Shown here: positions 1 through 29,277 of the stretch, piece after piece
Layout of the letters: each line of letters begins with the position of its first letter
Position numbering within the stretch: position 1 is the first letter of the stretch
From: a virus
Lineage: Duplodnaviria; Caudoviricetes
DNA length: 29,277 bases
Strand: one strand, 5' to 3'
IMG/VR virus record: IMGVR_UViG_3300020016_000034
Span: 1 to 29,277 of that record
The notes under the pieces: generated by a model
What the model was told of the DNA's origin: nothing
The model's input: the letters and a program-made list of their open reading frames with translations, nothing else
The model's database searches: none
Translations under genes and position numbers: made by a program

Positions 1-549
1 CAACCACGCACGGCGACGGAGGTGCTCGCCCCGGCCCCAGTGGACTTTGAACGGCAGCTCGAACCACGCACAATTCAAGAGGCCAAGCAACTCGCGGAGT
101 GGATGTTTGCCGCGCGCCTGTTCAACGGGTACGGCAACGCGCCTGCGGTGCTGGCGACCATGATGGCGGGCCGGGAGCTGGGCTTTCAGGCGATTGCCTC
201 CCTGCGGGCGTTCCACGTGATCGACAACAAGCAATCACTGGCCGCCGACGCGATGCGGGCCAAAGTGCTGCGGTCGGGTCTCGCCAAATACTTCCGCCTC
301 ATTACATCGTCCGACGAGGGCGCGACGTGGGAAACGTGGCGCGTGAACGACCCAGAACCGACGCCCTTCACCTTCACGATCGTCGAAGGCCGACGCGCGT
401 ATCCCGGCGATGACCGGGCATGGGCTAAAAGCAACTGGGGGGCGCGCCCGAAGGATATGGTCATCAAGACCGCCTCGGCGAAGCTGTGCCGACTAGTGTA
501 TGCCGATGTGCTGTTCGGGCTCTACGCGCCCGAGGAGTTGCGCGATTGA
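1..549 (+). CDS. RecT/Red-beta-like single-strand annealing protein (5'-truncated)
   Basis: Frame open from base 1; motifs MAGRELG..ASLRAFHVIDNK..L.ADAM and W..RPKDM...A..LCRLVYADVLFGLYAPEEL resemble phage RecT-like proteins. Confidence 0.7.
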   Translation, partial: QPRTATEVLAPAPVDFERQLEPRTIQEAKQLAEWMFAARLFNGYGNAPAVLATMMAGRELGFQAIASLRAFHVIDNKQSLAADAMRAKVLRSGLAKYFRLITSSDEGATWETWRVNDPEPTPFTFTIVEGRRAYPGDDRAWAKSNWGARPKDMVIKTASAKLCRLVYADVLFGLYAPEELRD

Positions 550-1007
550 GTACGGACCCGCGCGCCGAGACGTTGCGCCTGCTGACGAGCATCGACGTGA
601 CGCTCAAGCAGATCCTGAGCGCCGTCTCGCGCGCTCCGGGGCCGGTCGCCTCCGGTCCCCGCATCGCGGACGATCGCGACCTGGACTCGAAGTACGGCGA
701 CCCCGCGGTCAAGTTCAATCCGAAGGACTGGAGCGGGGAGAGTTTCAAGGGCTCACCGATGAGTCTCTGCCCGCCGGACTTTCTCGATCAGCTCGCCGAG
801 AGCTTCGACTACTTCGCGGAGAAGAATGCGGGCGTGCTGACGACGAGCGGCCAGCCGAAAGCCGAGTTCGACCGTCGCGCGGCCCGGCGGGCGCGCGGGT
901 GGGCCCGACGCCTGCGCACGAAGGCCAACGGCGGGGCGCCTGAGCCGACCACGAACAGTGCCCCAGCGTGGACCGGGAACGACTGGCCGACGGGGGAGGG
1001 GTTCTAG
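546..1007 (+). CDS. Hypothetical phage protein with low-complexity linker and acidic/aromatic C-terminal tail
   Basis: TTG start overlaps the upstream stop; globular core DLDSKYGDP..PKDW..CPPDFLD; ends NDWPTGEGF. Confidence 0.65.
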   Translation: MSTDPRAETLRLLTSIDVTLKQILSAVSRAPGPVASGPRIADDRDLDSKYGDPAVKFNPKDWSGESFKGSPMSLCPPDFLDQLAESFDYFAEKNAGVLTTSGQPKAEFDRRAARRARGWARRLRTKANGGAPEPTTNSAPAWTGNDWPTGEGF

Positions 1008-1286
1008 ATGGCCGATTTCAGGCCCTGCGCAGTGCCGTCCTGCCCCGCACTGGCGGTCGGCGGGGTGTACTGCCCGATTCATCGGTACGCGCAGCCAGCG
1101 ACGACGAGCGCCATCTGTCCGCGCTGTCACAAGGGCATCGCGCGGGGCCAGTTGACACGGACGCTGCCCGGCGTGTGCCGGACGCTGATTCATGCGTGGT
1201 GTTCACTCGAGGCGCCGGCCGTCGTGCGCGCGCCGAAGCGGAAGAAGGCGAAGGCCCGGCCCCTGTTCGATGAGCCGACGCCATGA
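1008..1286 (+). CDS. Small Cys/His-rich (Zn-finger-like) phage protein
   Basis: Starts immediately after the previous stop; CAVPSC..YCPIH, CPRC and HAWC motifs. Confidence 0.6.
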   Translation: MADFRPCAVPSCPALAVGGVYCPIHRYAQPATTSAICPRCHKGIARGQLTRTLPGVCRTLIHAWCSLEAPAVVRAPKRKKAKARPLFDEPTP

Positions 1287-1648
1287 GGAGCGGTCATAAG
1301 TACGGCGCGGTCGCGACGGTGGTCGACAACGTCCGTTTTGCCTCGAAGGCCGAGGCGCATCGTTATCAGGAGCTGCGCGTGCTCGAGCGCCTCGGCGAAG
1401 TGACGGAGCTCGAGCTGCAACCAAAGTTTCCGTTGTATGTCTCGCTGATGGGATCGAAAACGGTCGCGCCGTGCCTCGGCGAGTACCGCGCCGACTTCCG
1501 CTATCGCTTCGGGCCGCAGGGGCTATTGAAAGTCGAGGACGTCAAAGGCTACGAAGTGCCGTTGCAACGGTGGAAGCGGCGACACGCGGAGATCCAATAC
1601 GGGATCAGTGTCGAAGTGATTCGGATGCGTCGGGTGAGGGGGAGGTGA
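1283..1648 (+). CDS. DUF1064-family PD-(D/E)XK nuclease
   Basis: KYGAVATVVDNVRFASKAEAHRY, LELQPKF, YRADFRY and VEDVKG match the DUF1064 pattern; ATGA overlap. Confidence 0.85.
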   Translation: MRSGHKYGAVATVVDNVRFASKAEAHRYQELRVLERLGEVTELELQPKFPLYVSLMGSKTVAPCLGEYRADFRYRFGPQGLLKVEDVKGYEVPLQRWKRRHAEIQYGISVEVIRMRRVRGR

Positions 1649-2032
1649 TGGCCGTGGACTGGTGGAACATCGTCTGGGGGAACTAATCGATCGGGAAGAC
1701 GCGCCATGCGGGCACGCACGATAGAAGTGCGGGGCTACACGGTTACTCAGCGAGACCGAGGGCGAACCCTGAAGCGCTGCGCGCATCCGGTGAGCGATAT
1801 ACCGGAGACTCTCTCGACGCTGGAGCCCGGGGAGGTTTACGTGATGGCCCCCCGGTCAGACTCACGCCCTCCCGGCGCTGACGCACACGGCCGTGCGGAC
1901 AAGCCTTCCGGGGCCTATCGGGGCGAGCCGAAGTGGTGCCGGCCAGGACGCGCGGGAGCGGGACGCAAGAGCCACGCGGAGGAAGCGGGGAGTGATGTTC
2001 ACTTCCGGTGCATTTCAGGGAGGTCTGTCTTC

Positions 2033-2329
2033 ATGGACGTTGAACCCTTTACCGCACGGGTGATGGCCTTTCTCGATGCGTACGACGGACTCTATGAGCA
2101 ACATCGGGGCGTCGCCTACTTCGGATCGCCGATTCGCGACTATCAAGCGGCGTGTGCGCTCTGTCGCAAACTGCCACACGAGGTGCTCGTCGAGCTCGCG
2201 ACGGTGTGTCTCTTGAGCGATGATCCGTTTCTCCATCAGGGGACATTGACGATCGGGAAGTTTCGGAGCCGGGTCAGTTGGTGCGCGGAACGGCTGGCGG
2301 CGGAGAAACAGAAACGGGGAATGGCGTGA
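2033..2329 (+). CDS. Hypothetical replication-module protein (ORF can be extended to 1706)
   Basis: GGGAGG SD before ATG 2033; helical domain reminiscent of phage initiator C-terminal regions; the 1706-2032 extension looks low-complexity. Confidence 0.5.
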   Translation: MDVEPFTARVMAFLDAYDGLYEQHRGVAYFGSPIRDYQAACALCRKLPHEVLVELATVCLLSDDPFLHQGTLTIGKFRSRVSWCAERLAAEKQKRGMA

Positions 2330-2616
2330 TCTGCGACCACTGTCGCGACCTCGGGATCGTGGTCATCGCCTACGCCTCGGGCGAGGCCGACGACTACGCC
2401 CTGTGTCTCTGTCGGGCGGGGCAGGCGTGGCGCGTCGATCGGAACCAAGGGCGGAAGACGAATCCGCTGTGGCATATCTGGGCCGCGCAGATGGGCGTTG
2501 ATCACGATCGGATCGGGCTATTGGAGGAGTTTTTTCCGGGGGAGGCGCCCGCGTGGTTTCAGGAGGTGCGGACGGACACGGGCGTCCTGCTGGCTGCTGG
2601 CCGCACGCGGAAGTGA
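2326..2616 (+). CDS. Zn-binding protein resembling the N-terminal Zn domain of helicase loaders
   Basis: GTGA overlap; CDHCRDLG...ALCLCRAG motif; no AAA+ domain follows. Confidence 0.55.
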   Translation: MICDHCRDLGIVVIAYASGEADDYALCLCRAGQAWRVDRNQGRKTNPLWHIWAAQMGVDHDRIGLLEEFFPGEAPAWFQEVRTDTGVLLAAGRTRK

Positions 2617-2678
2617 CAGCGCACTCCGCGCCGCACGTGCCGATTATGTTTTGCGGGCCGCGTGAGCGCGCAGGAGGC

Positions 2679-2975
2679 GTGAGATTGAGAGTCACCGATT
2701 TCAAGCGATGCGTATCCGACACGCACGAGCCGATCTGGTATCTGCCTCGCGATTATAAGGAATGCCCTGTCTGCGCGCTTCATAGGCGAGTGAAGGAGTT
2801 GCGCGAGGAGCGCCTGTTGGTAGGTGTACTGCTGGAATGGGCGAAGATGAAGGCGGATCAGTTCATACGAGAAGCCGGGTCGGTATCGCAGAGGGAGCGC
2901 GGTGGGTACGACGCGCTTGCGCCTTTGCCCGATCCGGCTCGTTCTGGCGCCGTGGACGGTGGGAAAGTCGAATGA
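2679..2975 (+). CDS. Hypothetical phage protein
   Basis: AGGAGG SD before GTG/TTG; CPVC motif followed by a coiled coil; ATGA overlap with the next gene. Confidence 0.55.
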   Translation: MRLRVTDFKRCVSDTHEPIWYLPRDYKECPVCALHRRVKELREERLLVGVLLEWAKMKADQFIREAGSVSQRERGGYDALAPLPDPARSGAVDGGKVE

Positions 2976-3068
2976 ACACCAAGCCGAACGACCAAGGCAG
3001 ATCAGAATCTACAGTCGCTGGGCGTCTCCCCGTCGTTCCCCAGGGGACGCGGCCGGAACCTTTGGTAT
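2972..3068 (+). pseudogene. 5' fragment of a phage gene interrupted by IS1595
   Basis: MNTKPNDQ...RPEPLV runs into the TSD and rejoins 5364-5686 in frame when the IS is removed. Confidence 0.8.
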
Positions 3069-3090
3069 GGGAACTATATACTTGACTCCC
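3061..3090. repeat. Left TSD (3061-3068) plus left TIR (3069-3090)
   Basis: TTTGGTAT followed by GGGAACTATATACTTGACTCCC. Confidence 0.96.
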
Positions 3091-3110
3091 TTGACGCATG
3101 GTGCTAGAAT
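3082..3110 (+). promoter_or_regulatory. sigma70-type promoter in the IS left end
   Basis: TTGACT-17 bp-TAGAAT with an extended -10 TG; the -35 box lies inside the TIR. Confidence 0.7.
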
Positions 3111-3137
3111 CCTCTCTAGAAAGTGAGGGTTTGCGAT

Positions 3138-3431
3138 ATGCCTACCGGGCTTCTCGGTCAACGGTTCAATCATCGGCACGCGGCCGGCGTCACGCGGTAT
3201 CAGGTGGACCGCGCGCATCGGGACCATGGCTATTTCGAGTGCGTGGCGATTCGTGGAGTCGAAGGGACGCACCACTTCGTCGGCGGCATTCAAGTATTCA
3301 GCCAGGAGGACATCCGCCACGCGCTGGCATTGGAACAGAAGCGCCTGCATGACGCGGCGACAGTGCCCGGATTCGACCCGACGCGCGATGGCGCACTCGC
3401 GCCCGGCTGTAGCGATAAGGCGGTGCGGTAA
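3138..3431 (+). CDS. IS passenger hypothetical protein 1
   Basis: GAGGG SD; TAATG coupling to the next ORF; lies downstream of the IS promoter. Confidence 0.6.
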   Translation: MPTGLLGQRFNHRHAAGVTRYQVDRAHRDHGYFECVAIRGVEGTHHFVGGIQVFSQEDIRHALALEQKRLHDAATVPGFDPTRDGALAPGCSDKAVR

Positions 3432-3670
3432 TGCCCCGCTCGAATAGCAGTCACTTTGCGCTGCGGCAGGGCAATCGACGCGGAGAATGGGCGACGGCTT
3501 GCGGACGGAGCGTTCGGGAACGGTCACTCTCGACGCTTGAATTTGCCGAGTGGATCTCATGCAACGAGTGCCGAGCGGCGGCGCTGGCAGCCAAAGCGGC
3601 CCTGTCCGGTGACGATGACTGCCGCGAAGCGCAGGACAATACGCCCTCTCTCGGGCCGTTTGGGAAGTAA
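3431..3670 (+). CDS. IS passenger Zn-finger-like protein 2
   Basis: H...TACG...SCNEC motif; translationally coupled; ends 4 nt before the transposase start. Confidence 0.55.
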   Translation: MPRSNSSHFALRQGNRRGEWATACGRSVRERSLSTLEFAEWISCNECRAAALAAKAALSGDDDCREAQDNTPSLGPFGK

Positions 3671-3674
3671 GGCC

Positions 3675-4622
3675 ATGCCGAAAGCCAATCCGACCAAATC
3701 CGCAATCAGCACGTTCGACCTGTTCGAGCGGTTTCCCGACAAGGAAGCCGCCCGGCTCTACCTCGAATCCCGCCTCTGGCCGAACGGCGCGGTGTGCCCT
3801 ATCTGCGGCTTGGGCGAGCGCATCACCATCCGGAAGGCTGGGTACTACCGCTGCAACCAGTGCGCGGAGGACTTCACCGTCCGCACTGGCACTGTCATGG
3901 AGCGGTCGCACATCCCGTTGCACAAATGGCTCTACGCCATGTACTTGCTCGTCACGGCCCGGAAGGGTATCTCCAGCCTCCAGCTCTCCAAGCAGATCGG
4001 CGTGACCCAGAAGTCGGCATGGTTCCTGTTGCACCGACTCCGTGAGGCGTGCGGCAAAGACCTCCGCAAACTCCAGGGCATCGTCGAGATTGACGAGACG
4101 TACATCGGTGGGAAGGAACGGAACAAGCACAAGGACAAGAAGCTGAATCTGGGGCGTGGCCCAGTTGGCAAGACGCCAGTCCTCGGCATGCGCGAGCGAG
4201 GCGGGCGGCTGAAGGCGATGACGCTGACCGATACCAGCGCCGAGACAATCCAGTCGCTCATCTACGCGAACGTCGAATATGGCTCGCATCTGCACACCGA
4301 CGAAGCGCCGGCCTACGCCGACATGGACGGCCTGTTCTATCGGCACGACGCCGTCAACCACGGACAAGGCCAGTACCGTCGGAAGAACGTCACCACTAAC
4401 AGCGCCGAGTCCTGCTTCGCCGTGATGAAGCGCGGCATCTACGGTGTCTACCACTTCATCAGCCCGAAGCACACCGACCGCTACGTAGACGAGTTTGCCT
4501 TCCGGCTGAACGAGGGCAACGTCGAACGGCCGACGATGGCCCGGCTGGACTCGTTCGTGAGCGGAATGGCGCTGAAGCGGCTGACCTACGCGGACCTGAT
4601 CGCCAATTCGGAGGGTAACTAG
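3675..4622 (+). CDS. IS1595-family (ISXO2-like domain) transposase
   Basis: N-terminal Zn ribbon (RLWPNGAVCPICG..YRCNQC), HTH (KGISSLQLSKQIGVTQKSAW) and catalytic motifs EIDETY, TDE, TNSAE, YVDEFAFRLN. Confidence 0.95.
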   Translation: MPKANPTKSAISTFDLFERFPDKEAARLYLESRLWPNGAVCPICGLGERITIRKAGYYRCNQCAEDFTVRTGTVMERSHIPLHKWLYAMYLLVTARKGISSLQLSKQIGVTQKSAWFLLHRLREACGKDLRKLQGIVEIDETYIGGKERNKHKDKKLNLGRGPVGKTPVLGMRERGGRLKAMTLTDTSAETIQSLIYANVEYGSHLHTDEAPAYADMDGLFYRHDAVNHGQGQYRRKNVTTNSAESCFAVMKRGIYGVYHFISPKHTDRYVDEFAFRLNEGNVERPTMARLDSFVSGMALKRLTYADLIANSEGN

Positions 4623-4844
4623 ATGGCAAGCAAGGGGATTCGAGAGGTTGAGGTCGCTATCGAAGCCGTCCTTTTGCAGCAGCGTGACTGCCTGCTGGCG
4701 GCCCTGAAGGCCATCGTAGAGACCGGTGACGATTGCCCTGCCTGCGACCGAGGCGTACTTAGGCATCCTGAAAATGGGCATTGGCCAACATGTCCCTTCG
4801 GCCACGCCCAAGTAGCTATCGCTGCGGTGGAAGGCAAGCTGTGA
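4623..4844 (+). CDS. IS passenger Zn-binding phage-like protein 3
   Basis: Starts right after the transposase stop; AALKA..CPACDR..GHWPTCPF. Confidence 0.6.
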   Translation: MASKGIREVEVAIEAVLLQQRDCLLAALKAIVETGDDCPACDRGVLRHPENGHWPTCPFGHAQVAIAAVEGKL

Positions 4845-5041
4845 AGCACCATTGCCCGATGTGCGGCGAACAGTGGGACGAGGACGTGTGCGCCAGTTGC
4901 GGCTGGAAAGAGCCGCCACGGGCACTTTGGGCGGTCGTAGACACGGTTCTGAAGTATCGGCCGACAGCCAGGAGCAAGCCGGCCGTTCAGCGGAAGCGAC
5001 GACGGACGATTCTCCAGAAGCAGCAAGCGAAGGGGAAGTGA
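4841..5041 (+). CDS. IS passenger protein 4 (Zn ribbon plus basic tail)
   Basis: GTGA overlap; CPMC..CASC followed by VVDTVLKYRP..KP..RKRRR. Confidence 0.6.
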   Translation: MKHHCPMCGEQWDEDVCASCGWKEPPRALWAVVDTVLKYRPTARSKPAVQRKRRRTILQKQQAKGK

Positions 5042-5042
5042 G

Positions 5043-5324
5043 ATGCACTCCTGTATGACGTGCGGCTGCGCGTGCTACTGCGGCGGTGACATTGACGATT
5101 GCGACGTTGGCGACCACTGCCGGATAGGTTGCGGGTGCCATGAGGACGAATCTGACGATGGCCCGGTCGAATGCCGCTGTGGCCGCGTGGCCTGCCGTGA
5201 GGCGTGCGAACAGTGCGGCGCTCCACTCTGCCCGATGTGCTTCGAGACTGGCGCCGGCTTTTGCGACCGTCATCCGGACGAGCAGTATCGGCCGCCCGAA
5301 GGCACCCACTATGCGGAGGGCTAG
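5043..5324 (+). CDS. IS passenger Cys-rich protein 5 (17 Cys in 93 aa)
   Basis: Multiple CxC and CxxC motifs; ends 9 nt before the right TIR. Confidence 0.6.
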   Translation: MHSCMTCGCACYCGGDIDDCDVGDHCRIGCGCHEDESDDGPVECRCGRVACREACEQCGAPLCPMCFETGAGFCDRHPDEQYRPPEGTHYAEG

Positions 5325-5333
5325 GCTATGTTC

Positions 5334-5363
5334 GGGAGTCAAGTATATAGTTCCCTTTGGTAT
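5334..5363. repeat. Right TIR (5334-5355) plus right TSD (5356-5363)
   Basis: GGGAGTCAAGTATATAGTTCCC followed by TTTGGTAT. Confidence 0.96.
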
Positions 5364-5686
5364 GGCCACCAGCCGACGCGCCGATTCAGCACGCTCTCGG
5401 GCATCCTGTCACCTACGACTGGCTGACTCTAGAGTTTCGCTACGTGGACGGCGAAGTCATGGACGCTGCTAACCAGCGCCCTTGCGTGCAATGCGGCGAA
5501 CCGGCGACGGCGGACGGTCACGATCCGTGTATCGCCAACCTTCCCGGCGTTGCATTCGCGTGCTGTGGACATGGCGTCACGCCAGCCTATGCAGATCTCG
5601 GAGATGGCCGGGTTGTCGAGGCCGTCAATGGTCACGAATTGAGAGCGGCGTTAGCGGCTGTCAGATTCTCGGAGGTCCAGCCATGA
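5357..5686 (+). pseudogene. 3' fragment of the IS-interrupted phage gene (Cys-rich)
   Basis: Begins within the right TSD; RPCVQCG...GHDPCIANLPGVAFACCGHG. Confidence 0.75.
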
Positions 5687-5928
5687 CTGAGCCGGGAACT
5701 GGATGGCAGTCAATGGCGACGGCTCCACGAGATGGAACGATGGTGAGGCTCCAGCGCATCTATCGGGGTGCGCTCATTGCCGAAGGATGTGGATTTTTTG
5801 GTGCCGTCATGGTCGATTACGACGAGGGGCCTGACACCTATGAGCACTGTTGGGTGTCAGAGGATCGACGGCACTTTTTTCCAGAACCGACGCGGTGGAA
5901 GCCGTTGCCAGAGGTGGGCCATGACTAA
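5683..5928 (+). CDS. DUF551-like small phage protein
   Basis: GGAGG SD; WQSMATAPRDGT...PTRWKPLP resembles the WQPIETAPKDG...PTHWMPLP family pattern. Confidence 0.7.
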   Translation: MTEPGTGWQSMATAPRDGTMVRLQRIYRGALIAEGCGFFGAVMVDYDEGPDTYEHCWVSEDRRHFFPEPTRWKPLPEVGHD

Positions 5929-6151
5929 GCCGGGGACGCAGTGTGATGCGCTGGTGCACTGCTGGCACGTCACATCGTCCACAACGAACGGGCTGGCGGT
6001 GACTGGTTACGACAGAGAAGTCTGCTGTTGGTGTGGGAAGCGCCGTAAAAATCATTGGCGCATTGTGAAGGATCCGGCGCACGGCCCGCATGTGGAGGAC
6101 AGCAAGATTATGTCAGGCGTGAAGTACGACTATGAACCGAGAGGGGCGTGA
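5921..6151 (+). CDS. Small Cys/His phage protein
   Basis: GAGG SD, MTKPGT start; HCWH..CCWCG..HGPH. Confidence 0.6.
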   Translation: MTKPGTQCDALVHCWHVTSSTTNGLAVTGYDREVCCWCGKRRKNHWRIVKDPAHGPHVEDSKIMSGVKYDYEPRGA

Positions 6152-6330
6152 TGATCGACCGAGAGACTGAGCCGGGGACGCTGCCGGACAGAAGGCGGCA
6201 CGAGCATACGAAGCGCGTCCCTTACTACCCGCAGAGGTCAGTTGGCGACGAGAGCGACTACCAATCACGCTGCGTCGAGTGCGGTGCGATTCTTCGCGAT
6301 CCGCCTAATCGGAGGTCCAGCCATGACTGA
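6148..6330 (+). CDS. Small phage protein
   Basis: Overlapping start/stop codons; HEH..CVECG. Confidence 0.55.
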   Translation: MMIDRETEPGTLPDRRRHEHTKRVPYYPQRSVGDESDYQSRCVECGAILRDPPNRRSSHD

Positions 6331-6844
6331 GCCGGTGACGCTGCCGGAGATCGAGAAGAGGAAACGTCCACGCAAGCCCGATGGGACGTACGCGCCAGAG
6401 CCATACGACGTGGTTTTCTGGAGACACGTCAACAAAACGGAAGGCTGCTGGCTTTGGACGGCGACCGTCAGCCGCAAGGGCTACGGCAAGTTCAAGGTCA
6501 ACAGGCGGACGCAGATGGCCTCTCGCGTGGCGTGGCTGCTGTGCGTAGGGCCGATACCTGACGGCCTCTGGGTGCTCCACCGTTGCGATAACCCGCCGTG
6601 CGTGAATCCTGCGCACTTATTCCTTGGCACCAGCGAAGACAACGTTGCTGACCGCGATGCGAAGGGCCGAGTGCGTCACGGCGAGACTCACCCGTGTGCG
6701 AAGTTGAAGGCGAGTGAAGTAGCTTCCATTCGCAGCCTGCACTCAGAAGGCGCCTCGCTGTGGTTTTTAGCAGGCAAGTTCGGGGTCACATCGGCCCACA
6801 TCAGTGACATTGTAAACGGGCGCAAATGGAAACAACTCGCATGA
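6323..6844 (+). CDS. HNH endonuclease with C-terminal HTH (homing-type)
   Basis: FWRHVNKTEGCWLW..GYG..VLHRCDNPPCVNPAHLFLGTSEDNVAD..KGR; AKL..V..IR..LAGKFGV..ISDIVNGRKWK. Confidence 0.92.
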   Translation: MTEPVTLPEIEKRKRPRKPDGTYAPEPYDVVFWRHVNKTEGCWLWTATVSRKGYGKFKVNRRTQMASRVAWLLCVGPIPDGLWVLHRCDNPPCVNPAHLFLGTSEDNVADRDAKGRVRHGETHPCAKLKASEVASIRSLHSEGASLWFLAGKFGVTSAHISDIVNGRKWKQLA

Positions 6845-7083
6845 TCAACATGACGGACTCGGAATACGAGAAGGCGCTAGAAGAGGCCCGAGAACGAGGG
6901 GCCGCCCAGGAGCGAGCATGCCTCCATGCTGAGCCCGTAGACCTGGCCGGCATCAGGGGTGAGTGCTGGTACTGCTTCAAGTCAGGATTTGTCTATCGCA
7001 ACAGCGGTGGCTACAACCTTTCGATGTGCGATGCCTGCCGTGATGCGACCCGCACGCCGCCCACACCGGAGGCTCAGAAGTGA
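6841..7083 (+). CDS. Small Zn-finger phage protein
   Basis: ATGA overlap; CWYC..CDAC. Confidence 0.55.
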   Translation: MINMTDSEYEKALEEARERGAAQERACLHAEPVDLAGIRGECWYCFKSGFVYRNSGGYNLSMCDACRDATRTPPTPEAQK

Positions 7084-7361
7084 CGGTCGCGTGCGCGAAC
7101 TGCGGAGGCTCAGGAAGTCTGCCCGATATGACGTGTTGTCCAGTTTGTGGCGGAGGAGGGCTCACGGTGCAGCTGGTTAAATTCGTGAAGTGGTTCCGAG
7201 AGACGAACATGGAGATGGGTTTCGGCTACGACCGCACGGCGTGGTTCGTCTACTGCCGGTATCGTGGCGATGCTGAGTGGGGCAAGCACTGCGGTCCGTA
7301 CTCCACGTCTGAGCAGGCGCGAGAGTGGATCCTTGCCATCCGTGAGACGGTGCCGCGATGA
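7080..7361 (+). CDS. Small protein with CxxCxGxG Zn motifs
   Basis: CANCGGSG..CPVCGGGG; GTGA and ATGA overlaps. Confidence 0.6.
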   Translation: MTVACANCGGSGSLPDMTCCPVCGGGGLTVQLVKFVKWFRETNMEMGFGYDRTAWFVYCRYRGDAEWGKHCGPYSTSEQAREWILAIRETVPR

Positions 7362-8149
7362 CTCCCCCGCCCTCTCCAGAGGCGCTGATCCAGCGGCTAC
7401 GCGCGCTGAGTGGTGTGTTTGCTTCCGTGGCTGAACATCTGGCGGGTCTGACATCTGATGCCAGGCTTGAATACGGCCGGAACGAGCTACTAGCTTGGGA
7501 GCGCGATGGGGCACTGCTGATGACGGAGGCCGCCGATGCGCTCTCCTCATCCCAAGAGGCGCTCCGAGCCAAGGATCAAGAAATCCAAGAATGGCGAACT
7601 CGTTGTTGGAAGGCGAGAGATACGAAGCCCTGCGAAGTATGCGAATGGCCGCAACCGATCGACAACGAACACTTCATTTGCGAGTGCTGCGGATTCCAAC
7701 CGGGTTACGACAGACCAGAATCGTTTACGTGGAATGGCGAGTGGTGGGCTGGCTGGAAAGAGGATAAACCGCCGCGTATTGTGCGACAACTCACGGAGGC
7801 GCTCCGAGCCGCCGAGTCGAAGCGAGACGAGCACTGGGAGGACCTTGCCGAGGTCGCGAAATACGAAGCTGCCGAATCAGCCCTCCAGGCCAAAGAGCAG
7901 GATGTCGACAGACTTTGTCGGCTGACTGAGGAATGGGAAGCGAAGGGTGCTGAATGGGTCAGTGCGCTCCAGGCCAAAGAGCAGGAGATCGCTCGTCTGC
8001 GAGCCGCGTTGAAGGCAGTCGAATGCACGGCTCGTAAGGATTGCTGGTGCGATCGATCCTGGGACGCATTCCAGTACGGCCATCAACGCAAGTGCCAATT
8101 TGCCAATGAAGTGCTCGCGCTGGCCTCGTCAGGAGCTGAGACGCCGTGA
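7358..8149 (+). CDS. Mosaic coiled-coil/Zn-finger accessory protein (Ea22/ead-like architecture)
   Basis: Repeated EALRA and SALQAKEQ coiled-coil units separate a CEVC..CECCGF module and a CWCDR..GH..C module. Confidence 0.7.
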   Translation: MTPPPSPEALIQRLRALSGVFASVAEHLAGLTSDARLEYGRNELLAWERDGALLMTEAADALSSSQEALRAKDQEIQEWRTRCWKARDTKPCEVCEWPQPIDNEHFICECCGFQPGYDRPESFTWNGEWWAGWKEDKPPRIVRQLTEALRAAESKRDEHWEDLAEVAKYEAAESALQAKEQDVDRLCRLTEEWEAKGAEWVSALQAKEQEIARLRAALKAVECTARKDCWCDRSWDAFQYGHQRKCQFANEVLALASSGAETP

Positions 8150-8316
8150 CGGAGCGGCGCTGTCTGACGCCGCGCGAATACGCGGACGAACGCCGCATTA
8201 GCCGCAAGACCGTCTATCGCCAGATCCGCGCGGGGACCGTGCCGGCTGAACGCATCGGCCGGCAGTGGCGCATCTACGTGCATGTGCGCCCGTCTGCCGG
8301 CCTGAGTGCGGTCTAA
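8146..8316 (+). CDS. Excisionase/MerR-like winged-HTH DNA-binding protein (56 aa, absent from ORF track)
   Basis: Manual translation MTERRCLTPREYADERRISRKTVYRQIRAGTVPAERIGRQWRI matches the HTH_17 pattern; GTGA overlap. Confidence 0.85.
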   Translation: MTERRCLTPREYADERRISRKTVYRQIRAGTVPAERIGRQWRIYVHVRPSAGLSAV

Positions 8317-8450
8317 TCCAGCCCCTTCGCGATGTAGCGCCGAATCAGCTCGAGCACGACCCAGCGGAGGGACACACCCTCCGCTGCCGCGCGGGACTTG
8401 AACGCGCGCCAGAGTTCGGCATCGACGTTGCGGAGAATGAAACTAGCCAC
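8313..8450 (-). CDS. Ribbon-helix-helix (Arc/FitA-like) regulator (45 aa, absent from ORF track)
   Basis: Manual translation MASFILRNVDAELWRAFKSRAAAEGVSLRWVVLELIRRYIAKGLD. Confidence 0.8.
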   Translation of the reverse strand: MASFILRNVDAELWRAFKSRAAAEGVSLRWVVLELIRRYIAKGLD

Positions 8451-8694
8451 GGGTCACAGCTCCGTCATCGACGAACACGAAGCAATAGCCACGTTTTGTG
8501 GCCCCGCCTGCCAGAGCGCCCGTCCATTGCATTTTGACGCAGAGGGCCTGTGCGGCCTTCCGGTGCACCGCTTCGCCGCTCAGTTCGTGCGGGTAGGGAA
8601 TGGTCACGCGGTTGCCGTCCAGGTCACTGGCGACGATGCGCGACCCGCGCCGATCCGTGGCCCCGAGATAGTGCGTGGAAATCGCTTTCATCAT
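8443..8694 (-). CDS. Small phage hypothetical protein
   Basis: MMKAISTHYLGATDRRGSRIVA...GYCFVF resembles a recurrent phage family; overlaps both neighbours. Confidence 0.7.
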   Translation of the reverse strand: MMKAISTHYLGATDRRGSRIVASDLDGNRVTIPYPHELSGEAVHRKAAQALCVKMQWTGALAGGATKRGYCFVFVDDGAVTRG

Positions 8695-9011
8695 GCGGCC
8701 TCTTGGTTTCGCTGAGTTGAATCGGTACGGAGCCGACGTTCCCGTGCGGCCTGACAGAGCGCCCAATATTGCCGTTTCGATTCCGGGCTCGCTTTGCCGT
8801 TCAGGCACTCGACCTGTTCGAGCAGGGCCAGCCAGTCGCCTTCGTCCGCTCGCCCGGCTGCGAGTCGAACATGGAAGCGGATATCTTCGACGTGCGCGGT
8901 CTTCGCGTAGTAGGCGCGCAGTTCTGCGTCCGTCATCTCGGAAAGCGGTTTGCTCGGCGTGACCGCTTTCGGTTTGGGATACGCGCGTCCGCAGCAGGGG
9001 CAGGCGTTCAT
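8691..9011 (-). CDS. Hypothetical phage protein
   Basis: MNACPCCGR start with ATGA coupling. Confidence 0.6.
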   Translation of the reverse strand: MNACPCCGRAYPKPKAVTPSKPLSEMTDAELRAYYAKTAHVEDIRFHVRLAAGRADEGDWLALLEQVECLNGKASPESKRQYWALCQAARERRLRTDSTQRNQEAA

Positions 9012-9391
9012 CGCGCACCCTCTCGGGTCTGCTGAACGAAGCGCACAGCGGTCTGAAGCGGGCCGAGAGCGGTCAGCATCCATGAGGGGAGTTCACGAAA
9101 CCGCGCAAACACATCTTCGAGGTATTCGGCGCGAATCGATGGAGACTGGCCCGGCGCAGTAAATGTAGTTACGAGAATGCCTCCGTGTGCTCTGTTCACT
9201 CGGTAGGCATCGAACCTGTAGCGGCCATACTGACACGGCGCAGGCTCAGCGGCTTTCGCGGTCGCGTCGGGGCGTTCGCAGGCGACACATTGCAGGGCCA
9301 CTAGGAACACACCATTGGCACGGTCGAGCGAGTCACAACGGGTCTGGAGTTCGGCGTAGGTTGCCTTACGTGGTCGGAATGATTTTGCCAT
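9008..9391 (-). CDS. Hypothetical phage protein
   Basis: 127-aa ORF coupled to the downstream gene. Confidence 0.6.
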   Translation of the reverse strand: MAKSFRPRKATYAELQTRCDSLDRANGVFLVALQCVACERPDATAKAAEPAPCQYGRYRFDAYRVNRAHGGILVTTFTAPGQSPSIRAEYLEDVFARFRELPSWMLTALGPLQTAVRFVQQTREGAR

Positions 9392-9595
9392 CTGCTTGCA
9401 TCCTTTCGAGGACAGCGTGATTTAGGTTTCCGAGTGTTAGTAGTCGTTCCAATCGTCTTCTGCCGTGCGCTGTCGCATGGGCGTCGGAGAGTTGCGGTCT
9501 AGCGTAGAGTTGTAGGTCGTTCGCTCTGTTCGTGGCGTCGCCAAGTGATCGCAGCTCGGCCTGTTCGGGGCAGAGCGAGCTGGTTCGGGCATGGT

Positions 9596-9802
9596 CTACG
9601 CCTCCCCCTGCAACCGGTCGATGAGCGCCCGAGCGTTGTCCAGCGCCTTCGGCATCTCCGTCAGCTTGCCGTTTCGATCTTCAAGCCCGGCCGCTCCAAC
9701 GAGGTAGCGCAGCGCGTCCAACAGATCGGGAGCCGCCGCCACGAGGCGAGCGTTCGCGGCAGGCGCGATGCCCAGTCCGTGTCGATTTGTTTGCTTCATC
9801 AT
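9596..9802 (-). CDS. Small phage protein with ANARLxAAAPDLLxAL motif
   Basis: AGGAG SD before MMKQ; the motif is common in phage early small proteins; first gene after the leftward promoter. Confidence 0.7.
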   Translation of the reverse strand: MMKQTNRHGLGIAPAANARLVAAAPDLLDALRYLVGAAGLEDRNGKLTEMPKALDNARALIDRLQGEA

Positions 9803-9869
9803 CGCGTTTCGCTCCTGTGTTCCGGTTGCCATGGGGTTGTTCAGGTCAGCGTGATTGCCGATAACAATG

Positions 9870-9897
9870 ATTATAAAGATGTCTCTTAGGATGTCAA
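9870..9897 (-). promoter_or_regulatory. Consensus sigma70 promoter of the leftward operon
   Basis: Minus strand TTGACA-16 bp-TATAAT in an AT-rich patch; overlapped by a GACATC direct repeat. Confidence 0.85.
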
Positions 9898-9928
9898 GCG
9901 GTATCTGCACTTCTTTTCAAGAAATCGA

Positions 9929-9968
9929 TGGGACAGGATGCCCCACAGTGCCCCAGAGTGGGCCATGA
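9929..9968 (+). repeat. Four 10-bp-phased imperfect direct repeats
   Basis: TGGGACAGGA / TGCCCCACAG / TGCCCCAGAG / TGGGCCATGA. Confidence 0.6.
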
Positions 9969-9998
9969 AAAACGCAAAATCAACAAGTTAGGCGCAGA

Positions 9999-10193
9999 AT
10001 GCTTGACACGATCGAGCATGATTCGATTCACCGACGCCCTTGCTGCTTATGCGGTCTGTTCGTCGACCATCGACTGAAGCCGAAGTCTCGAGCTCGCCAG
10101 GCGTACTGGCTGCGTCACAACCTGGACGGAACCCCGCACCTATGCCAGCTTCGACGGACACCGATTCGCCCGTCGCTGAAACCGACGCGCTAA
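9999..10193 (+). CDS. Small Zn-finger-like phage protein
   Basis: CCLCG...W..HNLDGTPHLC motif. Confidence 0.45.
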   Translation: MLDTIEHDSIHRRPCCLCGLFVDHRLKPKSRARQAYWLRHNLDGTPHLCQLRRTPIRPSLKPTR

Positions 10194-10207
10194 CGCATAG
10201 GCCGAAG

Positions 10208-10570
10208 ATGGCTCGTCTCACCGACGAGCAAAAGGTCGCCATCCTCCAACTTGACAAACTCGGCAAAGAACAACTCGAAATTGCTCAACTGGTTGGCTGT
10301 CATCAGTCGAGCGTCTCGAGATGGCTCAGTCAATTCGTTGACACCTCACACGCCGCAAGAGCATACGCCCTCGGCAACGCCCTTCCGACGATGGAATCGG
10401 TACTTCGGTACGGCAAAGCTGCTGATAAGGTCAACGTACTCAAGGGGATAGGCGTTCTCACCGAGCAACAGAACACAGGACTGACCATTCAGATCGGCGG
10501 TACGGGTGATCTCAAGGTCGCCGTCCTGCTTTCGCCACACACAAGTACACCTCAGGGCGAAAGTGAGTGA
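10208..10570 (+). CDS. HTH protein, putative terminase small subunit (alternative start 10142)
   Basis: RLTDEQK..I..L..GKEQLEIAQLVGCHQSSVSRWL HTH, helical core and C-terminal beta strand LTIQIG; lies upstream of terL. Confidence 0.55.
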   Translation: MARLTDEQKVAILQLDKLGKEQLEIAQLVGCHQSSVSRWLSQFVDTSHAARAYALGNALPTMESVLRYGKAADKVNVLKGIGVLTEQQNTGLTIQIGGTGDLKVAVLLSPHTSTPQGESE

Positions 10571-10591
10571 GATTGCTCAAGTACAGACGCG

Positions 10592-10619
10592 GTGTCTGAT
10601 AAGCAATCTTATGTTAACT
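10592..10619 (+). other. dif-like XerC/XerD recombination site
   Basis: GTGTCTGATAA-GCAATC-TTATGTTAACT has 11-6-11 architecture; right arm is 10/11 identical to the E. coli XerD arm TTATGTTAAAT. Confidence 0.8.
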
Positions 10620-10786
10620 CGACTAAGTACCTGAGTACGACGGACTTAGAGAGAAGTACACGAAGGTCTTCGTACATCGACGTCGAGCGACGAAGGAGCG
10701 AAGACACGCCCGGCTTCCGGCTTCCGGCGGACGACCCCGGCGAGGGACCCAGCCGGGAGCTGACGAGGGATTTGTTGAGTTTCTGA

Positions 10787-11059
10787 ATGTTGTTCACGCG
10801 CCAGATCCGAACGCGGCTATCGGGGCTGGCGCTCCTACTCGGGGCGCTGGCCCTGTTCATCTTTGGGGTTGCCGCATTGCAGGCCTCCCCACGTTCGACA
10901 ATCGTTCAGCGGTGGGTCTTTGGTTTCACTGCTCTTTTTTACGGGCTCTGTCTGAGTCTGAGGGACGCCACTAAGGGGCGTATTGGTGTCTTGGCTTACG
11001 TTGGGTTTTGCTTGATGGCTGTCGGTCTGGCCCTGATGATGGTCGGCGCGAAACATTGA
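10787..11059 (+). CDS. Small membrane protein (about 3 TM helices), moron-like
   Basis: Three hydrophobic segments; T-rich codon usage unlike the flanking genes. Confidence 0.6.
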   Translation: MLFTRQIRTRLSGLALLLGALALFIFGVAALQASPRSTIVQRWVFGFTALFYGLCLSLRDATKGRIGVLAYVGFCLMAVGLALMMVGAKH

Positions 11060-11390
11060 GGCGCATGAGATGAATCCAGCCAGTGCGATAACCCAAATGC
11101 CGGATTTCCACATTCTGGTTCGGAGTGGGTGACATGGAACAGCTTCCATTACCAGTTAGGGATTCGCACGTGCTCGATCCGGCCGAATCTCGGCCGGCGA
11201 CGGTGGTCAAGACGAGAGCAGGGCGAATACGCACGGCTGAGGTAGTTGACTACGGTCGAATCCAGATACCGGCGCCTCGGGTGTGGGGGGTGCGGCCTGT
11301 GGGGGCGGTGGTCACAGGAGCGACGTCGACGTAGAGCACAGATGAGCTGAACGATGCACTGTCAGGCGGGGGCGAGACAGGGAGCGACCG

Positions 11391-11576
11391 ATGAAGCCCG
11401 ATCTGCGGTCGGTGCTGGCGAAGGTGATCCCGGTCGAGGCGCGGCTGATTGAGCTCACGGACGAGCCGAACGACAGCCGGGACGCCGACCGGCTCGAGCC
11501 GGAGCCGAGTCTCGAGCTGGCGCAGCGGATTGCGCGGGCGGAGGTCTCATGGCTGAGAGCGTGGCTGGCGCGATGA
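11391..11576 (+). CDS. Hypothetical protein
   Basis: GGGAG SD; 61-aa ORF. Confidence 0.5.
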   Translation: MKPDLRSVLAKVIPVEARLIELTDEPNDSRDADRLEPEPSLELAQRIARAEVSWLRAWLAR

Positions 11577-11759
11577 CCCGGCGGCCCGCCCGGCGCCGCG
11601 GTCGTGGTGGCAGTGTCCGGACACGGCCTTTGCGGTCACGGCGGCGGCGGAAGCGCCCAAGATGCACGCGCGGACGCCGCCGCGGGAACAAGAGCAGGCG
11701 TGGGCCGACGAGATGGCCCAGTTGAGCGCCACGACCCGTGAGCAGATGCGCGGACCGCA

Positions 11760-13349
11760 ATGAGCGACCTCGCGACCGATCCGATCGGGACGCCGCACGA
11801 GACGGCCACGTGCGCGTGGTGCCCGTCGCCGCTGGTCGTCGCGGAGGTCGAACGCACGCGCGCCTGGGTCTGTCCGACCGACTGGGCGCGACAGACGGCA
11901 CACGCGATCTTTAGTGTGCGCAAAGGCGTCCGGACGTGTCACTACGTCCCGCTCCCGAGCCAGTGTCTGCTCTATGAGACGCCCGCGCGCTACGTGCTCT
12001 GGGGCGGACAGGCGGGGCCGGGCAAGTCGCACGGCGTGCGCTGGTGGCTCTACGACCGAAGCCTCCAGACGCCCGGACACGAAGCGCTCCTCTTGCGCGA
12101 GAACTGGGACCAACTCGATGTGACGCACCTCCGCAAGATGGAACACGAGGTGCCACAGCTTGGCGGGCGGTTCTTCAAGAGCGACCGGAAAGTCGTCTTC
12201 GGGAAGGGCAGCGACGAGTCCATCATCGATGCCGGCCACATGGCCGAAGAAGGAGCCGTCACGCGGTACTTGTCGACGGAATACGGGGCGATTGTCGCCG
12301 ACGAAGCGAGTCTCTATCCGGTCGCGCCCGATGGCACGACGCCGCTGGCGGAGCTCTCGACGCGCGCCCGCAAGGTCTACACCGACCGATCGGGCAACCG
12401 CGTGCCCCCGCGATTTATCCCGGTGACGAATCCCGGCGGGCCGTCCGGCGACTGGCTCCGGTCGATGTTCATCCGCCACGAACCCGACCTCGGGCTCTAT
12501 CCGCAACTCCGCACGAAGTATCACCCCGACGAGTGGGTGTACCTCCCGGCTCGCCTCGACGACAACCCGTACATGGACCCCGCCTATGCGGATTCGCTCG
12601 CCGTCCTCCGAGGCTGGCGCTACCAACAGATGCGTCTCGGCGATTGGGATGTGTTTCCCGGCCAGTTCTTCGAGGAATGGGACCCCAGTGTGCACGTCAA
12701 AGACCAAATGGTCGATCCACGACGTATTGACCATTTCGTCTCGATGGACTGGGGCCACGCGGCGCCCGGCTGTTTTCTCTGGTGGGCCTGTCTGCCCGAC
12801 GGGAGGTATCACATCACCCATGAGTGGAAATTCCATCGCCTCGCGGACCAAGACATCGCGGCGGGCTTCCATCAAAGGAACAAAACGTACGGCATCGAAA
12901 AAGTCCGCTACGTGGTCGTCGACCCCAGCCTTGGCAACAAGGATGGTCGGGGCGACAGTCGTCATGGACAATCGCGTGCGGAAACTCTCCGCCGTTTGGG
13001 ACTCAACATCCGGTTGGGTGATAACGACCGACCCGCCGGATGGGCTCGTATCCGCGCATTACTTCGAGGGCACCGCGGAGAGCCACCGCACCTTACCGTT
13101 GCCCCTGACTGCACGTACCTGATTCGCTCGCTCCCGGCGCAGAAGTCTGACCCGCACGACCTCGAAGATATCGACACCGGCGGCGATGACCACGCCGCCG
13201 ACACCCTCCGCTACGGCGCGATGAGCCGGCCGGCGCCGACGACGCACTACGCCCCGACCGTGAAGCTGCACCCGCTGCTCGAAGAGGCGCTCGCCGCCTC
13301 CCGCGCGGGGGTGACGCTCGGGTCCGAGTCCATGCGGAGGCACACATGA
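11760..13349 (+). CDS. terL: Terminase large subunit
   Basis: Walker A GGQAGPGKS, Walker B IVADEA, motif III TNPGG, nuclease motifs SMDWG and DDHAADTLRY. Confidence 0.95.
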   Translation: MSDLATDPIGTPHETATCAWCPSPLVVAEVERTRAWVCPTDWARQTAHAIFSVRKGVRTCHYVPLPSQCLLYETPARYVLWGGQAGPGKSHGVRWWLYDRSLQTPGHEALLLRENWDQLDVTHLRKMEHEVPQLGGRFFKSDRKVVFGKGSDESIIDAGHMAEEGAVTRYLSTEYGAIVADEASLYPVAPDGTTPLAELSTRARKVYTDRSGNRVPPRFIPVTNPGGPSGDWLRSMFIRHEPDLGLYPQLRTKYHPDEWVYLPARLDDNPYMDPAYADSLAVLRGWRYQQMRLGDWDVFPGQFFEEWDPSVHVKDQMVDPRRIDHFVSMDWGHAAPGCFLWWACLPDGRYHITHEWKFHRLADQDIAAGFHQRNKTYGIEKVRYVVVDPSLGNKDGRGDSRHGQSRAETLRRLGLNIRLGDNDRPAGWARIRALLRGHRGEPPHLTVAPDCTYLIRSLPAQKSDPHDLEDIDTGGDDHAADTLRYGAMSRPAPTTHYAPTVKLHPLLEEALAASRAGVTLGSESMRRHT

Positions 13350-15445
13350 TGCCGCTCCCCGGCTCGGCGCCCGTCCCGCCGCAGGGGCCCACGGCCCCAG
13401 CCGCGAAGCCCCCGCCGAAAGAGCAGCGGCTGACGCCCGATCAGGCGTCCGCGTGGCGGCGTCGCATTAAAGCCGCGCTCGAGGCCACGAAACCCGCGCT
13501 CGACGAAGGCAAAAAGAACATCGACCGCTACAACGCGCAGCACCTGGGGACCGTCACCGACAAGACCGTCGCCGTGCCGACGGACTTCTATTACATCGAA
13601 CAGAAGAAACCGCAGCTCTTCTACCGCCTGCCCGACGTCTATCTGAAGGCGCTTCAGCCCGGGCTCGACGACGGCGGGGTCATCTTCCAGGCCGCGCTCA
13701 ACAGCAAGATCGGCCCGGCGGGCGTCAACGTGCTCCCGAAGGTGCAAGAGGTCCTCTTCGATGTCATCTGTGCGACCGGCTTCGGCGCCTTGAAGGTGGG
13801 CTATGAACCGATCATTGACGGTACCAAGCCATTCGAGGTTTCACCGGCCTCTCAAGATCCGCTTACGGGAGCGCCAGTTGAAGCGGTGGTGGAGGAGGTC
13901 CCGAACATTATCGCCTCGCGCTACTTCATCGAACGCGGCGCCCCCGGTGACCTCATCGTACCGGCCGATTTCAGCGGCTCCGACTTCGATGACGCGGCGT
14001 ACCTCGGCATTCGCTTCCGCGAAGACCTCCCCGACGGCGAGGTCCAAGGCAAAACGAGCGAGCAGGACGACGACCGCCGACTGACGCCGCTCCCCGATGC
14101 CGGGAAGACCGCCCGCCGCCATCAGCGCATCGGGACAGAACTCTTCTTCAAGGCCCGTACGTTCGGCTTCGCCAAGCATCCCGACGCGATCTGGACGTTC
14201 ACGCTCTACGATGACGACCCGGACAGCACGCCGGTGACGGTCAAGCCCTGCCCCTATCAGAAGACGAATCCGCAGACCGGACGGCTGGAGGGGATGGTCG
14301 GCTTCCCGATCGTGCCGCTGACGACGCGCTACGTCTCCGATACCTGGATGGCCCGCTCCGACTGTTCGATGGCGCAGAACTCCGCGACCGAACTCTCGAC
14401 CGGCCGGACCCAGATGATCCAGTACCGCGACCGCAACATGCCGCAGTGGGGCTTCGACACGACGCGCGTCGATGCCGATATCCAGGCCAAGATCGCGCGC
14501 AACGAATCGATGGCCGGGATCGGCTTCAACGGGCCGGGCGCGGATGCGACGTGGCCGATCGTCAAGGGTCAGATGTCGCGGGAGAATTTCTCGTTCAACG
14601 ATTACATTCAGCAAGACCTCAATCGGATCTGGGGCATCACCGATCAGGGCACCAGCGCACGCGCCGAATCCGCCAAGACCGCGACCGAGATTCAGACCTC
14701 GGAAGCCGCCAGTAAGACGCGCATGGAAGCCGAACGCGCGAAGGTCGTCGACTGGTACTTGAAGGTCGTCGCGAAATTCGGGGCCCTGCTCCAGATGTTC
14801 GCGGACGAAACCGAATACGTCGAACTCGTCGGCCAGGACGCCCAGCGCCTGAAGAACATCCCGCCCGAGATTCAACAGCAGGCGGCGGCGGACCCCCAGG
14901 CGAAGCTCCTCGTGCCGTGGACGAAGGACGAAATTTTCGGCCGCTACAGCTTCCAGGTGAAGCCGGACAGCCAGCTCCACACCGACGTGACACAGGAACG
15001 CGAGCAGTGGTTGAAATTCTTCAACTTTCTGGCGAATGAGCCGACCTGCAACCGCACGGAGCTCACCCGCGAGGGGATGAAGCTCTTTCACTACGACCCC
15101 GTGCGGTTCACGCAACCACCGCCCGAGCACAAGCCCGAGCCGCCAAAACTCTCGCTCGCGTTCACAGGCGAGGATTTCGTCGCCCCGCAGGCGCCGATCA
15201 TGATCGAGCTCGCCGCGCAGCTCGGCCTGAAGATTTCGCCCGAAGCGATCTTGCAGTCGCAGCAGATGCTGCTCCAGGCCGAGCAGATCGCCGCGCAGCA
15301 GCAGGTGGAAGCGAACGCGCAGACCGAGCACGGGGGCGCGGCGAAGGAAGCGCCGAAGATCAATAAGCATCCGACCGAGGCGACCGGCGGGATGCAGGGC
15401 AGTGGAGCGCCCGCGCCGCTCGGACCTGGGAGCACGATCCAGTGA
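13346..15445 (+). CDS. Portal protein
   Basis: 699 aa, coupled to terL; SAKTATEI motif and Q-rich C-terminal helix as in P22-like portals. Confidence 0.85.
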   Translation: MMPLPGSAPVPPQGPTAPAAKPPPKEQRLTPDQASAWRRRIKAALEATKPALDEGKKNIDRYNAQHLGTVTDKTVAVPTDFYYIEQKKPQLFYRLPDVYLKALQPGLDDGGVIFQAALNSKIGPAGVNVLPKVQEVLFDVICATGFGALKVGYEPIIDGTKPFEVSPASQDPLTGAPVEAVVEEVPNIIASRYFIERGAPGDLIVPADFSGSDFDDAAYLGIRFREDLPDGEVQGKTSEQDDDRRLTPLPDAGKTARRHQRIGTELFFKARTFGFAKHPDAIWTFTLYDDDPDSTPVTVKPCPYQKTNPQTGRLEGMVGFPIVPLTTRYVSDTWMARSDCSMAQNSATELSTGRTQMIQYRDRNMPQWGFDTTRVDADIQAKIARNESMAGIGFNGPGADATWPIVKGQMSRENFSFNDYIQQDLNRIWGITDQGTSARAESAKTATEIQTSEAASKTRMEAERAKVVDWYLKVVAKFGALLQMFADETEYVELVGQDAQRLKNIPPEIQQQAAADPQAKLLVPWTKDEIFGRYSFQVKPDSQLHTDVTQEREQWLKFFNFLANEPTCNRTELTREGMKLFHYDPVRFTQPPPEHKPEPPKLSLAFTGEDFVAPQAPIMIELAAQLGLKISPEAILQSQQMLLQAEQIAAQQQVEANAQTEHGGAAKEAPKINKHPTEATGGMQGSGAPAPLGPGSTIQ

Positions 15446-15708
15446 AGCAGCGGTACACGATCTGCGGCGTGCTCGATTGGGACTTGCTCGAACGCCGCGT
15501 GAGATTTGTGGAGCTGGAACACAACTACGCCGTCGAGATCGATTGGGTGCTCCGAGCCGCGTACGCCTACACCTACGTGGACGCCGGAGGGAACACAGTT
15601 ACGGCGACGGCTCCGGCGGGCACCATCGTCAGTGAAGATCGCCATGTGATTCTCAAGGATTATTCGGAAGTGGCGACGGCGATTCTCGGTCATACCGGCG
15701 GTTCATAA
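15442..15708 (+). CDS. Hypothetical protein
   Basis: GTGA overlap with the portal gene; 88 aa. Confidence 0.55.
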   Translation: MKQRYTICGVLDWDLLERRVRFVELEHNYAVEIDWVLRAAYAYTYVDAGGNTVTATAPAGTIVSEDRHVILKDYSEVATAILGHTGGS

Positions 15709-15721
15709 CAGGAGTCAGTCG

Positions 15722-16189
15722 ATGGCAAATGTTCAAGCGATGTGCACCTCGTTCAAGACCGAACTGCTCAACGGCAGTCACGCCTTCGGGGCGCAAGGCG
15801 CGAACGCCGTCCGCACCGTCACCACGAAGGATACCTTCAAGGCCGCGCTCTATCTCGTCTCGGCCTCGCGCGGGGCGGCCGACACGGTCTACAACACGAC
15901 CGGCGAAGTCACCGGGACGAACTACACCGCCGGCGGCGTCGCCGTGACGAACGCGACCGCACCGACGGCGACCGGCACGACGGCCTTCTGGACCCCGAGC
16001 GCGTCGATCGTCTACACGACCGTGACGCTCTCGACCGCGTTCGATGCCGTGCTCATTTACAACGATGCGTCGACGGCGAAGCTCGCGTGCTCGCTCCATA
16101 CGTTCGGATCGCAGACGGTCACGGCGGGGACGTTTACCTTGACGATGCCGGTCAACGACTCGTCGAACGCGCTGATTCGCATTGCCTGA
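15722..16189 (+). CDS. Putative virion structural protein
   Basis: AGGAG SD; QAMCTSFKTELLNG.H.F..DTFKAALY..YTAGG..GTFTLTMP..ALIRIA resembles a recurrent phage family. Confidence 0.75.
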   Translation: MANVQAMCTSFKTELLNGSHAFGAQGANAVRTVTTKDTFKAALYLVSASRGAADTVYNTTGEVTGTNYTAGGVAVTNATAPTATGTTAFWTPSASIVYTTVTLSTAFDAVLIYNDASTAKLACSLHTFGSQTVTAGTFTLTMPVNDSSNALIRIA

Positions 16190-16201
16190 AGAAGAGACGA
16201 C

Positions 16202-17734
16202 ATGACGAGACGAGAGAAGATCGCGCTCGGCGCCGTCGTGCTCCTGTCCGCGCTGTGTCTGCTGGCGATGGCGAAGCCGCCGCCGAGGGGCTGTAAGTCG
16301 CCGCCGGCGCTCACGCTCTCGGCCCCGCCCGATGTGACCACTGGCGAGCCGTTCACGACGGCGTACAGCGCGCAGCCGGGGGCGGGCCAACCGGGCTGCG
16401 CGGTCAGTAGCTGGCTGCTCGACTACGGCGACGGCGGATCGCGCGAGGGGGCGGGTCGCGTGACCGCGACGGACCAGCACGCCTATGCGGCCGACGGGAT
16501 CTATCCGCTGTCGCTCTCGGCGCAGACGCTGACCGGGCTCGTCTCGGTGCGCGATCAAGTCGTCCATGCCGGGATCTTGTCGCCCCCGCCCGGTGGCGGT
16601 CCCTGCACGACCTGTTATTACGTCACCAAGACCGGCAGCGATGCGAACTCCTGCGTGGCCTCGAAAAATCTCGGCACGCCGAAGCTCACCATTGCCGCCG
16701 GGGTCGCGTGTCTGCCGACGGGCGCGACGCTCTATATTCGCACCGGGACCTACACGGAATTTATCGGAGAAACCAACTTCACTGCCTCGGGGACGTCCTG
16801 GGTGACCCCGATCACCATCGCCGCCTACCCGGGCGACGTCGTCACTCTGCGCCCGAGCGGCGGCGGCGGCGTCATGGGCTTCCGTAATACGGTCGCGGTC
16901 TTTCTCATCATCGACGGCTTAATTCTCGACGGCATCAACGCGGGCGGGGGATCGGGCGCCGCGGTGTTCGGCTGCGGCGATACCTCGCATCATCTTCGCG
17001 TGCAGAACACGGAGATCAAGAACGGCGACGGCAATGGGGTCTTTTGCGGCGGGAACAATCACGAGTTTCTGAACGACGCGGTCCACGGCAACGGCCTGTT
17101 CACCGGGTACACCAATTCCAACGGCATGTATATGTGGGGCGACGCCACGACCATCACGGGCGGATCGTTCTATGACAACGAATGCTACGGGGTTCGGTAC
17201 TACGACAGCGCCGCGCTCCCGGCGTCCGCCGACAACAACGTCGTGCAAGGTGCGCGCATCTTCGGCAACGGCAACGGGCGCGGCTTGAGCGGCACGTCGG
17301 TCTGTGGCTCGGGCGGCGGCGGCATCGTGCTCGCCGACACCAACAACGTGGCGAAAAACAATCTCGTCTACAACAACTATTGGGGCGTGCAGATTAGTCT
17401 GGAGAAATCCGCCGCGGTGCAGTGGTACCACAACACCGTCACCGCGAACGACTTCGGCGCCGACATGAGTAACAGCGGCTCCAGCGTCCTGTTCAAGAAC
17501 AACATCGTCTACAACAACGCCGGATTGAATCTCTATCAGATGGGCAGTGTCGTGCAGACCACGAACCTGACCACGAATCCGAATTTCGTCAATCCGGGGG
17601 CGTTCGACTTTCACGTCAATCTCGGGAGCGCGGCCATCGATACGGGCACGTTCCTGCCGTCGGTGGTGGTGGATTTTTCCGGTGTGACCCGGCCGCAAGG
17701 CGCGCAAGTCGACATCGGCGCGTACGAGCGGTAA
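16202..17734 (+). CDS. Signal peptide + PKD-like domain + right-handed beta-helix protein
   Basis: MTRREKIALGAVVLLSALCLLAMA leader; LDYGDG..HAYAADGIY (PKD); YYVTKTGSDANSC; Asn-ladder repeats; C-terminal SAAIDTG..RPQG..DIGAYE (choice-of-anchor Q-like). Confidence 0.85.
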   Translation: MTRREKIALGAVVLLSALCLLAMAKPPPRGCKSPPALTLSAPPDVTTGEPFTTAYSAQPGAGQPGCAVSSWLLDYGDGGSREGAGRVTATDQHAYAADGIYPLSLSAQTLTGLVSVRDQVVHAGILSPPPGGGPCTTCYYVTKTGSDANSCVASKNLGTPKLTIAAGVACLPTGATLYIRTGTYTEFIGETNFTASGTSWVTPITIAAYPGDVVTLRPSGGGGVMGFRNTVAVFLIIDGLILDGINAGGGSGAAVFGCGDTSHHLRVQNTEIKNGDGNGVFCGGNNHEFLNDAVHGNGLFTGYTNSNGMYMWGDATTITGGSFYDNECYGVRYYDSAALPASADNNVVQGARIFGNGNGRGLSGTSVCGSGGGGIVLADTNNVAKNNLVYNNYWGVQISLEKSAAVQWYHNTVTANDFGADMSNSGSSVLFKNNIVYNNAGLNLYQMGSVVQTTNLTTNPNFVNPGAFDFHVNLGSAAIDTGTFLPSVVVDFSGVTRPQGAQVDIGAYER

Positions 17735-18427
17735 ATGGGGATTACCGAAGCGCAGGCCGCCGTCACCAAAAACACCGCCTCGGCGACGTCCGACACGTTG
17801 GCGTATGGGTCATCGGTGGCGGTCAATTCGTTGCTGGTGGCGGGCTTCCGGTTCGGCTCGGTCGGGATTACGCCGATCGTGTCGGATAACGTCAATGGCG
17901 CGTGGGTTCGTCTCGCGACGCGGGGCACGGTCAGTGACGGCACGATCGAAGTGTGGTCGTGTCTCGCGCTCAGCGCCGGGACGCCGACGGTGTCGGTCGT
18001 GGTCGATAGCGCGGCGACGACAATGCGGTGGAGTATTCACGCTTATACCGCAGATACCGCGCTGGCGGTGCGGCAAATGAATATGGGCGGGAGTAACGGG
18101 ACGCCGGGCACGACCGCGAGCGGCTACGACATCACCACGACCGCGCCCGATGCGTTAGTCCTCGCGTTTGAAGAGAGCGCGTCCAACGGACAGACCTATA
18201 CAGCGGAAGCGACCTACACACTGCGGGCCGAAGTCCCGGCGGCCCCGAATAGCCGGTACACGATGGCCCACAAAATCGCGACGACGAGCGGCGCCTACTC
18301 CGGCACGTTTACCTTTAGCGGCGCCGACAACTGGCAAGCGATCCTGGTCGCCTTTGATGCGCAGCCCCCCACGACCGTCCTCGGCCGCAGGGCGTTTCCG
18401 AAATTTCTGCTCCGAGGCCCGGCGTGA
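17735..18427 (+). CDS. Ser/Thr/Ala-rich beta-sandwich hypothetical protein
   Basis: Adjacent to the previous stop; beta-rich composition. Confidence 0.7.
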   Translation: MGITEAQAAVTKNTASATSDTLAYGSSVAVNSLLVAGFRFGSVGITPIVSDNVNGAWVRLATRGTVSDGTIEVWSCLALSAGTPTVSVVVDSAATTMRWSIHAYTADTALAVRQMNMGGSNGTPGTTASGYDITTTAPDALVLAFEESASNGQTYTAEATYTLRAEVPAAPNSRYTMAHKIATTSGAYSGTFTFSGADNWQAILVAFDAQPPTTVLGRRAFPKFLLRGPA

Positions 18428-19311
18428 TTATTCTCGCCAATACGACGGACAAGATCCAAGTGGTCAACGGGACCACGTCGACGATCGATGTGCATGCGTC
18501 GTGGGTGGACATGGCCTCGAATGGCTCTGGCGATCCGTCCCCCGGCCGCACAAACACCGCGATCACCACCGCCGCGACGACCGATGTCGTCGCCGCGCCC
18601 GCGTCGTCGACCGTGCGCAATCTCAAAGAACTCCAGATCCGCAACAAGCATGCGTCGACGGCGACCGACATCACCGTCGTCTACAACCAGAACGGAACGA
18701 GCTTCGAACTGTTCAAACTGACGCTCGCGGCAGGCGAGCAGTTGGAATACATCGAGGGGATCGGCTTTTTCGAGGTTGCCGCCTCGCCCTCGAGCTACGC
18801 GCCGAATTTCTCGACTGCCGCGCAGACCCCGACCGCCGCGACGCTCACGCAGCTTGCCGGCTCGACGATCACGGTGCCGGTCGGCAAGCTCCGCATCGGG
18901 ACGATGCTGCGCTGGCACTTCGATATCACGAAGACCGGCGCGGGCACGGCGACGAGCGCCTATCACGTCCGCGTCGGCACGGCGAACACGACGGCGGATA
19001 CGGCGGTCTTGACGTTCACGAAACCGCTCGGCACAGCGGTCATCGATACCGGCGTCATCAACATTCAGGCCATTGTGCGCGGGCCGCTCTCGGGATCGTG
19101 CATCATGGCGGGGATTTTCGAGCTGTATCACAACCTCGCGGCGACGGGCCATAACACGACGCACGCGACGGCGACCCCCGGCCACATCATCACCGTCTCG
19201 TCGGGGTTCGATGCCACGGTCGCGGGCCTCTTTGTCAGTCTCTCGTGTACGACCGGCGCGTCGGATGCGATCACGACACAGTGTATGTTCGCGGAGGCGT
19301 TGAACCTCTAA
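18424..19311 (+). CDS. Thr-rich putative structural protein
   Basis: GTGA overlap; 295 aa; high GC3. Confidence 0.75.
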   Translation: MIILANTTDKIQVVNGTTSTIDVHASWVDMASNGSGDPSPGRTNTAITTAATTDVVAAPASSTVRNLKELQIRNKHASTATDITVVYNQNGTSFELFKLTLAAGEQLEYIEGIGFFEVAASPSSYAPNFSTAAQTPTAATLTQLAGSTITVPVGKLRIGTMLRWHFDITKTGAGTATSAYHVRVGTANTTADTAVLTFTKPLGTAVIDTGVINIQAIVRGPLSGSCIMAGIFELYHNLAATGHNTTHATATPGHIITVSSGFDATVAGLFVSLSCTTGASDAITTQCMFAEALNL

Positions 19312-20306
19312 TGGCCAATCAAGGCTGGTTCGATACGAACTCGGGCAGTGCGCGGTCGGTCTTTGACGAATCCGCGCAGGCCGAGGGCTGGTTTGATCGC
19401 AGCTTCGACGAAAAAGTCTCGACCGCCGATGTCACGCTGGCCCTGACCGGCGTCGGCGGCATCGGCGCCGTCAATACCCCCGGTGTCGCGCACGACCAGG
19501 CGACGACGATGGTCGTCGGCACGGGCAGTGTCGGGACACCGGGGGTCGCGCACGGTCAGGCGGTCACGTTCGCGCTAGGGACCGGCGCCGCCGGGACCGT
19601 CGTGCAAAGCGAGGCTGTCCCGCTGACCACCGTGGTCGGCACGGGCGCGGTGACGGCTCCCGGGGTCGCACACGACCAAGCGACCACCGGCACCGGGGCG
19701 ACCGGGGCCGTTGGGACCGTCAGCGTCTCGGCGAGCGACGTCACGGACGTGTTGACGGGCGTCAGCGCGACCGGCGCCGTCGGGACCATCGCCGCGGTCC
19801 TGGCGCTGCTCCTAGCGACGGTCGCCGGGACCGTCAGCGCGGGCACCGTCCTCGCCAGCCGGGCGCTCGCGCTCCTGGGGGCGCTGGCGACCGGGGCGGT
19901 CGGGACGCTCGGGGCGCTCTGGAATCAGGCGCTCACGTTTGTCGCGTCGACGGGCGCCGTCGGGACGCCGGGCGTCATCGGGACGGCGATTCTGACCGGC
20001 GGGCAAGGCACCGGGACGCTCGGGCTCGTTGGGGTCAGCGGCCAGCCGGTGACCGTGGCGGTGACGGGGGTTGAAGCGACTGGCGCGATTCGGGGCACGC
20101 TCAGCGCGAGCGGAGGAGACAGTACCGTGGCCGCCATGAATGCCGGCGATACGACGACGCAGTTCGCGTTCTGGATGCGGACCAACGTCCCGAATGGCGA
20201 CGCCAATACGGCCTTGCGCGAGGCGCTGACGACGCTCTACGGGCTCCCGGGACCGCCGGACTTGGAAACGTATGCCTCAAAACTCGTCGAACGGAAGGCG
20301 GCCTAA
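19311..20306 (+). CDS. Gly/Thr/Val repeat fibre-like protein
   Basis: TAATG coupling; about 20-aa periodic TGxxATGAVGT / PGVAHDQAT repeats; GWFD twice at the N-terminus. Confidence 0.75.
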   Translation: MANQGWFDTNSGSARSVFDESAQAEGWFDRSFDEKVSTADVTLALTGVGGIGAVNTPGVAHDQATTMVVGTGSVGTPGVAHGQAVTFALGTGAAGTVVQSEAVPLTTVVGTGAVTAPGVAHDQATTGTGATGAVGTVSVSASDVTDVLTGVSATGAVGTIAAVLALLLATVAGTVSAGTVLASRALALLGALATGAVGTLGALWNQALTFVASTGAVGTPGVIGTAILTGGQGTGTLGLVGVSGQPVTVAVTGVEATGAIRGTLSASGGDSTVAAMNAGDTTTQFAFWMRTNVPNGDANTALREALTTLYGLPGPPDLETYASKLVERKAA

Positions 20307-20675
20307 ATGACGCGCGAAATTTTGATTCGCTGGTACGCGCTCACGGAGGAGATGTCCATCCTCGCGCGTGGCCTCGTCACGGTTCAGCACGTCGGCGACG
20401 GGAAACTCGCGCCCGTGTCCGAGTTCGGCAAGGTCAACGTCGAAGCGGATGGCGAATTTGTCTACATGCTCTACCAACTCGATATGCCCGCCGTGCGCGC
20501 CGCGAAACGCGCAGGATCGAAACAGATGGCGGGGGCGCTGCATCTCCTCCCCTGGCCGGTGTCTTTGACGCGCGGAGACAGGCTGACGCCCTCGTGGGAG
20601 GAAGACGGCTGGGTCATGCAAGTCCTACCGGAACTCATCGCGATCTTGGAGGGCCGCGCCCATGCCCTTGTATGA
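20307..20675 (+). CDS. Hypothetical protein
   Basis: Adjacent start; 122 aa. Confidence 0.6.
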   Translation: MTREILIRWYALTEEMSILARGLVTVQHVGDGKLAPVSEFGKVNVEADGEFVYMLYQLDMPAVRAAKRAGSKQMAGALHLLPWPVSLTRGDRLTPSWEEDGWVMQVLPELIAILEGRAHALV

Positions 20676-21006
20676 CCGCCGCTGTTCCGCCTGTTCGGCG
20701 CTCCGCATCGACTGCTGGGAACCGACGGAGGCACCCGCCGTCGGATGCTTAGAATGCGGAGCGCCGACGACCCGCGTCATCCTGCCGAAGCGGCACATGG
20801 CGATCAAATCGGACGAGTGGCCGGGCGGCCGGGTCATGTACAACGGCTTCCCTGAGCCGCGTGTGTTCTACAGCCAGTCGTCGTACGAGCGGGCGCTCGC
20901 CGACAACGGCTTCCGCGTGCGCGGTGACGGCGAAGAAGGCCCCGGGGCGTGGATCAGCAAAGACTCGCTCGACAAGGCGAAGGAACTGGTGAGCCGTGGA
21001 CGGTAA
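20662..21006 (+). CDS. FmdB-like zinc-ribbon protein
   Basis: MPLYDRRCSAC...CLECG..TTRV. Confidence 0.75.
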   Translation: MPLYDRRCSACSALRIDCWEPTEAPAVGCLECGAPTTRVILPKRHMAIKSDEWPGGRVMYNGFPEPRVFYSQSSYERALADNGFRVRGDGEEGPGAWISKDSLDKAKELVSRGR

Positions 21007-21268
21007 AGTCACGATAACGGACGCCGAAGGTGAACCGGCGGAACTGCCGAACGAGCCGATCACCGACCCCGAGCTCGAATTGCTCTTGCAGTACAAGCAA
21101 TTCTTGCAGCGACGCGGCTACCGCGAAGCGGTCTACTGCACGCGCTGCTGGGGGAACAATCTGGCGGACGGGACGGAGTTTCATGTCCAAAGCCGCGGCG
21201 TGAGCATCGAGGCGCTGATCCGGTGCCGATGCCGCGTGGCCTACGGACGCGGAGGCAGTGTGCATTAG
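20996..21268 (+). CDS. Hypothetical Zn-binding protein
   Basis: YCTRC...CRCR. Confidence 0.55.
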   Translation: MDGKVTITDAEGEPAELPNEPITDPELELLLQYKQFLQRRGYREAVYCTRCWGNNLADGTEFHVQSRGVSIEALIRCRCRVAYGRGGSVH

Positions 21269-21316
21269 ACGATTTGACTGACGACCTCGGGCGCGACTAA
21301 TTACCGCGCCGACAAT

Positions 21317-21448
21317 CCGCTGCCCGCGGAGGTCGCAGACAAGGGCACAGAGAGAAGGGCGCTCTGCGGACCGGGAAACGGTTCTCAGCAGCGCCCTTTT
21401 TCTTTTGTGCTCTCGCTCTCTTGCGAGCGCCGCGACGCGATACAGCGG
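21317..21448 (+). promoter_or_regulatory. Long structured leader/terminator-like hairpin upstream of the scaffold gene
   Basis: GGGCACAGAGAGAAGGGCGCT (21343-21363) pairs with AGCGCCCTTTTTCTTTTGTGCTC (21390-21412) using G-U pairs; inner GACCG-GGAAA-CGGTT; outer CCGCTG/CAGCGG. Confidence 0.6.
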
Positions 21449-21462
21449 CAAAGGACCGACCA

Positions 21463-22425
21463 ATGGCAGACGACGGCAGTATCACCGCTGGCGACATCGA
21501 GGCGGCCTCCGCCTCACAGGGCGACTCGCCATCGCCCGATCCCTCTCCTCTTGGCGACGCCGCAGTGGCGACGAGCGCGGACGCGATAGTTCCGCCTGCG
21601 GACCCGGCAACAGGTGAGGTCACGAGCACGCCCGGCGCGCCACCCGAACAACGGTGGCCCTCGATCTTGGAGAACGCCCGCCGAGAGGCGGCGGCCAAGG
21701 CCGAGGAAGCGTGGAAGCCGTACGAGTGGGCCAAGCAGGTTCCACAGCAGCAATTCGACGAGATGGTCGGGTGGTATCAGCGGGCGAACGCTGACCCGGT
21801 CCAGTTCGCGCAAGAGCTGATTCAGAGCCTGCAACAACACCCCGTACATGGACAGGCGCTCCGAAGTCTCGCCGCGCGGGCGTTGAGTTCGGGGCGAGGC
21901 CAAGCAGAGGAACCACAGCCCGATCTGCCGCTGGAATTGGCCGACGGCCGCGTGGTTCCTGTGTATTCGGCAGCGCAACAAGCGAAACGCGAAGCATGGC
22001 TCCAGCAACGGGCCGAGCAAGCCTTTGAGGCAAAGCTCCAGCCGTTTCGGGAGATGCAATCGCAGGCGGAAGAACGTGCGCGCGGCGAGGCCGCCACACA
22101 GTTCGCGACCACCCTCACCGGGAGTCTGACGAAGCTCCCGGGCTTTACCGAGCACAAGGCGGAGATCGCCCAGTGGATCGCGAAGGCCCGGCTCGAGTCA
22201 GACCATCCGGCGGAGGTCCGGGCCGCCGCGCTCGAAGCGTACACGGCGATTGTCGTGCCGAAGCTGTCCTCCACGGTGCGTCAGGGCGTGCTCACCGATC
22301 TTCACCACAAAGCCGGGGCGTCCACCGTGAACCCCGCGCAGACCGGCACCGCCGCGCCGAAATCGCTCGCCGACATGACGACGAAAGAAGCGCTCGAAGC
22401 CGAATTTGCGCGGATGAGCGGATAG
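21463..22425 (+). CDS. Capsid scaffolding protein
   Basis: AAGGA SD; acidic disordered N-terminus, Q/E/A-rich coiled coil and short C-terminal helix; directly upstream of the capsid gene. Confidence 0.75.
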   Translation: MADDGSITAGDIEAASASQGDSPSPDPSPLGDAAVATSADAIVPPADPATGEVTSTPGAPPEQRWPSILENARREAAAKAEEAWKPYEWAKQVPQQQFDEMVGWYQRANADPVQFAQELIQSLQQHPVHGQALRSLAARALSSGRGQAEEPQPDLPLELADGRVVPVYSAAQQAKREAWLQQRAEQAFEAKLQPFREMQSQAEERARGEAATQFATTLTGSLTKLPGFTEHKAEIAQWIAKARLESDHPAEVRAAALEAYTAIVVPKLSSTVRQGVLTDLHHKAGASTVNPAQTGTAAPKSLADMTTKEALEAEFARMSG

Positions 22426-22441
22426 ACGCCGGAGAACACAC

Positions 22442-23419
22442 ATGCCAGGGACACCAAATCAGGGGCAACTCATCGCCTCGGTCTGGGAAAACAAGTTGGG
22501 CGGCAAACCCCGCGACAACATCTTTCTCAGCCGCGCCCTCTTCTACGCCTTGGGCGAGAAGGGCTTCAAGCAACAGGCCGACGGCGGACGCTTGATCGAG
22601 AACACGATCGAGTTCGCCGAAAACACGACGATGCAGATGATCGGCGAGATGGACCCGCTCGACGTGACGCGCATCGACGTGTTCGACGTCGCGCGCTACG
22701 ACTGGAAGATCGCCGCCGGGACGGTCGTCTTTTCCGACCTCGAGCTGCTCCGCAGCGCGGGCGCGTCGGGCAAGTTCGACCTGATGGCCGAGAAGATGGA
22801 AAACGGCCGGGATTCCCACATTGCCCTGCTCAATCGGCAGTGCTGGGGCCTCGGGACCGGGTCAAACGACATCGACGGCATTCAGAAGCTGATCTCGATC
22901 ACGCCCACGACCGGCACGGTCGGCGGCATCAACCGCGCGACGTTCGCGTTCTGGCGCAACAAGGCGACGGACGGCACGAAGACGACGGTCATCTACGACA
23001 ACCTCCGGGCGTCGATGCGGACGACCTACAACAACTGTTCGCTCGGCGGGATCAAGATGACCCCGACGGTCATCATCGCCGACCAGACGACGTTCCAGGC
23101 GTATCAGGGGCTCCTGCTCGCCAACGAGCGCATCGTCACGGCGGACAAGAAGAAGGATGCTGACGCGGGCATTCTCAACGGGGCGACGTACTTCATGGAC
23201 AAGCCCATGTTCTACGACGAGGACGCGCCCGCGAACAAGGTCTGGTTCCTCAACAGTGAGGTGCTGAAGTTCACGTACCTCAAAGGCGGCTGGATGAAGA
23301 TGAAGGACGCGATCGAACCGGCCAACGCCCTCACCTCCACCCATCGGATCGCCACCTTCGGCAACCTCAACACGAGTGCCTCTCGGCACCTCGGCGTGGT
23401 TTACAACACCGCGTCGTAA
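22442..23419 (+). CDS. Major capsid protein
   Basis: GGAG SD; 325 aa; DNIF..ALF, GGRLI, IDGIQKLI, GTVGGINRAT.AFWRN and G.L.TS..R..GV pattern of podovirus-type HK97-fold capsids. Confidence 0.88.
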   Translation: MPGTPNQGQLIASVWENKLGGKPRDNIFLSRALFYALGEKGFKQQADGGRLIENTIEFAENTTMQMIGEMDPLDVTRIDVFDVARYDWKIAAGTVVFSDLELLRSAGASGKFDLMAEKMENGRDSHIALLNRQCWGLGTGSNDIDGIQKLISITPTTGTVGGINRATFAFWRNKATDGTKTTVIYDNLRASMRTTYNNCSLGGIKMTPTVIIADQTTFQAYQGLLLANERIVTADKKKDADAGILNGATYFMDKPMFYDEDAPANKVWFLNSEVLKFTYLKGGWMKMKDAIEPANALTSTHRIATFGNLNTSASRHLGVVYNTAS

Positions 23420-23434
23420 GAGAGGACAATCATC

Positions 23435-24178
23435 ATGGCGAACCTTCAACCACAAGACCTCATTGCCTTCGGGCAGGACTCCCTCACCGCCTCCACCACG
23501 CCGACCCATCGGCTCGGCACGCGGGCGGAAGATGACTACGGGCGCGTCTATCGCTACGCCTTGGCCGGCGGTGCCGACACGGTCGCCGGCAACGTGCTGC
23601 AAGGGCCGGCGATCACCGCGCTCCACTTGGCGAACACCCCGCCCGCCGTCGCGATCGGGGCCACGTCGTTCACCTACACTCCGGGATCGACACTGGGCAC
23701 GCTCAATCAGTACGAGAAGGGCTTGCTCCAGGTCGATACCACGCCGGGCAACGGCTACGCCTACGGCATCGACAGCAATCCGGCGTTCGCGTCGGCCACG
23801 GCGTTCACGCTCAATCTGGCCTCGGACGAACCGATCCAGGTGGCGCTGACGACGTCCTCGCGCGTCGGACTGCTCGCCAACATCTATCGCGGGGTGATCC
23901 AGTGCCCCGCGACGACCGCGACCGGCCTCGTGGCCGGCGTCTCGGGCTACATCATCCCCACGTTGCAGTGGGGGTGGATTCAGACCTGGGGTCCGGCCTC
24001 GGTGCTCATCGCTGGCACGCCCGCGTTGGGCGCGATGGTGCTCGCCCCGGGCGCGACGGCCGGCGCCGCCGAGATCATGACGACGACCAACCTGATCGTC
24101 GCGCAGCTCCTGGGCAACATGCTACAGGTCGGCGTCTCGGGCAAAAACAACTTCGTCTATCTGAAGATCCGAGGGTGA
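23435..24178 (+). CDS. Putative capsid decoration/cement protein
   Basis: GAGG SD; immediately after the capsid gene; HRLGTR..D.GRVYRYA and WGWIQTWG motifs. Confidence 0.65.
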   Translation: MANLQPQDLIAFGQDSLTASTTPTHRLGTRAEDDYGRVYRYALAGGADTVAGNVLQGPAITALHLANTPPAVAIGATSFTYTPGSTLGTLNQYEKGLLQVDTTPGNGYAYGIDSNPAFASATAFTLNLASDEPIQVALTTSSRVGLLANIYRGVIQCPATTATGLVAGVSGYIIPTLQWGWIQTWGPASVLIAGTPALGAMVLAPGATAGAAEIMTTTNLIVAQLLGNMLQVGVSGKNNFVYLKIRG

Positions 24179-24191
24179 CTCGGATCGGTGG

Positions 24192-24220
24192 GGGGCCGGT
24201 CTGTGGCCGGCCCCGTTTTT
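24192..24220 (+). terminator. Intrinsic terminator after the capsid/decoration genes
   Basis: GGGGCCGGT-CTGTG-GCCGGCCCC followed by GTTTTT. Confidence 0.75.
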
Positions 24221-24237
24221 CGGAAGGAGTCTCGCGC

Positions 24238-24585
24238 ATGGTCACGAAGAAACCCGAACCCGAGGCGCCCGTCGTCTCGCACGCGCCGGTCACGGGCGCG
24301 GTCGGATCGCTGACGTCGTCGATTCACGCGACGACCGCCAGTGTGCCGGAAACGCCGAATCAACCCCGCACGGCCGCCCCCGTAGCCGTGGCGACCGCAC
24401 AGGGCATCGCGGTCGGCGCCACGCACACCGTGCTCCTCTGGGGCGAAGGCGACACGCTGACGCCGATCGAGGTCACCGGGCCGCGCAATGCCCGCGAAAT
24501 TCAGGTCATGGGGCTCCCGTACGACCACGTCGATACGCAGTGGTCGACGGGCCTCTGGATCTACCGCAACGATCGGAAGAACTGA
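24238..24585 (+). CDS. Hypothetical protein
   Basis: AAGGAG SD before MVTKKPEPE. Confidence 0.65.
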   Translation: MVTKKPEPEAPVVSHAPVTGAVGSLTSSIHATTASVPETPNQPRTAAPVAVATAQGIAVGATHTVLLWGEGDTLTPIEVTGPRNAREIQVMGLPYDHVDTQWSTGLWIYRNDRKN

Positions 24586-24586
24586 C

Positions 24587-25189
24587 ATGGCTGACAAAGA
24601 CCTCGAAGCCCGCTTCGCGGAACTCTCCGAGCGTAATGCGGCGCTGATGGCGGCGCTCGAAGCGAAGATCGCCGCACCGGCGGGAGGTATTACCCCCGAT
24701 CAACTCGAAGCGATCATCACGCGCTCGACGGCGGCGGCCAGTAAGGGCTCTGAGCTCATCGCCTCGAAGTACAAGCCGGAGAATGTCGACCATCTCCACA
24801 AAGGCCCGTTCGAGCATCCCGAGGGGGGGATCACGCATCCGAAGCCGCCGCTCAAGCGCGAGATGTATCACGGCGGCTTCCGCCTGCGCGATCAGGACAT
24901 CAGCTACGTCGAAGCCGAAGCTCTCAATGCCCTGTCCGACTCGCTCGGGCGGGCGCAGCGGCGCCTCGCGCGCAACGGGACATGGGTCGCGGAAGTCAAC
25001 GATCGGGACGACCGGCTGACGATTCGGACGCCGATGAAGACCATCGACGACCGGGCCGACTTGCCGGGCCTGCTTCAGATCGCGATGGAGCTGACCAGTG
25101 GCGACCGCGCCCTCGAAACGGCCGACATCCTCGCGGAACTCGCGCTCCTCAAGAGCGAGATGGCCGCGCTGAAAGGCGTCCCCGCGTGA
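24587..25189 (+). CDS. Hypothetical coiled-coil protein
   Basis: Starts 1 nt after the previous stop (MADKDLEARF). Confidence 0.7.
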   Translation: MADKDLEARFAELSERNAALMAALEAKIAAPAGGITPDQLEAIITRSTAAASKGSELIASKYKPENVDHLHKGPFEHPEGGITHPKPPLKREMYHGGFRLRDQDISYVEAEALNALSDSLGRAQRRLARNGTWVAEVNDRDDRLTIRTPMKTIDDRADLPGLLQIAMELTSGDRALETADILAELALLKSEMAALKGVPA

Positions 25190-26157
25190 ACCTCGAGGCG
25201 CTCTTGGCGGACTGCTACCGGCGCTGTGGGTATGCCCCCGGGCCGCCGTCCGAGATCCGCGATCTGTTCACGGCGCACGTCAATGACGCGCAGCAGGAAC
25301 TGGCGGCCGACCCCGCGCTCCAGTCGCTGTTGCGCGCGAGCACCACGTTCACGAGTGCGCCCGGCGTGGCGGAGGTCGGCCTGCCGCCGACCATCTCGCG
25401 CGTCTGGACGGTACGGGAAACGACGAACAACCGGCGCCTGTTCCCGCTCACGCGCGATAGCTATCGGATGATCGCGCCCGATCCCGCGCAGACGTCGGGG
25501 ACGGCCGACCATTACGTGCTCCTGGGGCCGACCTGTGTCGCGCAGCAACCGGCCGTCGCGGACGACGTCTTTGTGCTGAGCACGGACGTGCTCGACACCG
25601 GGATCTTCCACGCCGAAGTCGTCACCGAAGGCGGCTTCGCGCGGACGGTGACGCTGATCCTGGCCGGGCAGGTCGCGGTCAGCCTCGGGCTCTTGGACAT
25701 CATCGGGATCACGGACTGGTATCTCGACGAGCCCGCGCTGGGAGTCGTGACGCTGCACGCGGGATCAGGCGCGGGGCCGGAACTGGGCCGCATCGGCATC
25801 GAGCAGACGCGCGTGCGCTATCAGGGGCTGGCGCTCCTGCCGACGCCGTCCGATGCGCGGGTCTATCTCGTCGAGTACGAGCGGATCGTCTCTGACCTCG
25901 TCTCTCCCGCCGATGCGCCCGCGTGGTTGCCCGACGCCTTCCAGCGGCTGCTGTCGATCGGCGCGCGCCGGCGTTACTGGGAAGACAAGCGGGAAGCCGA
26001 TCGTTATACGGCGGCGCTCGCCGAGTGGAATATGACCGTCGCCCGGCTCAAGGCGTTCGTGAACAACCCGCCCGATCAGACGCTCATCCCCGGTCGGGGA
26101 CCGTGGGGCCGCAGTGACCTTGGCGGCGCCTATCCGGCGTCGACCATTTTTGATTGA
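25186..26157 (+). CDS. Putative head-tail adaptor protein
   Basis: GTGA overlap; helical N-terminus (HVNDAQQEL), LLPTPSDA.VY.VEY and PAWLPDAFQRLL..GA motifs resembling podovirus adaptors. Confidence 0.65.
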   Translation: MNLEALLADCYRRCGYAPGPPSEIRDLFTAHVNDAQQELAADPALQSLLRASTTFTSAPGVAEVGLPPTISRVWTVRETTNNRRLFPLTRDSYRMIAPDPAQTSGTADHYVLLGPTCVAQQPAVADDVFVLSTDVLDTGIFHAEVVTEGGFARTVTLILAGQVAVSLGLLDIIGITDWYLDEPALGVVTLHAGSGAGPELGRIGIEQTRVRYQGLALLPTPSDARVYLVEYERIVSDLVSPADAPAWLPDAFQRLLSIGARRRYWEDKREADRYTAALAEWNMTVARLKAFVNNPPDQTLIPGRGPWGRSDLGGAYPASTIFD

Positions 26158-26166
26158 TGGGGAGCT

Positions 26167-26709
26167 ATGGCTGACAACACGAGTCTCCCGCCCTCTGCGA
26201 CCAAGGCCGCGACCGACGAGGTCACCTATTCCGGCGATATCGCGGTCGTTCAGGTCGTCCGACAGGCGCACGTCATCGGTGCCGAAGGCTCGAAGACCGT
26301 TACCGACATGAGCGCCCCGACCGGCACGCCAGCGGCGGCCTCGCTGTCGGTCCATGAGCTGCCCGCGACCTCGGGGGGCTGCTCGACCCTCCATCGCGTC
26401 TCGACCGGGGCCGTTCAGGATCAGGCCATCGTCAAAGCGAGTCCGGGGCAAGTCTTTGGGGTCTACATCTACAACAACTCCGTCTCCCCGGTCTTCGTCA
26501 AGTTTCACAACCAAGTCTCTCTGCCCACGGCTGGCGTGGGCGTCGTGGCCGCCGTCGGGATGCAAGCGGGCGTCAGTAACTACGTCCCGATCGCGAAGGG
26601 GCGCGCGTTCAGTGTCGGCATCGGGATCACGATCGTCTTGGAGATTGCGGATAACGGCACGACCGCCGTCGCGGCGGGCGCCTGTGTCGTGGATGTGGAT
26701 TACAAATGA
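26167..26709 (+). CDS. Beta-sandwich accessory protein (paralog of the next gene's C-terminus)
   Basis: GGAG SD; VKASPGQVFGVYIYN...F.K.HN...PT...GRAFSVGIG...DYK. Confidence 0.75.
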   Translation: MADNTSLPPSATKAATDEVTYSGDIAVVQVVRQAHVIGAEGSKTVTDMSAPTGTPAAASLSVHELPATSGGCSTLHRVSTGAVQDQAIVKASPGQVFGVYIYNNSVSPVFVKFHNQVSLPTAGVGVVAAVGMQAGVSNYVPIAKGRAFSVGIGITIVLEIADNGTTAVAAGACVVDVDYK

Positions 26710-27644
26710 AGCCTTTTGCCGCACTACCCATCTCTCGCACCTGGGCGCTCGTCTGGTCTGTCTCGGCGTTCATGATCCTGGCCTCTATTCTCAATGAACC
26801 GTCGTATAGCCAGCAGCCTGTCACGATCCAGAGCGGCACCATTACGACCGTCGGCAGCGTGACGCAGAGCCCCGACACGCGGCAGGCGACCGCCGCCAAC
26901 CTCAACGCGCAAGTCCAAGGCAACGTCGACGAAGACCTCACGGTCGCGGGCAAACCCGTCCAAATCGCGGGGCGCGCGTCGACCTCGCTTCCGACGGCCG
27001 TCTCCACCAACGACGTCATCCGCCCGTGGTTTTCCCTCAACGGTGCGCAAAACTTCATCGCCCGCGACACGCTCGGCATCAGCGCGATGGACGACACGCT
27101 GCACGCCGCGAAAGTCACGGTCGTGGGCGGCGGCGCGGTCGATCTCGCGGACGGCGCGGCGGCCGGTCCCGGCCCGCTCGGGAAAGTCCTCGGGCGCACG
27201 GCGGTCCCGACAGCGGTCGCCGAGAGCACAGTCATCTCCGCCTGGGCGACGACTACGGGGAGCGTCCATGTGGTCCCGACGGCGGCGGCTGCGCCAGACG
27301 GCGCGGCGACGACCTGTTATCTCGCCTCGTTGGCGACGACCAACAGCACCATCTGCAAGGCGAGCGCGGGCGTGATCTACGACATGAGCGTCGTCAACAC
27401 GACGGCGAACGTCGTCTTTCTGCGCCTCTATAACCTCTCGTCGGCCCCGACGTGCTCGAGCGCGACCGGCTTCATTGAATCGGTCGCCGTGCCGGCCTCG
27501 ACCAGTGGCGCGGGCATTGTGCGGACCTTTTCGGTGGGTCGGGCGTACCCGACCGGGATCGGGTTCTGCCTGACGTCTGGCGCTGGATCGACGGACACCA
27601 CGCCGGCGGCGGTCGGTACGTATATTTCGCTGGGTTACAAATGA
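26706..27644 (+). CDS. Accessory protein with N-terminal hydrophobic leader and paralogous C-terminal domain
   Basis: ATGA overlap; hydrophobic WALVWSVSAFMILASIL; C-terminal CKASAGVIY...FLRLYN...PT...GRAYPTGIG...GYK. Confidence 0.75.
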   Translation: MKPFAALPISRTWALVWSVSAFMILASILNEPSYSQQPVTIQSGTITTVGSVTQSPDTRQATAANLNAQVQGNVDEDLTVAGKPVQIAGRASTSLPTAVSTNDVIRPWFSLNGAQNFIARDTLGISAMDDTLHAAKVTVVGGGAVDLADGAAAGPGPLGKVLGRTAVPTAVAESTVISAWATTTGSVHVVPTAAAAPDGAATTCYLASLATTNSTICKASAGVIYDMSVVNTTANVVFLRLYNLSSAPTCSSATGFIESVAVPASTSGAGIVRTFSVGRAYPTGIGFCLTSGAGSTDTTPAAVGTYISLGYK

Positions 27645-28292
27645 ATGCGCGCCCTCCTGCGTCTCGCGATCGCGCTGTTCGTCGCGAGTGTCGGCCTGTG
27701 GGCGGCGATTCCGGCGACCGACACGTTCACGCGGGCGGACAGCGTCAACGATCTCGGCCCCAATTGGACCGCGCAGGACGTTGGGCATCCGCTGGGGATT
27801 TTAGGCCAACGGGTCTACGCGACGACATTTACGTCCTGGTCAACATCCTTCTGGGGCGGCGATACGTTCTCGGCCAATCATGCGTCGGAATGGCGGGTCA
27901 TCGATGATGGCTTCGCCGGCATCCTCGTCACCGTCCGCGCCTCTGGCACGACGGAGGCGACGCAGCAGTTCTACGGCATCGCGGCCGACCAGTCCGGCGG
28001 GTCGATTGTCCTCGTGACGGGCGGCGCGATGAGCGTCATTGCGCCGTTCGTGGCGGTCTTCAACGGGGATCTGGTCCGGCTCGAGGTCTGCGGGTCGACG
28101 GTGACGGGCAAGGTCAACGGGGCGACGCAGGGCGCGGTGACCGACGCCACGCTCGTCTCGGGGCAACCGGGCGGAGGGATGTTCGACTTGAACACGCTGA
28201 TCGACGACTGGACCGGCGACAACGTCACCTGTGGCGGCCCGCCGCCCAGCACGAAGCGGCTGCTGCTGATGGGCGTGAGCGAGCATCCATGA
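27645..28292 (+). CDS. Signal-peptide-bearing beta-sandwich (lectin/ConA-like) protein
   Basis: MRALLRLAIALFVASVGLWA leader; DTFTRADS..LGPNW; GDLVRLEVCGSTVTGKVNG..TD.TL.SGQPG. Confidence 0.75.
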   Translation: MRALLRLAIALFVASVGLWAAIPATDTFTRADSVNDLGPNWTAQDVGHPLGILGQRVYATTFTSWSTSFWGGDTFSANHASEWRVIDDGFAGILVTVRASGTTEATQQFYGIAADQSGGSIVLVTGGAMSVIAPFVAVFNGDLVRLEVCGSTVTGKVNGATQGAVTDATLVSGQPGGGMFDLNTLIDDWTGDNVTCGGPPPSTKRLLLMGVSEHP

Positions 28293-29277
28293 GGCGTCTC
28301 CTCGTCGTCGCGCTCCTCCTCGGTCTGATCGAGCCGCTGACGGCGCAAGATACGTCGATCCTCGCCACGAACCGGAAAGTCGACTGGTCGACGGCCGGGG
28401 CGACGATCGTGACGCGCACGACGCAATGCGGCGGGACGATCGCGGCCTATACCGGCGGGCCGGGCACGATCAATACCGCGATTGCCAACTGCGCCAGCGG
28501 CCAAGTCGTGCAGCTCGGCGCCGGCACGTTTTCACTCAACGGCAGCATCGACATCCTCCGGAGCGATGTCACCTTGCGCGGGATGGGGCCGAACCTCACG
28601 AAGATTAATTTCACCGGCAATAGCTTTGGCTGTGGCGGGTTGTTCCCCGACGTGTGCGTGTCGTCGTCGTCGCCGGATTACATCGGCTCGCCACAGAACA
28701 CGGCGACGTGGACCGCTGGCTACTCGAAGGGCACCACCGTCGTCACCCTCGGGTGCGGCGGCAACTGCGCGTCCATGAACCTGCAGGTCGGTTCGATCCT
28801 GCACCTGGATCAACTCGACGACAGCAACACGGACCCAGGCACGCTCTGGAACTGCTCGGCGACGCTCTTGAGTAGCAATGTCGGGTGCGCGGGCGAAGGC
28901 GGACAGGAAGGGCGCAGCGGCAGGAATCAGACGGAGAACCCGACCGTCACCGCCATCAACGGCAACCAAGTCACGATCGCGCCCGGGCTGAATATGCCGA
29001 ACTGGCGCAGCGGCCAGACGCCGGGCGCGTGGTGGATGACGGGCCTGCCGCTGACGGGCGTCGGCATCGAGTCGCTGTCGTTTGACTCGTCCGCGAATGG
29101 GATGGACGCGCAATCGAGCCGAGGGACGATCGTCATCCGCTCGACGCGGCAGTCGTGGATCGCGAACGTGCGCGCGACGAAGGGCAAGCGCGCGATGGTC
29201 CTGCTCTACCACACAAACCACATCACCGTCCGCGACAGCTACCTGCACTCGTCGCGGTCGCTGGCCGACCAGGCGTA
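28289..29277 (+). CDS. Signal-peptide-bearing pectate-lyase-like beta-helix protein (3'-truncated, absent from ORF track)
   Basis: Manual translation MRRLLVVALLLGLIEPLTAQD..VDWSTAG..TINTAIANC.SGQVVQLGAGTF..DVTLRGMGPNLT..GVGIESLS; open to the end of the window. Confidence 0.85.
   Translation, partial: MRRLLVVALLLGLIEPLTAQDTSILATNRKVDWSTAGATIVTRTTQCGGTIAAYTGGPGTINTAIANCASGQVVQLGAGTFSLNGSIDILRSDVTLRGMGPNLTKINFTGNSFGCGGLFPDVCVSSSSPDYIGSPQNTATWTAGYSKGTTVVTLGCGGNCASMNLQVGSILHLDQLDDSNTDPGTLWNCSATLLSSNVGCAGEGGQEGRSGRNQTENPTVTAINGNQVTIAPGLNMPNWRSGQTPGAWWMTGLPLTGVGIESLSFDSSANGMDAQSSRGTIVIRSTRQSWIANVRATKGKRAMVLLYHTNHITVRDSYLHSSRSLADQA

Follow-up and report, generated by a model that had tools for sequence, protein, structure and literature searches.

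A dif-like Xer site beside the terminase genes in a family of tailed phages

Introduction

Why should a tailed phage carry, just after its probable small terminase gene, a sequence laid out like the dif site of a bacterial chromosome? The question is raised by a single virus record of 29,277 bp (~63% GC), the whole of which was analysed here and is called the window. A 45,976-bp contig (L557) carries a large terminase gene (terL) 100% identical to that of the window; the genome is about 46 kb, of which the window covers 29.3 kb. A sequence-only reading of the record had proposed that host XerCD might act at this site, either to integrate the phage at host dif or to recombine phage DNA with itself in resolving dimers or circularising a terminally redundant genome.

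In phages without cohesive ends or a recombinase of their own, circularisation and processing are usually ascribed to homologous recombination. No description of dif-like sites at terS or in the terminal repeats of tailed phages was found in the literature covered (mostly open-access, bioRxiv supplements lying outside it, and including the available parts of 10.1101/633727 and PMC3556154). The literature found on the topic deals with IMEXs (filamentous, tailless and microvirus) and with plasmid sites, or consists of reviews.

Results

The 28-mer and its surroundings

The dif-like 28-mer GTGTCTGATAA-GCAATC-TTATGTTAACT was confirmed at 10592-10619 on the + strand, starting 21 bp past the stop at 10570 of the HTH gene that had been read as a putative terS (Table 1). 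The pattern ATAA-N6-TTATGTTAA, at ≤2 mismatches, has one match in the window against a shuffle mean of 0.03, with a match in 3 of 100 shuffles. Phage genes had been placed on either flank of the site, and profile matches bear this out by identifying terL together with an SU10-like portal, a capsid and an adaptor. The window had also been said to hold no recombinase gene: no integrase or resolvase match was obtained among the 36 window ORFs scanned (a scan that did not include PF00589 itself), PF00239 is absent from the 29.3-kb window of the ~46-kb genome, and the tyrosine recombinases of four relatives, used as tblastn queries, matched nothing in the window. No integrase adjoins the excisionase-like gene within the window, and Rfam and tRNA scans of the window gave no matches.

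Table 1. Features of the window, with coordinates, strand and supporting evidence
Feature	Position	Strand	Evidence or remark
RecT-like annealing protein, partial	22..549	+	phrog_4171, E 1e-10
Holliday junction resolvase	1283..1648	+	phrog_190, E 4e-26; DUF1064
Excisionase-like HTH_17 gene	8146..8316	+	PF12728, phrog_1840; end of early genes
Probable terS	10208..10570	+	HTH at the N terminus, helices, conserved 'IQIG' segment at the C terminus; 10142 as alternative start
Left arm, putatively XerC-binding by homology to dif	10592..10602	+	1.40 bits/base, 28 distinct family sites
6-bp central (strand-exchange) region GCAATC	10603..10608	+	hypervariable in family, 0.30 bits/base
Right arm, putatively XerD-binding by homology to dif	10609..10619	+	1.32 bits/base in family
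Inverted pair CTAAGT-N15-ACTTAG, degenerate IHF-consensus-like, candidate accessory (bending) site	10623..10649	.	register with relatives
CCGGCG...GGGACCC motif, candidate packaging or end signal	10724..10750	+	GGGACCC near family sites
Terminase large subunit (terL)	11760-13349	+	phrog_2, E 1e-21

The gene upstream of the site is probably terS, a label that rests on position and architecture and not on a family match. It precedes terL, its slot is occupied in other relatives by a phrog_4102 terS, and a similar 'V/IQIG' segment ends both its own alignment set and the phrog_4102 set. Its family matches are to generic HTH families only (HTH_23); hhalign against the phrog_4102 set gave 90% probability with the alignment limited to the HTH, and 7 of the 26 alignment members match phrog_2538 terS weakly (best E 3e-4). 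A structure model of the product has helices at 6-17, 22-29, 33-41, 47-68 and 71-81 and a C-terminus of low confidence. Fold searching with this model returned generic HTH matches, with G20C terS at Z 6.2 (rmsd 1.5, 42 aligned), while an Atlas search returned viral HTH clusters.

Several other features of the region were observed. An IS1595-family (ISXO2-like) transposase lies among the early genes at 3672-4622. A block of small leftward genes (8443-9835, - strand) and an AT-rich divergent region (9850-9990) both come before terS, and a second strain in run X2 has 226 bp replacing 381 bp at 9397-9779. All four sequencing runs and L557 have an extra C after position 11588, where the window is probably one base short through an assembly error, which disrupts a small ORF ahead of terL.

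Conservation of the site in the terminase-selected family

Family loci were chosen by terL alone, and a weight matrix was built from their sites. In L002, the closest relative (terL 84% identical), a site 11 bp past the homologous gene retains 20 of the 22 arm bases; its centre differs from that of the window and its flanks give no blastn match. Accepted sites with a 6-bp centre score 23-40 bits by leave-one-out, against a reversed-sequence maximum of 14.6. With other centre lengths allowed, a site was found in 36 of 80 terminase-selected viral loci (L002, L036, L053-L130), scored without leave-one-out against a reversed null whose maximum is 17.7 bits over 1.84 Mb; of the 37 rows without a site in the terL tree, 23 have <3 kb of DNA upstream.

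The sequence-only reading had named conservation in the terS region of relatives as a check on the site, and the check came out in its favour. In family counts that are not phylogenetically independent, 31 of 40 loci with a recognisable terS (a few being near-duplicates) have a site between -235 and +95 bp from the terS stop, at the 3' end of the gene, while 8 have none and 1 has it 2.6 kb away. An independent held-out metagenome set yielded 7 new terS-bearing loci, 5 of them with a site within -118 to +96 bp of the stop. Both orientations relative to terS occur, in several relatives the site lies inside the terS frame, and sites are scattered over a quick terL tree. L065 and L081, whose terL genes are nearly identical, bear different sites in opposite orientation.

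The conserved part is the pair of arms. Over 28 distinct family sites the flanks carry 0.15 bits per base, well below the arm values of Table 1, and the arms are retained beside diverged flanks across terL identities of ~30-84%. The centre comes in 27 kinds among the 28 sites and is 7 bp long in 6 of 34 distinct family sites. The XerCD-like reading of the 28-mer is upheld by this pattern and by its 22 arm bases, one off several candidate host sites, all of which argues that it is a real dif-type Xer site with arms under selection. The site is dispensable in the family, since 8 of the 40 terS-bearing loci lack it.

A further 79 prophage-like terL loci, taken from genomes and almost all at ≤31% identity, gave no site, and there was no convincing site near terS or terL in four distant cultured relatives (HTVC115P, CRP-2, HMO-2011 and Jinkies). 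In one site-less clade, L059, L062 and L068 have at the same place a short palindrome that opens with an XerC-arm-like sequence, possibly a decayed or different site. In six relatives (G360, G386, G356, G364, G358 and G363) terL is split at about residue 320-326, between its ATPase and nuclease parts, into two overlapping or abutting ORFs.

Comparison with host sites

Comparison with the dif sites of candidate hosts, which had been suggested as an aid to host assignment, points to one class of Acidobacteriota. The phage arms differ by 1 base of 22 from several Acidobacteriota sites, and in that class (the class of G314) 83 of 121 genomes match the arm pattern at ≤2 mismatches, a subgroup exactly. 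Against the predicted dif of Acidobacteria Ellin345, as given in the part of PMC3025954 (supplement 2) that was available, the right arm agrees at 11 of 11 bases and the left at 9 of 11. The host-genome sites lie at 0.55-0.63 of the length in 6 of 9 large contigs; GC skew was of no help at the candidate host sites (10/29). From the resemblance of the arms the host of the phage is probably a member of that class. None of the conclusions draws on four genomes flagged as unpublished.

A metagenome-assembled genome (MAG) of that class, G654, contains a contig (G654:C344) that holds a family member, with a terL match at E 3e-158, a capsid 55% identical and a site at the terS stop; only phage genes are present on it, and bin membership by itself says little about the host. 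The centre of this family site is TGACGC, against TAGATA in the best site of G654 itself. That best candidate (L534, G654:C2:8218) lies between parAB and lptF, which is unusual for a terminus site. A contig identical to the window is binned in a Gemmatimonadales genome. A Gemmatimonadales host was rejected, the dif candidate of that genome differing at 6 of 22 arm bases, and mis-binning is more likely.

The centres tell phage and host sites apart. None of the 28 phage centres is identical to any of 41 host centre types, in a set of 59 host sites that was picked by pattern and, with L534 beside parAB, does not consist purely of chromosomal dif sites; within that set, 29 of 59 share their centre with another host site. 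T occupies centre position 5 at 48 of the 59 host sites vs 5 of the 28 phage sites, and centre GC is 0.59 in phages vs 0.40 in hosts. The nearest host centre is one base off the GCAATC of the window, whose XerC-side triplet is found at none of the 59 host sites. For 19 of 28 phage centres their own XerC-side triplet recurs in some host site, the hosts having 20 kinds of triplet. That the site might work as a chromosomal, FtsK-dependent dif was rejected: it is in a phage genome, and the E. coli KOPS motif, which may not be that of the host, gives no polarity in 8 relatives (22 toward the site, 19 away).

An IHF-like element and a GGGACCC motif beside the site

Next to the right arm lies an inverted pair (Table 1) that resembles the IHF consensus, WATCAANNNNTTR. 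The element of the window has 2 mismatches to it at 10624-10636 and, by hand count, 3 at 10636-10648, and that of the closest relative has 3, while other relatives match with 0-1 mismatch at the same offsets. At ≤1 mismatch within 50 bp, and in counts that ignore kinship, the consensus accompanies 14 of 33 family sites vs 55 of 660 in AT-matched background, and 13 of 31 other-phage sites vs 55 of 586; of the 59 host sites, 2 have it nearby; in the held-out set 1 of 5 sites has such a match. The offsets are stereotyped, at -36 on the XerC side (7 loci) or +2 to +4 on the XerD side (8 loci), and the element moves with the Xer site when the latter is inverted (L065, L096) or lies at a changed distance from the terS stop. 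All five candidate hosts have HU/IHF-family genes (3-11 matches). We infer that the flanking element is an IHF site; alternatively, some other dimeric protein could bind the inverted pair.

On the terL side, exact GGGACCC occurs within 300 bp of 15 of 29 family sites vs 2.6% of random windows, at 42-143 bp from the site, and a looser pattern finds it at 4 of 5 held-out sites. Its strand is fixed to the terS-to-terL direction even when the Xer site is inverted, and it is also present in the site-less L103 and L104. The motif is a candidate end or pac signal. The sequence-only reading had assumed a site just downstream of pac, an arrangement that was not recovered: the only candidate end signal lies ~125 bp to the terL side of the site.

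Similar sites in other phages

The exact arm pattern occurs at 45 IMG/VR loci. Thirty arm-pattern loci were scanned for their nearest ORFs, duplicates and family members excluded; 15 have a PHROGs terS or terL there and none an integrase, and the terminases belong to several unrelated families. Arms of E. coli type were found at 73 viral loci, 51 of them with the host centre TGTATA. Among 17 scanned loci with a non-host centre, 6 adjoin terS or terL and 4 are inoviruses; among 14 scanned loci with the host centre (selected, mostly larger contigs), none adjoins a terminase and 9 adjoin lysis genes. These nine (L351, L357, L364, L368, L373, L375, L378, L383 and L419) are enterobacterial viral contigs of 22-41 kb with the exact host dif (TGTATA) by endolysin and Rz genes, the site often lying near the contig edge. 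They are possibly tailed prophages at dif, a signature unlike that of the terS-linked sites.

In Erwinia phage Hena1 a dif-like site is present at 289-316 and at 148612-148639, that is, in both copies of the annotated 519-bp direct terminal repeat, and no annotated terminase lies in the 3.2 kb and 5.3 kb flanking it. The four other Vequintavirinae examined (4MG, PVP-SE1, LNA4 and SPLA5a) all keep a dif-like site at the same place, in records that carry no annotated ends, and the sites of this group (L395/L418, L421-L426) have a non-host centre. We take the Vequintavirinae to be virulent; phage 4MG grows on E. coli K-12. Because the Hena1 site sits in the terminal repeat and its relatives keep the place, the site seems to follow the genome end rather than terS as such.

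Recombinase genes, contig junctions and depth

Of 30 site-bearing records, 2 have the tyrosine recombinase domain PF00589, as do 2 of 10 without a site; G362 and G364 are site-bearing relatives with a tyrosine recombinase of their own. PF00239 was found in 1 of 28 records, a site-less one, and ParA (PF13614) over cut-off in 0 of 28, in a search that left ParB, ParM and Rep outside. All three profiles are absent from all 8 circular-complete site-bearing records, and FtsK-gamma was found in 0 of 32 records. The site-less G386 has a serine resolvase (G386:C1:30603-31034) ~4 kb upstream of terL and a weak tyrosine recombinase match; the resolvase might replace a host-Xer site.

At 60 host-site loci, covered for up to 16-20 kb each, no terL, terS, portal or capsid of the family was found. 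Contigs of four runs from two samples, possibly the source of this DNA, pass across the site and show neither a joint nor a loose end there, although contigs drop rare variants. In 61 relatives the ends of the contigs show no clustering at the site or around GGGACCC. In one case only, L001:1-26, a contig opens 2 bases inside the dif-like site, possibly at an assembly fork. Terminal redundancy was also sought in sequencing depth, and this line was rejected: Logan contigs are deeper over ~9.6-11.9 kb in only 2 of 4 runs (13.7 vs 7.2 and 9.3 in one, 15.6 vs 12.8 and 9.8 in the other), which was not taken as evidence because one run holds a second strain, the runs may be where this DNA comes from, and contigs cannot show ends.

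Discussion

Proposed use of the site

The reading that we favour, with a probability of roughly 0.6, is that host XerC and XerD recombine phage DNA with itself at the packaging end. The sequence shows host-type arms kept by selection around a free centre, a steady location at the 3' end of terS, an IHF-consensus element at set offsets from the arms, and complete relatives free of a phage recombinase. Judged by this, the host-Xer site would form there a small module that represents a new form of host-Xer use. Host XerC and XerD would bind the arms, and with a centre unlike that of the host, exchange would occur only between identical phage copies and spare the chromosome. A protein of the IHF/HU family would bend the flank and stand in for FtsK as accessory factor, the part that PepA/ArgR play at cer. 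A Holliday junction made first by XerC would be completed by XerD, by replication or by a phage resolvase, and the product would be a circular monomer. The resolvase encoded in the window could complete such an XerC-only exchange, and the RecT-like gene may offer an alternative, backup route of circularisation, which would fit the patchy loss of the site. Counterpoints are that the site is dispensable, that the IHF-like element of the window has 2-3 mismatches and 1 of 5 held-out sites has ≤1, that FtsK-gamma was not found in the 32 records, and that two site-bearing relatives have their own tyrosine recombinase.

The sequence-only reading had left open what self-recombination would serve. Self-recombination itself fits the data, whether for circularisation or for multimer resolution. 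The site may circularise an incoming genome that has it twice by virtue of a terminal repeat, a use favoured by the terminal-repeat site of Hena1. The position of GGGACCC on the terL side may count against it in the family of the window: were that motif pac, with packaging directed toward terL, the first headful would receive the site in a single copy. Processing of replication multimers before packaging is a use only slightly less likely, and both uses fall below even odds. A wider generalisation can also be put forward only tentatively: that many tailed phages, lytic ones included, bear a host-XerCD module at the genome end, composed of dif arms, a private centre and an IHF site, for circularising the injected genome or trimming multimers with neither a phage recombinase nor FtsK.

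Alternative explanations

The strongest competitor has XerC/XerD and IHF bind at the packaging origin as a scaffold or roadblock, without strand exchange, for example in shaping the terminase initiation complex, stopping FtsK or unloading SMC-type complexes. A free centre and 7-bp spacings (6/34) fit binding equally well, and the terS link spans terminase families. There is precedent as well, in the help that lambda terminase receives from IHF at cosB (PMC4856287, part available) and in the unloading of SMC by XerD at dif-like sites of B. subtilis and S. aureus (PMC9226527). The SMC-unloading sites described in the accessible part of the latter paper, however, consist of one full XerD site plus five inner bases, whereas here XerC-type and XerD-type arms are both kept at near-canonical spacing. 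The IHF-like element tracks the Xer site and not terS, and Hena1 has its site within a terminal repeat, the flanking 3.2 kb and 5.3 kb containing no annotated terminase. On balance we consider a role in binding alone improbable.

Integration at host dif by host XerCD, through an IMEX-type attP and perhaps by XerC only in the manner of VGJ with a partial centre match, is less probable still. Strand exchange by tyrosine recombinases requires homology in the centre, and ordinary integration is disfavoured because the phage centres never equal host centres and some are 7 bp long. The host-type arms, the excisionase-like gene and the lack of an integrase match in the window would all suit an integrating element, the lysis genes beside 9 of the 14 scanned enterobacterial loci with the exact host centre show that phages bearing such genes can have that centre, and the single contig L001 begins 2 bases into the site. 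The triplet matches of 19 of 28 centres point the same way weakly, given 20 host triplet kinds. Against them stand 0 of 28 centres equal to a host centre and 0 of 59 host sites sharing the triplet of the window, compared with the host centre in 51 of 73 E. coli-type viral sites. In several relatives, moreover, integration at a site within the terS frame would separate terS from terL. Neither the 60 host-site loci, which lack terL, terS, portal and capsid matches and showed no prophage of the family, nor the contigs of the four runs, which show no joint or loose end at the site, lend support to the integration that the sequence-only reading had entertained.

That the site resolves dimers of a plasmid-like prophage and is close to terS for no mechanistic reason is very unlikely. 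Plasmids do employ host Xer sites with accessory DNA (PMC5357621, in the part available), and 6 of 15 extra-site Acidobacteriota MAG loci scanned adjoin xis/integrase genes of other elements. Such a function would leave unexplained why unrelated phages keep the site within ~240 bp of the terS stop; ParA is over cut-off in 0 of 28 records, and Vequintavirinae carry the site too. As for a chance AT-rich sequence or a neutral relic, the 3 shuffles in 100 that matched the loose pattern speak for it, yet the conservation of arms and not of flanks, across terL identities of ~30-84%, refutes chance and makes this reading scarcely credible.

Comparison with known systems

Self-recombination by host XerCD would share features with several known systems and coincide with none. 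From chromosomal dif with XerC, XerD and FtsK (for the Acidobacteriota type, the available part of PMC3025954) the phage site has the 11-6-11 layout and arms within 1 base; it differs in adjoining terS, in a hypervariable, GC-richer centre that is sometimes 7 bp long, and in its IHF-like flank. With cer of ColE1 and psi of pSC101 it would have in common the host XerCD, an extrachromosomal self-by-self exchange, a centre of its own and accessory DNA by the core. In place of the conserved ~180-bp PepA/ArgR region, however, the phage sites have a short IHF-like element on either side, and the carriers here are tailed phages without ParA over cut-off. IMEXs (CTX, VGJ, TLC, gokushoviruses, GGI) likewise have a phage-borne dif-like site and no integrase of their own, and none was seen in the window; the centre of their attP is homologous to that of the host in whole or in part, and the XerD arm is often degenerate, whereas in the phage family both arms are kept and the centre has diverged. 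According to the part of PMC5357621 that was available, the attP centre of TLC is homologous to dif1, and VGJ attP, with its mismatch toward the XerD side, is integrated by XerC.

P1 is a tailed phage whose genome recombines with itself site-specifically, Cre/loxP circularising its terminally redundant DNA. Cre/loxP also resolves P1 multimers (PMC2409434, part available). P1 encodes its recombinase and a partition system, whereas here a host recombinase is proposed and the site abuts terS. Bacillus phage B83 has an XerC/XerD-family gene between terS and terL (PMC6669507), an Xer-family function in the same genomic slot; in the accessible part of that source this is a phage-encoded recombinase in a plasmid-like prophage, and not a host-binding site.

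Implications and dif-like sites of the host group

If the favoured reading is true, some phages would have a host-dependent route of circularisation or processing, and XerC/XerD and IHF would be host factors of lytic phages. The module would be a host-encoded counterpart of P1 Cre/loxP, its private centre serving as a self-recognition code that spares the chromosome. A dif-like site alone is poor ground for calling such phages temperate. The arms can also aid host prediction, here indicating one Acidobacteriota class and not the Gemmatimonadales bin.

Some Acidobacteriota MAGs themselves contain many dif-like sites, with 21 matches in G466, 12 each in G585 and G654, and 4 in G350:C365. Six of the extra sites (L431, L435, L436, L437, L438 and L440) have no IHF match at ≤1 mismatch; these adjoin genes of other mobile elements, namely an excisionase-like gene, a tyrosine integrase or both. 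The multiple sites of these MAGs are partly paired, recalling pdif modules.
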